DNA from: a virus
Lineage: Duplodnaviria > Caudoviricetes
IMG/VR virus record: IMGVR_UViG_3300037067_016777
Span: 1 to 64,000 of that record
Strand: one strand, 5' to 3'
DNA: 64,000 bases
Numbering within the stretch: position 1 is the stretch's first letter; every line of letters starts with the position of its first letter. This document shows, piece after piece, positions 1 through 64,000 of the stretch. Position numbers and translations under genes: made by a program. The notes below the pieces were generated by a model. It did no database searches. It saw only the letters and a list, made by a program, of their open reading frames with translations, and had not been told where the DNA came from.

Positions 1-2907
1 ATTTCTGGTGCATCTGGTGCATCTGGGGCTACTGGTGTTCAGGGTGCAAGTGGTACAGATGGGGCTTCGGGATATATCGGAGTCGATGGTGCGTCTGGTG
101 CGACTGGAGCTACTGGCGTCCAGGGTGCGTCAGGATCTGAGGGGGCGACTGGAGTTGGAACATCTGGTGCTTCTGGGGCTACTGGCGTTCAGGGTGCATC
201 AGGATCTGAGGGGGCGACCGGGGTTGGAACATCTGGTGCATCTGGTGCGTCTGGGGCTACCGGTGTCCAGGGTGCATCAGGATCTGAGGGGGCGACCGGG
301 GTTGGAACATCTGGTGCATCTGGAGCAACTGGTGTTCAGGGTGCGTCAGGATCTGAGGGGGCGACTGGTATTTCTGGTGCATCTGGTGCATCTGGGGCTA
401 CTGGTGTTCAGGGTGCAAGTGGTACAGATGGGGCTTCGGGATATATCGGAGTTGATGGTGCTACTGGTCTCACGGGCTCTACTGGTCCGCAAGGCGAAAC
501 TGGTGGTGCTTCAGGTCCTGTTGGCCCAATCGGGGCATCAGGTTACATTGGCCTCGACGGTGCATCTGGTGCGACTGGTATTGGTGCAACAGGCTTAACT
601 GGCGCAACAGGTGCTACTGGTCTCACGGGCTCTACAGGCCCGCAAGGTGAGACTGGTGGCGCTTCTGGTCCTATTGGTTCGACTGGGGCTATAGGGCCAG
701 ATGGTGCCTCTGGGGCTACTGGTATCGGTGTTCAGGGCGCTACAGGTGCTACTGGTCTCACGGGTTCTACTGGCCCGCAAGGTGAGACTGGTGGTGCTTC
801 TGGTCCTGCTGGATCAACTGGTGCATCTGGACCGCAAGGAGTCGATGGGGCGACTGGTGCGACTGGCCCTGGCGTTGCAGACGGTGCTTATAATGCTGGC
901 GTCACGACTTGCACAGCTGCGATGACGTCGCTAACAACACCATCGCCTAATGTCGTTATTGTTAGTTCTGAAGGCGTGATATATAGAGAAGTCGATAACG
1001 ATCACCTTTATGGTTGGTATGCCTTCGATCAAGCAACACGCACATATGGGTGGGGAGTACAGATCGGTGGTGACACATATACACCGGGCGATCCGTTCGA
1101 AAACCCGATGTGGATAACCTACGATTTTGGTGCTGGCAATAATAAAGCCATCAACAAGTATGCGATGTACGCGAGAGTTCTCAATACATCGCTTCCACGA
1201 GACTGGACTCTTTCTGCTTCTAACGATAACACAAATTGGACTGTTCTTGATACAAGAACTAGTGTTGAGCCACCAGTTTCAACAGGAGTTTGGTCTAGTT
1301 ATTTCACATTCTATAACAGTGTAGCATATCGTTATTATAGAATGGATGTAACGAAGTGCACCTATCCTTATCTTCATACTTATAGTAGCACCGATTATTG
1401 GTATGCGATTATAGGGCAATTGAAGTTTGTTGAATATCCTCAGATATTCGGAGCAACTGGGTATTCAGGTGCGACTGGATTGACAGGTGCTACTGGTATT
1501 CAGGGTGAGACTGGCGGTGCTTCTGGTCCTGCTGGATCAACTGGTGCTACTGGTTTCACTGGAGCTACTGGCTTAACTGGAGCTACAGGCGTTGGTGCTA
1601 CCGGATCAACTGGTCCTACCGGGGCTACTGGTATTCAGGGTGAGACTGGTGGTGCTTCTGGTCCTTCTGGATCAACTGGTGCTACTGGTTTCACTGGTGC
1701 TACCGGCTTAACTGGTGCTACTGGTATAGGAGTAAACGGTGCTACTGGATCAACTGGTCCTACCGGGGCTACTGGTATTCAGGGCGAGACTGGTGGTGCA
1801 TCTGGTCCTGCTGGATCAACTGGTGCTACTGGTTTCACTGGTGCTACTGGCTCGACCGGCCCACAAGGTGCAACAGGTGCTGGCTTAACAGGTGCGACTG
1901 GTATAAGCGGTGCGACTGGCGCGACTGGACCTGTTGGGCAAACAGGTATGGGTGTCAATGGTGCGACTGGATCTACCGGTGTTCAGGGTGCGTCAGGATC
2001 TGCAGGTGCCACGGGCATCGATGGTGCTTCTGGTGCGTCTGGTGCAACTGGCGTGCAGGGTGCTAGCGGTACTGAAGGCGCTACGGGTGCGACTGGTCTT
2101 GATGGTGCTACTGGCCCGCAAGGTGAGACCGGTGGTGCATCTGGACCTGTTGGTGCAACGGGTATTCAGGGCGCGAGTGGTATCAACGGTGCTTCTGGAT
2201 ATATCGGGGTCGACGGCGCTACAGGCGTAACGGGCGCAACTGGCTCTACAGGCCCGCAAGGTGAGACTGGTGGTGCATCTGGGCCTGTTGGATCAACAGG
2301 CGCTACTGGTCTTGATGGTGCAACAGGTGCTACTGGTCTTACCGGCGCAACAGGTGCGACTGGCCTTGATGGTGCAACTGGTGTTATAGGTCTTACTGGT
2401 GCCACTGGATCTACTGGATTATCAGGTGCGTCTGGCGCGTCAGGTGCAACTGGCATGCAGGGCTCTACTGGAATTGTCGGATTTACTGGTGCAACTGGAT
2501 CGACGGGTCCTGGTGGTGCGACTGGTCCTGGTGCGTCTGGTGCAACTGGTGCTGATGGTGCCACAGGCATTACAGGGGCATCAGGTGTAGATGGAGCTAC
2601 AGGTATTAGCGGTGCTACAGGTGCAACTGGTATTGAGGGTGCAACTGGCCCGCAAGGTGAGACTGGTGGCGCTTCTGGTCCTGCTGGTGCAACTGGTGCT
2701 ACTGGACCTAGTGGTGGAGAAGCTGGTGCTACCGGAGCCGCTGGTGTTGATGGTGCATCAGGTGTTGATGGTGCATCAGGTGCTGCAGGAGCATCTGGTG
2801 CTGCTGGTGCAACTGGTGTGACCGATCTACCAGCAGCACCCACAGTTGACGGTGACTACATTTTGCGTGTAGTCAGTAATGTCCTGACTTGGGTTATCCC
2901 GACTTAA
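1..2907 (+). CDS. Collagen-like (Gly-X-Y) fibre protein with internal discoidin/F5-8 type C domain, 5'-truncated
   Basis: Frame 1 is open from base 1 (ATT TCT GGT GCA...) into the 922..2907 ORF. Long GAT/GAS triplet runs flank a globular domain ([38 protein letters not shown]). Confidence 0.88.
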
Positions 2908-3962
2908 GACCTCAAAGCACGCTCAATTTCTTTTGTTGCGGTGCCTAGCCCGCCACTAAAACGGATCAGGCGTGCTCCTTTCTTCATGTTTTTGACAACT
3001 TGCGCCTCAAATGAATGTGAAATGAACGTTGTCCAAAGCATGATAATGTCGGCTTGAGAATCGAATGTGCTGCGATTTTTATCGACAACATCGATTCGGA
3101 TTCTGCCGTGCAGCGACTCAGCAACGATAGCAATTTGCTCTGCTTTGAATCCGGCGAAAGCGACTTGAGGGAGACGTACCGGTGCTGGTTTTTCTTGCAG
3201 TTGACGTCGAATCTTTTCTTGCGGTAAGTCGGCCAATAGCCGCGTCGTCATTGTGAGATTTTCTTCAAGTAGCCGCGTGTGTTCACCGGCCTGCGAGCAG
3301 ATATTGATGAAAGCTTTCGCGACGATTGCTTCGGTCGATATGCAATCAAGAATTGTTTGCTCAGAGAATCGTGAAACAAGATCAAATGGCGACAAGGAAT
3401 CGACAATTTTTGGTGTGAATAGCTGAACTTCCTCGTCAGTCAAAGAGGCAATAACTTCTTCTCTCGACATTGCTTCTTTGCGCCGAGCGATTTCTTGTTT
3501 AGCGACTTGTAGATCTTGTTCTATATCTAGCCAGTGGATTCGATTGTACTCAATCAGACGCTTGTTCAGTTCTGAGACAAGTCCGGCGTGGGCTGGTCGT
3601 CGCTGTTCTTCTGGCATCTGCTGCATGATGCGTTCAGCCAGATTTTTGATGCCAGTCGTCGGTTCTTTGAGGCTTAGAGAAGAGACTTTCGCAACCAAGA
3701 AGTCCCACTCATCTTCGCCCCAGAAAACCTTTTTCGCACCGCTTGCAATATGACCATCGCCGTTTTTTTCTTGCCCATTTGGGCTGGCGAGTATCTGTGC
3801 AAGTTTGCCTCTGATTTCGATATGCTGGTGTTCAAGCGTGGTCTTCAAGGCCAATACTTCATCGCGTGTCATGGTACTGACCAATTTGCCAGCTCTAATA
3901 CGGTCCGCTCTGCCGTTAGACTGATATAGCGAAATCCATTGGGTGGTAGACGTGGAATGCAT
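2904..3962 (-). CDS. Hypothetical protein
   Basis: 352-aa ORF directly downstream of a conserved promoter motif. Confidence 0.75.
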
Positions 3963-4012
3963 AGTGTCCCTCTAGTTAGAGATAGTAGAACAAATAGCCA
4001 TCACTACGATAA

Positions 4013-4041
4013 ATCATAGCACGAAGAAGAATATTTATTAA
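4013..4041 (-). promoter_or_regulatory. Conserved phage promoter
   Basis: TTAATA-17bp(..TCGTGC)-TATGAT. Confidence 0.75.
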
Positions 4042-4068
4042 CTGTATTTGATATATCACTCAGAGGGA

Positions 4069-4359
4069 TTATTTAGCCAGTTTGCTGCACATAATTGTGA
4101 AGGCTAACCCAAGTATATATCTGTCACTAACCGGCTCTGAGTGCAACAATCTATTCAAAGTCTCGCAGCATACCTCCGCTAACCGATTATCCTCGATAGC
4201 GCACGAGGCGAAAGATTCGAGCCACGTTGATATTTCGCTTGCCCCTAAAGAAGCAATAAACTTTTGCGCATCATAGGCTGCAGGGTGTGGTTCTCCTAAT
4301 TTTAACTCTCCTCTGGTAGCAGCACGCACTTCTTTTTCAGACATATCATTCCTTTCCAT
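4069..4359 (-). CDS. Hypothetical protein
   Basis: ORF coupled to the upstream gene in a minus-strand operon. Confidence 0.65.
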   Translation of the reverse strand: MERNDMSEKEVRAATRGELKLGEPHPAAYDAQKFIASLGASEISTWLESFASCAIEDNRLAEVCCETLNRLLHSEPVSDRYILGLAFTIMCSKLAK

Positions 4360-4732
4360 TGGTTATTCTTGCTTTAATTGCATTACATACCGCTTTACAC
4401 TGGTCTACGTCGAACATACCAATATGGCACTTACTTGATGGGATTGATAATTCTCTAGACAGCCATGCATAGGCGTCATTACGGCTCATATCGCCGTGTT
4501 GCCATAGCTTATCGAACTTAGAATGAGCTTGTTTTTTCCAAAAACGGAGCTCTGGGTTTGCTAGTCGACCGAGGGGTTTGTTTGTACCTTTTTGGCAGCC
4601 GACATAAGCATCGCATTTAGGCCACTTCGAGCAAATCAAGACCTTACCATATGATGTGCCATAAATGACGGCGGAGTCTTTGCAGACTACTTCAGCGCCA
4701 CAATATGGACATGTTTCTTTAGCAACCATCAA
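4346..4732 (-). CDS. DUF3268-like zinc-finger protein
   Basis: CPYCG...C..CDAYVGC..GT..PLGRLAN.ELR..K..AH..FD.LW...CHIGMF pattern. Confidence 0.8.
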   Translation of the reverse strand: MMVAKETCPYCGAEVVCKDSAVIYGTSYGKVLICSKWPKCDAYVGCQKGTNKPLGRLANPELRFWKKQAHSKFDKLWQHGDMSRNDAYAWLSRELSIPSSKCHIGMFDVDQCKAVCNAIKARITNGKE

Positions 4733-5463
4733 ACATATTGGATATCTAAATTGTGTTCTTTTGATATTTCATCACAATAGACCGGATCGATCTCAGTCAA
4801 AGTGCAAGAGTAGCCAAGGTGCTTGCACACACGAAGTGTTGTTGCTGTGCCAGCAAATGGATCAAAAACCGTACCACCGTCTGGTGTTGTCATCTTCAAA
4901 CAACGTTCAACAAGACCCTCATGCAATTGGGTCGGGCACCATGCTCTGCGTTGTTTCGAATTACCAACTACTCTTGGAAAATGAAAAACATCACCAGGTA
5001 CTCTACCGCGCGGATCGGCGCGTTTATCGCCGTTTGCCTGACGCCACGACATTACTCTTACATTATCTGGCAACAACGGTGCATCATGTCGTCGCAATCG
5101 TACTATTGGTCTGAAGTTGTTGCCCAAGTCGTTTTGATTGTGTTGGCCAAATGTAAAGACTTGAACACACGATTTAACTTCCAGTGTTCCTGCTCGCGAT
5201 TCGATCAGATCATCGATTAGTGGCCCTAATTTGAAAGTCCAAATTGCGTTATATGAGAGCCAAACAGTTTTAGCATGGAGCACAAAGTTGTTTAGCCAAT
5301 TTCGCATCATCTGTATGTAATCGTAGGCCGAAATCTTGTCTGAATATGTCGCGTACTTCAACCCTATTCCATCTGGCGGATCTGCAAATAGAGTGTCCCA
5401 TTGACGATCAGGTACAGATCGCAAATATTCGAGACAGTTAGTGTTTATGAGCTCGTGTTTCAT
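4729..5463 (-). CDS. Beta-class N4/N6 DNA methyltransferase-like protein
   Basis: N-terminal motif IV-like DPPD and C-terminal FDPFAGTATT SAM-binding motif. Confidence 0.8.
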   Translation of the reverse strand: MKHELINTNCLEYLRSVPDRQWDTLFADPPDGIGLKYATYSDKISAYDYIQMMRNWLNNFVLHAKTVWLSYNAIWTFKLGPLIDDLIESRAGTLEVKSCVQVFTFGQHNQNDLGNNFRPIVRLRRHDAPLLPDNVRVMSWRQANGDKRADPRGRVPGDVFHFPRVVGNSKQRRAWCPTQLHEGLVERCLKMTTPDGGTVFDPFAGTATTLRVCKHLGYSCTLTEIDPVYCDEISKEHNLDIQYV

Positions 5464-5690
5464 TTTTCAATATCTGGTATAACCCAATGATGCCCGTGGC
5501 GTACTGATTCTGGGACAGCAGCTATTGCATTTGCGTTAAATATAGTAGACGAATACCTCATATCATTATCGAACCAACAGCAGACGTATGATTCAATATC
5601 AGTTTGACATTGGTGGTCAACTGTCATAGTTGGACCGCCAGATTTCAAACAGACTAAATCACCAGTTTTGAAAGCAGCTTTTGCGGTCAT
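5460..5690 (-). CDS. YodC/DUF2158 family protein
   Basis: FKTGDLVCLKSGGPTMTV...CCWF signature. Confidence 0.85.
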   Translation of the reverse strand: MTAKAAFKTGDLVCLKSGGPTMTVDHQCQTDIESYVCCWFDNDMRYSSTIFNANAIAAVPESVRHGHHWVIPDIEK

Positions 5691-5785
5691 CGCATCCCAC
5701 CTTTCATTAGATAGTAATGAAATACTTGGAACAATATATCTCTATAGTATATAAAATATCATCGAAGATATTAGAGAGGAGCACA

Positions 5786-5971
5786 ATGCTTTATCCGCAA
5801 CCTTATGAACCTAGTGAAGCACTGATTGAAGCACACAAACAACGTATTAGAAAACAACACTTGCGTCTAAAACGTAAATGTAAATCACCAAAATCTATAA
5901 AAGAATACCACCCTGGGATTACACAAGTGCCTTGTGTTACCAGACCTGTCGTTGGCTCTCATTATCAATAG
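5786..5971 (+). CDS. Hypothetical basic protein
   Basis: GAGAGGAG RBS before ATG at 5786. Confidence 0.5.
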   Translation: MLYPQPYEPSEALIEAHKQRIRKQHLRLKRKCKSPKSIKEYHPGITQVPCVTRPVVGSHYQ

Positions 5972-5974
5972 CTT

Positions 5975-6484
5975 ATGAGCAAGTCGTTAATGTTACAAGC
6001 TGAGGTTGATGCTATCCTCGACATAATACCACAGAGTGGTGTTGTCCTGGAGATAGGCACTTTTCATGGTCTAACAGTATCTAAATGGGCTATTGAGCGA
6101 CCGGATGTTATTTTCTTCAGTATTGATCCTTTACACAGGAGAGGTGCTGGATTAAAATGGTACGAGAATCGCAAGCCGAATATGAGGTTACTAACCGGCA
6201 CCATAGATGATTTAGAACTACTCAAGGCTCGCAGTATATTCGATGTGGTGGTTGTAGACGGCGATCATTCTTATATTGCTTGTCGCAATGACCTTGAAAA
6301 GGGTCTTGCTTTAATTAAACCGAGGTGTCCATTCGCTGTTCATGATTATACTAAGAGTACACTCAGGCGTACGACTGCAAGAGCAGTTGTAAGAGCCGTT
6401 AATGATTTTTGCAATACATACGACTACAAGATTGATCGTATAATCGGTACGACAGCATTCTTGGAAGCATATTATGAATCGTGA
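5975..6484 (+). CDS. Class I SAM-dependent methyltransferase (Methyltransf_24-like)
   Basis: VLEIGTFHG...SIDP...FDVVVVDGDHSY...HDY motifs. Confidence 0.85.
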   Translation: MSKSLMLQAEVDAILDIIPQSGVVLEIGTFHGLTVSKWAIERPDVIFFSIDPLHRRGAGLKWYENRKPNMRLLTGTIDDLELLKARSIFDVVVVDGDHSYIACRNDLEKGLALIKPRCPFAVHDYTKSTLRRTTARAVVRAVNDFCNTYDYKIDRIIGTTAFLEAYYES

Positions 6485-6722
6485 AGACAAGCACGTAAAT
6501 CTAGATGATGTTCCAAAGCATCTGAAGAAGGCTAAAAAGAAGCCATTTGGAATAGAGTATTTCAGAAGATGGAGTCTTGGTGGATGGACTAGCCACCATT
6601 GGTATCCCACAGAAAAAGCCAGGGATCAAGCCTACGACAACCTCGTAGCTAAGGTAGGTGGGATATCAAGAAGCACTATCTGCCATGGTGTATCCTCCGA
6701 TATTAGGAAAGTAGAGAGATGA
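6474..6722 (+). CDS. Hypothetical protein
   Basis: ORF overlapping both neighbours. Confidence 0.6.
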   Translation: MNREDKHVNLDDVPKHLKKAKKKPFGIEYFRRWSLGGWTSHHWYPTEKARDQAYDNLVAKVGGISRSTICHGVSSDIRKVER

Positions 6723-7591
6723 CACAGACGACATTGACTGGAATCTGTGCGACCTGTGGTGGATATTCTGAGGAACTTAAACAAATTTCTGGATGTTCTG
6801 ATGAGCGATATGGAATAGAGCACAACACGAAATGGTTGTGTCCTAAATGTCGACAAGCCGAATTGGATAGAAGACTCGGAACCTCAAACACAACAAAAAC
6901 TATGAATAATGAAGCTGACATCAAGAAACGCCGTGCAGCAGAAGCCGAGTTTTGGGGCGATTGTTATGATATGAACGCCTTGGGTGAGATCGTCAAGCAA
7001 ACAACCTATGCTCGCGAAATGAGCATTTATGAGGAGTATGGGGATGCATCAGGCGACCTCGATTTGGATGGCGCATCGATCACAGATATTGGATCAGGCC
7101 CGTGGTCATTGTTGTTGCGGTGCTACAACACCGGAAAACTTACAGCAGTTGATCCGATCCCTTGGCCAGCGTCCGTTATACGTCGATACCAGATTTATGG
7201 CATCGAATTCATCCAGAAAGGCGGAGAAGAGGTAGGTAATCTGCCGATTGCTGATGAAGTCTGGATTTACAACTGTTTGCAACACGTCGAAGATCCAATC
7301 AAAGTCATTGAGAATGCAAAGAAGATAGGAAGACGAATTCGGATTTTCGAGTGGCTAAACACGGCAGTTGATCAATTTCATCTCCATACGCTTACATCTG
7401 ACATGCTTATGGCTGCGTTTGCTGGTGCAGCTGTAGAACGAACCCGTACTGTGTCGTTGACCGGTCGGTGCCAAGGTACGGCGTTCGTAGGGAGCTTTAT
7501 TGCTAATCCGATTATCAGACAACACGAGCCTAAACTCAAGAAGCCAGTCCTTGGGCCGGTCCTTGGGAAGACTGATTTGGTGGGATATTAA
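6719..7591 (+). CDS. Class I SAM-dependent methyltransferase with N-terminal CxxC..CxxC
   Basis: ITDIGSGP, AVDP and NCLQHVEDP motifs, plus CATC/CPKC. Confidence 0.75.
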   Translation: MTQTTLTGICATCGGYSEELKQISGCSDERYGIEHNTKWLCPKCRQAELDRRLGTSNTTKTMNNEADIKKRRAAEAEFWGDCYDMNALGEIVKQTTYAREMSIYEEYGDASGDLDLDGASITDIGSGPWSLLLRCYNTGKLTAVDPIPWPASVIRRYQIYGIEFIQKGGEEVGNLPIADEVWIYNCLQHVEDPIKVIENAKKIGRRIRIFEWLNTAVDQFHLHTLTSDMLMAAFAGAAVERTRTVSLTGRCQGTAFVGSFIANPIIRQHEPKLKKPVLGPVLGKTDLVGY

Positions 7592-7613
7592 TAAACTCTA
7601 TTGAGGATGAAAT

Positions 7614-8039
7614 ATGTGGTTTCGTCGAAAGAAGCCTGTCAGAAAGAAGCGCAATCCGAAGGAATGGACAATACCTAAAGATCAGGCTATTGAAATCATC
7701 AGTTTATATGATGATATGATGCAGGCGGCGGCATTAGGGATAGCGAGTGGCTATATTAGAAAACTACCACAATTTTTGTTCTGGAAAAAGGTCGTCGAAG
7801 CTATACCAGATGTTCGCGGTCACGCAATGCGGATTGAGAGTTCCGGCGACCGCTTTTGTATCAAAATCGTCGAAATCGTTGGTGATGATGATTATGAGCC
7901 GGAGCGAGAGACTACTAATACAGAGGATGTCTTGTATGAGCTTGAGGATAAGCTGAATCAAGAGTCATGTAAGCCGTCTCCTGGCTTGAAGATGTGCCCT
8001 TATTGCGAAGAATTAACTGATATCGACATGGAAAGATGA
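7614..8039 (+). CDS. Hypothetical protein
   Basis: GAGGA RBS; 141-aa ORF. Confidence 0.7.
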   Translation: MWFRRKKPVRKKRNPKEWTIPKDQAIEIISLYDDMMQAAALGIASGYIRKLPQFLFWKKVVEAIPDVRGHAMRIESSGDRFCIKIVEIVGDDDYEPERETTNTEDVLYELEDKLNQESCKPSPGLKMCPYCEELTDIDMER

Positions 8040-8040
8040 A

Positions 8041-8676
8041 ATGGAAGCGAATACTTTTTCAGATCGGCTTGACAGTGAACTTAAACCGGAAGACGACCAA
8101 TGGAAACAAATGGTCGATTTGTTCTATGAGAGGACGAATCGACATGTAGGGTTAGTTAATAAACACGCACAAATCATCTATGAGCGTTTTCCTGAGGTCT
8201 GTGCTGAATTGGTCACTAATGCTTATCAACACGACGCAAGCAAATATCAACGGCCGGAATTTGTTCCCTATGTGTATTTGACGTGGGGAAAGCAGAACGA
8301 CATGGATTTCACTGGATTGTGTGACTCGATGTACGAATGTCTCAATTGTCATGGTTTTGAGACGTCGCAAGATATTAAAGACGCCATAAGCAAAGCGACA
8401 TTACATCATATAACTGTTAATAAACACCATCCAGAATTTCATTCACCACAGAAGATACAACCAGTAGCTATCGGCGAGACTCCGCCTGTTGTTGTTGCCA
8501 CAGATATGGACATTCTCAGTTTAGCTGAGATGTGTGCGGACTGGGCAGCGATGTCCGAAGAGTTAGGAACTAACGTTGTCGATTGGGCTTATAAGAACAT
8601 AAACAGATGGCGTTTTCATCCGAACCAAAAACGCCAGATTGCTGATTTCCTAACTGTTTGTGTGAAAAATGGCTAA
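8041..8676 (+). CDS. HD-like protein (DUF5662-like)
   Basis: H..HDASK...HH..N.HHPEFH...EM.ADW.AMS pattern. Confidence 0.7.
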   Translation: MEANTFSDRLDSELKPEDDQWKQMVDLFYERTNRHVGLVNKHAQIIYERFPEVCAELVTNAYQHDASKYQRPEFVPYVYLTWGKQNDMDFTGLCDSMYECLNCHGFETSQDIKDAISKATLHHITVNKHHPEFHSPQKIQPVAIGETPPVVVATDMDILSLAEMCADWAAMSEELGTNVVDWAYKNINRWRFHPNQKRQIADFLTVCVKNG

Positions 8677-8869
8677 GACCGAATTAGAAGATCTGCGTAA
8701 AAAACTTGATAGATTGGTAGCGGCACGCAATAACACTGACGTTACACAAGTAGCTGTTTGTTCAGCATTTAATAAGTTGATACGTACCACACGTGCTAAG
8801 ATCCAGCGTGAATTGAAGAAACAAGGTGAGACTGATGCAAGTCTTCCAACTGAGAGCAGAAGGTCTTGA
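8669..8869 (+). CDS. Hypothetical protein
   Basis: Coupled ORF. Confidence 0.55.
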   Translation: MAKTELEDLRKKLDRLVAARNNTDVTQVAVCSAFNKLIRTTRAKIQRELKKQGETDASLPTESRRS

Positions 8870-9293
8870 TATACTTACGGGCAGTCGTAAAAGAACAATA
8901 AACAGTTCTACTGCATTTGCCACATATGAACTGGCAGAGAAACGCGTAGATAAATTTCGTGCTTTAGTTGGTGATATGATAGAGAATCCGACAATAACCA
9001 TCATACCTATAGATGTGATTACAGATGAAAGCGGTGGGTTGCCTGAGAGCCATACGCCGTCAATTTATGGCCCTTTATCTGTAGCGAAGAGAAATGAAAT
9101 AGTCTACGCCGCTGGATATGAAGAGAAGGCTGGTTCGTTCGGAATGTTTGACGGTCCAACTCCATCATTACAAGAAATACTAGAGTCAATACCATGTGGC
9201 GTCAATCCATGCATTATCAGATTTAATCTCGACGGGTCTGAGCAAATTCTTTATCGATGGTATGACAACGAACGCTCTTGGAAGTTGCAATAG
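8835..9293 (+). CDS. Hypothetical protein
   Basis: ORF in plus-strand operon. Confidence 0.6.
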   Translation: MQVFQLRAEGLDILTGSRKRTINSSTAFATYELAEKRVDKFRALVGDMIENPTITIIPIDVITDESGGLPESHTPSIYGPLSVAKRNEIVYAAGYEEKAGSFGMFDGPTPSLQEILESIPCGVNPCIIRFNLDGSEQILYRWYDNERSWKLQ

Positions 9294-9317
9294 AAACCGT
9301 AACCGCCTAGAAACATA

Positions 9318-9938
9318 ATGGAAGAAAAGAAACTAAAGAAGATTAGAATAACCGGTACATCTCATCGCAGATGTGATCAAGGTGAGGTTACAATCGGTGA
9401 GTTGACTTCGGAAGAAATGGAGACGATTGAGGCGTTTACTCTTGGCTCTTGTTGGGTAAGGGTAAATGAAGATGGTCGGCTTGAAAGACGAGAGCGATTC
9501 GCCGAACTACCGAGCCTAGTTGAAGATCCGTATCAGCCACCGAAATGGATACCATTGGTTGACTGGACTAAAGAGGCTCCGTTTCTTTGTAATCCGACAC
9601 CATCGCTACCAGAAGAGCCAGATCCCAAATATCATTGCCCGTCTTTCATCGTTAAGTATCTGTGCGGCTACAATAATACTCCATATGAATATGAAGCGAG
9701 GAAGCTCCAGTCTTATGGATTTGAATGCCTTCGATCACGGCGAGGGCCAGATGGTCGTTTTTGTGAAATCTGGTATCTTGCTGGATATCATTTCGCGAAG
9801 GGCGAGCTAAAAAATGAGATGGAATTGAAATCCGACGTAGCAGAACAGATCTCAGCAGCAGTCAACTTTTTGTGTCGTAAGGTCTCATTTGGTACCCTTG
9901 ATGTTTGCTATCAACGTGCAGCAATGGTGATAGACTAA
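9318..9938 (+). CDS. Hypothetical protein
   Basis: 206-aa ORF. Confidence 0.7.
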   Translation: MEEKKLKKIRITGTSHRRCDQGEVTIGELTSEEMETIEAFTLGSCWVRVNEDGRLERRERFAELPSLVEDPYQPPKWIPLVDWTKEAPFLCNPTPSLPEEPDPKYHCPSFIVKYLCGYNNTPYEYEARKLQSYGFECLRSRRGPDGRFCEIWYLAGYHFAKGELKNEMELKSDVAEQISAAVNFLCRKVSFGTLDVCYQRAAMVID

Positions 9939-10117
9939 TGGAATATATCAGACCAGGAGTTCAATTACCGAATGGCGAAACTGTGTATCCTACCAACGTC
10001 GAATGGCTTCTAGCATTTGCTATAGCTGGTTGTAAATGGGCAGAAGAAGCATTAGAAGATGCTGTCGAAAACCACAATAGAGACGAAATCGAGAAGCATT
10101 TCGGGGAGAATATATGA
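9938..10117 (+). CDS. Hypothetical protein
   Basis: TAATG stop/start coupling. Confidence 0.6.
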   Translation: MEYIRPGVQLPNGETVYPTNVEWLLAFAIAGCKWAEEALEDAVENHNRDEIEKHFGENI

Positions 10118-10653
10118 CATTCGACGAACTGTGGCTCCGATATGAGGATGTTCGATCACAATTGAATGAGATGGCACCGAAAGAAGGTCCAGTTGCTTCG
10201 GAGCTTCCTAAGTATACGATATTGCGCCAGAGATACGATAAACTGACACAAATTGTTCTAAGCCATCCAGACTCATTTGATAGAGTTCGATGTTGGATGG
10301 TCGACGCAAAAGGAAACAAAGCAGAATGTGAGGTTTCTCCCGATTTGCTCGCAGAGATGGAAGATGGTATATCACAAGGCTTAGAGCACAAGTACATCGA
10401 GAGATTCGGCGCACTTCCGTCTGAAGTTAAATCTCTTATGTCAAACTGGAATTTGACTGACTCGGGTGGAGGTTGTGGCTGTTGGCATTTGGGGTGCCAT
10501 TGCACTACAGTAGAGGCACAAAACTTGTGTAGCGAGTTGTATAAGACTTTCAACTATGCGATCAGCACGGGATTGCTGGTGATTGAAAGAAAACTATGGT
10601 CGTTAGCATTAGCACCCACTTTCACAATAAAAGAATGGGCTAATCCAGACTGA
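10114..10653 (+). CDS. Hypothetical protein
   Basis: ATGA coupling; 179 aa. Confidence 0.7.
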   Translation: MTFDELWLRYEDVRSQLNEMAPKEGPVASELPKYTILRQRYDKLTQIVLSHPDSFDRVRCWMVDAKGNKAECEVSPDLLAEMEDGISQGLEHKYIERFGALPSEVKSLMSNWNLTDSGGGCGCWHLGCHCTTVEAQNLCSELYKTFNYAISTGLLVIERKLWSLALAPTFTIKEWANPD

Positions 10654-10843
10654 TAAACCGCACAGGAACGGAACGTTTTGGCCTCTCGGTCTTCGGTTTG
10701 TCAGACAGATCTATTCTACCAGCCGGTTCGGGTTCTTCGGTTAATCCGTAGAAGAGATATCCACTGTCGTCGTAGTTATATTCATCTTGCCATCCGGACG
10801 ATGTTAGGCAATCAGTCCACTTAACCAGCTTAGGCATTTTCAT
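10640..10843 (-). CDS. Hypothetical protein
   Basis: Last gene of a minus-strand operon; coupled start. Confidence 0.5.
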   Translation of the reverse strand: MKMPKLVKWTDCLTSSGWQDEYNYDDSGYLFYGLTEEPEPAGRIDLSDKPKTERPKRSVPVRFISLD

Positions 10844-11109
10844 TATTCACCGAAATCAACTGTTCGAATTTCGATAGCTTCTGGATCGATGACTCTTGAG
10901 TCGCTCTTCTCGATCATCCTCGATCCATCAGGGCTATAGCATGACAGACACTCTTGCGGTGTCCATGCATATGGCGGAGTTTGCCAAACGCCTACGCGCA
11001 TTCTTACGACGATTTTGGCATTGTCGAAACACCAGCAACCGCCAGATGTACCGTGATTATAAAAATCGTCGTGGCAGCCAACACACATCGATTTTGACTT
11101 CTCAATCAT
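10843..11109 (-). CDS. Cys-rich hypothetical protein
   Basis: CVGC..CWC..CLSC. Confidence 0.6.
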   Translation of the reverse strand: MIEKSKSMCVGCHDDFYNHGTSGGCWCFDNAKIVVRMRVGVWQTPPYAWTPQECLSCYSPDGSRMIEKSDSRVIDPEAIEIRTVDFGE

Positions 11110-11353
11110 AGTCTTCTGTCTTGCTCCAACCAACGGGCCAAACTATTCGATCTCGAAATTCCGGCCATTGACTTTCTTCCACAGACTCACGGTAAGCAAT
11201 GCCGGAGCCTTCAGCAAACAATGAACTCATCAGCGCTTCACGCACATCCGCGAAACCCTCCTCGCTCAATCCCTCGTCGCGGTAATGATCGAGGCAACAG
11301 GCGACCGCATAGGTACATTCCTTGACGATGTGCTCATGGGTTCGTCGATTCAT
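11102..11353 (-). CDS. Hypothetical protein
   Basis: Coupled ORF. Confidence 0.6.
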   Translation of the reverse strand: MNRRTHEHIVKECTYAVACCLDHYRDEGLSEEGFADVREALMSSLFAEGSGIAYRESVEESQWPEFRDRIVWPVGWSKTEDYD

Positions 11354-11373
11354 ACCTAAAGACTTTCAACTTG

Positions 11374-11688
11374 TCAAGATCGGCTAAAGCGATCAATACG
11401 TCCTGCCTCTGTGTAGCTTATATCAGCGATATCGTCGCCGTTGCTTGATTCCCATTCGACCCAAGATCCATTTGGATCTTCTGTCTTATCGTCTTCGTCG
11501 AATTCTTCAAGACCGCCGCAATTGCAGTGATCGTCACTAAGAATATTAAACTCGACCAAATGATTGTCGTAGTCAGCCAGCACATTAAGGACTTTTTTCG
11601 CTTCTACTAATCCCGAGACATCGATATAGAACGATTTGTCGTTAAAAGCTGGGTTCCACCAAACACGAAGTTTCTTTGTGTTGGCCAT
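11374..11688 (-). CDS. P22 gp17-like ('superinfection exclusion') protein
   Basis: KLRVWW.P...F.I.V..L.EA...L..LADYD....DHCN.GGLE.FD...WVEW matches the remembered P22 gp17 pattern. Confidence 0.65.
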   Translation of the reverse strand: MANTKKLRVWWNPAFNDKSFYIDVSGLVEAKKVLNVLADYDNHLVEFNILSDDHCNCGGLEEFDEDDKTEDPNGSWVEWESSNGDDIADISYTEAGRIDRFSRS

Positions 11689-11707
11689 GATAGCGTCGGT
11701 TATATTC

Positions 11708-12766
11708 CTAGTTAAGTGTGATACCGTATCTAGACTCACAGATTTGTTTATACAAGGCCGCAATCTTTTTACGATCTGGTGAATCTCGTAGTGTCGACGC
11801 TTTGCAGAGAGCATCCAATCTTGTATCCAGTCCGTCTGCAATAGCTTCAATATCCTCATACTTCCATTCGCCTCTCAAAATCCCTCGCAATTCTTCTGCG
11901 TCGGGACGTCTCACTAAGACCTTCTGGTCGCGTAGGATCTCTTCGGCCATACGAGATAGCCGAATGAGATGCATGCTATGTTTCACATCGTAGCCATACT
12001 TACGTTCTAGCTCCTTACGAGCCGGATTGCGTTCCTTGTCCCATTTGCGGTATGAATTCCAGATTTGCAGCGCCGTAGCATATCGCTTTTCTTGGGCGAC
12101 TTGATCTTTCGAACCATCAGCAGTCCATTCGTCTGGGAGTGATAGAATGGCATTTTGATGTTCCTTGGGGATCTTACTATTTTCAGGTAGGCCAAACTCT
12201 TGCCGAGTTGGTTGGTGTGTCGGCGGGTTGATCAGATAACCACGATGCGTCTTGATACGCTTGAGTTGTTGAATAGCATAACCAGCAAACGTCCAGCGAG
12301 CCTTCTTCGACAGGAATAAGTCGCGATGCGATCTTATCAGTTCCCATTCCGGCGTACAGATATCAATGAGATCATCGACGTAGAGAAATTCGATGATGTT
12401 CGGGTTGCAGTCGGCAGCGAGTTTCAAGAACTTTCGCAGTTCTTGTAATTCCGAATCTTCACCCGGCTGATGCACCGTTTCAACTGATAGTGACAGATCA
12501 CCACGGTCAGTAGCTAGAGCAGCTTCAATCGAGTTCCTGGCTGCATGTAGGTCGGCGGCATCAATAGCATCTAATGCACTATGCAACGCCTGCTTGATGG
12601 TTCCAGAGCCTACGAAACTCGTTTGAAATATGTCAAATGCGGCAGATAGCGGCGCGATGAAGACGCCTCGCTTATCGATGTCACTATCAGGTCGATTCGT
12701 TCCATATTGATGGGAACCGGATACGAATTGGAAAATACAATGTTTGATAGCTTCGTCGTAGTGCAT
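11708..12766 (-). CDS. Pol-beta superfamily nucleotidyltransferase (Nuc-transf/RlaP-like)
   Basis: SGSH.YG.N.PDSD.D.RGVF, NPNIIE.L and YDVKH.MHL.RL motifs. Confidence 0.85.
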   Translation of the reverse strand: MHYDEAIKHCIFQFVSGSHQYGTNRPDSDIDKRGVFIAPLSAAFDIFQTSFVGSGTIKQALHSALDAIDAADLHAARNSIEAALATDRGDLSLSVETVHQPGEDSELQELRKFLKLAADCNPNIIEFLYVDDLIDICTPEWELIRSHRDLFLSKKARWTFAGYAIQQLKRIKTHRGYLINPPTHQPTRQEFGLPENSKIPKEHQNAILSLPDEWTADGSKDQVAQEKRYATALQIWNSYRKWDKERNPARKELERKYGYDVKHSMHLIRLSRMAEEILRDQKVLVRRPDAEELRGILRGEWKYEDIEAIADGLDTRLDALCKASTLRDSPDRKKIAALYKQICESRYGITLN

Positions 12767-12778
12767 TATTTCTTTCTG

Positions 12779-13303
12779 CTACGGCGATAATGCCGTATAA
12801 CTAGCGTTGCTTTGCTGTAGTACGAAATTATCAAGATAGTTCGTTAAAGGTAGCCCCATGACCGATATCAGCCCCTCGATACCCTCTTCTACGCGGTCTT
12901 TCAACCGTTTCAATCGACGCTTACGCTCATGATACGGTTGTTCGTGTAAGTGTCTTTTATCTCTTTTAGCGTGATTTGAAAGTGGTAGGCCCGCTCTGGT
13001 CGAAGCGAGATGCTTATCAGCCTTTGTAAGTTTACATTCTATCCTACCGCGAGCTTGGTTGCAAGCATAACACGCAATCACTTTGCGGATCGCTTGAAGC
13101 TCACCACGTCTATTTCTTCTGATAATGCCTAGATCACGCTCTTGTCTTCGTTCATCAAGTTTACTATACAGATGGTCTACCGTCGCAGTATCGTCTGGTG
13201 TAGTTTCATGGTTAGCGGGAATTACTAACCTGGTCGGACGCCGACACCAATAACAGTGCGAATCCTTTAGCCATAGACGTTCACGTAGACTGAACCTACC
13301 CAT
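12779..13303 (-). CDS. HNH endonuclease
   Basis: CYWC...TVDHL...ACYACN..RG. Confidence 0.8.
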   Translation of the reverse strand: MGRFSLRERLWLKDSHCYWCRRPTRLVIPANHETTPDDTATVDHLYSKLDERRQERDLGIIRRNRRGELQAIRKVIACYACNQARGRIECKLTKADKHLASTRAGLPLSNHAKRDKRHLHEQPYHERKRRLKRLKDRVEEGIEGLISVMGLPLTNYLDNFVLQQSNASYTALSP

Positions 13304-13308
13304 AAAAG

Positions 13309-13337
13309 TTTATAGCACCAAGGAGCTAATTACTTAA
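13309..13337 (-). promoter_or_regulatory. Conserved phage promoter (leaderless)
   Basis: TTAAGT-17bp(..TGGTGC)-TATAAA; ATG 5 nt downstream. Confidence 0.65.
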
Positions 13338-13596
13338 TAAGAATGATAGGTTGGGCTTGAGTACCAACTAGGCTCGGTAAAACGACGATCTAACCTGCAC
13401 ATGTCGCCTTTAGTAGATTCCATTGAATGGCTTGCCGCCAGTGTCGTTTCAACTGGGGTCCGGCCCGGTCGCATTGTAACCACCATACCGCCCCGAAGCA
13501 TCTCTGTGTCACCACAGACGGGCAGCTTGAAATCTTGAACCAGCACTACTAAATGCCGCACACCCTTCTGTGCTGCTACCATTCAGCAATAAAATA

Positions 13597-14211
13597 CTAT
13601 CGCCCGGTGAAACTACCTATTTCTTCGTGAGCACGGTCAGATAGGCTAGATAAGGCCGTGTGTCTCAAATTAGCCTTAGAAACCGGAACATCCGGTCTAG
13701 TAGCTAATAGTTTCAGAGTAGATCTATCTATCTCATAGCCGTTCTGCACCTTCTTATAGGCTTTGCTTGCACTCAGAGCACGAGCCTCTTCAGGAGTCAG
13801 CCCAAACCGTTTCACCACAACATCAATACCGGTCCAGATCGAGTTATATGGCATATTTTGTGGCATAGCATCCAGCTTCTGAAGGACCGACGCCATCAAT
13901 CTTGATTCGTCTGATTCGGTTAGCCCATAGAATTTGGCTGATTGTGGATAGTACTTTCTGATAATCTTTTCACCCTGCTCAACGCCTTTTTGTTCCCAGT
14001 CGTTAAGTTTTCTGTACTTAGAGATCTTGCGTAAGAGATCCATTCGCTTTATAGCTGCATGTTCATATCGCTCACCCATACCGCTTTGAGTGCAACACCT
14101 AGCATCGGCTTGCTTCAATGCCTGCTCAAGACGCCATAATTCAGTACGTGGAGATTTTGGTGTCTTCATGCCAGATAATGCAGACTCTAATAATTTATCG
14201 AAGCTTCGCAT
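13597..14211 (-). CDS. Hypothetical protein, possible internal virion protein
   Basis: GAGGAG RBS; N-terminus MRSFDKLLE. Confidence 0.7.
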   Translation of the reverse strand: MRSFDKLLESALSGMKTPKSPRTELWRLEQALKQADARCCTQSGMGERYEHAAIKRMDLLRKISKYRKLNDWEQKGVEQGEKIIRKYYPQSAKFYGLTESDESRLMASVLQKLDAMPQNMPYNSIWTGIDVVVKRFGLTPEEARALSASKAYKKVQNGYEIDRSTLKLLATRPDVPVSKANLRHTALSSLSDRAHEEIGSFTGR

Positions 14212-14396
14212 TTGACTTCTCCTCGGTATAGTCGCCATCCGATTATATTTTTGGGCGGTTCTGGTTCTGGTTCGACGAATTCGCCTAGATATTCCTGCCT
14301 AAATTGGTGTTCGGCATCTCCACAAGCCTTAAAAAATGGATTTGGTGCCTTATTAGGCGTCGAGACAAACGAGCACTTTTGTATTTCATCAGGCAT
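14187..14396 (-). CDS. Hypothetical protein
   Basis: AAGGAG RBS before MPDE. Confidence 0.5.
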   Translation of the reverse strand: MPDEIQKCSFVSTPNKAPNPFFKACGDAEHQFRQEYLGEFVEPEPEPPKNIIGWRLYRGEVKCEASINY

Positions 14397-14554
14397 TGAG
14401 AGGGTCTCCTTGGTATCTCCTGCTGTTTTCTTAGTATTTTCTTTGCACTCTGTTATATCAAATACGGGCAAAACACAGTTCAAGGAAAACAAAAAGAGGA
14501 AACAAAAGAAAGCCGTTTTGCGCTCCTGGTAGTATTTTATCGATAGGGCTACGC

Positions 14555-14821
14555 ATGAATATAATACTAATTTATAAAGCTGAATTTGAACGGATGGGTT
14601 CTGGTTCTTTGGTTGGTAGGGTAGCTACAAGTTTCCCTCCCTCCGAAGTTACTATCAAATTCGAACAGACTTCATTATATTGGCGAAAGGCCAATAATGG
14701 CCCAGAGGAGATTATTGTCCCAGAATATCTTCCGATGTGCTTGTGTGGAGATATCGTCGAACTGATAAGACTTGGATATAATCTGACGATTGATGAGTTT
14801 AACCCATTACAGCAAACATGA
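14555..14821 (+). CDS. Hypothetical protein
   Basis: First ORF of a long plus-strand run. Confidence 0.55.
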   Translation: MNIILIYKAEFERMGSGSLVGRVATSFPPSEVTIKFEQTSLYWRKANNGPEEIIVPEYLPMCLCGDIVELIRLGYNLTIDEFNPLQQT

Positions 14822-15066
14822 CGCCAAGAGAATATACACTTCACAGAATAATATTACTCGGCATAGAGATTAAAGGCCGTGAAGGTCGAGATGACTATAG
14901 AGTGCAAGCACTCAGATCGCTCTATTTAGCACTTAAAACAGATCCAGGCGATGCATCGCCTCACGTTACTATCGCTCGCAAAGGATTCTCAGGATTAGAC
15001 TTACTCCACCTCGACCGAATTTTAGTTGACGAAAAGAGTATAGTTCAACTAACACAACGGAGATAG
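14818..15066 (+). CDS. Hypothetical protein
   Basis: ATGA coupling. Confidence 0.55.
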   Translation: MTPREYTLHRIILLGIEIKGREGRDDYRVQALRSLYLALKTDPGDASPHVTIARKGFSGLDLLHLDRILVDEKSIVQLTQRR

Positions 15067-15070
15067 AATT

Positions 15071-15247
15071 ATGTGGTGGATTTGGGCACTAGTTATACTA
15101 GGAATATACTTAATAGCCTCGTTTTTCACCACTATTTGGTATATTATGGCTCCAACTGTGAAACCATCAAGGCTCCTTGATGGTTTCTGTTATCCCGTAG
15201 GGCTGATTATTGTAGTGTGGGCCGCCCTAACACGCAGAATCAGATGA
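15071..15247 (+). CDS. Small membrane protein
   Basis: 58-aa ORF below the track cut-off (MWWIWALVILGILLIAS...); GGAG RBS. Confidence 0.5.
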   Translation: MWWIWALVILGIYLIASFFTTIWYIMAPTVKPSRLLDGFCYPVGLIIVVWAALTRRIR

Positions 15248-15268
15248 ATCTTGTATTAGGAATCAATA

Positions 15269-15556
15269 ATGCGATATGCTGACAACTACTGCACATACAC
15301 AGAGGGAGAACAAGACGGCATTGGTACCTATATCTATACCGGTAAGTGTATAGTTACCAAAAAGGACTATAGTGTTGTTGTGTTAGGCCCAGAATTATTT
15401 GCCTATCGTCGGGGTGCGAAACTACAAGATGCTTTCATAAGTCTTTCGCCTGGTGATAGGGAATTCTTGCATTCTGGTATTTCGCCAGAGGGCTGGGAGA
15501 AAACATTCTCGGAGGTCGATGTAGATGAAGAACTTCCTGAAGATTCTTGTTGCTAG
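15269..15556 (+). CDS. Hypothetical protein
   Basis: QDAF..LS..DREFL.SGI.PE.W phage-type motif. Confidence 0.7.
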   Translation: MRYADNYCTYTEGEQDGIGTYIYTGKCIVTKKDYSVVVLGPELFAYRRGAKLQDAFISLSPGDREFLHSGISPEGWEKTFSEVDVDEELPEDSCC

Positions 15557-15732
15557 ATGGCGTTTGTTGTGGAATTTGTGCCCTGAGTGTAATTCTGACG
15601 CCCCGCTATGCGATAATTGTAGGGTGTGCAATAGCAGAAGAGCATATCGGCCATCTAAAGAGACGAAACAAGAATGGTGGGAGACATGGTGGAGTTTACA
15701 TATCGATAAATGACTACAGAGGGGATTAAGAG

Positions 15733-16161
15733 ATGTATAAGCTAGAAGTAGAACTGGACGGCATTCAAGCAAGAGTTGTTATCAACGCCCTTGATCTGTT
15801 TGCTCGAATCCACATGGGCCAAATAGACGCAATCGCCAACGTTCTATCCGAGGGAGATTATACGCCAGAGCAGATAGATAATGTTAGATCACTCTGCAAA
15901 GAGATTAAAACCGAACTAGGTCATCATGCGAATGGTTCTTACGGTATTTATAACTCCAAAGTCCCCGTAGACGGTCGTGCAGCTTGGGATATCCAGTGCG
16001 TTATTAGAAAAGCCATTGCCGAGGTCGAGAATCATAGCCCTCATAGCGTTTGGCATCATGGTTCTCTTCACGCCGCAAAAGAAGTGCCTCTAATTAAATG
16101 TACAATTCAAGTTATTCAACAAGAGAAATCACATCCTCTATTCGATGAAGGATTTGGATAA
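15733..16161 (+). CDS. Hypothetical protein
   Basis: GAGGGG RBS; 142 aa. Confidence 0.7.
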   Translation: MYKLEVELDGIQARVVINALDLFARIHMGQIDAIANVLSEGDYTPEQIDNVRSLCKEIKTELGHHANGSYGIYNSKVPVDGRAAWDIQCVIRKAIAEVENHSPHSVWHHGSLHAAKEVPLIKCTIQVIQQEKSHPLFDEGFG

Positions 16162-16429
16162 TATGCCAGAAGCTATTTTAGGAGAATTAGGATTTCAAAA
16201 GGAGCTCGAGCAGCTTATCAATAAGTACTCTATTGAGAATGAGAGTAATACACCTGACTTCATTTTAGCTCTATATGTCCGTCTTTGTCTCTCTGCATTC
16301 AATGAAGCTATTAGCAAACGAGAAACTTGGTATGGCCATTCGCATATTCCTGGCTCTCTTGATACTAATAAAATAAGAAATGCTGTACTTGTGCAAGACT
16401 TTGCTGATCGTCTACAAGACAATCAATAG
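16145..16429 (+). CDS. Conserved phage hypothetical protein
   Basis: LIN.YS.EN.SNTPDFILA.Y motif. Confidence 0.7.
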   Translation: MKDLDNMPEAILGELGFQKELEQLINKYSIENESNTPDFILALYVRLCLSAFNEAISKRETWYGHSHIPGSLDTNKIRNAVLVQDFADRLQDNQ

Positions 16430-16438
16430 TGAGATGTT

Positions 16439-16702
16439 ATGCTTATTAAATGTCTTGTCTGTGGTAAGGTCTTAGAGCCTATTGCTGATGACCACAACAT
16501 GGCTACAGTTAAAGCCAGACCGTGGATGGCATTATACATTAATGCAAACACCTGGGAAGTATCTTGTAATTATGGGAGTTGTCATGATACCGACAAATTT
16601 ATGCTCGGCCTATGCGACGACTGTATATCGATCAAGATAGATGCTGGGTTGCTCATCCATAATGGTACTATTCGCAACGATATAGAAGACATTATTTGGT
16701 AA
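16439..16702 (+). CDS. Cys-rich hypothetical protein
   Basis: CLVC...YGS.HD...CDDC. Confidence 0.65.
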   Translation: MLIKCLVCGKVLEPIADDHNMATVKARPWMALYINANTWEVSCNYGSCHDTDKFMLGLCDDCISIKIDAGLLIHNGTIRNDIEDIIW

Positions 16703-16708
16703 GAGATT

Positions 16709-16957
16709 GTGTCTACAGCGCCACTCTTGAAAGTCGAATTTTCTTGTACATTATTCACAGTCAAGTTAGTGCTTACTGGTAATATTATCACTACCGCTGC
16801 CCCTATTGTCCGTAGATTCGAAGGGCAACCGCTAATTAACCTTATATCTTGGGTCAGAACCAAGGATGATGGAAGAATTATTATTGGCGTATTAAAGGAA
16901 GAGCAGAAGCCAGATCTAAAGGAACTTCTGAAGAGAATTATAGCGGAGAAGATATGA
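16709..16957 (+). CDS. Hypothetical protein
   Basis: ORF in operon. Confidence 0.5.
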   Translation: MSTAPLLKVEFSCTLFTVKLVLTGNIITTAAPIVRRFEGQPLINLISWVRTKDDGRIIIGVLKEEQKPDLKELLKRIIAEKI

Positions 16958-17139
16958 AGTGCCAGACTACTCGTATGTTCGAAAACTGCCAGAATGAGGC
17001 TACTACTGAGGTCGCGATGCTTCATGGTAACGTCGTCCATCTTTGTGATAGATGTGCGAAATACATACAGATCTGTTCAGAAATCCTAGAGCATATTGAT
17101 AGAGAAATCATCAAAAGCTTAAAGGAAATAAATTCCTGA
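16954..17139 (+). CDS. Small Zn-binding hypothetical protein
   Basis: C..C..HLCDRC. Confidence 0.55.
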   Translation: MKCQTTRMFENCQNEATTEVAMLHGNVVHLCDRCAKYIQICSEILEHIDREIIKSLKEINS

Positions 17140-17154
17140 TAAAGGAACTCTAAT

Positions 17155-17445
17155 ATGAAAACACTTTACATTGCTTACGCCGGTGATAAGGTTATTGCCG
17201 AGCACATTGCAAAAATCCTTAATGTTCAATTCGGCAGTGATACGACGCATTTCGAACCCACAAGCGATAGCAAAGGTAGCAAAAACAGTTGTTGTATTTA
17301 TGCTACTGTTAGCGATACTGAACGTTGCCAAGAATTAGAGAAATGGACTTGGTTCACGGTTGGAGCACGTGAGGCGCTCATTTTTCAATCGACTGGGTGC
17401 ATATCCAAGAAGCCTAGTAAGGATCGAAAATGTGGACTACAGTAG
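17155..17445 (+). CDS. Hypothetical protein
   Basis: AAGGA RBS. Confidence 0.55.
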   Translation: MKTLYIAYAGDKVIAEHIAKILNVQFGSDTTHFEPTSDSKGSKNSCCIYATVSDTERCQELEKWTWFTVGAREALIFQSTGCISKKPSKDRKCGLQ

Positions 17446-18050
17446 AAATTAATAGCAAGAGAGCAGGCAAGCTTGTCAAAGAAGCTGGGTTTACTCTGAC
17501 TTGGCTCAAACAGAAGGCAGACATAGAATTATCCCCTCGTCTATTGATGACCTACATCTATGGTCGTATCCTTATTATTTTAGAGACTCAATATGAACAA
17601 GAATTAGAGGGATATATCCTGCCCTCGGACGAGATAACTCTTAGTCGTTCTCGCAAGAAACCAGAGCCACGCGTCTTTAGGGAACCGAAGCCGGTAGTAG
17701 AGTTCAAGCCTAGCAAGAAACCTGAAGAGGTCGAGAGCCCTATTGCTCCTATGCCAGATAAGCTTCGTGATAGACTCTCTCCACGCGAACTAGAGATGTT
17801 TGAGATTATAGGAGAGGGGCTTAATTTTCTCGATTCCTATTGGAGTCCTATTGCTCTCTACCATTATGTTGCGGAAAGATGCTTTCTGACTAACAAATCA
17901 GGTCCTGCTGTTTATTCTCTCCGCAATTGTCTTCTGCTCATTCTTAATGATATTAAAGTTAGGGCTACTCCCGAATTTGAGTCTCTTATTATTCTCCCTG
18001 ATCCTCTCCCCTATTGGGACTTTGAAGAAGAAATTAGTAGGATTTTCTAA
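17430..18050 (+). CDS. Hypothetical protein
   Basis: 206-aa ORF. Confidence 0.65.
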   Translation: MWTTVEINSKRAGKLVKEAGFTLTWLKQKADIELSPRLLMTYIYGRILIILETQYEQELEGYILPSDEITLSRSRKKPEPRVFREPKPVVEFKPSKKPEEVESPIAPMPDKLRDRLSPRELEMFEIIGEGLNFLDSYWSPIALYHYVAERCFLTNKSGPAVYSLRNCLLLILNDIKVRATPEFESLIILPDPLPYWDFEEEISRIF

Positions 18051-18266
18051 ATGGCTGAACACACAGTAAGAATTGATGATCAAGTATGGCCATCTCTGCA
18101 TGTTGGAGATATAGAGCGCCTTTTGAGATATGGCTCAACATCTGAGATTATAGGCGTTCGATTTACGGCTGCCTCTATTGTCGCCGCTTATCGCACTTTG
18201 CTTACTCTCCCTTCGAAAGATAGAGACAGTCTTGTCAAGAAAATTGTTTCAGCATCTAATGGATAG
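18051..18266 (+). CDS. Hypothetical protein
   Basis: Abuts the previous stop codon. Confidence 0.6.
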   Translation: MAEHTVRIDDQVWPSLHVGDIERLLRYGSTSEIIGVRFTAASIVAAYRTLLTLPSKDRDSLVKKIVSASNG

Positions 18267-18316
18267 GAATGAGAATAAATATATGATGGACTCTAATTTC
18301 AACAACGAGGCCCATC

Positions 18317-18646
18317 ATGATACAACAAATAGATGCTGGCGACGGAGTGAAGGTAGGAGCCCTCTATGATATCCTTTATCAAGGCACGCTTATTTTCATG
18401 GGCTTTTACATCAAGCAAGAGAAGGGCCGCTTATGCTTCTTTTGCTTCGATTACAATTGCCAGGGTGATTATCTCTATTTCCCTGTCGATAACATTATAG
18501 TTTTAGAACGAGAGGGTGAGAATCTCGCTGAACTTGCTAGAATCATTTATTCGCGTTGTGAAAAGATTAGCTTGCTCATCCATCTTATGAAATGGGACAA
18601 TAATGTTGAATTTCTCCTTACCCGCGTCCGCAAACAATTCGAATAA
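18317..18646 (+). CDS. Hypothetical protein
   Basis: GAGG RBS. Confidence 0.55.
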   Translation: MIQQIDAGDGVKVGALYDILYQGTLIFMGFYIKQEKGRLCFFCFDYNCQGDYLYFPVDNIIVLEREGENLAELARIIYSRCEKISLLIHLMKWDNNVEFLLTRVRKQFE

Positions 18647-18887
18647 TAGTATAATCCCTTTAGGCTATTATAGGCATTACAAAGGGACTGTCTATTTTGT
18701 TATAGGAGAGGCTACTCATACCGAAACGGGCGAGCAGATGGTTGTTTATCATCAAGGGAGCGATAATCTCCAGATATGGGCTCGCCCCAAGGCTATGTTT
18801 CTTGAACTTGTTGAGGTCGACAATAGGAAAGTTCCTCGCTTCGAATATATTCCCCTATCTCCTACTGACAATGATGAACCTATCTAA
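18603..18887 (+). CDS. DUF1653 family protein
   Basis: GYYRHYKG..Y.V.G.A.HTET.E.MVVY...WARP..MF. Confidence 0.85.
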   Translation: MLNFSLPASANNSNNSIIPLGYYRHYKGTVYFVIGEATHTETGEQMVVYHQGSDNLQIWARPKAMFLELVEVDNRKVPRFEYIPLSPTDNDEPI

Positions 18888-19104
18888 ATCCGAAATATCA
18901 CAGGTTCTTCGTGGTACCCCCTATTCTCTTCGCGAAGATGTTGAACCAATTGATGGGGATGTATGTCATTGCTGGGCTCCGCATCCCTTTCAACCTTGGA
19001 CTATGCAACAAGTCGATATAACTCTATCCTCTATTGTTGCAAAGAAGGCCAAAGACGATAGGACAACCCCAGAAGAGGTCGAACTATACGCAAGCGAGAT
19101 CTAG
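18874..19104 (+). CDS. Hypothetical protein
   Basis: Likely internal start of the 18742..19104 ORF. Confidence 0.45.
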   Translation: MNLSKSEISQVLRGTPYSLREDVEPIDGDVCHCWAPHPFQPWTMQQVDITLSSIVAKKAKDDRTTPEEVELYASEI

Positions 19105-19120
19105 AATAGGAGTATAGGAT

Positions 19121-19441
19121 ATGGCTTCTTATCAAGAGATTCGTGATAGGGGAGATAGGTTGCTCGAAGAGGCCAAGAAAGACCAGAAGGTTATCGTTAC
19201 GGCTATCCAAATTCAATTTAAACCGGGAGATAAGGTAGAATATATCTCCGCTTCCGGAAAATCCTATACTGCTACCGTCATCGAAATCCCAGAGAACCCT
19301 TGGCACCTTTCGACATCTCTCCCTACCCTCTCCCTTGTTTTTCGAGATGAGACAGGGCGACTTATTCGAAAGAAGAGAGTATTACCTATCTCCGCATCCC
19401 TCCATAACCGTAAAGTCTATCGGGAAGTGCAGAGACCATGA
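19121..19441 (+). CDS. Hypothetical protein
   Basis: AGGA RBS; KPGDKVEY SH3-like start. Confidence 0.65.
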   Translation: MASYQEIRDRGDRLLEEAKKDQKVIVTAIQIQFKPGDKVEYISASGKSYTATVIEIPENPWHLSTSLPTLSLVFRDETGRLIRKKRVLPISASLHNRKVYREVQRP

Positions 19442-19710
19442 AGGGTAAGGAGAAAGCCAGACACCAAAAGGCCGACTCACCCTATATTGGCAACTTTATT
19501 CATAGATACTTTGAAACTAGGACATGCCGAAGGATGAAAGAAATAGAGACCGATATCAAGATAATCAAACCCGTTAGACTCTTGGTAACAGGCGGACGAA
19601 CCTATTGGGATGAAGAAGAACTTTATAAGACTCTAGATAGGGTTGCCGAAGACGATTCTAGAGCCCATGACCGCGAAATCATCAAAAACCTACAGGAATT
19701 ATCCAAATGA
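19438..19710 (+). CDS. Hypothetical protein ending in a SLOG-like fragment
   Basis: RLLVTGGRTY.DEEELYKTLDRV resembles the N-terminus of 20151..20510. Confidence 0.5.
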   Translation: MKGKEKARHQKADSPYIGNFIHRYFETRTCRRMKEIETDIKIIKPVRLLVTGGRTYWDEEELYKTLDRVAEDDSRAHDREIIKNLQELSK

Positions 19711-19931
19711 CCATAAAGATTCTCGTCCTATTCCTCATTATCCCTATTATTCTTAGCGTCCTTTTCGGCGTCCTTGGTTCGCTTTTTGATGGATATTTCG
19801 GCACCGAGCTTACTGGCCCGTTATTCGGGAGAGTCCTTCACACGGTTGCCACCCAATTCTGTGGCGTCCTTTGGGCTGGATATCTCTATTTCGCCGTTTG
19901 GCTCTTAGTGAGAAGACAGAAGAATGCCTAG
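19707..19931 (+). CDS. Small two-TM membrane protein
   Basis: Two hydrophobic stretches; ATGA coupling. Confidence 0.6.
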   Translation: MTIKILVLFLIIPIILSVLFGVLGSLFDGYFGTELTGPLFGRVLHTVATQFCGVLWAGYLYFAVWLLVRRQKNA

Positions 19932-20150
19932 CTTACTTGAAATCCTCGAAGAACAGTATCGTTATGCCCGCCCTCTCATGGGTATCGTCCCCTCAATATT
20001 CACTGTCTTACGTGTTCTTATTAGATGGCCCTTTATTGGCCTTGATGGTCGAGAAAGATATCGATATGCCGTCAAGAAGAGAAGGAACACAAAAGGACTC
20101 TAGCGTTTTCGAAAAGTCCGAGAGTCGAGACAACGCGATAAAGTAATAAG

Positions 20151-20510
20151 ATGATAGTTCTTGTATGTGGAGGAAGAGAGTACGACGATAAGGAGAGATT
20201 GTATCAGGTTTTAGATAGGATAGCAAGTAAAGTGGAGATTGAGGTCGTCGTACACGGAGCAGCACGAGGAGCAGATGTTTTAGCGGGTTTCTGGGCTGCA
20301 GATAGAGGAGTAGAAGTAAGGATACATCCCGCAGATTGGATTAGGTACGGTAAGCGTGCTGGATATTTACGGAACATGGAGATGCTTGAGGAACATCCAG
20401 ATCTTATTGTTGCATTTCCAGGCGGTAAGGGAACGGCTAATATGGTTAGATTGGCCCGTAAAGCTGGCGTTCCTGTGATTGACTTTAGTAGAGGATTTCG
20501 AAAGAATTGA
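20151..20510 (+). CDS. SLOG superfamily DUF2493/YspA-like protein
   Basis: VLVCGGR.Y...[11 protein letters not shown]...PADW.RYGK.AG..RN..ML...AFPGG.GT. Confidence 0.88.
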
Positions 20511-20800
20511 TATAGGGGATATAAGCCCAGTACTAGAAATTATCCCCATTTAGCTGACTCTAGCTATTCGAAAAGAGCAAGAATTGCTAGAGGAGACGGA
20601 AGAGTCATTACAACAGAGGATAAAGAGATGACACGAAGAGCTACACGATTCAGCAGAGAAGGCAATAACAGCAGTACGAGATGATTGTTCTATACCATTT
20701 GATTGTACGTTAGCGGCTTTACAGGGTCTAAGGAACCATATCGAATCGTGTATAGCGTTTATTCAGGAGCAGGATGATATAAGGATAGAGGTGGTGGTGG

Positions 20801-21097
20801 ATGATGGCTGTCTACGTAGATGAATTGTTTGATACAGAGAGAACGAAACAATGGCCATATCCCAAAGCTTGCCACTTAACTGCAGATACGCTTGATGAGT
20901 TACATGAGTTCGCAATAAAAGTGGGATTGAGACGCCAATGGTTTCAACCCCATAAGCGCCATCCCCATTATGACCTGACAGAAGGTCGCAGACGAATAGC
21001 AGTTCGACTAAGTGCCGTTTCGACTGACTCTAGAACACTCACTAAGAGCAAGATGATAAAGATCGAACAACAAACTACAACAGAGGAAGGAAAATAG
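20801..21097 (+). CDS. DUF4031 family protein
   Basis: MAVYVD...CHL.ADTLDELH.FA..GL.R.WFQ...HYDL. Confidence 0.85.
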   Translation: MMAVYVDELFDTERTKQWPYPKACHLTADTLDELHEFAIKVGLRRQWFQPHKRHPHYDLTEGRRRIAVRLSAVSTDSRTLTKSKMIKIEQQTTTEEGK

Positions 21098-21197
21098 AAC
21101 AGGAGAAAAGAGAAGAAAATGATAGAAACGTATTGGCGTTAATCTAGAGAACATAGAAGAATGTGAGCTTCCTGCAGAAGATGAGCCAGGGTAAAGT

Positions 21198-21401
21198 ATG
21201 GAAGAAATAAACAGCATTGAGACCGATTCCGTCCTAGTCGAGAAGAGACGAGCGGACGCTTTAGCAGCCATGCAAATTAAGCAGGATGTTGAGTTTCTTC
21301 AGATGAGGATAGAGAAAGCCAAGGTTGAATCACCTGAAACAGTCGATATTGCTTGCTTTACCAGAATGTCGTTGCCACTGCTACGTAAGACTTTCAAGTA
21401 A
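21198..21401 (+). CDS. Hypothetical protein
   Basis: 67-aa ORF. Confidence 0.45.
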   Translation: MEEINSIETDSVLVEKRRADALAAMQIKQDVEFLQMRIEKAKVESPETVDIACFTRMSLPLLRKTFK

Positions 21402-21643
21402 ATGAAGATAAGCCCAAGCATAAGGGCAGCAGTAGACAATGTTGTCAATATGCTGAGTAAAGAGAAATAAATAAATGAGTTCGACAAAAGGCTACAAGAG
21501 CTAGGTAGTGAATTCAAAAAATTAACCTATCCGATGCTGATAGCTCGGAGAATAATACATAAAGAGAAGTTCGGTGCTTTATAGTTCAACCACTCTACCA
21601 TCTTGACGGCACGAGGCTGACTAGATGGTTGTAAGATAAAACG

Positions 21644-21678
21644 CAGGTAAATAATAAAACCACACAGGTAAATAATAA
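21644..21678. repeat. 14-bp direct repeat CAGGTAAATAATAA x2 with 21-bp period
   Basis: Copies at 21644-21657 and 21665-21678. Confidence 0.8.
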
Positions 21679-22014
21679 CTCATTCGCCAGGTCCGTTGAT
21701 AACAAAAAGGATGAGCCATATAAGAGAACAACGGAGAAAGGAAGAGGAGAAAAATGAGCTTTCCCGGTGTCTCGTTGGCATTTTCCGTGCGTGCGAACCT
21801 TCATAACCCTCGACTATTCTTAGGACCTTTCGAGTGCAACGGAACGCAAGCGAGATACCTTTCTGATACCTTCGGAAGTCGCTGGCCCTCTTAATATTCC
21901 TCGTCATATCCCGTTTATACTTCTCCGAGTGTTCGAGTACATGTACACATGTTCGTTTATGTTACATATTCTTTCAGCCTAACTAGCCTAGATTACCTAA
22001 ATTAAGCATAAAAA

Positions 22015-22043
22015 TTAAGCAATTGTATTTGTCGTGCTATAAT
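22015..22043 (+). promoter_or_regulatory. Conserved phage promoter
   Basis: TTAAGC-17bp(..TCGTGC)-TATAAT. Confidence 0.8.
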
Positions 22044-22049
22044 ATAATG

Positions 22050-22216
22050 TTCGCGGGAGCCGTCGATGATGGCCGTAGAGTCCGATCAGTGCCCGGCCGG
22101 ATACAATCGGACGATATACGTTAACCGCTTGAACGGCTCAACTGGCGGAGGGAATCACGCAGATAGGGGACACTTCGGTGCCTACAATTCTTGCAACTCC
22201 CAAACCCAGTTGAGCT
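22050..22216 (+). ncRNA. Candidate structured RNA or 5' leader
   Basis: Follows a promoter; several complementary segments, including a 10-bp helix and a cUUCGg hairpin. Confidence 0.4.
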
Positions 22217-22410
22217 AGAAAACAACGTAAGGATGACTGATGATAGTTGGAAAAGAGTACGTTCATTTCGGCCAGCTTGTGAGGTTGATAGCCGTCGAAT
22301 GCGAGCAGGCTACAATCCAAACACGTTCGGGAGAGGTGACTACGGCGGATGTTTCGGAACTGTCGGAGAAGGAAGATGAGCAATTAACTCCTAAGCAGTG
22401 AGGTTTCTCG

Positions 22411-22435
22411 GCAAATTCTTAAGTATTAATATTAG
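22411..22435. repeat. 25-bp AT-rich element, copy 1
   Basis: GCAAATTCTTAAGTATTAATATTAG, identical at 32140-32164. Confidence 0.85.
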
Positions 22436-22497
22436 TTAATGCTCAAGAACGACCGCTAATCTAAGATATTTCTTTGTCCTAACTAAAGGGAAGTCTG

Positions 22498-22893
22498 ATG
22501 TACCACTTCGTTATGAATGGTGTGCGGTGTTCGTGTGACACGATGGGCGAATTTCGTGCGGTGATTGCTGTCCTAGATAATCCAAGCAGTCCATCTAAGC
22601 CGTCTGCTGTTTGGAATGCTTGGGTTGGCGATGCCGGTGAGCAGTTGAATATGCTCTTGGAAAAACGGGCACCGACGACCAAGGAGCCTGTGAAGGTGCC
22701 TATCGCTCGTAAGCCGAAGCGGAAGAAGCGTGGCTATGTCCTGGTCGAGAAGTCGCTCGCCGAAATCAAGAAGCTGCCGCTTGTCGACGGCCCTATTACT
22801 TGGGATGTGGCGCAGAAGATGGCCAAGAAGTTGGGGGTGAAGAACCTGACCCAACTTCGAAGCGACCTGTTCAAACGGCAGAAACTGGGATAG
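22498..22893 (+). CDS. Hypothetical basic protein
   Basis: AAGGGA RBS; 131 aa. Confidence 0.7.
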   Translation: MYHFVMNGVRCSCDTMGEFRAVIAVLDNPSSPSKPSAVWNAWVGDAGEQLNMLLEKRAPTTKEPVKVPIARKPKRKKRGYVLVEKSLAEIKKLPLVDGPITWDVAQKMAKKLGVKNLTQLRSDLFKRQKLG

Positions 22894-22971
22894 ACGACGT
22901 CGGGGGAGTGGTGGAGAAAACGGCAACCATATGGTGGCACTCCGCCATTTTCCTCTTTGGAAATGAGGTGG

Positions 22972-23157
22972 CTATATAGCCGACTTCTTTGCCTCAATAA
23001 CCAGCATTTGCTCGTGGGCGTGAGCTTGACAGAATGGCTTCCCGCCAATGGCCATAACTGCATTAGATGGACAGTAGACTGGTTTCCCTGCTTTGTCTAG
23101 GCGTACTTCTCGTGTGCAACGCGTCCCTGATGTCACCTTTGTAATCTTCTCGTCCAT
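22972..23157 (-). CDS. Small Zn-finger-like protein
   Basis: C..C..C..H; AAGGA RBS. Confidence 0.6.
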   Translation of the reverse strand: MDEKITKVTSGTRCTREVRLDKAGKPVYCPSNAVMAIGGKPFCQAHAHEQMLVIEAKKSAI

Positions 23158-23210
23158 TATGATCCTTAATATGCGGTTTCCACGATGGAAATTTCATATT
23201 ATTTACGCAG

Positions 23211-23450
23211 TCAATCTTTGGATTGGATATATTTCTTTGTCTTCTCGGCGAAAGCGATAGCCTCTCTGAATCGTTCCCTCTCAGCAGAACTGAGTTTATA
23301 CCATATCTTTCGGTTCTTCTCACTCAACTCAATTAGGAAATCCGCATCGGGGTCAGGGTCAGATTTAGGGCTAAGGCACTCAAAAAGCGTGGCGATTAGA
23401 AAGTAGGGGAAGACAACGGGGGCGAGAAGGATTCTGATGAATTTGGGCAT
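23211..23450 (-). CDS. Hypothetical membrane-anchored protein
   Basis: Hydrophobic N-terminus. Confidence 0.5.
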   Translation of the reverse strand: MPKFIRILLAPVVFPYFLIATLFECLSPKSDPDPDADFLIELSEKNRKIWYKLSSAERERFREAIAFAEKTKKYIQSKD

Positions 23451-23646
23451 AGTAAATTTTCCAACTTGGAAATTTAATGGTTTTCGTCCTTGGTAGCTTG
23501 ATTACAGCAGGCCGCCAAGAAAGCAATAATGGTAACTACCGCCATCATACCGATACTAAAGAGCCAAAAACTCCAAATGGCGAACCATTTGGCTGAATAG
23601 AAGAATAGGCTTTTGGCATCTAGCTCCGAGAAAACTATGCTATTCT

Positions 23647-23886
23647 TCATTGAGGGACACCCCAAGTAGACGCCACATAAAGAACAGCTAAAGTTCCCCA
23701 AACCAAAATGGCGGTAATCAAACCGATCCACTTCCCAACACGCTCTTCTTCTCGCATCCACTCAAAGCCAGCTGCAATTCGGTTTAATAGTTCCCCCTGC
23801 TTCGCGAGCTTTTCCTCATCATCGAAATTGTCTTCAGAGGTGCTCACCTCAGCCGGTTCGTTCCACCATTTCCATTTCTCAATCAT
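23647..23886 (-). CDS. Hypothetical membrane protein
   Basis: C-terminal TM segment; coupled ORF. Confidence 0.55.
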   Translation of the reverse strand: MIEKWKWWNEPAEVSTSEDNFDDEEKLAKQGELLNRIAAGFEWMREEERVGKWIGLITAILVWGTLAVLYVASTWGVPQ

Positions 23887-24065
23887 TTGTGGACTACGAT
23901 AGTGAGTGGATTGCCGTAGATTTCAATTCTGTCGGACGGGTAAAGCAATAAATTACCGCTGGTGTCTAAGCACATCGAAGCTAACATCTTTTCAGCATCG
24001 TCCTTGATGACGATGAGATCTGATGTGGCTTGAATAACGACAGCCGAGCGTGGTTTTTCAGTCAT
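23883..24065 (-). CDS. Hypothetical protein
   Basis: Coupled ORF. Confidence 0.5.
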   Translation of the reverse strand: MTEKPRSAVVIQATSDLIVIKDDAEKMLASMCLDTSGNLLLYPSDRIEIYGNPLTIVVHK

Positions 24066-24909
24066 CTAATTCCTCATCATCGTCATCGGCCAAGCTGCTC
24101 GCCAACCTGGTTCCTATTCCTACGGCTACGTCCTGTTCAAGATGGTTGGGAAGAGCAACCTCGGCAGGCTTAGGCGCATCAGGAGCCGGTGCCGCAAGTT
24201 GGGATATCACCGTGGGGACCGATCGAGCTGCTCGCAATCGAATCGGCACGCTAAACCATCGCTTGAACATGGCGACCAGGAACTTATCGGAAAGCTCATA
24301 GCCGGCCTTGTCGCCGATGACCGCGTCGATGCCGCAGTTAGGGCATAAGGCCGTTTGCCCTTGATCTGCGAATTCGGTAATGGCACGTGGGTCGAAGGTG
24401 GCTCGACAGAAGAAGCAACCACATTTCTGACTCAGCGAAATCTCAGAGATGTTGTGGGTGGCGTGGTTGTGAGCCGGTTCGTAGATGCTCAAGAAGGGGT
24501 CGATAGCAGTCGACTTGAAGACCTCTCCCTTGAGTTCGGCGAGTTGTTTGAGGTAATGCTGCTCGACGGTAGTGATGTCGGATAGGAATTGCTCGAGGTG
24601 TTTCTTGTCGATCTGGACTTCGTTAAGAATATCCAGGATTTTCTTTTCCTGATCCTTCTGATCCTTCTCTTCGGTGGTCAAGGGCGATCGACTGGTGCTC
24701 TTGATATGCTCGGCACGGCTGCTCGGCTTTTTAGGCTTCGCATCGGGGTCGAAATAGGGGAATCCCTTCTCAACGAGCTTGACGTTGACTAGATCTCGCA
24801 GGTCTTTGGTCAGCTTCTTGAATTTGATGACGAATTGGCAGCTTCGTACGCCATTCGCATTCAAATAAGACGAAGCCAAACTCTCAGCGATTTGCTCATA
24901 TTCAGACAT
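24058..24909 (-). CDS. Hypothetical protein with zinc-ribbon domain
   Basis: CGCFFC...TALCPNCGIDAVIG. Confidence 0.75.
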   Translation of the reverse strand: MSEYEQIAESLASSYLNANGVRSCQFVIKFKKLTKDLRDLVNVKLVEKGFPYFDPDAKPKKPSSRAEHIKSTSRSPLTTEEKDQKDQEKKILDILNEVQIDKKHLEQFLSDITTVEQHYLKQLAELKGEVFKSTAIDPFLSIYEPAHNHATHNISEISLSQKCGCFFCRATFDPRAITEFADQGQTALCPNCGIDAVIGDKAGYELSDKFLVAMFKRWFSVPIRLRAARSVPTVISQLAAPAPDAPKPAEVALPNHLEQDVAVGIGTRLASSLADDDDEELDD

Positions 24910-24924
24910 GCTATCCTCGTTGGG

Positions 24925-25617
24925 TTAGTTCGTTTCCTGGTCGGTGTTGTTCCATTCATCGTCGGATACATCGGGGACTTGGCTGCGGCGATATCGCCCT
25001 GTGAAATGGTCCAAAAGATCCTTCAAAGCAGCCGGAGCGGTTCGGTCGTTGGCTACGTGTTCAGCATAGCCAAGAATGAGATCCAATAAAGCTGGCCCAG
25101 GGATGAGGGCAGCCACTTCTATCTCGGAAAGTGGTTCCCAAGTGTCTGCGTTTGTGATTTCGCCAGAAGCCAACCGGCGAGCTCTGACGATAGCAGGAAT
25201 CAAGTAGAAATGGCCGGTAGTCATTTCTTCGACCAGAGCGCGACCAGCGACCTCGTCATGCCATCCCATGAACTTTTCGCCGTAAAACTGCTGGCCTTCG
25301 GGCTCAGTGATAACAGCATCCTCGACAGATACCGGGATCTGCAGCGCTTCGGAGTTGTTGAGTAGATCGAGTGGAAGTTCATGGCCGCGAACAACCATAA
25401 ACTTGACCATGACCTCGACGATACCAACTGAAGTATCGGCGATCATCCGGTAGGCGTGGTTCAAGGGGTTGTAGGCTAATGGGGTAGATTCCAGCGGATT
25501 ACTCTCTCCACCCGGCTCGAGATGTGAGAGATCCGAGAGATTTTGGTCGGAATCCCATGGCTCGCCCTCTTCGGGTGCTCTCCAACCGCTACTCGGATTC
25601 ATTGAGTCGTAGTGCAT
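24925..25617 (-). CDS. Hypothetical acidic protein
   Basis: CAGGAG RBS; promoter variant at 25642. Confidence 0.75.
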   Translation of the reverse strand: MHYDSMNPSSGWRAPEEGEPWDSDQNLSDLSHLEPGGESNPLESTPLAYNPLNHAYRMIADTSVGIVEVMVKFMVVRGHELPLDLLNNSEALQIPVSVEDAVITEPEGQQFYGEKFMGWHDEVAGRALVEEMTTGHFYLIPAIVRARRLASGEITNADTWEPLSEIEVAALIPGPALLDLILGYAEHVANDRTAPAALKDLLDHFTGRYRRSQVPDVSDDEWNNTDQETN

Positions 25618-25682
25618 ATCTGCTCCTGTGTAAGTTTACTTATCGTAGCACGAGAGTGATAATTGTTTTCAAGTAGCCAAAG

Positions 25683-25765
25683 TAGCCGGAGAGGGATTCG
25701 CACCCTCACGGGATTACTCCCACGGACTCTTAAGATCCGAGTGTCTGCTATTCCACCATCCGGCC
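25683..25765 (-). tRNA. tRNA-Leu (anticodon UAA)
   Basis: GGCCGGA/TCCGGCT acceptor stem; CGGAT-CTTAAGA-GTCCG anticodon arm; long variable arm; no encoded CCA. Confidence 0.88.
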
Positions 25766-25970
25766 ATTAAATGCCAACCTCAACTGAATCCCTTATCAAT
25801 GTTCTTGTGGTGTTTCTGAATGGCTGGGGAAAGAATTAAGGTTGCATATTGAACACAAAAACGGTAACAATCACGATGACAGATTAGACAATCTTGAATT
25901 TCTCTGTCCTAATTGCCACTCTCAAACACCTACGTACGCTAAGATGAAATGAATGAAGAATGATGAAGAA

Positions 25971-25992
25971 CCGGACACCTTGCGGTGTCCGG
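25971..25992 (-). terminator. Intrinsic terminator-like hairpin
   Basis: CCGGACACC-GCAA-GGTGTCCGG followed by TTCTTC on the minus strand. Confidence 0.65.
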
Positions 25993-26068
25993 GGAGGGTT
26001 ATATTTCAAGCTCGTTCGTTTCACTCCTCCAGAGCTGTCATCCCGACGATGCTTACGCGGGCGGCTAA

Positions 26069-27289
26069 CTAATTCTTGGTGTCGTCCTTCTCGTCAGCAG
26101 CCGGAATATCCGAGGTATCCAAGAACCAGTCATCAAACTGGGTCTTGGTCGTCATCGAGTTCTCCAAATCGAACTCGCTGCTCACGAAGTTGCCGACTTC
26201 TGCTTGAAGCAGACGACCGCTCTTCTCGTCGCAGTAATGCGTTGCGACCTCGGTCGTGAAGTTGAGCAAATCGTACATGGAGCACTTCGCCGGGAGTTGT
26301 GCCATCTTCTTCCGACTGAGTGCATCCAGGTGCGTCAAGCCGTAAATCGAGCACAGATCGCCGGATAGAGCCGAATAAGCCCGCATAATCCTGACGACCG
26401 TTGGTGACGCATCATTGGTGACAGCTTCGCCGCAAACGGCTTCGCGACGTTTCGCCATTCTCTCGACGAGCTTGGCACCTGCAGCCGGATCCTTCAAAAT
26501 CAGGCCCTTCTGAGCCATCGCAGCCAGCACTTTGTAAACGCGGTTGCATTCGGCAATCGACGCCCACGATTTGGTGGCCGTCTCGAACCGGTTGCGTAAC
26601 GCAGCATAGCCGTCCTCGTTGCTGTACGAGTCCAGAGCACGCTCCAGACTGAACATGAGGTTGGCGTTGGCTGCATCGCCGCGACCCAGGGAGATTTCGG
26701 TGCGGAAGACTCGGGAATATCCAATCATGCCGTTGCTGCAGACCTGACGCATGAGCGACAGGTAGATCAGGGGATTCCCGAAGCCGTCGATGGGCGTTTC
26801 CATCACGTACTGATGGGCGAAACCATCGCCAGCAATCTTGAAGTCCTGCATGTGGTTCGGCGTGTGCGTCGAACGCATAATGCCGTTGCCGTACTCGACG
26901 GACAGGGCGTTGTAGCGTTGTAGCGTCTCGCCGATTTGCTCGTAGGCGATGACCGGCTTCGATGGCAGCGTAATTGCCAAGATGTTGCCGGGGGTGTCGC
27001 CCTTGTCCTCAAAGGTGTAGCGAATGCGAGCACGGTCGTCACCGCCTAACACGTCGGTCAGCCGTTGAAGCACCTCGTGGTGCTTGAACAGCTTGAAGAC
27101 CTTCGTGGAGAGGCCGTGGGTACTGTAGGTGCTGCACAAGCTGGTCCAGAACCGGGAGGTTGGGTGGAATTTCCGCTCGCCGATGCTGAGACAAGAAACA
27201 ACGCCGCGACTATCGACCTCTTCGATTTTGATGGCTCTCAGCGGGGTTGTTTCGTAGCAGATTTTCGGAGCAGTAGCAATCGCAGTCAT
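26069..27289 (-). CDS. DUF932-like protein
   Basis: R.VCSNGM motif; GAGGA RBS. Confidence 0.6.
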   Translation of the reverse strand: MTAIATAPKICYETTPLRAIKIEEVDSRGVVSCLSIGERKFHPTSRFWTSLCSTYSTHGLSTKVFKLFKHHEVLQRLTDVLGGDDRARIRYTFEDKGDTPGNILAITLPSKPVIAYEQIGETLQRYNALSVEYGNGIMRSTHTPNHMQDFKIAGDGFAHQYVMETPIDGFGNPLIYLSLMRQVCSNGMIGYSRVFRTEISLGRGDAANANLMFSLERALDSYSNEDGYAALRNRFETATKSWASIAECNRVYKVLAAMAQKGLILKDPAAGAKLVERMAKRREAVCGEAVTNDASPTVVRIMRAYSALSGDLCSIYGLTHLDALSRKKMAQLPAKCSMYDLLNFTTEVATHYCDEKSGRLLQAEVGNFVSSEFDLENSMTTKTQFDDWFLDTSDIPAADEKDDTKN

Positions 27290-27330
27290 GTGTGTCCTCA
27301 AGAAAAAAGGTTAGGGTCCAGGTCTACCCT

Positions 27331-27359
27331 GTCATAGCACGACGAGGGCAAGTTGTTAA
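27331..27359 (-). promoter_or_regulatory. Conserved phage promoter
   Basis: TTAACA-17bp(..TCGTGC)-TATGAC. Confidence 0.75.
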
Positions 27360-27392
27360 TCTACTGGATTTCATTCCCTATGGATTTAAATA

Positions 27393-27581
27393 CTAGCCGT
27401 TGTCGTAGAAATTGATTTGGCCGGGATAGCCATGACGAGCGACAAGCTCTTGTAATTCTTGATCGCTGCCGTCAACAGAATCCCATTGAGCAGACGACCA
27501 GATAATACGAATGTCGATATGTTTCTCTGCAACCCAGTTGGAGATTAACTGTGATATAGTATGGCTGTCGGCAATACTCAT
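27393..27581 (-). CDS. Hypothetical protein
   Basis: GAGG RBS. Confidence 0.5.
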   Translation of the reverse strand: MSIADSHTISQLISNWVAEKHIDIRIIWSSAQWDSVDGSDQELQELVARHGYPGQINFYDNG

Positions 27582-27594
27582 TTGAGCCTCTTGG

Positions 27595-28806
27595 TTAGTG
27601 GATGATAGCGCCGCCGTTGAAACCGCCTACCCACCCAGCATTAGGGGTTTCAAAATCACCATCATTTCGACGGGGAAGTCCGCTCTCAGTAGTGCGATCA
27701 ACACGATCTTCCTGGTTTCCACGCCTACGTCTTTGTTTCTTTTCTATCTGCTTGACGATGAAGGCTGGCATGGTTGTCTTCGTATGGGCAAGGGTGACGC
27801 ACACCCGCATCGATACTTTCTCGATGGCTTCGCTCTGAGCATAGCTCCTCCATTCCTGCTCATCTTCCATCCAAACGCTGGCGTGTGCAGGCGCTGCGGT
27901 CCGCTGGATCGGCCAATGTGTCAGCTTACTTTGGACGATTTGTTTGAATTGGATGCCGGGATATTTCCGGAAGACACGGCCACACATTTGGATGGTCGGT
28001 CCTCGCTGTGAATCTCGCACAAAGACCGTTCTGAGTGATGGGGAATCGAAACCCTCGGTGAGGATTTGCATATTCACCAAGCATTGGACTTCGCCCGACT
28101 CAAATCGAGCAAGTTGATCATCTCTGTCGGTAGCGGCGGTGACGAGTTCGGTCGAAATGCCAGCAGCTTGTAGACGCGTTGTGCATTCGAGAGCGTCTTC
28201 ATAAGTGAACCAATAGAAAACGCTCTTGCCCCAACGTTCTGGTTCCCGGAGGTAACAGTCGACGACATGCTCGACATCCCAACGAGGAATGGTATATTGA
28301 TGATACTGCGAGAGATAGCCAGATTGGATCAACTGATGGATACCAATATCGCGGATGATTTTGTCGAAGCTAAGCCGCATCCGGTCGGAGCGGAAAGGTG
28401 TCGCCGTCATCCCCAAAATGAATTTGGGTTGGATGATGTTGTAGATGTTCGACATAGAGCCAGCGGGGTCATGCTGGCTCTCGTCAAGCACAATCATTCC
28501 AATCGGCCGCCCCCAGCGATCGTGCGTTGGAGGATTTCGGTTAAACATAGAAATCGGAGTGATTTCAGCACCGACCTCTAGTTTCTCATTCTCACGAACA
28601 ACCTGCTTGAGCAGATTGTTGCGCATTGCAACCCACCCGATGCCAAAGCCGTGCTTTTCTTGCATCTTTTTGGCGGAGTCCAGCCCTATGAAGGACTTGC
28701 CGGAGCCGGTGGGAGAGTTGATAAGAATCGATTTGAAGCCGTTGTGAAACAGACCTATCGTTTTATCAATGAGACGAACCTGATAATCTCGGACCTCGGC
28801 TTTCAT
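27595..28806 (-). CDS. SF2 DEAD/DEAH-box helicase
   Basis: SPTGSGKS, DESQH, GMTATP.R.D, TEGFD.P, QMCGRVFR. Confidence 0.92.
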   Translation of the reverse strand: MKAEVRDYQVRLIDKTIGLFHNGFKSILINSPTGSGKSFIGLDSAKKMQEKHGFGIGWVAMRNNLLKQVVRENEKLEVGAEITPISMFNRNPPTHDRWGRPIGMIVLDESQHDPAGSMSNIYNIIQPKFILGMTATPFRSDRMRLSFDKIIRDIGIHQLIQSGYLSQYHQYTIPRWDVEHVVDCYLREPERWGKSVFYWFTYEDALECTTRLQAAGISTELVTAATDRDDQLARFESGEVQCLVNMQILTEGFDSPSLRTVFVRDSQRGPTIQMCGRVFRKYPGIQFKQIVQSKLTHWPIQRTAAPAHASVWMEDEQEWRSYAQSEAIEKVSMRVCVTLAHTKTTMPAFIVKQIEKKQRRRRGNQEDRVDRTTESGLPRRNDGDFETPNAGWVGGFNGGAIIH

Positions 28807-28854
28807 TATCTGTCCTGTGTGTTAGGTAGGAGGGTGTATCTCTTCCTCTGCGGG

Positions 28855-28883
28855 GTCATAGCACGAATATAGGCAGAGCTTAA
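28855..28883 (-). promoter_or_regulatory. Conserved phage promoter
   Basis: TTAAGC-17bp(..TCGTGC)-TATGAC. Confidence 0.75.
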
Positions 28884-28969
28884 CCAGACAACCTGCAAAA
28901 ATATAACCAGACACACCCAGCTACACGCAACTGTTGTTTCTAAAATACACCACTATAAGGTGATTTTCG

Positions 28970-29173
28970 ATGAGATGCTTCGACACGCTTTTAGGTGACT
29001 TTGTTGTCGCCGCACGATCGGGTCAAATTTCTGAGCCTAGGACAGAAATACAGAGGCGGGCTATGGCTGTCCTGACTCAGAAAGCAATTGAGCAGGGATA
29101 TGAGTTTGGTGATGGTTTCATACCGAAACACAAGCCAAACACAAACCGTTGCGAAGTGTTGGTTACTTCCTGA
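28970..29173 (+). CDS. Hypothetical protein
   Basis: AAGGTG RBS; lone plus-strand ORF. Confidence 0.5.
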   Translation: MRCFDTLLGDFVVAARSGQISEPRTEIQRRAMAVLTQKAIEQGYEFGDGFIPKHKPNTNRCEVLVTS

Positions 29174-29321
29174 CCCTGGTCGTCTCGATGACGCGAACGT
29201 TGCTGCCGCTATACTGAGCGCGTGCAATCGCAGCAGCGGCGGATGAGTCGTTGGCCGAGACAGTAGTCTGGGTATTGCGACCTTCGACAATCATCTTTAC
29301 GAGGAATTCTGATTGAGCCAT
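29163..29321 (-). CDS. Hypothetical protein
   Basis: AAGGAG RBS before MAQSEF. Confidence 0.65.
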   Translation of the reverse strand: MAQSEFLVKMIVEGRNTQTTVSANDSSAAAAIARAQYSGSNVRVIETTRVRK

Positions 29322-29470
29322 AGCTAACTCCTTTTCCGTAGTGGAAACCAATTACGCTAGTATGATGTTAGAAAACAAGGCGAGCCGGGACTCACTAGTG
29401 CTCACCCGGATCTCCAAGCCTTAGTAGTATCAGCTTGGTATTCTTGGCCGTTGAACCACCCGCCCACATT

Positions 29471-29499
29471 ATTATAGCACGATGGGCGAGAATTATTAA
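29471..29499 (-). promoter_or_regulatory. Conserved phage promoter
   Basis: TTAATA-17bp(..TCGTGC)-TATAAT; the TTAA contains the upstream stop codon. Confidence 0.8.
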
Positions 29500-29678
29500 T
29501 CAAGCTCGATACTATCAACATACCAGTCGCCTGACCAGCTACCTATCTCCTCGGCGTACAGATTAGCCACCAACCGTCTGGCGGCATACCAACTGATGGC
29601 GACAACCTCCGGATACTCTTTGAGTGTTGCTTTGGTGGTTCTGTCGATAACGAGACAAAGAAATCTAGTGGCTCTCAT
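29496..29678 (-). CDS. Hypothetical protein
   Basis: Coupled ORF. Confidence 0.55.
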   Translation of the reverse strand: MRATRFLCLVIDRTTKATLKEYPEVVAISWYAARRLVANLYAEEIGSWSGDWYVDSIELD

Positions 29679-29679
29679 A

Positions 29680-29934
29680 TTAGGTCAGACCGGCGACGAC
29701 CATATCGTAGACTTCATCGCGTATCTCTGCCCAATTGGGGTCATTAGCTAGATCGCGACCATCTTCAAGAGAAGTCATGATCCAATCGGAAGCTTGGAGG
29801 GATTGCCGATTGTTGTATCTGGGGAATAGCTCACGAGCTTGCTCGAACAAACCGGAAGGAACAACCACTTCCTGGTAGAATTCCTCAGGATCTGTGATAG
29901 GCCGTTTGTCGGTGTTCATATCTTCTAACTTCAT
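29680..29934 (-). CDS. Hypothetical protein
   Basis: AAGGAGG RBS before MKLEDM. Confidence 0.65.
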   Translation of the reverse strand: MKLEDMNTDKRPITDPEEFYQEVVVPSGLFEQARELFPRYNNRQSLQASDWIMTSLEDGRDLANDPNWAEIRDEVYDMVVAGLT

Positions 29935-30035
29935 TTCTACAGCCTCCTTAGACACCGTAGATTTGAGAAAACCCCAGCAGAGCGAAGTGGCCATAAAGGG
30001 AGCACCCGACCCTGCTGGGGCGAGACACCACCGTT

Positions 30036-30779
30036 CTACACCTTCATATACCGCACACAAGCCGAGCCGATGGCGTCGAAGAACGTTGCAATACGTGGAG
30101 CGTCGGCCCCGCACAATTCCGCCGCACGGTCGACGACGCCGACCCGGATAAAGGTCTTCTCGGTGCTGAGCAGCAGCGATTCCTTCTGTTCGGCACTCAA
30201 TCGCGGGTCGGCCATCAAAGCACCACTGACGACCTCGGCCACGACGTCGAACACCGTCTTACCCTTGACGTTTGCAGCTTGCTGTTCCATCGTCTCGAAG
30301 TTGAACGAAACGGTTGTTCGCTTCTCAACGATTTTCGCTGCGCCGTCGACACCCAACAAGTCCTTAAGCAATGCGACTTGCTCAACACTGACCGCGTTCT
30401 GCTGGGACTTGTCGGCCATCACATACGTGATGGCTTCGCCGTTGTGGTTGACGACGCTGACGGGGGTCGGTGGTAGTACACCCAACTTGGCATTCATCTT
30501 GACCACTTCGCCTTGGGCGTAGGTCATAAGGCGACCCTTCGCAAGAGTCCCCTTTGTCTTCGCGGCCTTCTCCTCGGCACTTGCGGTGATGGCATCTGAG
30601 ACGGCTTGATTTAGGAGGGCTGAGTCCCCCACAAGCTTGCCGGCCTCGTCCAAGTCCTTCGGGAGTTGGATAATAGTACCCTTCTCCTTCTTGGGTTCAG
30701 TGGCAGCCTTCTTTGCCGCTTTGGCGAAAAGGTTGACGGCGGGGGCGGGGGTCGCAACAGATTTCTTGGCTTTTGCCAT
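30036..30779 (-). CDS. Hypothetical protein with Ala/Lys-rich N-terminus
   Basis: GAGGAG RBS; 247 aa. Confidence 0.8.
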   Translation of the reverse strand: MAKAKKSVATPAPAVNLFAKAAKKAATEPKKEKGTIIQLPKDLDEAGKLVGDSALLNQAVSDAITASAEEKAAKTKGTLAKGRLMTYAQGEVVKMNAKLGVLPPTPVSVVNHNGEAITYVMADKSQQNAVSVEQVALLKDLLGVDGAAKIVEKRTTVSFNFETMEQQAANVKGKTVFDVVAEVVSGALMADPRLSAEQKESLLLSTEKTFIRVGVVDRAAELCGADAPRIATFFDAIGSACVRYMKV

Positions 30780-30911
30780 GACTTAGAACTCTCCTCGTCA
30801 TTGTGGTCGACGTAACCATCACCATTTGGATGGGGCTGGTGCTGCCCGCTCGCCATTTGAATGAGGCTGGCGTTGCCTACTCGCCGTTGGAGGCCGGCGT
30901 AACCTTACTTT

Positions 30912-30940
30912 TTCATAGCCCGACGAGGGTAGATCATTAA
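30912..30940 (-). promoter_or_regulatory. Conserved phage promoter (variant)
   Basis: TTAATG-17bp(..TCGGGC)-TATGAA. Confidence 0.65.
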
Positions 30941-30960
30941 TTCGCCAGATGCCTGCTTCT

Positions 30961-31218
30961 CTAATTAGGGGGTAAGTTGTAGATACTATCGATAAGCTCT
31001 TCTTGGTCTACCCAGATCCGTGCCCCCACAGTAACCTCGCGAGCAGCAAGCACTATATTCCCAGCACAACAGATTCGAACATCTGTTCCGCAGCCATAGC
31101 ATGTAACATGGTCGTCGTTGTCGATACTGTCATCTTCGCTACTATCGCCGACAAGGCCAAAAATGATAGCCTTGTTGAATGTTTTAATATCCTTAACGAC
31201 ACAGAGTACTTTGCTCAT
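30961..31218 (-). CDS. Hypothetical protein
   Basis: Likely internal start MSKVLC. Confidence 0.5.
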   Translation of the reverse strand: MSKVLCVVKDIKTFNKAIIFGLVGDSSEDDSIDNDDHVTCYGCGTDVRICCAGNIVLAAREVTVGARIWVDQEELIDSIYNLPPN

Positions 31219-31396
31219 ATTCTTCACACTTGTTGCAATGCGGTTTAGATGCTGTATATATGCCGCAAAACTCACAGGAGTATTCTTTATTTCCCGGATG
31301 TCTGCGGACCCATTCGCAAACACAGTTGAAGCCCATTTGTGGGTTACCGCACGTACAGACACCATCGAAGTCGTCGGTGTTTTTGATTTCTGGCAT
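31193..31396 (-). CDS. Cys-rich hypothetical protein
   Basis: CTC..CVC..CEFC..CNKC. Confidence 0.5.
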   Translation of the reverse strand: MPEIKNTDDFDGVCTCGNPQMGFNCVCEWVRRHPGNKEYSCEFCGIYTASKPHCNKCEEYEQSTLCR

Positions 31397-31519
31397 AAAG
31401 AGCATCCGGGCTGAATCGAACAGCCGTTTCCTTTTGCAGGTGTCCTGATAGGAGTGTACTCTCGAAAGAATTCTCCTAACGGGGCTCGTACGCAGCCCTC
31501 CACTAGACGACGGACGCAA

Positions 31520-31768
31520 TTATAGTAAGCCGATGGCTTTCGACACGTCATTCTCCGTGACGCGTTTCGCATTCTTGCGATAGATCACGAAGTGGATGTC
31601 GTCACCAGATTCAATAATAGTCAAATGAGAATCGGGATTGCTCTTGGTGATCTCGCGGACCGCTTCGAGATAATCGATAGCATCAGACACTTTGATGCGA
31701 CCACCATCAAAACTGAGCGTCAGAAGAGGTTCTACTTTCGGCTCTTGTTTCTTCTTAGCCATAATCAA
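31520..31768 (-). CDS. Hypothetical protein
   Basis: Coupled ORF. Confidence 0.6.
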   Translation of the reverse strand: MIMAKKKQEPKVEPLLTLSFDGGRIKVSDAIDYLEAVREITKSNPDSHLTIIESGDDIHFVIYRKNAKRVTENDVSKAIGLL

Positions 31769-32127
31769 TACCTCTTTTCGATTAGAGGGTTATCACTACG
31801 CAACGAGCCATCGTAGTTCGTCTTCAAGTAGAAACTGTCGGTGATGAGGACAATGGTTTTGCTCATCGAGGACTCGATCCCATCCACGATTTTCTTGTGG
31901 TCGACAGATCGGCGTGACTTGAAGTATGCTTCGGCCGCAGCTTTGTCGAGTTCGCGTCTGATATTGACGCGGCATCGCATCGTATCGTAACGATGTACCT
32001 CGACACTGTGGAGATCGATCGGTTTCCCGAGGCGAGCTAAGACTCCTTCCTCAGTCAGCTTAGTCGGCAATACAACCGGCTTCTTTTCTTCTTTGTCGAA
32101 TTGCTTCCGTGGCTTCGTAGCTGTCAT
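31765..32127 (-). CDS. Hypothetical protein
   Basis: CAGGAG RBS. Confidence 0.7.
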   Translation of the reverse strand: MTATKPRKQFDKEEKKPVVLPTKLTEEGVLARLGKPIDLHSVEVHRYDTMRCRVNIRRELDKAAAEAYFKSRRSVDHKKIVDGIESSMSKTIVLITDSFYLKTNYDGSLRSDNPLIEKRY

Positions 32128-32139
32128 ATAAGCTCCTGT

Positions 32140-32164
32140 GCAAATTCTTAAGTATTAATATTAG
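32140..32164. repeat. 25-bp AT-rich element, copy 2
   Basis: Identical to 22411-22435. Confidence 0.85.
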
Positions 32165-32277
32165 GGTTTTGCTGGGTATGCTTTCTTATAGCACAACACA
32201 CCCAGATCGTGAACTTGCCTAACTTAGGTTTATATGAACCTATGGTCAAATACACCCGAAGAGGTGCCAAGCAGAGG

Positions 32278-32306
32278 TTAAGGCTGGCACATTCTTGTGC
32301 TATGAG
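32278..32306 (+). promoter_or_regulatory. Conserved phage promoter
   Basis: TTAAGG-17bp(..TTGTGC)-TATGAG; divergent variant at 32185-32213. Confidence 0.7.
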
Positions 32307-32331
32307 TACTTAGACACCCAGGAGATTTATC

Positions 32332-33792
32332 ATGGCGACAGTTGGAATAGGCCCGCAGTTCTTCAAGAAATCACTCAACGATTACCGAGATTGGTTGTGG
32401 GCGATGCCACGAGAGGCACTCCAGAACAGCATGGATGCACCACATTCGAAGAACATCCATACTTGGCTTGAACTAAAGGACGGCAACACCGTCTTTTCTT
32501 GGGGTAATGACGGCGATCCGATGAGCAAAGAGGAGTTGATTGGTAAGCTCCTTACGCTCGGAGAGTCGGGAAAAGATTTTCAAGGAACAGTTGGCGGTTT
32601 TGGCGCTGCGAAGCTTATTTTGTTGTTTGCTCATCTTCACTACGAGATTTACACCGGTAATTTCTACGTCACCGGTAGTGGTGGAAATTACACCCTTGAG
32701 GAACGCGATCATTATTATCCCGGCACGCTGACGAAAGTTACGATTGAAGGCGACCAGCAGCAATCTCTATTAGACAACCTTCGTGCTTTTTTGTGTATGT
32801 CGCAGTGGCACGGGAACATCAAAGTCAACAACCAAGACTTCACAGAGAAGATGAAGAAGGGATCACGTCGTCGCGAATTCGATTGGTGTACGATCTACAC
32901 GAACAAATCGATCACCAATCGCATGATTGTCCGGATCCACGGTATCCCAATGTTCTACCGTTATGTTAGTTGCAATAATCGTTGTGTTGTAGTCGAGCTG
33001 AAGACCGCTGATGCGACGATTTTGCAATCGAATCGCGATGCTCTCAAAAGCGAATTCCAAGCTCAACTCGACACCTTTATCGACGAGATCACCGTTGATA
33101 AGGCGTCTGCTCTCAAAGACGATGAGCCACATTATACTCATTTTCACGGAAACAAGTTGTCGAACGTTGCGAGGGCGAAAGAGACTCTCAATGCTATCAT
33201 CACAGCAGCCTATGCTACGGTGCCTGTTCCTTGTGATGATGAAAAGACCGAAACGATCATTGAAGGACGTCAAACCGCCATCGCAGCACCGACACCAATC
33301 TCTACTCGCGACACTGGTAAGCACTCAAAGCTTAAGCATGAGTTCATTATCAAGAACAATACAGGAATGGAAATTCCTATTCACTACATCCCAAGCGATT
33401 TCAGCGAGTACAGCACGAAGCTTACGAAAATCTGGGTACAGGTGTTGCTTGGTTTGCACGATCTGTTCAATAAACAAGCCGATTTTACTGTCGGCTTTGT
33501 TTTCGATGAATCCGACGAAGCACAGTTCGAACGCCGTAGCGAATACGGTCAAGTCTACTACATCAATCCGATAACAGTTGTCAAACAGAAGGCGACCGGC
33601 AGCCGTTCATTGTCAAAGAGATGGAAATTCAACGCTGCCGGTCGATGGGCTATCCTTGCCGATGCCCTTCACGAGTTTGTTCATGGTGCTATCGGCCTTC
33701 ACTACCACGACGAATTTTTTAGCACTACTCTGACCGAGATGGCAGGTGTCTTACTCAGAGAGCGGCAGAAGTTCAATAAGTGCTTCAATTAA
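32332..33792 (+). CDS. GHKL (HATPase_c/Hsp90-like) ATPase with C-terminal HExxH domain
   Basis: REALQNSMDA, NDG.PM, GGFGAAK, GT..V; C-terminal HEFVHG...H. Confidence 0.8.
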   Translation: MATVGIGPQFFKKSLNDYRDWLWAMPREALQNSMDAPHSKNIHTWLELKDGNTVFSWGNDGDPMSKEELIGKLLTLGESGKDFQGTVGGFGAAKLILLFAHLHYEIYTGNFYVTGSGGNYTLEERDHYYPGTLTKVTIEGDQQQSLLDNLRAFLCMSQWHGNIKVNNQDFTEKMKKGSRRREFDWCTIYTNKSITNRMIVRIHGIPMFYRYVSCNNRCVVVELKTADATILQSNRDALKSEFQAQLDTFIDEITVDKASALKDDEPHYTHFHGNKLSNVARAKETLNAIITAAYATVPVPCDDEKTETIIEGRQTAIAAPTPISTRDTGKHSKLKHEFIIKNNTGMEIPIHYIPSDFSEYSTKLTKIWVQVLLGLHDLFNKQADFTVGFVFDESDEAQFERRSEYGQVYYINPITVVKQKATGSRSLSKRWKFNAAGRWAILADALHEFVHGAIGLHYHDEFFSTTLTEMAGVLLRERQKFNKCFN

Positions 33793-33836
33793 AACCATGC
33801 CTATTTCCGGCTATAATTTGGTATAGGAGAACCAAC

Positions 33837-33995
33837 ATGGTCCAACTTGACGAAAACAAACGACCAGAAATTATCGTCCCTCTTTGTTGTTGGTGTGAAG
33901 AGCCATTAGACGGCGCTGGACAGAACGGAATGCACGGTCCTTGTGCCAACGAGTACCGAGAAGCCATTAGAGAAACAGGAGAGGATGAGCAATGA
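33837..33995 (+). CDS. Small Zn-binding protein
   Basis: AGGAG RBS; CCWC..H..C. Confidence 0.5.
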   Translation: MVQLDENKRPEIIVPLCCWCEEPLDGAGQNGMHGPCANEYREAIRETGEDEQ

Positions 33996-34177
33996 AAAGA
34001 ATCTGGGAATGGGCGTTTGCTACCTTCTTCCCTAATGCCTGTTTGCGCATTACGACTTATGCCTACAGCACATCTAATAGGCTGACGGAAGGAGATAAGG
34101 TTTTGATGGCGATCGATAGAGCTATCCGGCCGGAGTGGTGGCAAGAAGCTGAGGAGTATCTGGAATCAGAATCCTAA
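33992..34177 (+). CDS. Hypothetical protein
   Basis: ATGA coupling. Confidence 0.5.
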   Translation: MKRIWEWAFATFFPNACLRITTYAYSTSNRLTEGDKVLMAIDRAIRPEWWQEAEEYLESES

Positions 34178-34328
34178 TCTGACTCTGCTTTGTGGATGAG
34201 GTGCTTCAGCATCCATGCGATTAAAGGATTATTTCCGGCTGTATTTGTAGTTTACGCATGATATCTCTCGTGCTAAAATTGTTCAGTCAAAGGTGCTTTT
34301 GAACGGTAATGGTAAGGTTGGTGACCAA

Positions 34329-36380
34329 ATGAAAATCTCAGAGCTCCGTAGTGCGATCGATAGAGCTTCGCAGCTCTATTACACTCTTGGCACGATCTCA
34401 TCAACCTCAGATACCGAGTATGATGTGTTGATGGACGAGTTGAGGCGATTAGATCCATCAGATCCTCGACTAACTAGAATCGGTCCCCCATATTCTGCTG
34501 CTGATTTCGCTGCCAAGAAACAACACCTAATCCCAATGGGGTCTCTCGATAATACTGATGGTGGTATTAGTGGATTTGCTAGTTGGTACGACAAGACTTG
34601 TGCTCTGCTCGGTGTCGAGAGTTTCACGATCAACGCTTCCTTGAAGATGGATGGCAACAGTGTTGCGTTAAATTATGAAAAAGGTATGCTTAAGGAAGCG
34701 ATCAGCCGTGGAAACGGTACCGAAGGTTTGGATATCACAGCAAATGCCGTAAAGTGGATGGGCGTTCCGACCTGCTTGCCAGTCACATTCACTGGTACGG
34801 TCCGTGGCGAGGCGATTCTCTACAAGGCCGAATTTGACGCGATGAAGGAGAGCGACCCGACACTCACCAACCCCAGGAATGTGGGTAGCGGTATTCTCGG
34901 TCGAACTGATGGCACACAGAATGAACTGATTCGTTTTGTCGCTTTCAACATCGTCGATCCGAAGACGGGTTTCTCCTCTTTGAGCACCAAATTCAAGGTT
35001 CTTGAGAGGCTCGGTTTCAGTCCAGTACCACATATCGTCATCAGTGGTGATCATCGCCAAGCCATCATCAAATCGTTTGAAGACAATTTCGCTGAGACGG
35101 AAGCGCAACGCCCGATGTTGCCTTTCGAGATCGATGGCGTCGTGGTGATGGTCGATGACGTTCCAGCACAGAAATCGATCACGAAGGACCGAAAGGATGA
35201 GCTACGACCGAAGTATGGTCGGGCTGTGAAGTTCGTCACCGCCAAAGCACAAACGACAGTGACCGGCGTCACCATCACCATGGGCCATACCGGCTCTATC
35301 ATCCCAACGGCGATTCTTGAGCCGGTCTTCGTCGGCGGCGTCACTGTCACCAACGTCCTGCTCAACAACTGGAACGCGGATAGCGAAGCTCCATCAGCCG
35401 CTCATGTCGCAATCGGCGACACTGTTGAGATTGCCAGGCAAGGCGACGTCATCCCGAAGATTGTCCGCGTCATCGATCGTCCATCCGATCGCCAGCCGAT
35501 TGAAGAGCCGAAAGTATGCCCCGTCTGTGGCTCGCCGACAACAAGGACATTGCGAGACAAAGAAGGCGTCGTCACCTACTGCACGAACGCTGACTGCGGC
35601 GGTGCATCGGTCAGCAAGATCAAGCACTACATCGGAAACTCCGACAAGGGTGCTGGTATCATGGGCGTCGGCGATAGTGTTCTCGAAGCACTCACGAGCA
35701 ACGGACTTGTCACAACACCCGGCGACCTTTACCGGCTCAAAGCTGAGCAGTTGATTGATTTGCAGATCGGCACGAGCAAGAGCGGTACGCCAATCCGGCT
35801 CGGCAACACCAGAACAAACAACCTTCTCGCCGAAATCGAGAAGTCCAAGCAACTTCCGCTCACTAAGTTCCTTGGCGCTCTCGGCATTTCGCTGCTCGGT
35901 CGGCGTCGTGTCGAAATCGTCGCCCAGGAGCAAGGACTGACGACGCTTGAGGATTGGTTGAATGAAGAGAAACTCGCCACGATTCCCGGTGACGTGATAC
36001 GGAAGACGATTATCGATGGGCTGCAAAAGGTGCGGCCCGTCATCGACGATCTGCTTGCCGTTGGCATCGTTGTTTCGCCTGTTGTTCCTATCGAAATCCT
36101 GGAGACTACAACCGTCGCAACGGCCGATGACGGCGTGATTGGTCCCAAGCAGATCGCTGGCAGCACGTTCTGTTGGACTGGCTGCCGCGATTTTATCGAT
36201 GAGGTTGTTGCGAGGGGTGGTGTCGTGAAGAGCGGTGTGAGCAAAGGACTCCATTATTTGGTGCAGAAAGATGCTACGTCATCGTCTGGTAAGACCTTGA
36301 AGGCCGAAAGCTACGGCACGAAAATCATCAGCATCGACTGTCTGCGTGAAGTCCTTGACGGTCTTCGAGAGCTGCCATAG
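34329..36380 (+). CDS. ligA: NAD-dependent DNA ligase
   Basis: Domain Ia YY/D.EYD, KMDG, SRG.G..G.DIT, RGE, NPRN, EIDGVV, OB fold, C4 zinc finger, HhH, BRCT. Confidence 0.96.
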   Translation: MKISELRSAIDRASQLYYTLGTISSTSDTEYDVLMDELRRLDPSDPRLTRIGPPYSAADFAAKKQHLIPMGSLDNTDGGISGFASWYDKTCALLGVESFTINASLKMDGNSVALNYEKGMLKEAISRGNGTEGLDITANAVKWMGVPTCLPVTFTGTVRGEAILYKAEFDAMKESDPTLTNPRNVGSGILGRTDGTQNELIRFVAFNIVDPKTGFSSLSTKFKVLERLGFSPVPHIVISGDHRQAIIKSFEDNFAETEAQRPMLPFEIDGVVVMVDDVPAQKSITKDRKDELRPKYGRAVKFVTAKAQTTVTGVTITMGHTGSIIPTAILEPVFVGGVTVTNVLLNNWNADSEAPSAAHVAIGDTVEIARQGDVIPKIVRVIDRPSDRQPIEEPKVCPVCGSPTTRTLRDKEGVVTYCTNADCGGASVSKIKHYIGNSDKGAGIMGVGDSVLEALTSNGLVTTPGDLYRLKAEQLIDLQIGTSKSGTPIRLGNTRTNNLLAEIEKSKQLPLTKFLGALGISLLGRRRVEIVAQEQGLTTLEDWLNEEKLATIPGDVIRKTIIDGLQKVRPVIDDLLAVGIVVSPVVPIEILETTTVATADDGVIGPKQIAGSTFCWTGCRDFIDEVVARGGVVKSGVSKGLHYLVQKDATSSSGKTLKAESYGTKIISIDCLREVLDGLRELP

Positions 36381-36385
36381 CTCGG

Positions 36386-36414
36386 TTAATACTGACCTGT
36401 CCTCGTGCTATAAT
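36386..36414 (+). promoter_or_regulatory. Conserved phage promoter
   Basis: TTAATA-17bp(..TCGTGC)-TATAAT. Confidence 0.8.
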
Positions 36415-36433
36415 GAAATAGGAGGACACACAG

Positions 36434-36934
36434 ATGTCGAAATACCGAGTTTGCAGGTGCTGCGGTCAGAAAATCCGCCCCCAATTACACTGCCATTACA
36501 GCGGTGATGGATGTCTCTCGCTTAGCTGGGTATACCACAACAACGGCAAGATAGAACATGCCAATCGCAAGGTCACAAAGGCCGATTGCCAACGCTATCT
36601 GCGACGAAAAGACAACCAGCGCATGGTCGAACGCGATTGGTTGCCGGTTCAGATCAACGACAAATGGAAGCTCGTTCGCTACGTCAAGCGGACCGGTCCG
36701 GCTCGGCTCAACATCAGCGGCCACGTCTTCTACTACAATGCCATCAAGATGCGTGACGGTCGTATTTTCGACTGTGACCTGAAAGTCACGTTCAAGATGC
36801 GAGTCAAGGGTAAGATGGTCGAGCACGAAATGCAGAACATCAGCATTCGCAGTGAGATTCGCTTCTTCCTTGAAAATGAGAAGGTTCTTAAGCCACAATT
36901 CAAGGGCTTCAAACCGGTCAGAGGAGAGCTATGA
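36434..36934 (+). CDS. Hypothetical basic protein
   Basis: AGGAGG RBS. Confidence 0.75.
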   Translation: MSKYRVCRCCGQKIRPQLHCHYSGDGCLSLSWVYHNNGKIEHANRKVTKADCQRYLRRKDNQRMVERDWLPVQINDKWKLVRYVKRTGPARLNISGHVFYYNAIKMRDGRIFDCDLKVTFKMRVKGKMVEHEMQNISIRSEIRFFLENEKVLKPQFKGFKPVRGEL

Positions 36935-37221
36935 TGTTGGCTGTTGATGAGGAATTGCAAGCGATTGCTGATGAGAAAGACGCCGACAAGATCAGTGAAG
37001 CCGCCGATGTGACTCTTGTATTGGATGGTGATGATAGCACTATCGATGGCATCGTAACTGGACTAAAACTTGCTGCTAAAGCACAAAAACTACAGAGGCA
37101 GACTGTCGGTAAGAAGGTAATGATATTCAAGATTACTTTCTCCGAATACGTTGACGATGATGGTATTGCCATTTTCGTAGGAGCCAAAGAATCGGTGCGG
37201 AAACGGCTTAAAAAACTATGA
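36931..37221 (+). CDS. Hypothetical protein
   Basis: ATGA coupling. Confidence 0.65.
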   Translation: MMLAVDEELQAIADEKDADKISEAADVTLVLDGDDSTIDGIVTGLKLAAKAQKLQRQTVGKKVMIFKITFSEYVDDDGIAIFVGAKESVRKRLKKL

Positions 37222-37230
37222 TCACAGAAG

Positions 37231-37259
37231 TTAACTGCCCACCCTGGTCGTGCTATAAC
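37231..37259 (+). promoter_or_regulatory. Conserved phage promoter
   Basis: TTAACT-17bp(..TCGTGC)-TATAAC. Confidence 0.8.
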
Positions 37260-37278
37260 TAATCACAGGAGAACCAAC

Positions 37279-37494
37279 ATGACCGACCGAATCGAGCGTA
37301 CCTACAACTCCGCAGAACTCAAACACACCAGCGTTGATATCGCACGCGTTGTCATCGAGGACGAGCAGGGGCGTCGAGGTATTGCGTTCCTCTCGGCTCA
37401 TATGAGGAATGGTCGCCCCTGCTTCGTACTCACGACCAAGAAGAATCACGACAAGGAAACCATTGTCGCCTCCACGGCAGATTGGCTAATCTGA
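37279..37494 (+). CDS. Hypothetical protein
   Basis: CAGGAG RBS. Confidence 0.7.
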   Translation: MTDRIERTYNSAELKHTSVDIARVVIEDEQGRRGIAFLSAHMRNGRPCFVLTTKKNHDKETIVASTADWLI

Positions 37495-37967
37495 TGCGAG
37501 TGCACCATACATGCGACACGATGAATTGCGATGTTCGCGACGTGAATGATGCGGCCAAGTTTACCAAGCTTCGGGTCCGCAACGACGCTCAGATCGGTAT
37601 CGGCATTTGGATTGATGGGTACTCAACCCATACAGCCACTGATGATGACCCCGATGCCGTTTTCTACCTCGAAGTCCAGGATGGTAAGCCTGTCCTGCGG
37701 GTATGGGCCGACATCAATTCTGAAGAGCCGACCCATACCATTGACCTGTCGGGTGCCCATATCAATTGTCGTCTGTCGATCTTCAAGGGCAACCTTTACT
37801 ACTACGGTGACGACCACGAGGTCAAGCATCACCTTGCTAGTTTCGAGGAGCAGGCCGTAAATGCCACCCTCCTGGAGCGGAAGGTCCTCGACAAGTATTG
37901 GGATGATCGGCTCGACGCGGCTAGCTGCTCGCCCCATTTCGAATACGAGGTAGTTGTTGATGAGTGA
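37482..37967 (+). CDS. Hypothetical protein
   Basis: LRVWADINSEEPTH.IDL.GA motif. Confidence 0.7.
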   Translation: MANLMRVHHTCDTMNCDVRDVNDAAKFTKLRVRNDAQIGIGIWIDGYSTHTATDDDPDAVFYLEVQDGKPVLRVWADINSEEPTHTIDLSGAHINCRLSIFKGNLYYYGDDHEVKHHLASFEEQAVNATLLERKVLDKYWDDRLDAASCSPHFEYEVVVDE

Positions 37968-38160
37968 ACAGATCACGGCTGAACTTGCTTGGAGATTGCG
38001 TAAGCGAGGTTTCATTCTTGAGACCGGCAAACAATATGAAGACGAGGCTGTTGCGGCTATTGCCAAGCGACAAGAAGAATTAATGGCTGATAAGTGGCAG
38101 ATTCAAGTTGAGATGGGTAGGCTTGATTTGCAGCTCCAGCAGCTTGCCAAGGAAGTATAG
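37960..38160 (+). CDS. Hypothetical protein
   Basis: GAGG RBS. Confidence 0.55.
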   Translation: MSEQITAELAWRLRKRGFILETGKQYEDEAVAAIAKRQEELMADKWQIQVEMGRLDLQLQQLAKEV

Positions 38161-38316
38161 TCGGATGGGTGAGGGAAGGCGTTATTTGCTATATGTCGCA
38201 CCGTGATGACGACGGCTCAGCGACCAACTCACCCATCCGACCTTTCCACCTTGGAAATCTGAGGATGTATTTAATGGTTCCAGATTTTGGTGATTGCAGG
38301 AGGAGGAACCATTTAT

Positions 38317-38604
38317 ATGTCCGTGAAGCTTTTAAAGTTATCTTGCGGCGATCTTCTTATTGCCGAAGTAGAAGATGATCAGTCGGGAGAGAACCTATTG
38401 ATCAAGAGACCTCTCCGTATGATTATCGGCAGAGAAGGGATTGGCCTTCAGATGTGGATGCCGTGCAGCCTCGATCAAGAGGTTCCGGTTTGCCGGGCTC
38501 ATATCGTTACCGAAACAGAAGCCGAAGGTCCTCTAGCTCAAGAGTATCAGAGCAAGTTCGGTGGTGCTATCGTTACACCAGAGAAGCCGAAACTGGTCAT
38601 TTAG
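38317..38604 (+). CDS. Sm-like fold phage protein
   Basis: VKLLKL..G..LIAEV...WMP...Y...FG..IVTP pattern typical of T4-like small proteins. Confidence 0.6.
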   Translation: MSVKLLKLSCGDLLIAEVEDDQSGENLLIKRPLRMIIGREGIGLQMWMPCSLDQEVPVCRAHIVTETEAEGPLAQEYQSKFGGAIVTPEKPKLVI

Positions 38605-38812
38605 GTTCGCAGAGCGATAAGTAAGCATCACGCTGCCCACGCAGATATGCGACCTGCAGGGCGAAGTGCAGGCTGCCTACAAACGCATCACGAAGATCCT
38701 TTGGAAGCCATATTTTAATTTGTTCTTCCAGCAGGTTTTGTTCTTGCGTCGGCTCGTTGCTTGCTTCTTTTGCAATCTTGGCGACCGCTTCGTCACTAAG
38801 GATATTGCTCAT
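38597..38812 (-). CDS. Hypothetical protein
   Basis: AGGAG RBS before MSNILS. Confidence 0.6.
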   Translation of the reverse strand: MSNILSDEAVAKIAKEASNEPTQEQNLLEEQIKIWLPKDLRDAFVGSLHFALQVAYLRGQRDAYLSLCEPK

Positions 38813-38820
38813 GTCTGCTC

Positions 38821-39249
38821 CTAGTCGAGATAAATGGTGCGGATAATTCCCGGCTTTGCTACCGGCAGATCTTCTTCCGGTCCGTTGCCGCCGAAGTACG
38901 GCAAAAGTGCTTGGGCAAGGCGGGCAAGCTTGTGCTGCATTGCTTCGCCCGACACACATGACGCTTTGATGGGGTCATAGCAACCAGACGTCCGCAGACA
39001 TTTCTCGATGATCTGAACTTCGGTGAGTTCGATGGTCTTCTGCGTCTTGCCGTTTTCAGCCAGGTAAGCCTTAATGTGCTTGCAAGACTTCGGGACTTCC
39101 TTAGAGAAGATCCAGCCTTTGCAGTTGCAATGGTGGATGCCGTCCTTAAGACGAATCTTGTATGGCTCCTCGCCCGGATCAGTGCGGCTCTGGACGTGGC
39201 ACACAACCACGCCATATTTCTGGATTTTGTCGTTTTCGGTCATCGCCAT
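38821..39249 (-). CDS. SWIM zinc-finger protein
   Basis: CNCKGW...CKHI. Confidence 0.75.
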   Translation of the reverse strand: MAMTENDKIQKYGVVVCHVQSRTDPGEEPYKIRLKDGIHHCNCKGWIFSKEVPKSCKHIKAYLAENGKTQKTIELTEVQIIEKCLRTSGCYDPIKASCVSGEAMQHKLARLAQALLPYFGGNGPEEDLPVAKPGIIRTIYLD

Positions 39250-39294
39250 CTGAATTACCTTTCCAATCTGGAAACTGACACAGTCTTTATATTC

Positions 39295-39744
39295 TTATTT
39301 GGAGTATCCCGGCATCGTCCGGATAGCAGCGGCGAGAATCTTGGCCTTCGGCATATCGCCAGCTTCCACAGCTTCGAGAAGGTGGAAGAATACCGCCTTC
39401 GCTTCCTGGTTGATCGGCTCCATTTGCGGCGTTGTCATACCCTTTCGTCGTTGCATTGCAACAAGGGCCGGATGGTCAGGGCTGGCATGACCGACGACAG
39501 TTGGGCGGTGCTTGTATCCGAACTTATATTGAGCACCTTGACCGTTGACCAGGACGCCAAGGAATGGGTTGGCCGGTCGGCTTGCCTTAATGTCGGTGAC
39601 AATCATCTGCTGGCGATCACCGTAAAGCTGCACGATATCGAAGAGCTTGATTTCGGAGATTGTCGTAGTCGGGCGGGTGTTGAATCGCGGGCTGGCGTTT
39701 GCCATTTGTTGGGCGATGACGTCGGCTCGGTCGCTATTCATCAT
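39295..39744 (-). CDS. Hypothetical protein
   Basis: CAGGAG RBS after the promoter cassette. Confidence 0.7.
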   Translation of the reverse strand: MMNSDRADVIAQQMANASPRFNTRPTTTISEIKLFDIVQLYGDRQQMIVTDIKASRPANPFLGVLVNGQGAQYKFGYKHRPTVVGHASPDHPALVAMQRRKGMTTPQMEPINQEAKAVFFHLLEAVEAGDMPKAKILAAAIRTMPGYSK

Positions 39745-39786
39745 GAGTCTCCTGTGTGCTGGAGAGGGCATCCCTCTCTCTAATTT

Positions 39787-39815
39787 ATCATAGCACGAAC
39801 AGAAGTAATTATTAA
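39787..39815 (-). promoter_or_regulatory. Conserved phage promoter
   Basis: TTAATA-17bp(..TCGTGC)-TATGAT; the TTAA holds the upstream stop. Confidence 0.8.
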
Positions 39816-40486
39816 TCGGGCTTTGAGTAGTCGATCTGAATGACCGGTGCTTCTTCGGTCGATCCTAACTCATTGAATGCCTTGATGCCCAAATCAGAGA
39901 TTCGATGCGTGATGGCAGCTTCAAAGGAGCTTTTGGCATCCGTTACGACCTTGTCCATCGCTTCATTGAACTGTGTGCCGATAAAGGGCAGATTCGATCT
40001 GAGGTTTATCGAAATTTTTCTGAGGAGTTCGAGAAGCTCCTTTCGGTCTGATACCTTGACCGTTTTTTGGTCAAGTAATGCCTCTGCCTTTTTGATCAGG
40101 TTGAAAGCTATGTCTGAAGTCTCGACACAGGCGTCCTCAAATTCTGCCTCAAACAGTTGTCGCATTGAGGTTTCTGGACAGTTCTCGACACCTTGCTTTC
40201 CGATGCGACGGACAGTGCACGGAACGCCGTCGCCAACGTTGAGTGTTGTGATTGCTTCGGCGAATTGGGCAGGGCTCATCTCGACTTCGATGATTGTCTC
40301 ATCGCCGTAATAGCGATCTTCATTTAGTGAGCGTATTTTGGTAGCTTGTTTGATACGAAGGGCGATCGTGTGGTGGTGGCTCAACGAGGAGCCGAAGAGG
40401 TTAGTTCCTCCTCTTGCTCCACCATGTGTGATACGGGAGAAGCCGACCATTCCGTAGCTTGGGTGCTTTTCTCTTTGTTCTGCCAT
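39812..40486 (-). CDS. Conserved phage hypothetical protein
   Basis: HPSYG..FSR...LFGS...IEVEMS..QFAE.IT..N.G.GVPCT. Confidence 0.8.
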   Translation of the reverse strand: MAEQREKHPSYGMVGFSRITHGGARGGTNLFGSSLSHHHTIALRIKQATKIRSLNEDRYYGDETIIEVEMSPAQFAEAITTLNVGDGVPCTVRRIGKQGVENCPETSMRQLFEAEFEDACVETSDIAFNLIKKAEALLDQKTVKVSDRKELLELLRKISINLRSNLPFIGTQFNEAMDKVVTDAKSSFEAAITHRISDLGIKAFNELGSTEEAPVIQIDYSKPD

Positions 40487-40506
40487 TATTACTCTGCTGG
40501 GTTAAC

Positions 40507-41070
40507 TTAGAACTTGGTGGCTTTCAACAACCCAAGGTCACGACCTAGAAAGCGTTGAATGGCTTTTACGTCATCTATTAACATCCGCTCGTGGTCGTCG
40601 TATTCGAAGACCCATGAACCGGATGGTAGGTTGAATCTGGACGCTATCAGCTTTGCTGGGCTTCTGACCGGTGAATCGCCACCATGCAATATGAGATACT
40701 TTGCAGGAGCACCACGTTTCATGATGCCTCTGGTTACGCGGCCACGAGGAAGACCACTATAGCAGTGCGATATGTTCCTGACCGCTGCAGGATCATCAAG
40801 ACGCAGCATAGTGCTAGACCACTTCTTCCATATCGTAGCATGGTCCAAGTCAAGACCGCGACTTGACGGGAATTGGGAATCGAAAAACGACTCCAAACGC
40901 CATCCCGATGCTAGTGGAATCCAGAAATAAATGCCGGTTTGTGGCTCTTTTTGGCCCTCGACCAGATGCCGTAGAAACCGCATAGCTGCCGCTCGTCTCC
41001 GATAATCCTTGACCCCATCTTCGTTGATCAAGGATAGCGTTTTCCAACCATTCATTTCAGACAATTTCAT
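40507..41070 (-). CDS. Hypothetical protein
   Basis: GGAGG RBS; GLPRGRV motif. Confidence 0.7.
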   Translation of the reverse strand: MKLSEMNGWKTLSLINEDGVKDYRRRAAAMRFLRHLVEGQKEPQTGIYFWIPLASGWRLESFFDSQFPSSRGLDLDHATIWKKWSSTMLRLDDPAAVRNISHCYSGLPRGRVTRGIMKRGAPAKYLILHGGDSPVRSPAKLIASRFNLPSGSWVFEYDDHERMLIDDVKAIQRFLGRDLGLLKATKF

Positions 41071-41093
41071 AATGGGTCCTCCAACTTATCTTT

Positions 41094-41348
41094 TCAGAAC
41101 CCATTCCTTTCTAGCCAGTCGACTTCAGCTTGTAGTGCGTCGGACCGTAGACGATATGGCCCTAGTTTCGGCCCGTTCACCGGCGACAAATCGGCCACCC
41201 AATTCACTTGCTCGCCACCATCGATAGGCTCGACATGGCTAGCACGTCTGATGGTGGTTTCGCCCTCATCGTAGAGAGTGACAAGGGCATCGTTGTGGAT
41301 GGCCGCAATGCTGCCGTCAGGTTTGATCGCAAGGCTAATAGCTGACAT
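41094..41348 (-). CDS. Conserved protein of the Ycf46/DUF1257 cluster
   Basis: RRASHVEP...W.ADLSPV.GP.LGP...RS.AL.AEV.WL. Confidence 0.75.
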   Translation of the reverse strand: MSAISLAIKPDGSIAAIHNDALVTLYDEGETTIRRASHVEPIDGGEQVNWVADLSPVNGPKLGPYRLRSDALQAEVDWLERNGF

Positions 41349-41517
41349 GATTCTGCTGCGGCCTTTCGTACATTTCCGGTGTGTCTTTGTCTGTGGAGAC
41401 GGTCCCGAGAGCCTTTTCGACGGCTTTCGTAACGTCTTTGCAGGATTGGCCCTTCACGCCGTTGACTTCGATTTTCGGCGTCCCGTCCGGAGAGACTGTG
41501 ATCGTGATTGTCTGCAT
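41335..41517 (-). CDS. DUF2997 family protein
   Basis: I.ITV.PDG...IEV.G..G.SC...T..VE.ALG. Confidence 0.85.
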   Translation of the reverse strand: MQTITITVSPDGTPKIEVNGVKGQSCKDVTKAVEKALGTVSTDKDTPEMYERPQQNHVSY

Positions 41518-41526
41518 GGTGTACTC

Positions 41527-41970
41527 CTACTTCATTGCGACCAAGCGGACATCGCCGGTCTTTGCGTCAGCTTTTTCGGTAACGTGCCACCCTTGGCTCT
41601 GCAACGTTCGAGCGGCGACGGCAACACCGTATCGCTGCTTAAGCTTTTGCATTCCTTGGCCGAATACCTTCGCCAAGCCACCGGGACCCCACTCGTCGGC
41701 AACGACCACGAATGATCCGTTTGGTTGTTTGACCAGGCCGATGTCGTAATTGCATTCCGGATGCGTGATGACGTGATCACACTTGCCGTAGTCTTTCGGA
41801 CTGATGCCCTGCTTGTATGCGGCATTGTCCGCACTGTAATCGTTCATCCAGCGACCATACCACCGGAAGGTTTTCTGGTCTCGGACGAGCTCAGCACCAA
41901 GAAACCTCGCGGCGACTTCCAGTGCTTTCAGGTCCCTTACTTCGAGTTGAATCGTGACGACGTGTGACAT
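41527..41970 (-). CDS. DUF1257 (Ycf35-like) family protein
   Basis: MSHVVTI....D...L..A...LG...YDIG...D.W...L.Q.Y. Confidence 0.8.
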   Translation of the reverse strand: MSHVVTIQLEVRDLKALEVAARFLGAELVRDQKTFRWYGRWMNDYSADNAAYKQGISPKDYGKCDHVITHPECNYDIGLVKQPNGSFVVVADEWGPGGLAKVFGQGMQKLKQRYGVAVAARTLQSQGWHVTEKADAKTGDVRLVAMK

Positions 41971-42002
41971 TGTTGTCTCCTGTGTGAAATCCCCTCTATT
42001 TC

Positions 42003-42031
42003 ATCATAGCACGAAAGAAGGTGATTATTAA
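42003..42031 (-). promoter_or_regulatory. Conserved phage promoter
   Basis: TTAATA-17bp(..TCGTGC)-TATGAT. Confidence 0.8.
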
Positions 42032-42049
42032 CTCGTTGCCTATATCAAA

Positions 42050-42235
42050 TCAGCACGAGCATTTTGGTAGTCGAGTGATTCGGATAGGCCCGATGTCGGT
42101 TGTGTTGCCACGAATTTGGATCGGCCAGAATCGCCAGCCGATCGGAGCAGACGGATATGATTGCCCATCCCGGTAGATCCATCGTCCGAACGTTGTACGC
42201 CACCCAGTCCACAACCATTCGACTTTCCATTCCAT
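42050..42235 (-). CDS. Trp-rich small protein
   Basis: GAGGAGG RBS before MEWKVEW. Confidence 0.5.
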   Translation of the reverse strand: MEWKVEWLWTGWRTTFGRWIYRDGQSYPSAPIGWRFWPIQIRGNTTDIGPIRITRLPKCSC

Positions 42236-42236
42236 G

Positions 42237-43199
42237 TTATTCGTCCTCCTCGTCTTCGTCATCGCCCAGATCGATCGCTCTGGCTGGCATATCACGCAAC
42301 AACTTATCCAGATTCTCCTTGACAGTTGACATACGTTCGGCGACGACAGTAGCAATTCCCTCGTCTCCCTTGATGGATTCCGGAGTCTGCCCAGAAAGAA
42401 CTTCTTTGGCTTCGTCGGCAAGCAGCGCAAGCTCCTTGTCTCCGCAGACGTTGCGGGCCGAGAATAGCTCCAAGAAATCGACGATCTTGGTGATAGTGGT
42501 CGTGGCGAATTGCTTCCGCTTTCCGTTCGGCTGCGGAGACAGCCGATCAACGAGGTGATCGACAAGTTTCTTCAATCCAACCCTCAAGGCTGCCTTGATT
42601 TGAAGGGCCATGTCCTTGATTTCGGTTGCCTGTCGGTTCCTTTCCTGATGGGCAATCGCCTTGCTTACCTTCTTGTCGCTGGAGGGCGACCAGTCGAACC
42701 AACGCCGTTCGACCCAGAACTTGGCACGGAGAGCGTTGCGACCAGCTTCGGTGCTCACATCGAAATAATTCGATGCAAGAAATTGATCTTGCAACTCGAT
42801 TTTGGCTTCCTCTACCAAGTCGGCGTATTCGGCGACGAAGTGATCAGCCCACTTATTGTAGGCTTGTTCGGCGTTGGTGATCTTGTCATTGAGGTCATCA
42901 ACGAGCGGCAGCGGGACCAGATGCGTCCCTTCGGAGAATGGAGAGCCTGGGACTTGTCGCTTGACGGCGTAGCGGCGCATGTCTCGGGCGATGAAGAGCA
43001 ACTGCTCGTAGTTATCGCTCTGTAGGATTTTCTTGCTCAATCCGAGACGCTGTTTGTTTGCAATCGTCTGGATTTTTGCAAGGTTCCCTGTCCGGATGAT
43101 GCCGGTCTTGTGAAACCGAAGCAGCAAACAGGTCGTTAATTGGAGGACGTTTGCTGTTTCTTTGGCGTCTTCGGATTGAGCGGTTTCGATGGCGGTCAT
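42237..43199 (-). CDS. DUF3150-like protein
   Basis: G..LVP...F...Y...L...F...Y helical pattern; cluster context. Confidence 0.65.
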   Translation of the reverse strand: MTAIETAQSEDAKETANVLQLTTCLLLRFHKTGIIRTGNLAKIQTIANKQRLGLSKKILQSDNYEQLLFIARDMRRYAVKRQVPGSPFSEGTHLVPLPLVDDLNDKITNAEQAYNKWADHFVAEYADLVEEAKIELQDQFLASNYFDVSTEAGRNALRAKFWVERRWFDWSPSSDKKVSKAIAHQERNRQATEIKDMALQIKAALRVGLKKLVDHLVDRLSPQPNGKRKQFATTTITKIVDFLELFSARNVCGDKELALLADEAKEVLSGQTPESIKGDEGIATVVAERMSTVKENLDKLLRDMPARAIDLGDDEDEEDE

Positions 43200-43232
43200 T
43201 TCAGATCTCCTGTTATTGTTTCCCTCTGATCT

Positions 43233-43261
43233 ATTATAGCACGACGAGAGGGAATTATTAA
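43233..43261 (-). promoter_or_regulatory. Conserved phage promoter
   Basis: TTAATA-17bp(..TCGTGC)-TATAAT. Confidence 0.8.
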
Positions 43262-43265
43262 CCGA

Positions 43266-43550
43266 TTAGCGGGAGAGTGGCTCGAACTGTAGCATATCTC
43301 GGAAGCTTTGGTGCCAGATACGCCGATTGTCGGGAGGGAAGATGACCGGACCGAACCACGGCGAAACGATAGTCCAATAGCCCAATTCTACTCCCCTCTC
43401 ATCGAAGAAATAAACGATGGAGGTAAAAGGCTCTTTGGTTTCGTTACCGGAATACCAGTTGCGGCCGGTCAAGGTTCCACAACCAACTTGGGTGGCTCCG
43501 AGAGCCTTAAATTGTTCGATGATTTCGTAACTAACCTGATTTGCGAACAT
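43266..43550 (-). CDS. Hypothetical protein
   Basis: AAGGA RBS. Confidence 0.6.
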   Translation of the reverse strand: MFANQVSYEIIEQFKALGATQVGCGTLTGRNWYSGNETKEPFTSIVYFFDERGVELGYWTIVSPWFGPVIFPPDNRRIWHQSFRDMLQFEPLSR

Positions 43551-43572
43551 GCTGAGTCCTTAGAAAAAGACA

Positions 43573-43614
43573 CTCTTGGCGGGGGCGACTACGAGCCGAC
43601 AGCCCCGCCAAGAG
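43573..43614 (-). terminator. Intrinsic terminator
   Basis: 12-bp stem CTCTTGGCGGGG/CCCCGCCAAGAG followed by TGTCTTTTTC on the minus strand. Confidence 0.7.
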
Positions 43615-43634
43615 CGACACACAGGACGCACAGA

Positions 43635-45200
43635 TCAGACGTGCAAAGCCCGATTGGGCTCATTGTTTCCCGGCAGCTTATAGACGCCTTCACGACTCGC
43701 GGACAAATAGCGTTCGTTCGCCGACTCCCGCAGCCGCTTGATTTCTTCCCGATCGGTCATACCAACGGGAGTGATGTAGGTGGCGGCTTCGGCAATCGGA
43801 ATGTTCATCCGGAACGCCTTGTCGCAGCAATGCTTGATGTCGCGAGCAGCCCATTTGTCGTCGTCCTTGAATGGCTTATCATCAAGCCCGTACTTCTTGA
43901 GGAGCACATCCCAGATTGGGCGACGTTCGACCTTCGGCGGTAGATCGAAGAAGAAAATGTCGGTGAATCGAGACTTCATTGCCCCCGATAGGCCGTCGAT
44001 GCTGTTGCTCGTGGCCAGCCACAGCGTTTCGTTGCCGCCGATAGCTTGCACGACCTTCAACGCCGACCGAATGAGGTTCTGGCTCTGGCCGACCAAAGAG
44101 CCCTGCATCGCACCAAGATCGATCCGGATAACGACGCGATCAAACTCGGCTCCGACTGCCTTGCAGATGGCCGACTTACCGCAGCCGGGAACACCTAGCA
44201 ACATGACACCGAACACATCAAAATCTTCCATCCAGGAAAGCAGCGTGCCTTCCTGGTCCTGATTGACGCCGCTCGTATCGCCACGAGCTGCCAAGCCGGT
44301 CTTCTCGATTTCGTCCAACCAGACGATAAGCTTGGGTTGTTTACGGCCGGTCATGATGCGGCTCAGGTAGGTCTTGATTTGGTCGAGGCCACCGAGATCC
44401 GTGAACTTCTCACCGCCACGATGGATCGAGAGTCCTTTCGTCTGTTCGACTTGCTTCCGCTTTGCAATCCAGCAATGCTCAAGGTCGATGCCACTCGCTG
44501 GGACCTGCCCTTCGACGGTCTGCGGACGTAAAGCCATTGCCACGACCTGTTCGGCTCCGAAGTATGGGAGGCCCTTAACGGCTTCGACGACGCGATCGAC
44601 CGCCTCGTCGCTCGCCAACGGCCGCTTCTTCTTGATGCCGGTCCCACCACAAACCTTGCAGCTTTTCAACCCATCACAGTCACAGAGGCTGACTTGTGCA
44701 TCGAGGTCCTTGACGCACTTTGCCAATTGCTCCTCGTTGGGCATCGGCTCTTCGATGATGATGACGTCGTTCTTGAGGCTCGCCGGAAGTTGGATTGTGT
44801 CGGCAAGCAATACGAGAGTGCAGCACGCCCGTTTGAAATCGTCGCGAAGGTTCCAAACGGCCTGACGGACAGTGGGGTTGTCGAGCCAGTCCGTTGCAGC
44901 TTGCATCGCGATGATGGAACCGCTCGGGATCAGGCTCAGATCTGAAATCGCCTTCAGGAAGCCAAAGGGCGACAGGGTGTTCAAATCGTCGTTCAGTGTG
45001 GCCACCGTTTTGGTGGCCATCTTGTTGTAACCATTCACGCCGCTGGCAGAGTTCCACATCATTAGCGCGGCATTCCGTGGGATTTCGCAGCAGTCCTTGA
45101 GGAGCGTCTGTATCGTGGCGGCAGGGTCAGAACATTCGATGCCGATGAGAGGCACACCAGCCTTGCGAGCAGCCAAAAATTGTTCAGTGAATGTTAACAA
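43635..45200 (-). CDS. Ycf46-like AAA+ ATPase with permuted Walker B/Walker A order
   Basis: DLGGLD, WLDEIEK, GVPGCGKS, SLVGQS, ATSN, RF.DIFFFDLP. Confidence 0.85.
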   Translation of the reverse strand: MLTFTEQFLAARKAGVPLIGIECSDPAATIQTLLKDCCEIPRNAALMMWNSASGVNGYNKMATKTVATLNDDLNTLSPFGFLKAISDLSLIPSGSIIAMQAATDWLDNPTVRQAVWNLRDDFKRACCTLVLLADTIQLPASLKNDVIIIEEPMPNEEQLAKCVKDLDAQVSLCDCDGLKSCKVCGGTGIKKKRPLASDEAVDRVVEAVKGLPYFGAEQVVAMALRPQTVEGQVPASGIDLEHCWIAKRKQVEQTKGLSIHRGGEKFTDLGGLDQIKTYLSRIMTGRKQPKLIVWLDEIEKTGLAARGDTSGVNQDQEGTLLSWMEDFDVFGVMLLGVPGCGKSAICKAVGAEFDRVVIRIDLGAMQGSLVGQSQNLIRSALKVVQAIGGNETLWLATSNSIDGLSGAMKSRFTDIFFFDLPPKVERRPIWDVLLKKYGLDDKPFKDDDKWAARDIKHCCDKAFRMNIPIAEAATYITPVGMTDREEIKRLRESANERYLSASREGVYKLPGNNEPNRALHV

Positions 45201-45245
45201 GGCAATTCTCCTGTGTTTCGGGGAGGACCTCCCTCCCTCTGATCT

Positions 45246-45274
45246 GTCATAGCACGAAATAGTTACGTGCTTAA
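45246..45274 (-). promoter_or_regulatory. Conserved phage promoter
   Basis: TTAAGC-17bp(..TCGTGC)-TATGAC; the TTAA holds the upstream stop. Confidence 0.8.
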
Positions 45275-45612
45275 CTCGTAGTCGTTGACGTTGCCAGAAA
45301 ACGAGATACTTTCCATCGGTTGCTGAGAAGAGCTTTCAGATGCGTTTTGTCCAGCGTGCTGTGTGTCATCAGGGTGGGATTGACGTTATCGGGTAGATTG
45401 TCAAGCACGTTCTGGAAGACGAAGGCAACCTCAATGGCCCCTGAATGTGGCTCTTCCCAAAGACGCACTTCACAATGCTTCATCAGCATTTCGCGATTAC
45501 TGCCCTTTTCAATCTTGAACTCTGGACCAAGCTTTCGCAAAAGTCGATCTCGCCAAGTGGTAGGATCGACGCCAACATCGCCCTCTAAGGAACAAGCTCT
45601 GTAATTTGGCAT
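45271..45612 (-). CDS. Hypothetical protein
   Basis: CAGGA RBS in cassette. Confidence 0.7.
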   Translation of the reverse strand: MPNYRACSLEGDVGVDPTTWRDRLLRKLGPEFKIEKGSNREMLMKHCEVRLWEEPHSGAIEVAFVFQNVLDNLPDNVNPTLMTHSTLDKTHLKALLSNRWKVSRFLATSTTTS

Positions 45613-45848
45613 CGTGAGTTTCCTGTGTTTTGAGGAGGACCTCCCTCCCTCTGATCTATCATAGCACGACGAGAGGTAATTATTAACTCGGCTTGCTGGA
45701 TGGCTTCTTCCATCAACAGGACTTCATGGTAAGCCATCCAGCCATCGGGGTGTTTGGGGCAAGGGTAGCCTGTTTTATCCCACGCCTCATAAATGGGAAT
45801 GCGGTATTCTGCCATAGGGAGAATCAGAGCATTCGAATAATCAGACAT
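45585..45848 (-). CDS. Hypothetical protein reading through a promoter cassette
   Basis: Coupled start; C-terminus encoded by promoter/leader DNA. Confidence 0.5.
   Translation of the reverse strand: MSDYSNALILPMAEYRIPIYEAWDKTGYPCPKHPDGWMAYHEVLLMEEAIQQAELIITSRRAMIDQREGGPPQNTGNSRCQITELVP
45658..45686 (-). promoter_or_regulatory. Conserved phage promoter
   Basis: TTAATA-17bp(..TCGTGC)-TATGAT. Confidence 0.8.
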
Positions 45849-46041
45849 TGTGGTTGCTCTTTGCTTGCGACCAGTTGGGCGAACATTGAACTTCGTGCAG
45901 CGATGGACCGAGGTAAGTCGTCTCTGATCCAATAATGAACCAACCACGCCTGGCCCGGTTCTTTTCGTCTCTGGCCGTTGTGAATGCGACGGCCGATGGA
46001 AGTACCCCGAAATGCTTTGCGATCTTTTCTTGTTTTGTCAT
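45841..46041 (-). CDS. Hypothetical protein
   Basis: AAGGA RBS. Confidence 0.6.
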   Translation of the reverse strand: MTKQEKIAKHFGVLPSAVAFTTARDEKNRARRGWFIIGSETTYLGPSLHEVQCSPNWSQAKSNHNV

Positions 46042-46046
46042 TTTCC

Positions 46047-46361
46047 TTAATCGGCTATGGCTTCCTCGACCGCTTCATCGACCATCTGTTGAAAATACCC
46101 GCTGTTCTTGATGAAGTCTTGGGCGCTCTGATAAGAACAGTTGCTAAGATAGTTCGGAGTTCCATAGGATGACTGGCGCAACCATCCGATCGTAATCTTG
46201 ACGATGCACCAGCCCCATCGGCCCTCTGCCGTCTTCATGTTCTCACGGACACACTTGGCGTAGCCTTTCATCGAGCCGGTCCGCTTCTCGGATTGTTCCG
46301 GTGTTTCTTCTTCGGCCAGCGCTTCGATGGTGATGGTGAGTTTGTTTTTGCCAGCAGCCAT
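46047..46361 (-). CDS. Hypothetical protein
   Basis: CAGGAG RBS; W.WC...YL..CSY...DF..SGY..QM. Confidence 0.75.
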   Translation of the reverse strand: MAAGKNKLTITIEALAEEETPEQSEKRTGSMKGYAKCVRENMKTAEGRWGWCIVKITIGWLRQSSYGTPNYLSNCSYQSAQDFIKNSGYFQQMVDEAVEEAIAD

Positions 46362-46409
46362 TTCGATTCTCCTGTGTGTCGGAGCGGACCTCCCGCCCCC
46401 TCCTACCTA

Positions 46410-46438
46410 GTTATAGCACGAGGGGCGGGAACTATTAA
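46410..46438 (-). promoter_or_regulatory. Conserved phage promoter
   Basis: TTAATA-17bp(..TCGTGC)-TATAAC. Confidence 0.8.
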
Positions 46439-46447
46439 CCGACTTCA

Positions 46448-46687
46448 TTACTTCGCTTCTGTGGTGAGTGCGTCGGTCAGGCTTGAGTAGTAACGATGAT
46501 TGACCCAACTACCGTTATCCATCTCAGCGCATGCCCAATGGATTGAGCGATTGTTGACGCATGCCCAAATCCTGATTCGAGGATGTGGGAGACGCGAACG
46601 GCTGAAGATCGGCGGATCACCGACCATGCGTTGCGGTTCGATAGTGTAGCCAAGGATCTCAGCGAGTTCAATCTCTTTTTGGTACAT
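46448..46687 (-). CDS. Hypothetical protein, paralog of 47334..47576
   Basis: Shared YQKEIELA..LGY...GDPPIFSRSRLPHPRIRIW...NHRYY. Confidence 0.75.
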   Translation of the reverse strand: MYQKEIELAEILGYTIEPQRMVGDPPIFSRSRLPHPRIRIWACVNNRSIHWACAEMDNGSWVNHRYYSSLTDALTTEAK

Positions 46688-46719
46688 TGTGGTTTCCCTC
46701 ATATATAGTCCCAGTCAGA

Positions 46720-47106
46720 TTAACGACGGGGCGAATCGTAGAACACGACATTGGGCATATGCCTGTTCTTACAAATCTTACGAGCTTTCTGCTCCACCTT
46801 CTCTGTCCACCTTCCACCCTGGATGTGGTGGCTACGGCATGGGCATTGAATGCAGAAATACGGTTTGCCGTTGTAGCGAAAGCTACTGACGAAGATGGGA
46901 ACAGGCAGAGAGACAGGGCGAAAGTATGCCTCGATATACCTGCTGCCGTCAATCGACGAAAACTTCGCCAGTACTTCGCCGTCCATGATGCTCTGCCGTA
47001 CTCCAGCCATGACACGGAAGACGAATAAGCCTTTGTGCCCTTGGATGGTCCAGCGAATGACATGACGACCGTTCTCGACGACGCGCTTGGAGCGTGCTAT
47101 TGCCAT
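46720..47106 (-). CDS. Hypothetical protein
   Basis: CAGGAG RBS. Confidence 0.7.
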   Translation of the reverse strand: MAIARSKRVVENGRHVIRWTIQGHKGLFVFRVMAGVRQSIMDGEVLAKFSSIDGSRYIEAYFRPVSLPVPIFVSSFRYNGKPYFCIQCPCRSHHIQGGRWTEKVEQKARKICKNRHMPNVVFYDSPRR

Positions 47107-47126
47107 GTGTGTTTCTCCTGTACCCC

Positions 47127-47155
47127 GTTATAGCACGACGACGGGGAACTATTAA
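47127..47155 (-). promoter_or_regulatory. Conserved phage promoter
   Basis: TTAATA-17bp(..TCGTGC)-TATAAC; the TTAA holds the upstream stop. Confidence 0.8.
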
Positions 47156-47337
47156 CGGTGCTCGAATCTGACCAGACGCCTATTCAAGTCATAGACGCGC
47201 TCCAAGATGTCAAGAACATGTGAAGCCATCTTGCGGTTCCACGTCTCACCTGGAACGTTCTGCCAATGGCCGTCGCCCCACTTAAGCTGGAAATAGAGGG
47301 TCCGGCCATTCGTGCACTGTTCAACCTTGATCTTCAT
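47152..47337 (-). CDS. Hypothetical protein
   Basis: ATGA coupling; GGAGG RBS. Confidence 0.65.
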   Translation of the reverse strand: MKIKVEQCTNGRTLYFQLKWGDGHWQNVPGETWNRKMASHVLDILERVYDLNRRLVRFEHR

Positions 47338-47576
47338 TTTGCCTCCATCGTGATGGCTTCCGTCAGGTCCGCATAATAGCGGTGGTTCTTCCAACCGCCA
47401 TTGTCCAACTCGGCACACGCCCAACGGATCTTGCAATCGTGGACGCATTCCCAAATCCTGATTCGAGGATGTGGTAGACGCGACCGGCTGAAGATCGGCG
47501 GATCACCGGCTTGCCGTTGCGATTCGACTGTGTAGCCAAGGCTTCGAGCGAGTTCAATCTCTTTTTGGTATCCCAT
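47334..47576 (-). CDS. Hypothetical protein, paralog of 46448..46687
   Basis: AAGGA RBS; near-identical sequence. Confidence 0.75.
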   Translation of the reverse strand: MGYQKEIELARSLGYTVESQRQAGDPPIFSRSRLPHPRIRIWECVHDCKIRWACAELDNGGWKNHRYYADLTEAITMEAK

Positions 47577-47674
47577 GTGGTTCCTTTCAACATGAGCATC
47601 GGTTGTGCTGCTCAACCCCATGTCGCCATCGGTACTGGCGTAAGGGACAGACAACCGATGTCTCTCGGTACTAA

Positions 47675-47703
47675 GTTATAGCACGAGTGGAGGGAACTAT
47701 TAA
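47675..47703 (-). promoter_or_regulatory. Conserved phage promoter
   Basis: TTAATA-17bp(..TCGTGC)-TATAAC; the TTAA holds the upstream stop. Confidence 0.8.
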
Positions 47704-47945
47704 CCGATGACGGTGACGCTCTTACGGAAGGCAACCCGACATTCCTGTAGGTTGTCGTTGTCGATACCACCATCAAGCTGCCAGCATTGGTATCGGATAG
47801 CCTTGGCTGCTTGTCGGATCGTCGCCATGATCGGCTTGAATCCTGGAAGGCCGAAACCCCAAAAGCTGTCGTCGTTTTCACCCGACAGATCAACCGCTCT
47901 GTCGAATGCCAGTTTGCAGGCTGTCTTGAACTCGGCTGCTATCAT
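47700..47945 (-). CDS. Hypothetical protein
   Basis: ATGA coupling. Confidence 0.65.
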   Translation of the reverse strand: MIAAEFKTACKLAFDRAVDLSGENDDSFWGFGLPGFKPIMATIRQAAKAIRYQCWQLDGGIDNDNLQECRVAFRKSVTVIG

Positions 47946-48226
47946 TCGTCGTCCTCCTCTTCCTCTTCCCATTCTTCAACGAGATAGCCGAAACTGGTCG
48001 CCATTTCGTTGATGAGTTGGGTCTTGGTCATATGATCGTAGCCAACGCAGCCATCACGCAGCATATCGCCGTACATGTCTGCTCTGTCCGTGGAGCTACT
48101 GTCGATGAAAGCACTAACCAAATTGTCGACAAGACGCTCGATGACGTCTTCCATCCCGTGCCGCTCGATAATCTCGGCAGCGGCTTTCTTCAACCGTCGT
48201 AGTTCTTTTTGTTCGGCTGGTGTCAT
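47942..48226 (-). CDS. Hypothetical acidic protein
   Basis: GGAGG RBS after promoter. Confidence 0.7.
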   Translation of the reverse strand: MTPAEQKELRRLKKAAAEIIERHGMEDVIERLVDNLVSAFIDSSSTDRADMYGDMLRDGCVGYDHMTKTQLINEMATSFGYLVEEWEEEEEDDE

Positions 48227-48243
48227 GGTTTCCCTCCTACCTA

Positions 48244-48272
48244 GTTATAGCACGACAACAGGGGATTATTAA
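48244..48272 (-). promoter_or_regulatory. Conserved phage promoter
   Basis: TTAATA-17bp(..TCGTGC)-TATAAC. Confidence 0.8.
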
Positions 48273-48342
48273 CCTCGGGTTTGGATACGACAGCACCCCC
48301 CCCATGGCGACTACGGGCCACCTCTTGACTTGTTAGGGCCTT

Positions 48343-48561
48343 TCAGCCAGCGCCTGATAAAGCGCTGCGTGGGACGCCCAATGGCAAAATGTCAGTTTCT
48401 TCGGTCGTCACCTTTCCGCCATTTCGGATTGCCCAATCGGCTCGACTGGCAAATTCCCTTTGGGCATCTCGATCATCCCAGTCGATGACTCGCTTGTTGC
48501 ATTCACCAGTATCAGAATAAAAGACGGTGCAAAGAACCTTCAACATGGTTGTCCTTTCCAA
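48343..48561 (-). CDS. Hypothetical protein
   Basis: ORF in array. Confidence 0.6.
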   Translation of the reverse strand: MERTTMLKVLCTVFYSDTGECNKRVIDWDDRDAQREFASRADWAIRNGGKVTTEETDILPLGVPRSALSGAG

Positions 48562-48573
48562 GTAGGAAATCTA

Positions 48574-48921
48574 CTAATCCCATTCGCCGATGACGGCTCG
48601 CAAATCCTTTTCGAAGGCATCACCGCACCATGAGTTCAGACCGAACTCGATTACACCAGCCCCAAGCTTCTGGCGGTCAAATACGGCCACCTTGCCGGGT
48701 TCCTTGAAGACGACGGCAACCATCGGGTATCGCGAACCTCTGACGACACAATCAAAAGTGACGACACAGAAGCCCGCGTTTTGTCCGTTCCGGTGGTAGG
48801 TTTTTTCAGTCGAGCCAGGAACGATAGGGGTGAATTCGTCGTGCTGGCTTTTCATGCTCTCCCTTTCCAAGTTGGAAACCCGATGGCAGAGGGTGTCGTC
48901 ATTAACGGCAGCCTCTGCCAT
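48574..48921 (-). CDS. Hypothetical protein
   Basis: YHRNG....F.VV.F...AVFD...FG.NSW.GD.FE..LR. Confidence 0.7.
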   Translation of the reverse strand: MAEAAVNDDTLCHRVSNLERESMKSQHDEFTPIVPGSTEKTYHRNGQNAGFCVVTFDCVVRGSRYPMVAVVFKEPGKVAVFDRQKLGAGVIEFGLNSWCGDAFEKDLRAVIGEWD

Positions 48922-49127
48922 CCTCCCTATTCAGGAGAATGGCGAAAATAATTCCCTGCTAGGTGGTCCTGTCACTCAACCCCATTCCGCCTTCCAAACG
49001 CCGTACAACGGCAGGGCTGGATGGCCTATGGAACCGTGGCTATCAACCACGGTGATGCAGGGTTCGAGTAGCAGGCACCGCAACAGCAAAATCGCGATGC
49101 CGAGCATGTTTTCTCCTCCTCTACCCA

Positions 49128-49156
49128 ATCGTAGCACAAATGCAGGTGATTGTTAA
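49128..49156 (-). promoter_or_regulatory. Conserved phage promoter
   Basis: TTAACA-17bp(..TTGTGC)-TACGAT. Confidence 0.7.
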
Positions 49157-49181
49157 CTTGTGTCCTTTCCACTCTGGAAAT

Positions 49182-49433
49182 CTAACCGCCATATCCGACG
49201 ATCAGACCAGCGACAACTCGGCCGATGGTAGAACACCAAATCCCGTTGACCTTCACAATCCAACCAACGCCGTCGATCGGGCGTAGCTCTGACAGAACGA
49301 TTGGACCGCTAAAGCCGAACATTTCGTGGCCGACAATCTCCACTCGACCAACAAGTCCAGTAAAGGTGGCCTTCACGCCGTGGTCTTTTTTGAGCCACCA
49401 GCATACGCTTTCGCCAAGTTCGTGATATTCCAT
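49182..49433 (-). CDS. Hypothetical protein
   Basis: ORF in array. Confidence 0.6.
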   Translation of the reverse strand: MEYHELGESVCWWLKKDHGVKATFTGLVGRVEIVGHEMFGFSGPIVLSELRPIDGVGWIVKVNGIWCSTIGRVVAGLIVGYGG

Positions 49434-49454
49434 GTTTTTCTTCCACGAAGGAAA

Positions 49455-49694
49455 CTACATTTCCTCGAATTGGACGCTCTTCACGAAGACACGGACACCA
49501 AGCCGCACAGTCTTCCGCGTGTCGGTTTCTTCGTCTTCTCGCACGTGAGTGACACAGCCGTCTCTCCACTGGAACTCCGTTTCTTTTCCGTCGGAGTCCA
49601 CGACAACACGACTCCCCATATCGTCCAGCGACGACCGCAGTTCTGCTGCGACTGCTTTGCAAAACTCCTCGGCATACTTTTCCGGTGCTTGCAT
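49455..49694 (-). CDS. Hypothetical protein, paralog of 49748..49984
   Basis: Shared AEE..KA...DG.E....WR.G.VT...EET..R..V.L.VRV.V.SV. Confidence 0.7.
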   Translation of the reverse strand: MQAPEKYAEEFCKAVAAELRSSLDDMGSRVVVDSDGKETEFQWRDGCVTHVREDEETDTRKTVRLGVRVFVKSVQFEEM

Positions 49695-49747
49695 CGATCA
49701 ATCTCCTGTGTGTTGGGGAGGGCTTCTTTCCACGAAGGAAAGTACGA

Positions 49748-49984
49748 TCACAAATCCTCTTCCGTCACGGAGACGACGACGACTCGCACATCGAGCTGCA
49801 CAACCGTCCGTTTGCCAGTTTCTTCGTTCTCTTTCGTCACGCGACCACTTCTCCAGTCAAGATCGTATTCGCTGCCATCGGGCAAGAGCAGCATCCAGGA
49901 GCCGTTGCACAACGCCTCTCCCACGTTGTCCTCTGCTGCTTTTCGGACTTCTTCTGCAAACTGCGTTTGTTCTGGTGTAGACAC
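49748..49984 (-). CDS. Hypothetical protein, paralog of 49455..49694
   Basis: CAGGAG RBS; GTG start. Confidence 0.7.
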   Translation of the reverse strand: MSTPEQTQFAEEVRKAAEDNVGEALCNGSWMLLLPDGSEYDLDWRSGRVTKENEETGKRTVVQLDVRVVVVSVTEEDL

Positions 49985-50075
49985 GTTCGTTCTCCTGTTG
50001 TTTTGGGAGGACCTCCCTCCCTCTGGTACGTCGTAGCACGACGAGGGCACTTTCTTTCCACGAAGGAAAGCACGA

Positions 50076-50267
50076 TCAGCTTTTTGCGGCTGTGATCAAC
50101 AACTCTCTGTTGTGGGCGATTGCCAGCCCGATGCCGAGTCGCGCTTCCTCTACGGAAAGTAGAGGGTATCGTTTGCGCATCTCGTACACAAGACCGTCGC
50201 AGATCCGCTGCAGCCTCTTTTTTGGCGGCAGCTTGATCGGTGAGTGGTAAACGATGGTTTCAGACAT
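50076..50267 (-). CDS. Hypothetical protein
   Basis: GAGG RBS before MSET. Confidence 0.55.
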   Translation of the reverse strand: MSETIVYHSPIKLPPKKRLQRICDGLVYEMRKRYPLLSVEEARLGIGLAIAHNRELLITAAKS

Positions 50268-50432
50268 GCTTGCCTCGTGAAAAAGGAGGGTGTCGGTCGT
50301 AGGCAACAATCCCTATCTTGCGATATTGGACCACAGTGTCGGCTTTTCGCCGTCTTTGGCTAGGATGACTTGTGCCTACGACCGACACCCTCCCCAGCCA
50401 GACGGACCAGGGGAGGGTGTCACCACGACGGA

Positions 50433-50627
50433 TCAGATCGGGCCGATCACGGGTGCTGCGGCAACGAGCTTCTCTCGATGCGCGTTGAGCGTCATTCCGG
50501 CGAGCATCCGGGCTTGATCGTAGTCAGCGGGCGTCGGGACATACTCGTCGCCCTTGTCAGCCGTGTCGCGAAGGACGATCCCGTTGACAATGCTCTCGGT
50601 GATAGCGTGGAATTGCTTCTGGGTCAT
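50433..50627 (-). CDS. Hypothetical protein
   Basis: CAGGA RBS; first gene of the leftward array. Confidence 0.65.
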   Translation of the reverse strand: MTQKQFHAITESIVNGIVLRDTADKGDEYVPTPADYDQARMLAGMTLNAHREKLVAAAPVIGPI

Positions 50628-51071
50628 GACGAATCCTGTGTGTACTGGAGGAGGGCCGGACCGACTGGCCTCGCGTCACCCTCCCCCTCTGGTACGTCGT
50701 AGCACCGCGAAGGCAGCCGCTTTCAGTTAACGAGGAGGGCTCGTCGGGCTAGTGGGAGTGCTCTCCCTCCCCGTACCCCTATCCCCCTCTACTGGGAGAG
50801 TATAGTAACTATGCCCCAGGAGAATGGGGGTTGTGCAAGGGGTGGCCGGGTTTCTCTCTGTATCGAGTATATTTTCCGCGTGCGTGAGGGCCATATACCC
50901 CTTCTGGGTGGGATGCTAGCTTACACTTTTCTGCTAGCCAGTTGCCGACGTAGAGTTTCCGCTTTGTTTCCGATGTATCTCGTCAGAATAACAAGATTCT
51001 TTCAGCTCGATAAGCAATCTAGATAGTTTCACTTTAGCCCTGGCCTGTATTTCTGGTACGAGACTTGCGTA

Positions 51072-51103
51072 GGAAGATTGGAAGATTGGAAGATTGGAAG
51101 ATG
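51072..51103. repeat. GGAAGATT tandem repeat x4
   Basis: Three perfect copies plus GGAAGATG. Confidence 0.9.
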
Positions 51104-51279
51104 GGGAAGTGGGGCACTTATTTCACGCCCCGGACAAATACTCAATATCCAGGAGGACCCAATATCGAATTTCCGCGAGAATAAATTTCTAAATATGCGA
51201 AGGCTACCTGTCTCACCATATATACATATCAGGAGATTTAGAATGTGCCAGAATCACAAATATACTTCTGAGGTGTCCG

Positions 51280-52167
51280 ATGAAACTAGCATTACTGTGT
51301 GAAGATTTCGATAGCCAGTTCAGAAACCAGCAGTTATCATGGGGAGAAAGAAATCGTGAATTTATCAAGATAAGAACAGAGGAGACGAAAAAAGAATTAT
51401 TGCGATTGGCAGTAAATGGTGCCAGACGACCAAAACCAACATCGTCAGATGCAAAAGAGCGACGGTTAGCAAATTCACTGGGCAGTTATACCGGCAAGTC
51501 GCGTTCCTATGATAGAGAATTCGATGATAAAATTCGTGCTTTAGCACCGCAATGGTTCCTCCATGTAAATGAACATAAAGAGGAATTGTTGACGTTGGCT
51601 AAAAGTGGTGCCGCTAGGCCGAGCTTTGCTAAAAATAGATCGCGGAAAGAACGAATACTGGCAGGAAGATTGAATAATTATATACAACCAACTAATAAAT
51701 CATATGACGCCGAATTCGTCGAGAAGTTGAGAAAGATAGCTCCAGGATGGCTAGTCGATAAGGTAGCGGAAAACAGAAAGAGGATATTGGAAATCGCTAA
51801 AAGTGGAGGAAAACGTCCCTGGATAACATCTACTGACCTGGAAGAGAAACGGATAGCATTAGCACTCAATAACTATCTCAAAAAGAGCCATCCCTCTTAC
51901 GATAGCAGATTTGTTGAAGAACTACAAAAAATTAGACCAGATTGGTTTCCACAATCAGTTGTGGCCGAGAATAAAAGAAGACTGCTAGCAATAGCTAAAA
52001 GCAGCGGAGCGCGTCCAAAGTTCACAGACGACAAGCAACTAGCACGAGCTATTATGACTTATACTGATAGAAATGGGCCATCCTATGATGAGGCGTTCGA
52101 TGCAGAAATTCGCAGATTAAGGCCAGATTGGTTCGGACGTGGATATCATCCTAGACGAGGTGTCTGA
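51280..52167 (+). CDS. Tandem-repeat protein 1 (4 modules of ~65 aa)
   Basis: Repeat K..LL..A.SG..RP...E.RLA..L..Y...YD.EF...IR..P.WF. Confidence 0.85.
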   Translation: MKLALLCEDFDSQFRNQQLSWGERNREFIKIRTEETKKELLRLAVNGARRPKPTSSDAKERRLANSLGSYTGKSRSYDREFDDKIRALAPQWFLHVNEHKEELLTLAKSGAARPSFAKNRSRKERILAGRLNNYIQPTNKSYDAEFVEKLRKIAPGWLVDKVAENRKRILEIAKSGGKRPWITSTDLEEKRIALALNNYLKKSHPSYDSRFVEELQKIRPDWFPQSVVAENKRRLLAIAKSSGARPKFTDDKQLARAIMTYTDRNGPSYDEAFDAEIRRLRPDWFGRGYHPRRGV

Positions 52168-53084
52168 TGAAACTCAGTTTGCTAATAGAAGATTTCGATA
52201 GCGAATTTCGCGATGATTATACACCATACGCTGATAGAAATAAAGAACATGATAGATTAAGGATAGCAGAGACGAAACGAGAAATAATAAAATTAGCGGC
52301 AAGCGGTGCAAAACGACCAAACCCAAAATCAAAAGACCCAAAAGAAAGACGACTAGCGAATTTTATAAACTCCCATGCAAGCCCCGCATCTCACGTTTAT
52401 GACATGAAATTTCGTGGCGCTTTGCGTGAAATAGCCCCGCATTGGTTTAGCTGGGCAGTAGAGTTAAAAGATGAATTGCTAAATCTTGCTAAAAGCGGCG
52501 CAAAACGACCGAACATCAGATCCAAGGATCCGAAGGAAAGAAAGCTCGGGCAGGCGTTTGATAGCTATTATCGCCGAACGTCCAAAGCATACGATCCAGA
52601 ATTCATTAAGAAAATCAAAGCGATAGCTCCAGAATGGCTAATATATAAGACGCCAAGAGTAGAAGAGAACATACGGAAGCTGTTAGAGATAGCCAAGAGC
52701 GGAGGGCAGCGGCCTAGTTGGATGTCGAGCGATCCTGAAGTTAGGCGATTAGCAAACGCATTAACCAGCTATATGAGAGTGGATTCTACAACCTATAGAA
52801 AAGACTTTGCCAATCAATTGCGTAAATTGCGGCCAGAATGGTTTATAGATATACTGGTAGCGAAGCATAAAAAACGGATACTAGAAATAGCTAAGGGCGG
52901 AGAGAAGCGACCACGATATAATGCTGGTCCTGAGGAGAGGCGATTAGCAGTAGCACTTGCTCTCTATATTGATAAATCTGGTAACTCGTATGATAAGGAA
53001 TTTGATGAGATGCTTCGCAAAATGAGGCCAGATTGGTTTATTAGGAGACATAGAGGATACGGCGACAAGAAACAACCGCTCTAA
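52167..53084 (+). CDS. Tandem-repeat protein 2 (4 modules)
   Basis: Same repeat; TGATG coupling. Confidence 0.85.
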   Translation: MKLSLLIEDFDSEFRDDYTPYADRNKEHDRLRIAETKREIIKLAASGAKRPNPKSKDPKERRLANFINSHASPASHVYDMKFRGALREIAPHWFSWAVELKDELLNLAKSGAKRPNIRSKDPKERKLGQAFDSYYRRTSKAYDPEFIKKIKAIAPEWLIYKTPRVEENIRKLLEIAKSGGQRPSWMSSDPEVRRLANALTSYMRVDSTTYRKDFANQLRKLRPEWFIDILVAKHKKRILEIAKGGEKRPRYNAGPEERRLAVALALYIDKSGNSYDKEFDEMLRKMRPDWFIRRHRGYGDKKQPL

Positions 53085-53094
53085 GAGGTGTCTG

Positions 53095-54234
53095 ATGAAA
53101 CTCAGTTTGCTAATAGAAGATTTCGATAGCGAATTTCGCAGGGAATATGTGCCATTCGGGCAGCGGAACCTTAAATATATTAGGTTAAGAATGGAGGAAA
53201 CTAAGGAGAAATTATTAGAGCTAGCAAGAAGCGGAGTGAAACGCCCAAAATATAAATCGCTTGATCCAGAAGAAAGGCGACTAGCTCGTGCATTAAATGA
53301 TTTTACAAGCCTAGACGTTGCACGGCGTGACCCAGAATTCTGTGCTAAGATATATGCCCTCGCTCCAGGATGGTTTGATCCAGACAGGAAAGCTAGGGTA
53401 ATAGCTACAAAAAAGAAGCTATTAGAGATAGCGAGAAGCGGGGGAGAGCGACCAAGATACAACTCTACCGATCCAGAAGAAAGACGACTAGCGATCTCAT
53501 TAACCCGTTATGCCGTTCATCCGGATACAAAAGATGACGAATTTGCAAAAGAGATATTCGTAGCAAGGCCAGAATGGGCACCGGGGTATCGCACAATCCT
53601 AATGGCAAGAACAAAAGAGAAATTGCTGAAGATGGCTGCGAGTGGAGCCGCACGCCCGGACCGATATTCAACAAACCGGGAAGAGGCTAAATTAGGAATA
53701 GCCCTAAATAATTATACTACTAAGAGCCAGCGACAATATGATGCAGATTTCTACAATAAACTCGTTAAAATCAACCCTGATTGGGTTGATAGATTGGATC
53801 AGATATATAAAAGAGTGGCAGAGACGAAGAAGAAACTGCTGGAAATGGCAAGGAATAACGAAAGACGACCAAACATCAGATCTAATAATCCAGAAGAAAG
53901 ACGACTAGGAATAGCTCTCAGCGTCTATGTCAACAAATTAACAAGATCTTATGATGCAATATTTACAAGAGAAATCCGTGCACTTAGACCAGATTGGTTT
54001 GATTCAGACAGAAAAGCAATAGTGGCAGAGACGAAGAAGAAACTGCTGGAAATGGCAAGGAATAACGAAAGACGACCTCAATACAAGTCAAGCGATCTAG
54101 AAGAGAAGCGATTGTCTAGCGCATTAATGACTTACACTTCAACCGGTAGTGGTTCTTACGACGAAGCATTTACAAGAGAAATCCGTGCACTTAGACCAGA
54201 TTGGTTTGATTCAGACAGAAGAGGAGCAATATGA
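53095..54234 (+). CDS. Tandem-repeat protein 3 (5 modules)
   Basis: Same repeat; 55 bp around the start identical to protein 2. Confidence 0.85.
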   Translation: MKLSLLIEDFDSEFRREYVPFGQRNLKYIRLRMEETKEKLLELARSGVKRPKYKSLDPEERRLARALNDFTSLDVARRDPEFCAKIYALAPGWFDPDRKARVIATKKKLLEIARSGGERPRYNSTDPEERRLAISLTRYAVHPDTKDDEFAKEIFVARPEWAPGYRTILMARTKEKLLKMAASGAARPDRYSTNREEAKLGIALNNYTTKSQRQYDADFYNKLVKINPDWVDRLDQIYKRVAETKKKLLEMARNNERRPNIRSNNPEERRLGIALSVYVNKLTRSYDAIFTREIRALRPDWFDSDRKAIVAETKKKLLEMARNNERRPQYKSSDLEEKRLSSALMTYTSTGSGSYDEAFTREIRALRPDWFDSDRRGAI

Positions 54235-54249
54235 TATTAGTATAACGTT

Positions 54250-56499
54250 TCACGATACTCCTAGGGCTATATCTGGTGGGAGCATCTGTATCCGATGAAG
54301 TACAGTTTCTACATCAAGATTCAACTTATGCCCCCATTCCGCTGCCGTGAGCTTCTCATTATTATAAATGAATTTCGTGACTTGATGGCCTACCATTATA
54401 GCCTTGTGGAATTTAGCATAATTTGCCCCTAATTTTCTTGCCCACTCAGCCATTAATAATGTCTGACCATTATATTCATATCTTGTCCTGCCCACGCCTC
54501 TACATCTCAATTTCACCACAGCCGTGAATCTGCTTGCCCACTCCCTTAGCGTCAACGACTCACCATTATATGTGAATAACTTTGTGTCATATGCTTTTAA
54601 TTTCCTCTGTTTATAGCATTCGACAGCTAATGCCTTTTCTACTGGCTGTCGAATCAAACGACGCTGCATTGCTTTTACTGAGCACTGTCTTCTTTTTGCC
54701 CATTCCTCTATTGTAAGAGATTCGCCATTATAGGTGAATAGATGCGTTGGAGTCAGATTATGCAGTCGCTCCAACAGAACCTCTATTGGTATTTTGCTAG
54801 AATAAACAGCAAGCGTGTCTGGCGATATATCAAATGTTTTTGCCCATTTATGCAATGACATCGTTCGGCCGAGATATGTATATTTCTTCACATTTGATGA
54901 TTGATTCGTCTTTTGTTCTGCGTCGGGACTTACCTGATTTGCCTGGATCTGATCTGTTTTGATATGCTCCGCTTGTGCTTTCTCGACCTCAGCGAAACAT
55001 GTGAGGCGTTTAACCGCCTTTGATTCTATCTGACGTATCCGTTCTCTCGTAACCTTGTATTTTACAGCTATTTCTTGAAGACTTAATCCTTGTGCACGTA
55101 ATTGCAGTACCTTGATGGCTCTCGCTGACAATTTGTCGTTCTGAGATTTATGTGATTTGTTATACCATTCCACGACTTCATCTAGTGATATGCCGAATAT
55201 GTTTTCAGGCTTCGAGACGTTTCGACAACAAGCATATTCCTTCTCCGCTTCTCGTCTCTCATATAGCATAATGAGATGCGACATCTTATGTCTTCCAACT
55301 ATCGACAAATAATTTAATATGTGCTGGTTCGACTCGAATTTATCAATATTGTTCTTCATTAAGATTGTGCAAGCCGCTGTCCAAGCAAGATCTTCAATAT
55401 CTTCGTCAGTACAAGGTTTTCGACGCACTTGATTGCAGTAAAACGTCAATACAGACACAATCATATCGGCAATCGGTTTGCCATCACCCGTTAAGAAATA
55501 ATTCTTAAAAGCTGACAACATATCAAATCTAGCGTACTTCGCTGGCAATTTTACGAAGTGCTGCGATTTTCGCATCGGATTTATGATAATATATGGATAA
55601 TCCGGGGCGTGGCTTGCTTTACGAGTTTTATGCCTAGTCCTGACATTTCTTCTTTTGTGTTTTCTCTCTGCTTTTCCGAGCCTATAACGCTCTACTGCTT
55701 CTGCTAATGAATGGGAAGCAACGTAGCCTTGAAACGTCATCTTACTCACATTTAACTCTGTCGCCCATTCTCTACATGTCAACGATTTACCGTCGTATTC
55801 GTATCTCGGTACAACATATTTCACATTTATTGCCTCTTCAATCGGCAATCGCCGTAACCGCCTCGACATCTGTGTCATAGATAGGCCCAGCTTCTGAGCC
55901 CATTCAGCGGTTGTTAATGATTCGTCGCCAAATGTATACCTCCTAGTCCTGTTCTCTTGTACAGCCTTCTGAAATTTTTCGTTATCAAGTGCTATTTCAT
56001 GCGAATAGCTATTCAATCTGTTTCGCAATTGCGAAACAGAGATTCCTAACTCGGTCGCCCACTCTTTGGTTGTTTGTGATTTTCCATTGCACTTATACCG
56101 CCTCGCCCTATTTGCCTCAATAACCGCTTTGAATCTTTCATTATCCAACGCCACATCGACTGCATAACGCCTCAACCTGTGTCTTAGTTGGTCATATGAA
56201 ATGCCCAATTCAATTGCCCACTCATCCAACGTTTTCCCACCATGCGTGAACTCTTTTGATATTACACCAGCGACTTTCCTGTACTCCGTGTTATCTAATG
56301 CCACCTCCGGGATATAGTCCCTTAACCTGCGCAATAGCCGTCGTGGTGTAATCCCTAACCTAGATGCCCACTGATGCAATGCCAGCGTTTCGCCGTCGAG
56401 CGTCAGTATCTTCTCATATTCCGGTTTTGGATAGATATCGACGTTATATTCATCACTATCAAGGGCAATAGTAAAACTCACACAGTTAGCGTTGTCCAT
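54250..56499 (-). CDS. Sigma70-like factor flanked by ten HTH-type repeats
   Basis: Region 4 LS.R...VL.LR..GLSLQEIA..Y.VTRERIRQIE.KA..RL; possible region 2 (EDIEDL...KFE...YL); repeats Y.YNGESLT..EWA..LG. Confidence 0.8.
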   Translation of the reverse strand: MDNANCVSFTIALDSDEYNVDIYPKPEYEKILTLDGETLALHQWASRLGITPRRLLRRLRDYIPEVALDNTEYRKVAGVISKEFTHGGKTLDEWAIELGISYDQLRHRLRRYAVDVALDNERFKAVIEANRARRYKCNGKSQTTKEWATELGISVSQLRNRLNSYSHEIALDNEKFQKAVQENRTRRYTFGDESLTTAEWAQKLGLSMTQMSRRLRRLPIEEAINVKYVVPRYEYDGKSLTCREWATELNVSKMTFQGYVASHSLAEAVERYRLGKAERKHKRRNVRTRHKTRKASHAPDYPYIIINPMRKSQHFVKLPAKYARFDMLSAFKNYFLTGDGKPIADMIVSVLTFYCNQVRRKPCTDEDIEDLAWTAACTILMKNNIDKFESNQHILNYLSIVGRHKMSHLIMLYERREAEKEYACCRNVSKPENIFGISLDEVVEWYNKSHKSQNDKLSARAIKVLQLRAQGLSLQEIAVKYKVTRERIRQIESKAVKRLTCFAEVEKAQAEHIKTDQIQANQVSPDAEQKTNQSSNVKKYTYLGRTMSLHKWAKTFDISPDTLAVYSSKIPIEVLLERLHNLTPTHLFTYNGESLTIEEWAKRRQCSVKAMQRRLIRQPVEKALAVECYKQRKLKAYDTKLFTYNGESLTLREWASRFTAVVKLRCRGVGRTRYEYNGQTLLMAEWARKLGANYAKFHKAIMVGHQVTKFIYNNEKLTAAEWGHKLNLDVETVLHRIQMLPPDIALGVS

Positions 56500-56509
56500 A
56501 ATACTAATG

Positions 56510-56577
56510 TCATAGCACGAAAAGCGGAAATTATTAATCTCCTTAATAGTTAATAATTTCCGCTTTTCGTGCTATGA
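56510..56577. promoter_or_regulatory. Perfect 28-bp inverted repeat forming two identical divergent promoters
   Basis: TCATAGCACGAAAAGCGGAAATTATTAA-12nt-TTAATAATTTCCGCTTTTCGTGCTATGA. Confidence 0.85.
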
Positions 56578-56638
56578 ATGATTGAAGAAGAACTGTATGT
56601 TAGTACTTTCTTGGCTAACTGTAACGTAAAGTTAAATC

Positions 56639-57025
56639 ATGAACAATAGAGTCCAAGGTGCAAACGCAGAAAATTCCATTCCAATCCTCATAAAAACGAA
56701 GGTTGGTTATGTAGAATTGTTGTTATCATTCATATCAAGCGATAACATCGAGAACTTCCCAGACAATGCAAGAGAATGTGCCGTAGAAGTGGACGGCCAA
56801 TGGATGGTACCTGGAATAACAGGGGCGAGAATGTTGCTGGGTCCATTAATGGAAAACGTGCCCGCTGGTGATGGAGGAGTGCCTATAAAACCAGAAATGG
56901 CACAACGAATAGCAGAAGGCATCGACCTGCCTGAGTTTCTGGCTAAATTCCGTGGTGAAGTAGACGACAATAGTATCGTCGCACGGATTATAGACGCATT
57001 TTTACAGAAGTATCGTGGCTACTAA
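56639..57025 (+). CDS. Hypothetical protein
   Basis: ORF downstream of the right-hand promoter. Confidence 0.6.
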   Translation: MNNRVQGANAENSIPILIKTKVGYVELLLSFISSDNIENFPDNARECAVEVDGQWMVPGITGARMLLGPLMENVPAGDGGVPIKPEMAQRIAEGIDLPEFLAKFRGEVDDNSIVARIIDAFLQKYRGY

Positions 57026-57237
57026 CTGTCGTAAGAGACGATTGCGGCAACATCTGTATTTGGAAGTTGGTTTCTAGGGCGGAGAGTAATCTCAATCCGA
57101 CCAACCGGCATCTTTCCAAGGCCACAAATACGCATGACGGTTGTAGTCTGGTAAACTTCCAAAGCTTTGTCGTCGGCTGTGTGGAAATATATCACACCAC
57201 GTTCATGGTCAATCTCTAATGTACCGGGTATTTCCAT
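57022..57237 (-). CDS. Hypothetical protein
   Basis: GAGGA RBS; G.LEID.ERGVIYFH. Confidence 0.65.
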   Translation of the reverse strand: MEIPGTLEIDHERGVIYFHTADDKALEVYQTTTVMRICGLGKMPVGRIEITLRPRNQLPNTDVAAIVSYDS

Positions 57238-57398
57238 TATTTCCTCGCTACTTCACACATGATAGAAAGCTTGGCCTGTAAAGCTCCAATTTTGACGCCG
57301 TCTTGTTCAACACTACTATAGCCATGGCCAAATTTCTCTTGTATAAGAGATAAAATTAAGCTGATTTCTTTTGCTGTCAATTGTCCCATTGCAATCTC

Positions 57399-60300
57399 CT
57401 AGTAATCGTAGTCTTCGTCGTCGTCATCTTCCGTGGCCGGTACGTATTCGACTTCCATGTCTTTGACTTTATCGTAGAACTTAATCTCATCAACCTTCAC
57501 GCCACAGCCGTATTGATTGGCCTGCACGTAAAGCTTGTTTATTGTCCATCCGTTGATATCAATCCCACGCTCGATGACGTAACCAACCATATTCTCGATC
57601 CATCTAGGCCAGAGATTACTTGGCACCGACAGATCTTCTTTGTGATCTTCCCACAGATCGCCGTCGTCATCAACGTAATCTTCGAGGAACTTGGTACGTT
57701 GCTCTTCATACCAAGCTGCTCTAATCAATTCATACGCTTTCTGTTCTATGGCATGGATCGGCCTTCTCATCAGCCGTTCCTTCTTCTTCGCCTTCTCCGC
57801 TTTCTGCTCCTCTACCACGAACGAAGTGATGTTATCTTCGAAGATGATAACGATGGTTTGATTTCTCCAAGTCAGATCGTCTGGTTTTAGAGAAATACCA
57901 CGGCAACCTGATAACCTGAAATGCAACTCGTCTTGCTTCTTTTCCCATCTGACGCGAACTGTGGCACATTCCGGGCTTTCGACGCGACCTGTCATCAATT
58001 TCTTCGTCATCGAAGCGTGATATTGCAAGTAGTAGAGACAGACGCTCTCGTCCTTCGGATCGGCAGCCACCGCAAGCGGCTTTAGCCACGGCCTACGACC
58101 GTGCTCACGTCTTCCATCAAGAAATTCTGACCATTCAGGTGGATTCGCAGCCACATCAGCCAATTCTGCCAATGCGTAATCAGCAGCCTGCTTCCGTTCT
58201 GCGTCTGTCAGATGTTCTTGTGATCGTGCACCGATTAGCCATTCACTCCATCGCGGATGACTCCACACCAATTGCCAACTCTCATGTCGCTTGTCGACGA
58301 CGGCCCACTCTTTCATGGATGCACGACGCACAAACACGCCACAATCAAATTGGATGATATTCTCACCGTTTGTAGATGCAAGAACCGATCCAAGCTGCGT
58401 GTCAGCACACAATTTCCAGATTTCCTCTTGGACCCAAACATTCTCGGAATTCTCGCACCGTAGAACTGCATAGCTTTTGTCTGGTCGGTAGAAGATCGCC
58501 AGAGCCTTGTCGTCTCGAAGTTTTTCTACCGCTTGCTCGTGTGCTTCGGCCAGTGCCTCATTGTCGAGCAATTTCCGACGACCGAACTCGGCCACAATCA
58601 TTCGCAACGCTTTGGCGTCTTCTGACAGTAACGCCCGATGCTCTCGTGTCTTGAATTTCCACCATTTGATCAATGCATCAATACTACGTTCTGCTCTCGC
58701 AAATGATACATTGTGTTTTCCTGCAATGACGCCGATCAACAATTGGCGAAATGGAGCTTCTTCCTCTGCCTCCTTTTTCTTGATCGCGAGTGCGACCTTG
58801 AGTAGCGGAATCATATTGAGATAATGGTGCCGGTTCGTCCGCGACCGAATGTAAAACTCGATATCAGCAACAGTGACGCTATCGATGTTGATAATGAAAT
58901 CATCGGCCTTGTAGATCAGATAACTCACGCGTGGCGCATTTTGATTCCGGCCCCGCCAGTTGTTGTGGTCTGACTTATATAGGAACCTAAAACTTCTTTC
59001 ATCGACCTTTCTATCGATGATGTGGATTTCGTCGCTTGATGGCCTGTAAGCATGCTTGGTCCCTTGCCGCTCATGCAGATCGCGTCTGCCAGCATAATGA
59101 CCCTCAAACTCACCGATAATCCTACAACCAACCTCCAATTCACCATTCACGGCACCTAGCCATTTGTCAAAATCGGGCCGTCCTGTTCCAAGCAGATTCT
59201 CTGCGTCGTATCGCAGCGTTACGTGCTTCTGTCCTTCCAAGTTGCAGACGTTTATCGGCTCGTTGATGGGAAGCGGATGAAACACCTTCGTTCGATCAAG
59301 CAGACCTTGGATCATAATTAGGACGGTGTAGAAACGACGCTTCTTCGCTTCTGCCTTATCCATAGCCTGCATATACTTCGCAGAACCCGGCGTCAGCGGT
59401 TTCTTCACCTTATCGTGCGTATCCCAATCGGTGTGCGACTCATAGAAGAAGTGCTCGAATTCGTCTTTTCGCGGCAAGAACACTTCATCGACCCACAACG
59501 TTGTGTGAATGCGATATAGGTTCTCGCCATTGCGAATCAGAATGTAGAGGCATTTGTTTTGCCGGTTCAACTCTGAATTGACAAACGGATTGTCGTCGTA
59601 GAATTTCGGATTACGACGCGGCTTGATTGCAACAACGCCCCTGATCTCAGGGAGAACTTGTTGTAGATGCTCGGGGTCACTAACCCATGCGTCGAACTCT
59701 TCGACCGCTTTGAAATCGAGGCCACCACGTTTTGCAAAGTCTGCAGCTACCGCTGATTCTTCGTCCATGAATAAAACTTGTTGCCGAATGACGATCTTCT
59801 CGTCTTCTGATGCTGGTTCACCAGACTTGATTCGGACAATCTCTTCATCCTGACCAAGATATGCATTAATCATGTAAATGGCTTCCTGTGCCATTTCGAT
59901 CTGTCGTGTCAGAATAGCCGTCTTGGCTTTCAGAATCAGTGCTTGCTCTTGAATGAGCGTTTGCAATGCCGAGTGACGCTTCGCTATTTGATTCTTCGTG
60001 ACTGCGAACGCCGTCTTCACTCGCTTGAGATTCTTGGCGGCAATAGCCGGGTTCGTACGACTCGCCATTGCAACGAGATCGGTGCTGGTCGGCTGCCTTT
60101 GTGCTGGCCGTGTGTTGTCGGCCAATAGTTTCGGTGTCGAAGCCGACTCGATAAGGTTGTCTTGGCGGTCGCCGACTGCATGTAAACTCGACATAAGATC
60201 GGCAAGCTCATCCTGTCGTTCTCTAATCCCCTCTGGAGCATATGCAAAATGATCCAAGAAAGTATCGAGCGAGAACGTCCAAGTACTTTCACCTTGGATG

Positions 60301-60422
60301 AGCGTTACTTCATCCCCCTCAATCTCCGACAAATACCATAGACTTCCGACCTCACACCGGTTGCTGTCTCGGTCTTCGGACTCGTCGATACGCTCAATCA
60401 GTCTATAATATCCTTGTTCCAT
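57399..60422 (-). CDS. Large conserved phage protein with N-terminal coiled coil
   Basis: 1007-aa ORF; RQ.VLFMDEE..FD.W...LPE.RGVVA..PRR motif. Confidence 0.85.
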   Translation of the reverse strand: MEQGYYRLIERIDESEDRDSNRCEVGSLWYLSEIEGDEVTLIQGESTWTFSLDTFLDHFAYAPEGIRERQDELADLMSSLHAVGDRQDNLIESASTPKLLADNTRPAQRQPTSTDLVAMASRTNPAIAAKNLKRVKTAFAVTKNQIAKRHSALQTLIQEQALILKAKTAILTRQIEMAQEAIYMINAYLGQDEEIVRIKSGEPASEDEKIVIRQQVLFMDEESAVAADFAKRGGLDFKAVEEFDAWVSDPEHLQQVLPEIRGVVAIKPRRNPKFYDDNPFVNSELNRQNKCLYILIRNGENLYRIHTTLWVDEVFLPRKDEFEHFFYESHTDWDTHDKVKKPLTPGSAKYMQAMDKAEAKKRRFYTVLIMIQGLLDRTKVFHPLPINEPINVCNLEGQKHVTLRYDAENLLGTGRPDFDKWLGAVNGELEVGCRIIGEFEGHYAGRRDLHERQGTKHAYRPSSDEIHIIDRKVDERSFRFLYKSDHNNWRGRNQNAPRVSYLIYKADDFIINIDSVTVADIEFYIRSRTNRHHYLNMIPLLKVALAIKKKEAEEEAPFRQLLIGVIAGKHNVSFARAERSIDALIKWWKFKTREHRALLSEDAKALRMIVAEFGRRKLLDNEALAEAHEQAVEKLRDDKALAIFYRPDKSYAVLRCENSENVWVQEEIWKLCADTQLGSVLASTNGENIIQFDCGVFVRRASMKEWAVVDKRHESWQLVWSHPRWSEWLIGARSQEHLTDAERKQAADYALAELADVAANPPEWSEFLDGRREHGRRPWLKPLAVAADPKDESVCLYYLQYHASMTKKLMTGRVESPECATVRVRWEKKQDELHFRLSGCRGISLKPDDLTWRNQTIVIIFEDNITSFVVEEQKAEKAKKKERLMRRPIHAIEQKAYELIRAAWYEEQRTKFLEDYVDDDGDLWEDHKEDLSVPSNLWPRWIENMVGYVIERGIDINGWTINKLYVQANQYGCGVKVDEIKFYDKVKDMEVEYVPATEDDDDEDYDY

Positions 60423-60427
60423 GATTA

Positions 60428-60481
60428 GTTATAGCACGAGTAATTATCGATGTTAACTAAGACATCTGTTCGTGCTATAAC
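60428..60481. promoter_or_regulatory. Overlapping divergent promoters sharing one TTAA
   Basis: Minus strand TTAACA-17-TATAAC and plus strand TTAACT-17-TATAAC; ATG 5 nt beyond each -10. Confidence 0.85.
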
Positions 60482-60486
60482 TAACC

Positions 60487-60642
60487 ATGGCCAACCGAAT
60501 ACGTACCTACGACAAAGTTTTTATTCGATGCCCATACTGTAGGGTGGGCTATTGGGTGATGCCCAAATCTGACGGTCGCAGCGCCAGGTGTCACAAATGC
60601 AACAAATCGTTCATTGTCGATATTGGTAGAAAGAAGCGGTAA
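60487..60642 (+). CDS. Small zinc-ribbon protein
   Basis: 51 aa, below the track cut-off: IRCPYC...ARCHKCNKSF. Confidence 0.65.
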   Translation: MANRIRTYDKVFIRCPYCRVGYWVMPKSDGRSARCHKCNKSFIVDIGRKKR

Positions 60643-61127
60643 TGAGACAACTGGTGATAACAGAGATCGAAGAACTGATCATGTCGCTTGGCAACCACCC
60701 AGGATTGTGTTTTTATTATACCAAATATATAATCGACATCTTGAAGCGATATGGCTATAACGCAGTGCCGCAAGCAGGATCGATGCAATGGAGGCGATTG
60801 AAGGAAGACGATGGTGTATGCGCTACGCATTTCTCATATATGTGGAATCCAGCTACACCAATAAGCACAATTTCTATGGCACTTGGTCAGTTGCCAGAGA
60901 TGCACTGCTGGGTTGGATTAATCGACGAGCAGGAGGTTGTCGATTTCAGTACTAGACATTTGAAAAGTGCTGCTGCGGCAATAGGGATGGAATGGACAGC
61001 TGAAGATCCGCCGCAGTATTTATGGTGTGCGGTAGGCGATATCCCGGAGTCAGCTTATTATATACCAAACCGCGAAGCAACAATCTATGCTGGATTGTTA
61101 ATGGAGCAGTTCAAAAATAGACTATGA
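60642..61127 (+). CDS. Hypothetical protein
   Basis: TAATG coupling; C...HCWV..D possible catalytic triad. Confidence 0.75.
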   Translation: MRQLVITEIEELIMSLGNHPGLCFYYTKYIIDILKRYGYNAVPQAGSMQWRRLKEDDGVCATHFSYMWNPATPISTISMALGQLPEMHCWVGLIDEQEVVDFSTRHLKSAAAAIGMEWTAEDPPQYLWCAVGDIPESAYYIPNREATIYAGLLMEQFKNRL

Positions 61128-61251
61128 GAAAAGATGATAGTAATGTAAGGGAACGAGTGCGACACACGCGTAATGCTGGCGGATATGGCAAACGCGGAGT
61201 GAATAAGCGAGTTCGGAAAAATATCAAACAGAAAATACAACGCGGACAAGT

Positions 61252-61491
61252 CTAGCTCTTCTGTGCAATCAGATAACGCCGTAGAGAGTTGAGCCCGCAG
61301 CAACAACCGGCTCCGAAGGCAGGAGATATATCTGCAGTTGGTTGTCCTGCTATCTTATCATAAATGCTGCAGATAAAACGGCATTGAAGACTCGGATGTG
61401 GTACTAAATAGACACACGAGCCATCGACATCAGCTTGTCCCCAGCCGCAAGGAGCTTTTCGACAACAATAGCCACAATGTATGCATTCCAT
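61252..61491 (-). CDS. YkgJ-like CxxCxxCC cysteine-cluster protein
   Basis: CIHCGYCC..PC...CVYL...CSIY. Confidence 0.7.
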   Translation of the reverse strand: MECIHCGYCCRKAPCGWGQADVDGSCVYLVPHPSLQCRFICSIYDKIAGQPTADISPAFGAGCCCGLNSLRRYLIAQKS

Positions 61492-61690
61492 TTGTATTTT
61501 CATAGCACAAAGGTAGCCATTCTTAAACTGCGTATTTTAGGTCTAGGAGGGAAATATGCAAGTAAATATTTGCGGCAAATGTCAACAAGATGAGACATGC
61601 GATCAAGAGTGCTATTGTCCATATATTATCAGATTCTCTGGTAGTTTAGAAGAATTTGAGAAACTTATGAAATTCGTCGAAGAAAAGCAA

Positions 61691-61719
61691 TTAAATAGTT
61701 GATAGCCTCGTGCTATGAC
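61691..61719 (+). promoter_or_regulatory. Conserved phage promoter (leaderless)
   Basis: TTAAAT-17bp(..TCGTGC)-TATGAC; ATG 5 nt downstream. Confidence 0.75.
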
Positions 61720-61724
61720 CATTT

Positions 61725-62966
61725 ATGGTGAATAAGAAAACCAAGAAATTTGATAGGAAGAAGACGTATAACGGCGCATCGCTATTTCGCAGTTTTGTGG
61801 ATTATGTCTTCGAAAGAGATTCGACTCCAGAGGCCATTCGTCTTGATTTGGTGAAGGCGTTCAACCGATCAATGAAATGGGCATTAAATAAAGGTGAAAT
61901 CGTACGAAAGCCAGTTCGCGTAATGGCTGTGAACGAAATGGACGATTCTATCGTCCGATATGCCAGAAAGGTAATGGACGCAACACAATCATCTATATTC
62001 GGATTCGAGCAGCCGGCACAACTATTGTGGACGATTCTTAACCCAGCAATTCAAATTATGAAAGCGCTTGGCGATAAGCAATACGCCAAGCGTAAGAAGA
62101 TGAATGAACAGGCAGAAGCAGATTTTTCCATATTGGCGGAATTTGTAACTCCAGCGTACGATAAGCATGTTCTCGGTAAGCCGATTAATGACATGCTAAA
62201 CGACGTAATGCGATACTTGATTGATTTAAGCACATTCGATGGTGGTATCTATGTTGCAGATATGCTTGATAGCGATCATGGGCCGTTATTTCCCACGCCG
62301 GTCGTGGGAATAGCGAAAGAGATGAGGGTAAAAGATTTCAAGATAAACCGCAAAGTAAGGTCCGGCTATGGTATAGGTATGTTGAATAAGGGTGACCTTA
62401 AGTGGCTGGAGATTGAGTACAACGGTAATCAATTGCCTGTCTACATCCAAAAGCATGCTATAGACAGGCTTGTTGAAAGAACCGCACCAATAAGCGATTC
62501 AAATGCAGCAATATATATGATGGTGTGCGATTCTGTCTCAGAACCGGCTATATGCAGCCGCAACCATGACGGCTTTCTATTAGAGTGTAGATCACACAAT
62601 CGAAAGCTTGGATATTTCGGTTGCGTAGCAATACACAATGCTATCCTTATCACGACATTCCTGTTCTTGACGATGGATGGTACGCCAGAAGGCGAGCGGT
62701 TATGGCAGAAGCTGCGCCTCGGGCGTCAAGATAAAGAGTATCTTGGACTTGACAATTTACGAACATTTGTGAGCTCGGATATACGTTCTGATATTGCGCT
62801 ATCGCGTCTTCTTGGTGAATGTAGCTGCGGGCACCTGCTAAAGATAGAAGATAGCAATAGTATTGTGGTGTCTGGTGTGGCGGAGGATGTTCGGAATTAT
62901 CTGAGCAGTAATGAGAAGATACCAGTTTCAGTCATAAGTGCAGACCTCAGTAGTATACTGGGCTAA
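61725..62966 (+). CDS. Hypothetical protein
   Basis: 413 aa; YIQ.HA..RL.ER and TFLFLT..GTPEG motifs. Confidence 0.8.
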   Translation: MVNKKTKKFDRKKTYNGASLFRSFVDYVFERDSTPEAIRLDLVKAFNRSMKWALNKGEIVRKPVRVMAVNEMDDSIVRYARKVMDATQSSIFGFEQPAQLLWTILNPAIQIMKALGDKQYAKRKKMNEQAEADFSILAEFVTPAYDKHVLGKPINDMLNDVMRYLIDLSTFDGGIYVADMLDSDHGPLFPTPVVGIAKEMRVKDFKINRKVRSGYGIGMLNKGDLKWLEIEYNGNQLPVYIQKHAIDRLVERTAPISDSNAAIYMMVCDSVSEPAICSRNHDGFLLECRSHNRKLGYFGCVAIHNAILITTFLFLTMDGTPEGERLWQKLRLGRQDKEYLGLDNLRTFVSSDIRSDIALSRLLGECSCGHLLKIEDSNSIVVSGVAEDVRNYLSSNEKIPVSVISADLSSILG

Positions 62967-63146
62967 TCTTCCAGTAAGCTCTTCTTCGGCTCTATAGATC
63001 TTGTCGAAGTAGTATGTGTTTGGTTTAGCCTTCACATGGGCTCGCTCTAATCTGAAAAAGTCGATATAATCGCCCATCTGGCACCACATGACGGCTGGCC
63101 ACCAAACATTTGGCCCGTGTGAAGCTGGCTGAACTTGAATAATCAT
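62928..63146 (-). CDS. Hypothetical protein
   Basis: Short ORF with ATG at 63146. Confidence 0.45.
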   Translation of the reverse strand: MIIQVQPASHGPNVWWPAVMWCQMGDYIDFFRLERAHVKAKPNTYYFDKIYRAEEELTGRLAQYTTEVCTYD

Positions 63147-63158
63147 AATACTTAAATA

Positions 63159-63193
63159 CGACAACGGGGAGCAATTACCGCTCCCCGTTGTCG
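63159..63193. terminator. Strong hairpin, probable terminator
   Basis: 14-bp perfect stem CGACAACGGGGAGC/GCTCCCCGTTGTCG with T-rich flanks. Confidence 0.75.
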
Positions 63194-63492
63194 ACGCATT
63201 TCACTTTTTCTTTTTCATTTTAATATTATATATCGCACATGCCAGATTATAGGGCTTATCGGTAGCGGGGTGGTTCGTTGATAATTCTAGACTTATCAAT
63301 GAGACCCGGAACGTTTAAGTTACCCTAGGCGGGCAATCCCGTAGACCTTATCTGGTCGGTCACGACTACCACTATTTTCCAAGTGGCAACCGAGTTGTAT
63401 CTTCTCCTTTCTTGACAACTATTTGGTGGAATGAGCTTATAAGCGACGGGTACGTGTCGGTACTATGAGCCGACCCCTACTCCAAACAGGGC

Positions 63493-63942
63493 TTAATCAG
63501 GCACCCACAGACGCTTGTCATCTGCCCATTCAGGGATTAATAATTCACGCTTTCGCGTGAACCACAAAAGAAGTTTCGTTGCACGATCGGCATTTGCTTT
63601 ACTGATGCGACCGCACCGAAGCGTAAACGACGCTAGCTTTTGAGCGAGCGAATCGCGGCCGTCTTGGTTGAGCATCATTGTGAAAGGCTCGACATAGTTA
63701 ACTGGTCGTTCTGATTTCTGCAGCGATGTTGCTAAGAATCGGCGAAATGTGGTCATATTGCCGATGGAGACGGCATTGGCGTAATGGTGCGCTGCTTCGA
63801 AAGCTTCCTTCCGTAGCATTTCACGTGCTTCCTTATGCTCGTTGGACCATTCGCTGTGGCGGGCGAGAGCGTTTCGGCCCATGGCGTTGAACCCACCGCG
63901 AAACGCGCCGTCGATACGCATTTTTCGCTCCCACCAGTTCAC
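63493..63942 (-). CDS. Hypothetical protein
   Basis: 149-aa ORF. Confidence 0.6.
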   Translation of the reverse strand: MNWWERKMRIDGAFRGGFNAMGRNALARHSEWSNEHKEAREMLRKEAFEAAHHYANAVSIGNMTTFRRFLATSLQKSERPVNYVEPFTMMLNQDGRDSLAQKLASFTLRCGRISKANADRATKLLLWFTRKRELLIPEWADDKRLWVPD

Positions 63943-64000
63943 TTCATAGAGTGTTGGGGTGGGGATAAATAGTTCAGTCTGCAGGCTCGTCTTGGCGACG

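Follow-up and report, generated by a model that had tools for sequence, protein, structure and literature searches.

The gene at positions 43635-45200 raises the question of whether an AAA+ ATPase can be genuine, and still work, when its Walker B motif precedes its Walker A motif. AAA+ proteins are regarded as having an invariable P-loop ASCE core, in both the order of its strands and the way they are connected, and every profile and annotation rule presupposes that Walker A comes first, Walker B second and sensor 1 third. The gene lies on the minus strand, as do all features described below, of a 64,000-nucleotide stretch of IMG/VR record IMGVR_UViG_3300037067_016777 (Duplodnaviria; Caudoviricetes), hereafter the window. 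It encodes a 521-residue protein (P0001; stop codon included in the coordinates) from a TTG start codon, to which a Shine-Dalgarno sequence read from the sequence (AGGAG, 45208-45212) is joined by a 7-nt spacer; homologs span 97-100% of the length of the protein. The phage that carries the gene is a jumbo phage. A check for RNA data sets carrying this stretch returned none.

From N to C terminus, the ATPase presents an FTDLGGLD helix, the Walker B unit, the Walker A block, the sensor-1 motif ATSN (residues 395-399) and the Arg finger R411, thus departing from the collinear order Walker A - Walker B - sensor 1 of classical AAA proteins. Walker A is GVPGCGKS (G336 to S343, 44195-44172), which conforms to GxxGxGK[ST]; Walker B, though relocated, has the hhhhDE form (LIVWLDE, residues 291-297), and its DEIEK (D296-E297-I298-E299-K300, 44315-44301) stands 45 residues ahead of Walker A. 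The second region of homology is represented by the sensor-1 Asn (N399) and R411. An earlier note on this DNA, which had reported Walker B before Walker A with all motifs intact, was exact in its coordinates and correct as to the motifs.

The protein is predicted to comprise two AAA modules. The N-terminal half (residues 1-250, 44451-45200) resembles a degenerate D1-like module without a P-loop when the model is compared with p97/Cdc48 D1+D2. In the C-terminal half, the relocated unit, which aligns with part of the mycobacteriophage protein gp97 (residues 290-329 of the ATPase, 44214-44333), contains the Walker B strand LIVWLDEIEK, the pore-loop-2 region and helix alpha3; the Walker A block (residues 330-391, 44028-44213) contains beta1, the P-loop, alpha1, beta2, pore loop 1 (LVGQS) and alpha2; and these are followed by the sensor-1 strand, alpha4 with the Arg finger and strand beta5 (residues 392-421, 43938-44027), and by an alpha-helical lid subdomain (residues 422-500, 43701-43937; model helices at 423-494) that aligns with the p97 D2 lid. 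The Pfam AAA profile (PF00004) scores 54.8 bits against a gathering cut-off of 21.2 bits, but it hits the ATPase as two pieces, the better of which covers only profile positions 1-53, within the Walker A block, whereas a canonical phage AAA protein used for comparison gives one match over positions 2-130. The alignment to human paraplegin (2qz4) is also non-collinear, with query residues 331-353, 263-331 and 391-439 matching positions 41-63, 72-141 and 145-195. The weak, fragmented Pfam and PDB profile scores of the permuted proteins are thus a consequence of the swapped segment order.

A Cys-rich zinc-knuckle insert (residues 173-188, 44637-44684), CxC...CxxCGGTG with C173, C175, C181 and C184 followed by GGTG, is present as previously noted; it is not immediately upstream of the AAA domain, as had been thought, but sits within the N-terminal domain, in the lid of the D1-like module. 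It is specific to a subclade: about 35 of 103 aligned homologs have it, mid-distance relatives have two CxxCxGxG motifs, and metagenome relatives skip the insert region (44593-44696).

The extent of the rearrangement becomes apparent when residues 290-329 and 330-391 are exchanged in silico. Against gp97, which has the canonical order, the two non-collinear HSPs of the native sequence (72 and 32 bits) merge upon this de-permutation into one HSP of 112 bits, and residues 290-329 align with gp97 residues 373-411, downstream of the gp97 Walker A. Against four canonical DUF2997-linked paralogues, to which P0001 is homologous over its full length (residues 2-508 versus 1-478), scores rise from 150-169 bits to 199-223 bits (169 to 223, 154 to 206, 150 to 203 and 155 to 199). 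For the canonical targets the gain is 40-54 bits and non-collinear alignments become collinear, whereas a permuted relative is matched better by the native order (293 bits) than by the de-permuted one (223 bits). The distance from Walker A to sensor 1 is 59 residues in the permuted ATPase and 99-100 in canonical families; therefore, exactly 40 residues have moved, and no canonical Walker B is found downstream of Walker A. The sequence before residue 290 and after residue 391 is collinear with canonical proteins, so that two internal segments alone are exchanged; the termini of the domain are not relocated, as they would be in a circular permutation. These alignments bear out the description of the protein as a Ycf46-type core with a non-circular internal segment swap.

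Judged from sequence, the nearest relatives with normal order are ATPases of the Ycf46-like kind that have DUF1257 and DUF2997 as linked partners. Ycf46-type ATPases belong to the cyanobacterial slr0373-slr0374-slr0376 stress operon (PMC7496141, PMC4284462). The likeness to them, which runs via Planctomycete DUF2997-linked paralogues and a DUF2997 control match in Synechococcus elongatus rather than via cyanobacterial or plastid Ycf46 itself, comprises the two-module layout and length (~495-520 residues), the motifs FxDLGGL, GVPGxGKS, LDxGxxxGSLVGQ, DExEK...DSGV...LLSW, ATxN and RFDxxFFxDLP, and the partner genes DUF1257 (Ycf35) and DUF2997. The Ycf46-type proteins differ in having Walker A, 54 residues, Walker B and then sensor 1 (83 of 83 proteins), in being abundant in Planctomycete chromosomes, where the permuted form is not, and in their gene module, to which the permuted form usually adds a DUF3150-like protein of ~300 residues.

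More distant comparisons concern Cdc48/p97/VAT and phage-borne AAA proteins. With the former, the ATPase shares the alignment of its model over D1+D2 and a sensor 1 and Arg finger of the classical clade, but identity is only ~14-20%, the P-loop is missing from the D1-like half, a p97-type N-domain is absent and the connectivity of the core is permuted. Mycobacteriophage AAA-ATPases (Wildflower gp97, ~566 residues), which probably constitute phrog_8638, have the same layout of N-domain, AAA domain and lid, and gp97 is 28% identical to the de-permuted sequence over 319 residues; however, this family has the canonical order (84 of 84), forms a separate clade from the permuted proteins and has no DUF1257 or DUF2997 detected by Pfam beside gp97.

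A natural precedent for reordered nucleotide-binding motifs in a still-active P-loop fold is offered by the circularly permuted GTPases YlqF, RsgA and YawG. In these members of the GTPase branch, the order G4-G5-G1-G2-G3 results from a circular permutation that moved the domain termini, whereas in the phage ATPase, of the ASCE/AAA+ branch, the termini stay and two adjoining internal segments are exchanged. Our literature searches on permuted AAA or P-loop proteins, Walker B preceding Walker A and the function of DUF1257 and DUF2997 returned nothing relevant, and no published description of a permuted AAA+ order was found; the paper on the Tunturi phages does not mention the ATPase. The term "permuted" in a review of jumbo phages refers to methylases.

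The search for Walker B upstream of Walker A in other proteins reveals that an entire family shares the swap. All 203 scorable sequences among 259 homologs have the permuted order, with Walker B 44-48 residues ahead of Walker A, as do all 74 scorable among 80 IMG/VR loci (in each of which the gene was located by tblastn), with no canonical-order member among the 259 + 80 relatives; control families are uniformly canonical (84 of 84 and 83 of 83). The family amounts to 955 clusters at 50% identity (E<=1e-30), that is, about a thousand diverse relatives, mostly phage-borne: the permuted form occurs in 1 of 201 Planctomycetota genomes versus 316 IMG/VR stretches. In a phylogenetic tree, the permuted proteins make up one side of a branch with an SH-aLRT of 99, canonical sampling there being two families, which leaves some room for a canonical lineage nested within the permuted clade. 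The clade, mainly viral, looks like the product of a single origin. No duplication intermediate, with one Walker B unit in front of Walker A and another behind it, turned up (0 of 499). In locus L004, a gene annotated as AAA (212 residues) lies upstream of the permuted one; considered as a duplication remnant, it proves to encode an unrelated small AAA+ protein (best matches E ~0.005-0.2).

AF2 predicts the monomer with a pLDDT of 92.7 at full length and 89.3 for the domain alone. The predicted C-terminal domain has the alpha/beta core and helical lid of AAA proteins and superposes on p97 D2 (3cf0_A; Z 17.5), with 201 of the 244 spanned residues aligned at an rmsd of 2.1 A; residues 2-498 of the full model match p97 210-763 (D1+D2) with Z 18.6 over 400 residues. 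The relocated unit is modelled as a strand (291-295) and a helix (312-326), and the sensor-1/Arg-finger segment contains strands at 392-398 and 412-418. DCA yields beta3-beta2 and beta3-beta4 couplings, L291-G388 ranking fourth, whereas the top 70 pairs contain none of the beta3-beta1, beta3-beta5 or beta1-beta4 type. These neighbours, derived from the coupled pairs and from the way the remainder of the domain superposes rather than from contacts measured in the model, suggest that the moved Walker B strand most likely occupies its normal slot between beta2 and beta4, with the sheet order preserved. The AlphaFold test of sheet order proposed in the earlier note thus favours preservation, model and coevolution agreeing, although AF2 and DCA share one alignment and are not fully independent.

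Analysis of these data makes it very likely that the protein is a two-module Cdc48-like AAA+ ATPase of Ycf46-type descent in which a 40-residue beta3-alpha3 unit was relocated once, with the three-dimensional core kept and the enzyme functional together with its partners. Its N-terminal half would be the degenerate D1-like module and its C-terminal half the active D2-like module; beta3 (Walker B), pore loop 2 and alpha3 would have moved from between alpha2 and beta4 to between alpha0 and beta1, resulting in the chain alpha0-beta3-alpha3-beta1-alpha1-beta2-alpha2-beta4-alpha4-beta5-lid, while the core sheet order 5-1-4-3-2 most likely remained unchanged. The three rewired joins would be helix-to-strand loops, all at the edge of the parallel sheet opposite the nucleotide, and since beta1, beta4 and beta3 lie side by side, each loop would reach only one or two strands further. 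The P-loop Lys, the Walker B Asp-Glu, the sensor-1 Asn and the Arg finger would still meet around ATP, so that hydrolysis is to be expected, with the protein forming a ring and working as an unfoldase or remodeller. The rearrangement would have occurred once, in the ancestor of a large, mainly phage-borne clade, and would have been kept under selection along with the DUF1257, DUF2997, DUF3150-like and ~80-residue partner genes.

It is improbable that the relocated Asp-Glu pair is instead out of reach of the nucleotide, in a pseudo-ATPase that binds ATP or nothing at all and acts as a scaffold. The loop after Walker B is modelled with lower confidence (pLDDT ~71), and pore loop 1 (LVGQS) has no aromatic residue of the kind typical of many unfoldases, both of which are consistent with an inactive protein; however, the pore loop of the canonical Ycf46-like paralogues shares this lack of an aromatic residue, and beta4 and beta2 are, according to coevolution, the neighbours of the Walker B strand. 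Moreover, D296, E297, G336, G339, K342, N399 and R411 are invariant across homologs only 35-45% identical overall, which in itself reveals constraint, and the P-loops of several homologs are interrupted by inteins, which point to an indispensable site.

Coevolution does not separate docking within a subunit from docking in its neighbour, and the model is that of a monomer; with loops at both of its ends, the beta3-alpha3 unit might therefore fill the slot of the neighbouring subunit, making a domain-swapped and obligately interlocked ring. We consider this highly improbable, as AF2 puts the unit in cis with high confidence, and the unit is tethered by short loops (residues 283-291 and 326-330), the four-residue link from alpha3 to beta1 being hardly able to span to another subunit.

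A local mis-join or sequencing artefact, which might be suspected because the window is a metagenome-assembled phage record and, among the exact contigs listed, none spans the whole ATPase gene (cover is also thin in some bins, from which nothing is concluded), is ruled out in practice: contigs from four independent metagenome studies and two habitats bridge all three junctions (~44333, 44213 and 44027), including those within 44100-44350, where the earlier note had asked whether an assembly rearrangement might lie, with no joint reported at the swap junctions, and the 203 + 74 relatives with the same order, down to 33% identity, include one from a phage in culture (Tunturiibacter phage Tunturi_3) and one from a completely sequenced Planctomycete chromosome, a homolog diversity and a finished isolate genome that exclude any single faulty pipeline.

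The genes downstream of the ATPase include its presumed partners. A 94-residue ORF without a family match (43266-43550) separates it from a 320-residue DUF3150-like helical protein (42237-43199; weak Pfam match, E 1e-3), which has homologs in 76 of 80 viral loci and whose clusters in the atlas are viral, 18% of their members carrying DUF3150. There follow a 147-residue DUF1257 (Ycf35-like) protein (41527-41970; Pfam E 3.6e-9; 69 of 80 viral loci), a 60-residue DUF2997 protein (41335-41517; Pfam E 5.7e-15; at least 44 of 80) and an 84-residue protein of no named family (41094-41348; homologs in at least 39 of 80), homologs of which come after DUF2997 in loci L004-L007. DUF1257 and DUF2997 are adjacent in the window, in loci L002 and L004-L007, and in most IMG/VR loci. 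In comparisons with PADLOC defence models, the ATPase matches IetA over no more than 50 residues at the P-loop (E 6e-8), short of full length, and the partner genes have no match; NCBIfam IteA scores 24 bits against a 510-bit cut-off, and PHROGs matches are to families of unknown function only. The ATPase may act as an ATP-driven unfoldase, presumably assembled as a ring, with the partners serving as adaptors or substrates. As to its purpose in the phage, host takeover or stress-type proteostasis can be guessed at.

Whether the swap is more than neutral drift is a further question. We regard as possible, but rather unlikely, an adaptive allosteric rewiring that gave phages their own, differently controlled Ycf46 machine, possibly one that hijacks or counteracts that of the host. 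If so, the alpha0 linker, coming from the D1-like, partner-binding half, would lead directly into the Walker B strand, the inter-subunit-signalling helix alpha3 would run straight into the P-loop strand, and binding of DUF1257, DUF2997 or the 300-residue partner could mechanically gate hydrolysis; this would also be the first natural evidence of an ASCE core tolerating a non-circular permutation.

That a clade so large and old, and evidently functional, carries a non-circular swap shows that the AAA+ core can be rewired, and the reason lies in the cut points, all of which fall at the loop edge, on the far side from the active site. The family thus provides a natural test case for the evolution and design of protein topology, for which the cultured Tunturiibacter phage Tunturi_3 (gp103) offers a tractable system, and it connects the Ycf46/Ycf35/DUF2997 stress module, which belongs to cyanobacteria and plastids, with phages.

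The gene for the ATPase P0001 occupies 43635..45200 on the minus strand and encodes 521 residues from a TTG start, which is preceded by a Shine-Dalgarno sequence AGGAG (45208-45212, minus strand) with a 7-nt spacer. Read directly, the protein shows an FTDLGGLD helix followed by Walker B (LIVWLDEIEK, D296-K300 = 44315-44301, minus strand); a loop rich in Gly and Ser and a helix with LLSWMEDFDV at its end; Walker A (GVMLLGVPGCGKS, residues 336-343 = 44195-44172, minus strand); IRIDLG and, for the pore loop, SLVGQS; a long helix; and, C-terminal to it, sensor 1 (LWLATSN) and the Arg finger region (KSRFTDIFFFDLP). The motif coordinates and order claimed in an earlier note on this DNA, with Walker B before Walker A, proved exact. 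The gene comes from a jumbo phage, a 269-kb virus genome in IMG/VR (CheckV completeness 74%), where it lies among many small genes of the same strand in a block of higher GC (~24-51 kb; GC 0.49-0.54 vs 0.41-0.47 in most of the flanks). Upstream of the start (45213-45290, minus strand) are a G/C-rich inverted repeat (GAGGGAGGGAGG / CCTCCCC) and, immediately 5' of AGGAG, a promoter-like stretch, TTAA...TATGAC.

The permuted order is neither artefact nor chance, since non-collinear searches, family-wide order and independent assemblies concur. The Pfam AAA profile matches P0001 in two pieces, the best covering profile positions 1-53 only, vs one piece (positions 2-130) for the canonical AAA gp97 of mycobacteriophage Wildflower; the match to paraplegin (2qz4) is likewise non-collinear (q331-353→41-63, q263-331→72-141, q391-439→145-195). 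Among 259 homologs (33-91% identity), 203 are permuted, none is canonical and 56 are unscorable; for the best 80 IMG/VR loci the counts are 74, 0 and 6. Two control families, gp97-like and Planctomycete, gave no permuted members, with 84 and 83 canonical and 36 and 37 unscorable, respectively. Walker B precedes Walker A by a constant 44-48 residues across the permuted family, and Walker A precedes Walker B by 54-55 residues in both control families. The assembly rearrangement that the earlier note had considered was not seen: four studies of groundwater and landfill metagenomes contributed independent Logan contigs that span all three junctions of the swapped segments (about 44333, 44213 and 44027, minus strand), and no contig joint falls at any of them. 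One exact 330-nt contig piece, from a different study than the best holder's, spans 43957-44286; the joints found within the gene lie in the variable N-domain. The permutation is almost certainly real and ancestral to the clade.

The size of the swap was assessed by exchanging residues 290-329 with residues 330-391 in silico and comparing scores with those of the native order. The match to gp97, in native order two non-collinear HSPs (72 + 32 bits, E 9e-18), became one collinear HSP (112 bits, E 1e-30), and scores rose against the canonical Planctomycete paralogues L016c (169 to 223 bits; 26.7% to 32.3% identity), L019c (154 to 206), L014c (150 to 203) and L018c (155 to 199), as expected of the internal segment swap originally proposed. 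The score against the permuted homolog gp103 of Tunturiibacter phage Tunturi_3 fell from 293 to 223 bits. In native order, the Walker B unit aligns to gp97 residues 373-411, C-terminal to the gp97 P-loop at residue 320. As judged from sequence, exactly a single 40-residue unit is moved. A Walker B downstream of Walker A would have contradicted the swap, and comparison of motif distances with the two canonical families indicates that nothing Walker B-like is left there, Walker A and sensor 1 being 59 residues apart vs 99-100 in both canonical families. The Asp of IRIDLG is a feature of β2 rather than a substitute Walker B, because the canonical paralogues have this Asp (as LTLDVG) besides their own Walker B.

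An AlphaFold2 model built with a 103-sequence alignment is confident (pLDDT 92.7 for the full-length protein and 89.3 for residues 255-521). It places the Walker B unit in strand 291-295 and helix 312-326; the Walker A block in strand 330-336, helix 342-352, strand 356-360 and helix 370-388; the sensor-1 strand and following helix at 392-398 and 406-411; and the last core strand at 412-418, before the lid helices. Superposition of the modelled domain on p97 D2 (3cf0_A) aligned 201 of 244 spanned residues (Z 17.5, rmsd 2.1 Å); the ~43 residues left over are about as many as the moved unit contains, and a sequential aligner cannot place that unit.

AAA+ domains have the sheet order 5-1-4-3-2, with all strands parallel. 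Mean-field DCA of 241 family members (Neff 202) placed among its top 70 couplings β3-β2 (V293-I360, W294-V357), β3-β4 (I298-A396, E299-S398, V293-W394) and β1-β5 (L334-F418) pairs as well as α3-α2 packing pairs such as W323-Q385, and neither a β3-β1 nor a β3-β5 pair. The coupling at rank 4, L291-G388, pairs the beginning of the Walker B strand with the end of α2, two elements that canonical proteins join covalently. These couplings support the normal …4-3-2 arrangement, and together with the model, which the earlier note had proposed as a check, they make it probable that sheet order is preserved in cis. The swap would create three new joins (α0→β3, α3→β1, α2→β4), each of them a helix-to-strand loop located at the edge away from the nucleotide and displaced by one or two strands. 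Going by AAA+ topology, crossover handedness would not change; the swap may be tolerated because of this loop placement and handedness, and active-site geometry would be unaltered.

The claim that all motifs are intact also held, in that the catalytic positions D296, E297, K342, N399 and R411, along with G336 and G339, are invariant in the family alignment (mean column identity 40%). Homologs of 690-860 residues (P0013, P0014, P0070, P0076, P0086) carry inteins exactly inside the P-loop (GVPG|C…, starting at Cys; Pfam Intein_splicing, Hom_end_hint, LAGLIDADG_3); insertion sites of this sort are typical of indispensable residues. Both observations suggest that the ATPase is probably active. Because the full-length model aligns with p97 D1+D2 (model 2-498 vs p97 210-763; 400 residues, Z 18.6), the N-terminal half (residues 1-250, 44451-45200) is read as a degenerate D1-like module lacking a P-loop, which gives the protein a two-tier, Cdc48-like layout. 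The zinc-knuckle insert in this half (residues 173-188, 44637-44684) is lineage-specific: CxC...CxxCGGTG in the clade of P0001, two DnaJ-type CxxCxGxG motifs in mid-distance relatives, and no insert in most distant relatives. A contig joint, 44593→44696, corresponds to metagenome relatives without it.

An exhaustive search (E≤1e-30) places the permuted family at 955 clusters at 50% identity. In IMG/VR, 316 stretches carry the gene (contigs 10-388 kb); Tunturi_3 is the one cultured phage with it. At E≤1e-70, a single one of 201 Planctomycetota genomes has a permuted member, adjoining a transposase and a restriction-modification gene. This genome also encodes seven DUF2997 proteins and at least four Ycf46-like AAA paralogues in the canonical order, so both topologies coexist in one cell. 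A tree of 85 proteins, for which permuted sequences were put back into canonical order before alignment, separates the permuted proteins from all others at one branch (SH-aLRT 99); a single change of state is enough. The swap could have arisen by duplication and two subsequent deletions, or by moving about 120 bp directly; no protein with Walker B both before and after Walker A turned up as an intermediate. A 212-residue small AAA+ protein (GEPGVGKS ... IEELD) directly upstream of the Planctomycete permuted gene (5292-5930 of locus L004) is unrelated and no duplication remnant.

Described Ycf46/Cdc48-type AAA proteins, which P0001 resembles in sequence and predicted fold, are all collinear, unlike P0001. 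cpGTPases are circular permutations, and the swap is not of that kind. No description of such a permuted AAA or P-loop core was found in the searchable literature, where absence is no proof. In cyanobacteria, the canonical counterpart is the ycf46 operon, which is strongly stress-induced (PMC7496141, PMC13683863).

Downstream on the same minus strand, P0001 is followed by ORFs of 94 (no family match), 320 (DUF3150-like), 61, 147 (DUF1257), 60 (DUF2997) and 84 residues. The same partner set lies 3' of the permuted ATPase on a Planctomycete chromosome, a Gemmatimonadetes contig and two more phage-like contigs, and in Tunturi_3 DUF1257 and DUF2997 directly follow gp103. Across the best 80 IMG/VR loci, gene order varies, with the 300-residue protein at 76, DUF1257 at 69, DUF2997 at at least 44 and the 80-residue protein at at least 39. 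A defence-model search with P0001 and its partners matched no component to known defence systems. The module's neighbours include Mom, RadC, Ku, an ATP-dependent DNA ligase and DUF4007 on the Gemmatimonadetes contig, and an Acb2/Tad1-like anti-defence protein, a DNA methylase and a resolvase on a phage-like contig (L007). Within the classical AAA clade, P0001 would act as a ring-forming unfoldase or remodeller driven by ATP, with the DUF1257, DUF2997 and DUF3150-like proteins as its adaptors or substrates; that it acts as an unfoldase with these partners is an even prospect.

Follow-up and report, generated by a model that had tools for sequence, protein, structure and literature searches.

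Stand-alone arrays of an HA-like three-helix module from three tandem genes of a giant T4-type phage

RESULTS

An operon of three repeat proteins

The window studied here is the whole 64,000-nt stretch of DNA that makes up positions 1 to 64,000 of IMG/VR record IMGVR_UViG_3300037067_016777. It comes from a giant T4-type phage, of which 269 kb were available for genome comparisons (the record is 74% complete). Three genes, here called A, B, and C, form a translationally coupled operon of paralogous stand-alone arrays: the stop codon of A and the start codon of B overlap by one base, B and C are spaced by 10 nt, and a GAGGTG Shine-Dalgarno sequence lies 4 nt 5' of the ATG of each gene. The features are as follows:

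51270..51275, plus strand: Shine-Dalgarno sequence GAGGTG of gene A
51280..52167, plus strand: gene A, 295 aa, pI 10.1; a 36-aa leader and 4 modules
51280-51303, plus strand: N-terminal octapeptide of A, here MKLALLCE
51373-51555, 51562-51759, 51760-51951, and 51958-52137, plus strand: modules A1, A2, A3, and A4
52157-52162, plus strand: Shine-Dalgarno sequence GAGGTG of gene B
52167..53084, plus strand: gene B, 305 aa, pI 10.0; 4 modules
52167-52190, plus strand: N-terminal octapeptide of B, MKLSLLIE
52260-52451, 52452-52646, 52656-52853, and 52854-53042, plus strand: modules B1, B2, B3, and B4
53085-53090, plus strand: Shine-Dalgarno sequence GAGGTG of gene C
53095..54234, plus strand: gene C, 379 aa, pI 9.8; 5 modules
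53095..53118, plus strand: N-terminal octapeptide of C, MKLSLLIE
53188-53388, 53395-53580, 53599-53790, 53812-54009, and 54019-54216, plus strand: modules C1, C2, C3, C4, and C5

The proteins share an N-terminal octapeptide and consist only of four to five copies each of a single module. Cutting them with a regular expression and aligning the pieces with MAFFT yielded 4 + 4 + 5 = 13 modules of 63 to 71 aa, which bears out the fixed-scaffold arrangement given in a preliminary description of this DNA; the residues listed there for three variable sites (x1, x2, and x3) proved correct letter for letter. The same description had called the proteins very basic and free of a catalytic domain, and this holds as well, with pI values of 9.8 to 10.1, an excess of K+R over D+E of 21 to 24 per protein, and no catalytic Pfam domain in A, B, or C. 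The paralogues match one another at E values of 1e-18 to 1e-44, and the repeats are far beyond chance. Six module positions are invariant (A13, R19, P20, F51, P60, and W62), another three (L10, L32, and D48) recur in 90% or more of the modules, and pairwise identity between the module scaffolds is 34 to 70%. AlphaFold2 builds each module from three helices, with a pLDDT of 90.7 for the whole protein and 92.9 for a single module, and locates x1, x2, and x3 within helix 2.

At the DNA level, the locus has no blastn match among 50,697 phage records, and no Pfam family was matched by the ORFs nearby (50.0 to 50.6 kb and 56.6 to 63 kb). Near A, B, and C, the T4 late promoter TATAAATA is absent, and a scan for sigma-70 promoters returned no excess over shuffled sequence.

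A large family associated with helicases

No family model in Pfam, NCBIfam, PHROG, or PADLOC was found for A, B, or C. Weak matches to DUF2683 (E about 1e-3) lie below the cut-off. A profile of the module, by contrast, matches 1,333 representative proteins or clusters elsewhere, and judged by this profile the module is part of a large, uncatalogued family in which arrays range from 1 to 13 modules. Attachment of the tandem copies to SF2 helicases, true of the family, does not extend to A, B, and C, which stand alone. In 8 of 10 long relatives, ResIII, DEAD, or Helicase_C domains precede the modules on the N-terminal side, and relative P0044 consists of a helicase and 2 modules. In contigs 213 kb and 618 kb long, two stand-alone arrays, P0016 and P0020, directly follow a DEAD/ResIII helicase gene at its 3' end. 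A search for related loci with a single protein retrieved one helicase-fusion locus, and a metagenome scan retrieved helicase fusions only. About 15 relatives carry a canonical HA (helicase-associated) half-domain first (PF03457, E 1e-8 to 1e-5), followed by modules of the present family.

Relation to the HA domain

The preliminary description had likened the module to HA-type three-helix repeats. The resemblance has indirect support from the predicted fold and from the gene company (helicases and HA half-domains), but membership in the Pfam HA family by sequence is not supported: PF03457 has no match at E<=1 in A, B, C, 149 single modules, or a six-frame search of the genome. When a module HMM was set against HA, a comparison that the preliminary description had proposed, hhalign gave a probability below 1% for 149 modules versus 6 and then 16 HA half-domains, the templates being canonical half-domains that lack helix 1. 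A search for complete canonical HA sequences that started from the N-terminus of P0014 recovered the query alone. The two also differ in their signatures. Helix 2 reads G-W...QR in HA and L-G-x-A-L-x-x-Y, with variable x, in the module, whose helix 3 (YD..F...IR.LRPDWF) likewise sets it apart from HA.

In searches with the predicted fold, HA came out first or near first. Among 48,161 chains, 2KTA, the NMR structure of the HA domain of Bacteroides vulgatus BVU_0683(627-691), ranks fifth for the single module (Z 3.8, rmsd 3.1, alignment over 61 of 66 residues) and second for the whole protein (Z 4.3); both scores, with Z below 5, are of a size that three-helix bundles can reach by chance. The best shape match in the ESM Atlas belongs to a cluster that is 86% PF03457 (TM 0.62 over 63 aligned residues, also in the chance range for helical bundles), and the nearest language-model clusters are all HA. 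Foldseek searches of the PDB with the whole protein and with a single module returned nothing at E<=0.001, and structure searches of the PDB gave no multi-module solenoid counterpart. Sequence matches of module profiles to the Noc C-terminal tail, the aspartate receptor, and an ETS helix in the PDB were set aside as chance-level hits (E 0.3 to 0.9). Module and HA domain further share a size of about 65 aa, three helices, and tandem copies; both the HA domain and the module family occur C-terminally on SF2 (ResIII/DEAD) helicases and also as stand-alone arrays, and in some relatives the module and canonical HA half-domains lie in one polypeptide.

A variable, acid-depleted helix face

Among the helical surfaces of about 220 modules, variability is greatest on the exposed face of helix 2, with an entropy of 2.9 to 3.8 bits. 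This face contains 5% D+E and 42% N/Q/S/T/H; for the exposed faces of helix 1 and helix 3, D+E is 24 to 25%. Within helices, variability peaks at helix-2 positions 34, 37, and 38 (3.4 to 3.8 bits). The earlier view that variation is concentrated in this helix thus stands among helical positions but not for the module as a whole, as loop positions 22, 23, 27, and 45 vary just as much. Nor does the face appear hypervariable over time, since between orthologues 4 of 27 positions changed on the helix-2 face compared to 14 of 65 at other variable positions.

Modules C4 and C5 share two identical tracts:

53814..53870, plus strand: 57-bp tract in helix 1 of C4, identical to 54021-54077 in helix 1 of C5
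53961..54013, plus strand: 53-bp tract in helix 3 of C4, identical to 54168-54220 in helix 3 of C5

Between these tracts lie 90 bp that are only 44% identical in C4 and C5. Identical flanks around so divergent a center point to gene conversion that homogenized the flanks of C4 and C5 and spared the centers. Module-specific centers are also retained in the orthologue P0004 (86% identity). A diversity-generating retroelement was considered and rejected as the origin of the variable centers: the genome has a reverse transcriptase gene at 125 kb, but the arrays share no DNA similarity with its region or with the rest of the genome, and neither the C4/C5 differences nor a nearby 147-nt repeat pair is adenine-specific.

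DISCUSSION

In this study, we describe an operon of three motor-free arrays built from a module that appears to have the fold of the HA domain and, in relatives, stands in its place with helicases. We estimate at roughly 55% the probability that A, B, and C are stand-alone HA-like arrays that set their helix-2 faces against double-stranded DNA with graded preference. That the proteins bind DNA at all is probable, given their composition and charge. A variable and acid-depleted helix-2 face fits a helix turned toward nucleic acid, a composition that would also fit binding to RNA or to an acidic protein. In the mechanism that we propose, each uncatalogued three-helix module of about 65 aa would lay the exposed face of its helix 2 (positions 30, 31, 34, 37, 38, and 41; polar, acid-depleted, and module specific) on the double helix, while conserved basic residues (K6, K/R14, R19, R/K56, and R59) would hold the phosphate backbone. 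Four to five modules in a row would then cover a long footprint with high avidity, and preference for sequence or shape would differ from array to array, graded as in Myb or HTH repeats rather than assigned as one letter per module. In the relatives, the array may tether or aim an SF2 helicase; here it would have lost its motor and undergone triplication.

Several known systems place this proposal in context. The HA structure paper (Mills 2013) reports DNA binding in its title, as cited in PMC12191111. The telomere protein TtrA of Streptomyces carries HA domains in tandem, as do TniQ target selectors (10.1101/2024.11.13.623437). Like A, B, and C, TtrA and the clade-2 telomeric TniQ selectors line up several HA-type modules, for which recognition of DNA on behalf of a motor or transposase has been proposed (10.1101/2024.11.13.623437); unlike them, these bacterial proteins carry canonical PF03457 domains fused to an enzyme or selector, whereas the phage arrays are stand-alone and made of a divergent module. 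By analogy only, Myb/SANT, TALE, and zinc-finger arrays also consist of small helical modules in tandem with a polar, variable helix face; they have no homology to A, B, and C.

The preliminary description had gone further and suggested that the arrays could be a code-like family in which each module reads a short DNA sub-site through x1, x2, and x3, so that the array spells out its target and shuffling would reprogram it in the manner of TALEs or zinc fingers. The variable residues, spaced i, i+3, and i+4, do share one face of the helix and are rich in N, S, R, Q, and T, the module centers are kept between orthologues and survived the homogenization of their flanks, and array length varies widely. 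However, we find no sign of a discrete code: the repertoire is unrestricted, with 231 modules showing 109 different x2x3 pairs and 224 modules showing 203 different triples, and positions 34, 37, 38, and 41 do not covary (z at most 1.5, mutual information not above that of shuffles). TALE repeats combine a nearly identical scaffold with few specificity residues, which contrasts with the scaffold identity seen here; the equally variable loops, the lack of excess change between orthologues, and the missing solenoid match in the PDB also argue against a code, which we regard as very unlikely. Of the claim that modules are shufflable, one event remains, the flank homogenization of C4 and C5, and the claim rests on it. 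A combined scheme, in which helix-2 faces pick sub-sites, recombination in the flanks swaps units, and three such programmable readers are packed in the capsid to act on DNA upon injection, strikes us as very improbable.

Two other explanations concern the partner of the arrays. They could be detached helicase subunits that act only as DNA-targeting partners, in trans, of a phage SF2 helicase, like the split pairs of helicase and array in other large phages. Fused and adjacent helicase-array layouts dominate among the relatives, and the genome holds SF2 (ResIII) genes at 28.4, 150.8, 186.6, and 246.6 kb; yet none of these four adjoins A, B, or C, the companion helicases of the relatives have no homologue in the 269 kb available from this 74%-complete record, and three paralogues for one motor would be left unexplained, so we consider this unlikely. 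Even less credible to us is that the proteins do not bind nucleic acid and are instead helical scaffolds for proteins, for instance, a decoy or inhibitor of a host factor, with a variable face that follows its protein target. Foldseek does match the whole model best, though weakly, to armadillo-type peptide binders (E 0.02 to 0.1), but with TM-scores of only 0.1 to 0.17, and a net charge of +21 to +24 together with the acid-depleted face suits a polyanion. The family is also consistently tied to helicases.

A further possibility adds to DNA binding rather than competing with it. The arrays could be internal proteins of the capsid, packed and injected with the genome like IPI to IPIII of T4, with their first 8 residues serving as a propeptide cut by a T4-type prohead protease. 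T4 internal proteins are basic and carry a 10-residue N-terminal targeting sequence, and proteases of the gp21 type cleave after Glu (PMC9026906). The present phage has both a prohead protease of the gp21 type (PF03420, E 2e-22, genome position 94651-95103) and a gp23-type capsid protein. In BLASTP alignment, FLTE(65)/A of T4 gp23 corresponds to SLILE/D, the inferred maturation site of the phage's own capsid protein, which the start of B and C, MKLSLLIE/D, resembles (the slash marks the cleavage-type site), although the motif is short. Across all ORFs, there are 7 instances of L[SN]x[LIVA][LIV]E, 6 of them within the first 25 residues compared to 0.8 expected, and the N-terminal matches are spread over three unrelated gene families. 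At the DNA level, the 74 nt of ribosome-binding site and leader are 89% identical between B and C, compared to about 55% elsewhere. Like the T4 proteins, A, B, and C are small to medium, very basic phage proteins from paralogous genes whose leaders are conserved at the DNA level, with a conserved short N-terminal peptide that ends in a candidate Glu cleavage-type site and a T4-type prohead protease in the genome. They differ in that they share neither sequence nor fold with the T4 proteins, which are not repeat arrays. Against packaging, the motif in the three paralogues amounts to a single observation, the remaining ORFs with the motif have no annotation, N-termini differ in homologues from other phages, and the head genes are distant from A, B, and C. 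Another reading of the leader is a degenerate half-module, with KLSxxL resembling the start of helix 2 and FDSEF resembling YDxEF. The octapeptide may be a propeptide or capsid-targeting signal with a prohead-protease-type site at its end, or it may belong to such a half-module, and we hold packaging itself to be a tentative and rather doubtful addition to DNA binding.

HA-type repeat arrays are widespread, being found in helicases, sigma factors, transposon target selectors, and phages. The architecture described here is of this known kind; what is new is a large, uncatalogued module family with 1,333 representative clusters. The locus offers a clean handle on HA-like recognition, in the form of three small, motor-free arrays of a module with a sequence of its own and confident models, as well as a defined candidate contact face that is variable yet depleted in acidic residues. 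Modules C4 and C5 amount to a natural experiment in which gene conversion appears to have erased the differences between scaffolds and kept those between centers. Should the N-terminal peptide prove to be a signal for capsid targeting, A, B, and C would be the first internal proteins made of DNA-binding repeats.

RESULTS

Genes A, B and C lie in tandem:

51280-52167, + strand: gene A, ORF with 4 modules
52167-53084, + strand: gene B, ORF with 4 modules
53095-54234, + strand: gene C, ORF with 5 modules

Each is preceded by GAGGTG, and A's stop codon overlaps B's start codon by one base. Delimiting the modules at the K..LL..A..G..RP anchor and aligning them recovered all 13 (63-71 aa each) in the 4+4+5 arrangement of the preliminary description, whose residue lists for the variable helix-2 positions x1, x2 and x3 (module positions 34, 37 and 38) proved exact; A13, R19, P20, F51, P60 and W62 are invariant in this alignment. 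The strong basicity claimed there also holds (pI 9.8-10.1, net charge +21 to +24). No extra module copy was found elsewhere in the genome. Upstream of A, at 51072-51103, GGAAGATT (three times) and GGAAGATG stand in tandem within a ~550-nt non-coding stretch. Convergent with gene C and 15 nt away is the gene of a 749-aa protein (54250-56499, - strand), in which about ten HTH-like repeats of ~40 aa flank a Sigma70 region 4 (E 2e-13) and which matches PHROG 3377, "HNH endonuclease" (E 1e-33). In Bacteroidota, sigma region 4 occurs fused to repeats of the helicase-associated (HA) domain, PF03457.

The source IMG/VR record (linear, 269,105 bp, 74% complete by CheckV; coordinates prefixed G000:C1), of which the window is the first 64 kb, encodes a major capsid protein of the gp23 type together with a prohead protease of the gp21 type. 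The best identity of the capsid protein is 36%, with its counterpart in an uncultured 595-kb phage; with those of cultured T4-superfamily phages it is ~28%. Judged from sequence, this is a deep-branching jumbo phage of that superfamily. Beside the protease lies a 599-aa ORF (G000:C1:95204-97003, - strand; L023:1205-3004) in which W-x-x-PE-[YF]-[RK]-x-K repeats, about a dozen in number and of a family different from the arrays, precede a C-terminal globular part.

A, B and C matched no family in Pfam, PHROGs, NCBIfam or PADLOC. A word-seeded search gave 47 relatives, and when all 1.84 billion representatives were scanned with a profile of the module, 1,333 matched at E<=1e-3, 554 of them at E<=1e-30. 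The HA-type resemblance proposed in the preliminary description was not seen at the level of profiles: PF03457 had 0 matches at E<=1 among 149 single modules of the family, and profile-profile comparison of canonical HA half-domains with the module found nothing; hence the term HA-like is used here, without a claim to PF03457 membership. Several other lines nevertheless connect the module with the HA domain. ResIII/DEAD/Helicase_C domains are N-terminal to the modules in 8 of 10 long relatives, one relative (P0044) combines a helicase with two modules, and two stand-alone arrays (one on a 213-kb contig, one on a 618-kb contig) begin at the end of a DEAD/ResIII helicase gene. In ~15 stand-alone relatives a canonical, Pfam-recognised HA half-domain precedes these modules, and the language-model neighbours are all HA clusters. 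AlphaFold2 models were confident (protein C, pLDDT 90.7, pTM 0.67; one module, pLDDT 92.9), and among 48,161 PDB representatives the HA NMR structure 2KTA came 5th when the module was the query (Z 3.8, rmsd 3.1, 61/66 aligned) and 2nd when the whole protein was (Z 4.3); the best ESM Atlas shape match was a cluster that is 86% PF03457 (TM 0.62). No match in the PDB searches spanned more than one module, so the array arrangement is without a solved counterpart. Other large phage-like contigs (L024:2198-4176; L010:5755-9218; L011:6071-9197) carry the arrays either as paralogues that overlap in tandem (231 aa + 428 aa) or right after a 642-749-aa DEAD/ResIII helicase gene, and the longest array seen, a metagenomic protein of 832 aa (P0049), is a single chain of 13 modules without any further domain.

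DISCUSSION

The variable residues had been placed on one helix face. In ~220 HMM-cut modules from 44 relatives, positions 34, 37 and 38 have entropies of 3.4-3.8 bits, against 2.1-3.1 bits for positions exposed on helices 1 and 3, and fall with 30, 31 and 41 in a stripe opposite the conserved, buried side of L32, L36 and Y39. Variability is not confined to this face, however, as some loop positions equal it. The stripe contains 5% D+E, 27% K+R and 42% N/Q/S/T/H, whereas D+E makes up 24-25% of the exposed helix-1 and helix-3 faces. With its high variability and the selection against acidic residues, the stripe has, on this indirect evidence, the look of a nucleic-acid-facing recognition surface. 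A, B and C are most likely DNA-binding proteins. The suggestion that each module reads a sub-site in code-like fashion fared less well: x2x3 takes 109 different pairs among 231 modules, the triples number 203 among 224, and mutual information among positions 34, 37, 38 and 41 was not above shuffles. Between C and its orthologue P0004 (86% identical), changes affect 4/27 helix-2 face sites, 14/65 other high-entropy sites, 8/26 linker sites and 3/88 core sites; in this small sample the face is specific to each module, not fast-evolving. Both the repertoire and the orthologue comparison speak against a limited vocabulary of code words, and a letter code is unsupported.

C4 and C5 form the only mosaic among all 78 module pairs, their nucleotide identity being 97% in helix 1, 44% (the background level) in the centre and 100% in helix 3. 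Each centre is kept between P0004 and this phage (24/30 residues), and in P0004 the flanks of C4 and C5 differ from one another, so homogenisation of the flanks took place in this lineage and left the centres intact. Selection for distinct centres would fit this pattern, though it is one event only. The genome has a reverse transcriptase gene (G000:C1:125057-125692, - strand, in L025; RVT_1 E 4e-24, 485-aa frame), which showed no similarity to the arrays, and no adenine-specific repeat pair was found. A nearby 147-nt pair (126578/127051; 70.7% identical) was rejected as a DGR template/variable pair since its mismatches cover all four bases; the two are paralogous genes.

The N-termini of A, B and C share a leader, MKL(S/A)LL(I/C)E-DFDS(E/Q)F, and the ribosome-binding site plus leader DNA of B and C is 89% identical. 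In a BLASTP alignment, SLILE|D in the capsid protein of this phage lies opposite FLTE(65)|A of T4 gp23, whose record mentions gp21 cleavage and which is cut after Glu65. L[SN]x[LIVA][LIV]E occurs seven times in all ORFs, six of them within the first 25 residues, in three unrelated gene families. Apart from the array genes, four + strand ORFs (G000:C1 starts 126124, 126551, 127027 and 129301) have L-S-x-[IV]-[LI]-E within the first 17 residues. This motif is similar to SLILE|D, the putative maturation site of the capsid protein, and could serve across the genome as a propeptide or capsid-targeting signal. Glu is the residue after which gp21-type proteases cut, and T4 internal proteins carry a 10-residue N-terminal targeting sequence (PMC9026906). 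Capsid targeting of the arrays has some support from these observations. Homologues from other phages begin differently, and another reading of the leader is as a degenerate half-module.

The locus is a genuine and clearly delimited operon encoding three stand-alone arrays, their module being of the HA type but new in sequence, and packaging into the capsid is a testable addition to the reading of these proteins as DNA binding.

Follow-up and report, generated by a model that had tools for sequence, protein, structure and literature searches.

The open reading frame at positions 54250-56499 (minus strand) of the window analysed here, positions 1-64,000 of a 269,105-bp jumbo-phage record estimated to be 74% complete, is open over 749 amino acids and encodes a protein, P0001, in which a predicted sigma70-family core is flanked on each side by five HTH repeats. 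Our preferred reading, to which we give a probability of roughly 55%, is that P0001 is an accessory early phage sigma70 factor of ECF architecture that carries a dispensable DNA-anchoring array of ten modules. An initial annotation had described it as a phage sigma or sigma-mimic whose promoter choice is extended by a multi-HTH array; the sigma70-family core stood up to analysis but the array-extended promoter choice did not.

From N- to C-terminus, P0001 is organised as five HTH repeats, a basic linker, sigma2, a linker, sigma4, a further linker and five HTH repeats. The N-terminal array (repeats 1-5, residues 28-272; 55684-56418, minus strand as for all parts of the protein) was delimited with a leave-one-out HMM, an AlphaFold model with a pLDDT of 79.5 and a match to phrog_3377. 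It is followed by a very basic linker (residues 273-297; 55609-55683), with 12 K/R against a single D/E, and then by a family-specific beta-hairpin and an ECF-type sigma region 2 (residues 298-423; 55231-55608), placed by the model, VIA-align, a profile and Atlas, sigma2 proper covering approximately residues 326-420. Alignment of homologs locates in region 2.2 the DAED-type beta'-clamp-binding motif D367-I-E-D370 (55390-55401). In region 2.3, the conserved, family-specific motif F-x-S-x-x-H-x-x-N-Y-L (residues 388-398; 55306-55338) would correspond in position to the -10 specificity loop of ECF factors. About 30 residues, with one helix, separate the end of the sigma2 helix (residue 423) from Pfam region 4 (residues 455-499; 55003-55137), in which TRERIRQIE forms a primary-type recognition helix. 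Finally, the C-terminal array (repeats 6-10) extends over residues 536-746 (54262-54894).

Region 4 passes the Pfam model Sigma70_r4 (PF04545) with 41.7 bits against a cut-off of 24.1, and its TRERIRQIE helix aligns with region 4.2 of RpoD/SigA, in agreement with the RpoD-like region 4 initially noted. The segment resembling region 2, initially called weak, is real by profile, fold and motif evidence. Pfam Sigma70_r2 (PF04542) gave no match on P0001 or its homologs, and hhalign of the region-2 alignment against one single sigma sequence gave no signal; a region-2 profile without region 4 aligns to residues 10-87 of SigW with an E-value of 0.047. In the AlphaFold model of the core (pLDDT 80.8), VIA-align matches sigma2 to ShbA (9M84; Z 8.9, rmsd 3.7, 107 aligned residues), SigW (5WUQ; Z 8.0, rmsd 3.7, 92 aligned) and CnrH (4CXF; Z 7.4, rmsd 2.6, 84 aligned); for a helical domain, Z values of 8-9 count as modest. 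The C-terminal part of the same model matches sigma4 domains, sigma factors dominate the match lists of the three structure searches (VIA-align, Foldseek and Atlas), and the Atlas matches of the core include Sigma70_r2 clusters. With an ECF-type sigma2 fold obtained by model and profile, the reading of P0001 as an isolated HTH regulator is not borne out.

Five homologs spanning the whole core were retrieved with residues 294-510 as query. For viral contigs, the core protein and the whole-core alignment returned nothing or generic region-4 matches only, and the useful query was the region-2-only alignment. The model TIGR02937 (cut-off 42.9 bits) is matched at E ≤ 1e-5 by five of the six cores; P0001 scores 35 bits, below the cut-off, and a 215-aa core-only homolog 44.8 bits, above it, over positions 5-163 of 165. 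At 31-34% identity the homologs keep invariant E-D-x-E-D in region 2.2, F-x-S-x-x-H-x-x-N-x-L in region 2.3 and R-E-R-x-R-Q-I-E in region 4.2; judged from the alignment, the invariant core positions are the sigma-functional ones. D-[ILF]-E-D, aligned to the SigW motif, is present in 6/6 homologs (D, E and D being invariant), and this DAED-type motif of region 2.2 is known to contact the beta' clamp helices (PMC8999054, PMC8103513). None of the six members keeps the Q-E pair found after DAED in SigW; P0001 has W/T there instead.

PF04539 (sigma3) and PF00140 are absent from the reported matches of P0001, and RpoD models match its region 4 only (~31 bits against cut-offs of 354-555). We rejected an identity as a primary (group 1) sigma factor of the RpoD/SigA kind, as regions 1.2, 2 and 3 of RpoD type are not matched. 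From its sigma2 fold, short linker and sigma4 without sigma3 (compare PMC7826278), the core of P0001 is predicted to be a sigma70-family core of ECF-like architecture, and a primary-type -35 helix is combined with this architecture. P0001 resembles the ECF sigmas SigW, ShbA, CnrH and E. coli sigmaE in having sigma2, a short linker, sigma4, no sigma3 and a DAED-type motif (PMC7826278, PMC8999054). It differs from them in its region 4.2 of primary RpoD type, in H-x-x-N-Y-L in place of the usual T-W-L, in being phage-encoded with no anti-sigma seen, and in its HTH-array extensions, which are absent from the excerpts of the literature that describe ECF extensions.

Co-folding with beta', proposed together with the initial annotation, lends weak support to a docking of the modelled sigma2 of P0001 on this subunit. 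Residues 1-345 of E. coli beta' served as a stand-in for the host subunit. The sigma2 part scored 0.55 against 0.25 for the best control, a score that may reflect memory of solved sigma-beta' complexes; the runs share at least 55% of contacts and the partner pLDDT is at least 68. Of 80 solved pairs, 58 attained the co-folding mark, as did 2 of 110 mismatched pairs, but only 7 of the 80 solved pairs, together with both mismatches, attained it with a score of no more than 0.60.

The ten repeats lie at residues 28-70, 79-120, 131-173, 184-226 and 229-272 in the N-terminal array and at residues 536-579, 584-626, 638-670, 671-702 and 703-746 in the C-terminal one. Tested with a leave-one-out HMM made from the nine others, every repeat reaches 23.5-56 bits, and the best of 500 shuffled controls stays below 10 bits. 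The initial count of five plus five repeats of ~45 aa was thus right, but two are shortened and not one, repeat 8 being without the recognition helix and repeat 9 without the last helix. In the model of the N-terminal array, the repeat is a beta-hairpin followed by three helices. The repeats match phrog_3377, an HNH endonuclease, with an E-value of 1e-33 but over positions 87-187 of 196 only, which correspond to its C-terminal, non-catalytic HTH part. Among viral structures, those closest to the repeat belong to HNH endonucleases and a NUMOD1 protein, and the repeat is, as had been suggested, a module of homing-endonuclease type. Pfam NUMOD1 (PF07453) gave no match on repeat pieces; structural neighbours include NUMOD1 proteins. 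Among solved structures, no clear relative of the array was found (best Z 4.3, Foldseek E > 0.08), and weak fold matches of the repeat are 8B6E (Z 4.0) and pSK1 Par (8CSH, Z 4.0). An HNH homing endonuclease identity was rejected for P0001, as the phrog_3377 match is confined to the HTH part and a pattern search of the protein found neither an HNH nor a CxxC motif; the initial remark that no HNH motif is visible was correct.

In related phages, the same module occurs as a single copy after an HNH-like domain (repeat HMM 15 bits, E 2e-4), in HTH-only proteins of 266, 300 and 441 aa, and as two copies in HA-like repeat proteins. The repeat is a mobile module of the P0001 phage clade. Like the HTH modules of HNH and GIY-YIG endonucleases (phrog_3377, I-HmuI, I-TevI, NUMOD1), it is a unit of beta-hairpin plus HTH; unlike these endonucleases, P0001 has no nuclease domain and ten copies of the module. 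Reuse of such modules without the nuclease is known from the Paulinella DB-sCTPs (8B6E; PMC10319021); the module of P0001 ends in a third helix where sCTP-23166 of Paulinella has a third strand.

The clade contains relatives with genomes of 364 and 388 kb (99-100% complete). Homologous sigma cores carry 0, 2, 2, 6, 7 or 10 repeats: five on each side in P0001, five N-terminal and two C-terminal in P0002, six N-terminal in P0003, two C-terminal in L002 and in L003 (the second copies being weak), and none in the 388-kb phage. The end of P0002 after its seventh repeat is either a true stop or an artefact. In the 388-kb phage, the 215-aa homolog is reduced to the core and an HTH-rich gene lies ~4 kb away. 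P0001 and P0002 are 87-89% identical in the core and 70-89% in orthologous repeats; as the repeats come near the identity of the core, the arrays are not decaying, and this sequence comparison suggests that they are retained while being more variable than the core.

The complete genome G002 (363,885 bp, 100% complete) has no core homolog detectable with a profile that finds the gene of the 388-kb phage at E 7e-75. It keeps the neighbouring genes in synteny, but different small genes follow its equivalent of the divergent promoter pair. The sigma gene thus behaves as an exchangeable cassette, and its absence from G002 led us to reject an essential middle/late sigma of the gp55, gp28 or gp36 type. 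As the number of modules in relatives ranges from 0 to 10, and some have no such gene, the modules probably serve as an additional DNA anchor and do not form a new promoter code. Moreover, because core-only members exist, we infer from this unrooted comparison that the simplest history is an accretion of modules onto an existing sigma and not the insertion of a sigma into an endonuclease; the proposed derivation from a homing-endonuclease scaffold was not borne out.

The P0001 gene sits among small accessory genes. The three repeat genes at 51280-54234 converge with it, as the initial annotation had stated; they appear to belong to a different expression class, since they have no early promoter and bear the MKLxLLxE N-terminus discussed below. 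The 269-kb contig (74% complete) yielded no gene for RNA polymerase beta, which counts in favour of our preferred reading. In a search for the host, the promoter pattern gave scattered chance matches in bacterial genomes and was no more frequent than the control in 151 genomes from the phylum of a planctomycete MAG, and the region-2 profile had no match in 121 genomes of this phylum. Elsewhere in the phage genome, a 346-aa gene at 247812-248852 that is kept clade-wide has a weak Sigma70_r2 match (E 0.055). This match, the clade-wide conservation and sequence motifs are the basis of a gp55-like label for the gene, which PHROG, NCBIfam and PDB searches did not confirm.

The P0001 gene is preceded by an early-type promoter, TTAA-N13-TCGTGC-TATGAC (56510-56537, minus strand). 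Together with an identical divergent promoter (56550-56577, plus strand) that serves a 128-aa gene at 56639, this promoter makes up a perfect 28-bp inverted repeat, each promoter being one of its arms. As it lies 9 nt ahead of the P0001 ATG, a near-leaderless transcript is expected. It belongs to the TTAA..TCGTGCTA class, with ~37 copies of TTAA-N13-TCGTGC-TATRA in this phage genome, in which position -7 is not conserved and -33 is A, not G, in 31 of 37; the clade early promoter, unusual in kind, likewise has A at -33, often with C at -7. These promoters had been put forward as the targets of P0001. G002 has 43 copies (control 0) though it has no core homolog, so the class does not need P0001 and the proposal is not supported; another factor reads these promoters, most likely the host primary sigma. 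When the early promoters were masked, upstream motif discovery returned only RBS-like and AAATAC/AAAGATA-like words, and no third bipartite class. A role of the inverted repeat as a dedicated operator is weakened by another perfect inverted promoter pair at genome 73.6 kb, away from the P0001 gene.

These promoters also bear on the idea that the arrays read flanking DNA sequence-specifically and so widen promoter choice, perhaps to a TATGA subclass that would include the promoter of the gene itself. In this genome 13 of 33 promoter copies are TATGA; the variant makes up 1 of 43 in G002 and 1 of 51 in the phage with the core-only form. A Fisher p of ~1e-5 for this contrast overstates the evidence, as the lineages are few and the copies are related by duplication; the five promoter copies adjoining repeat-bearing sigma genes (in this genome, L002 and L003) are all TATGA. 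The P0001 and L003 genes both follow a near-perfect inverted promoter pair, and module strings give homing endonucleases long targets (PMC10319021). However, with related promoter copies and few lineages, the association of TATGA with repeat-bearing sigmas may be drift, and the inverted pair at 73.6 kb lies away from the P0001 gene. Furthermore, three TATGA copies occur in G003 (64% complete), where no homolog was found, and among the phage promoters no flanking motif is conserved outside -37..-8. Position -9 is tolerant for sigma70. The number and side of the repeats vary freely, with 0-10 of them on either side of homologous cores, and the module also occurs on unrelated proteins, so that the initial claim of an array extending promoter choice was not upheld. 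We consider a sequence-specific reading by the arrays quite unlikely, and it is very doubtful that P0001 is a modular sigma in which swapping the HTH repeats that flank the core reprogrammes the promoters used, for example TATGA or host promoters.

Two other readings concern what the core does. P0001 could be a sigma mimic or decoy for host shut-off that occupies core RNA polymerase or host TTGACA -35 boxes without starting transcription, while the phage promoters, whose -35 is TTAA and whose extended -10 is long, would escape; we regard this as unlikely, although several observations agree with it. The region 4.2 helix is of primary type and invariant while most phage promoters have A at -33, the upstream regions yielded no target promoter class, the gene lies among early accessory genes with a core-only form that begins MKLxLLxE, and gp47 of phage 7-11 blocks sigma70 by pre-binding core (PMC8948821). 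Yet F388, S390, H393, N396, Y397 and R403, on the -10-reading face, are conserved at 31-34% identity and would be unneeded by a pure decoy, and sequestration of core would starve the phage promoters themselves if the host sigma reads them. That P0001 is a former sigma, now a plain DNA-binding regulator or DNA-coating protein without RNA polymerase contact whose arrays are the functional part, seems to us very unlikely. The HTH-only proteins of relatives would fit with it, as would a dispensable gene and a region 2 too divergent for Pfam, but the core is the most conserved part of the protein (87-89% against 70-89%) and exists without repeats, its DAED-type motif is invariant, and co-folding with beta' speaks weakly for contact.

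For P0001 as an accessory early sigma70 factor with an anchoring array, we can propose the following sequence of events. The strong early-type promoter and its spacing point to a near-leaderless mRNA, probably made early. Sigma2, recognised by fold and motif, would use its DAED-type motif to engage the beta' clamp helices of the core RNA polymerase of the host, with sigma4 engaging the beta flap. The resulting holoenzyme would compete with the host primary sigma and open a small set of promoters, in phage or host DNA, whose -35 would resemble TTGA and whose -10 would be specific to the family. The C-terminal array may lie upstream of the -35 and the N-terminal one near sigma2, giving a low-specificity grip on DNA; these arrays are gained and lost between strains. 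Several points weigh against this reading: the missing Pfam Sigma70_r2 match, the P0001 score below the TIGR02937 cut-off, the modest Z values, the replaced Q-E pair, upstream regions that yielded no separate promoter class, and arrays that are not decaying. The core-only homolog begins with MKLNLLAE, and the pattern MKLxLLxE is found on six proteins of this genome where 0.06 are expected. It resembles the capsid-targeting signals of T4 internal proteins and may mark a packaged, injected protein. If it is such a signal, the sigma family would act as infection begins, whichever route it takes.

Phages without an RNA polymerase of their own encode a sigma70-family protein that redirects the host enzyme (PMC8948821, PMC7824862), and Group 2 jumbo phages (Iyer et al. 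2021) are among the sigma-encoding phages (PMC7824862). P0001 shares with 7-11 gp47, phiEco32 gp36, T4 gp55 and the SPO1 middle/late sigmas its predicted membership of the sigma70 family, and its fold matches the sigma chain of 7D7D (Z 7.4). Known phage sigmas are core genes of their groups and drive middle or late genes from known promoters; unlike them, P0001 is accessory, stands behind an early promoter and belongs to a family with up to ten extra HTH modules. In 50,697 GenBank phage records, no match to P0001 was found beyond region 4. Endonuclease parts have entered transcription in WhiA, where a domesticated LAGLIDADG endonuclease is joined to an HTH transcription factor (PMC11701221); WhiA, a conserved activator of bacteria whose nuclease domain is dead, is not a sigma with HNH-type HTH arrays. 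Our literature searches turned up no sigma factor bearing arrays of this kind, and a sigma core with HNH-type HTH arrays looks like an undescribed design.

If the arrays did set specificity, engineered sigma factors could be modelled on this design. The natural series of 0, 2, 6, 7 and 10 repeats on one core offers a test of anchoring, promoter escape and specificity. As its relatives show, the early promoter of the clade is read without P0001. Altogether, while phage sigmas are known as essential middle/late switches, the P0001 family would be accessory, and early or possibly injected.

The early promoter class (TTAA-N13-TCGTGC-TATRA) recurs from window 4013 to 61719, in the remaining genome and in the related phage genomes G001 and G002; it is clade-wide. 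It is atypical of sigma70 promoters in having an A at -33 and a conserved 11-bp extended -10 element; a C occupies -7 in 34 of 46 copies sampled from two relatives. Several genes behind this promoter are leaderless, with a gap of 5 nt between hexamer and ATG. A leaderless early gene on the minus strand at window 57399-60422 encodes a 1007-aa protein that matched nothing in family searches and is conserved far above most neighbours (95% identity in G001, 70% in G002).

Some promoter copies are arranged in near-perfect inverted pairs: one of 28 bp at window 56510-56577, and one of 32 bp (94%) ahead of the repeat-bearing sigma homolog gene of locus L003 (L003:895-974). A perfect convergent pair of 32 bp lies at L090:1594-1670 (genome 73.6 kb). 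These pairs suggest recombination or conversion among promoter copies. In the sigma homolog of locus L002, an N-terminal extension with paired, zinc-ribbon-like Cys motifs takes the place of an HTH array (L002:892-1180). Ahead of the repeat-gene cluster, at window 51072-51103, the short unit GGAAGATT occurs about four times in tandem.

In three related phages, G002 (L341:1516-2316), G001 (L087:4896-6221) and G004 (L342:877-1779), the early regions encode nuclease-free proteins that consist for the most part of the HNH-type HTH module, present 3-6 times. G007 has a 459-aa frame (L340:1267-2646) in which an HNH-like domain is joined by a single HTH module and, at the C-terminus, a PD-(D/E)XK domain (PF24608, 57 bits); here an endonuclease may have inserted itself in frame with another nuclease gene.

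Close to an intein-containing helicase gene, a 346-aa gene (L089:3813-4853, genome 247812-248852) encodes a product with 81-90% identity throughout the clade, a weak Sigma70_r2 match and a Cys-rich insert. It is probably a late, gp55-like sigma; library searches gave no confirmation of this identity. In one relative, G008, the conserved gene is interrupted by an in-frame insert, probably an intein, yielding a 784-aa frame (L329, G008:8820-11144).

Finally, six proteins of the present genome, against 0.06 expected by chance, start with M[KRH]LxLLxE (window 51280, 52167 and 53095; genome 183746, 208511 and 208793). The same N-terminus is found in relatives on the core-only sigma, a homolog of the sigma core devoid of HTH repeats (L087:9935 and L085:9935). 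We take this start to resemble the capsid-targeting peptides of T4, and by analogy the core-only sigma may be a packaged and injected protein.
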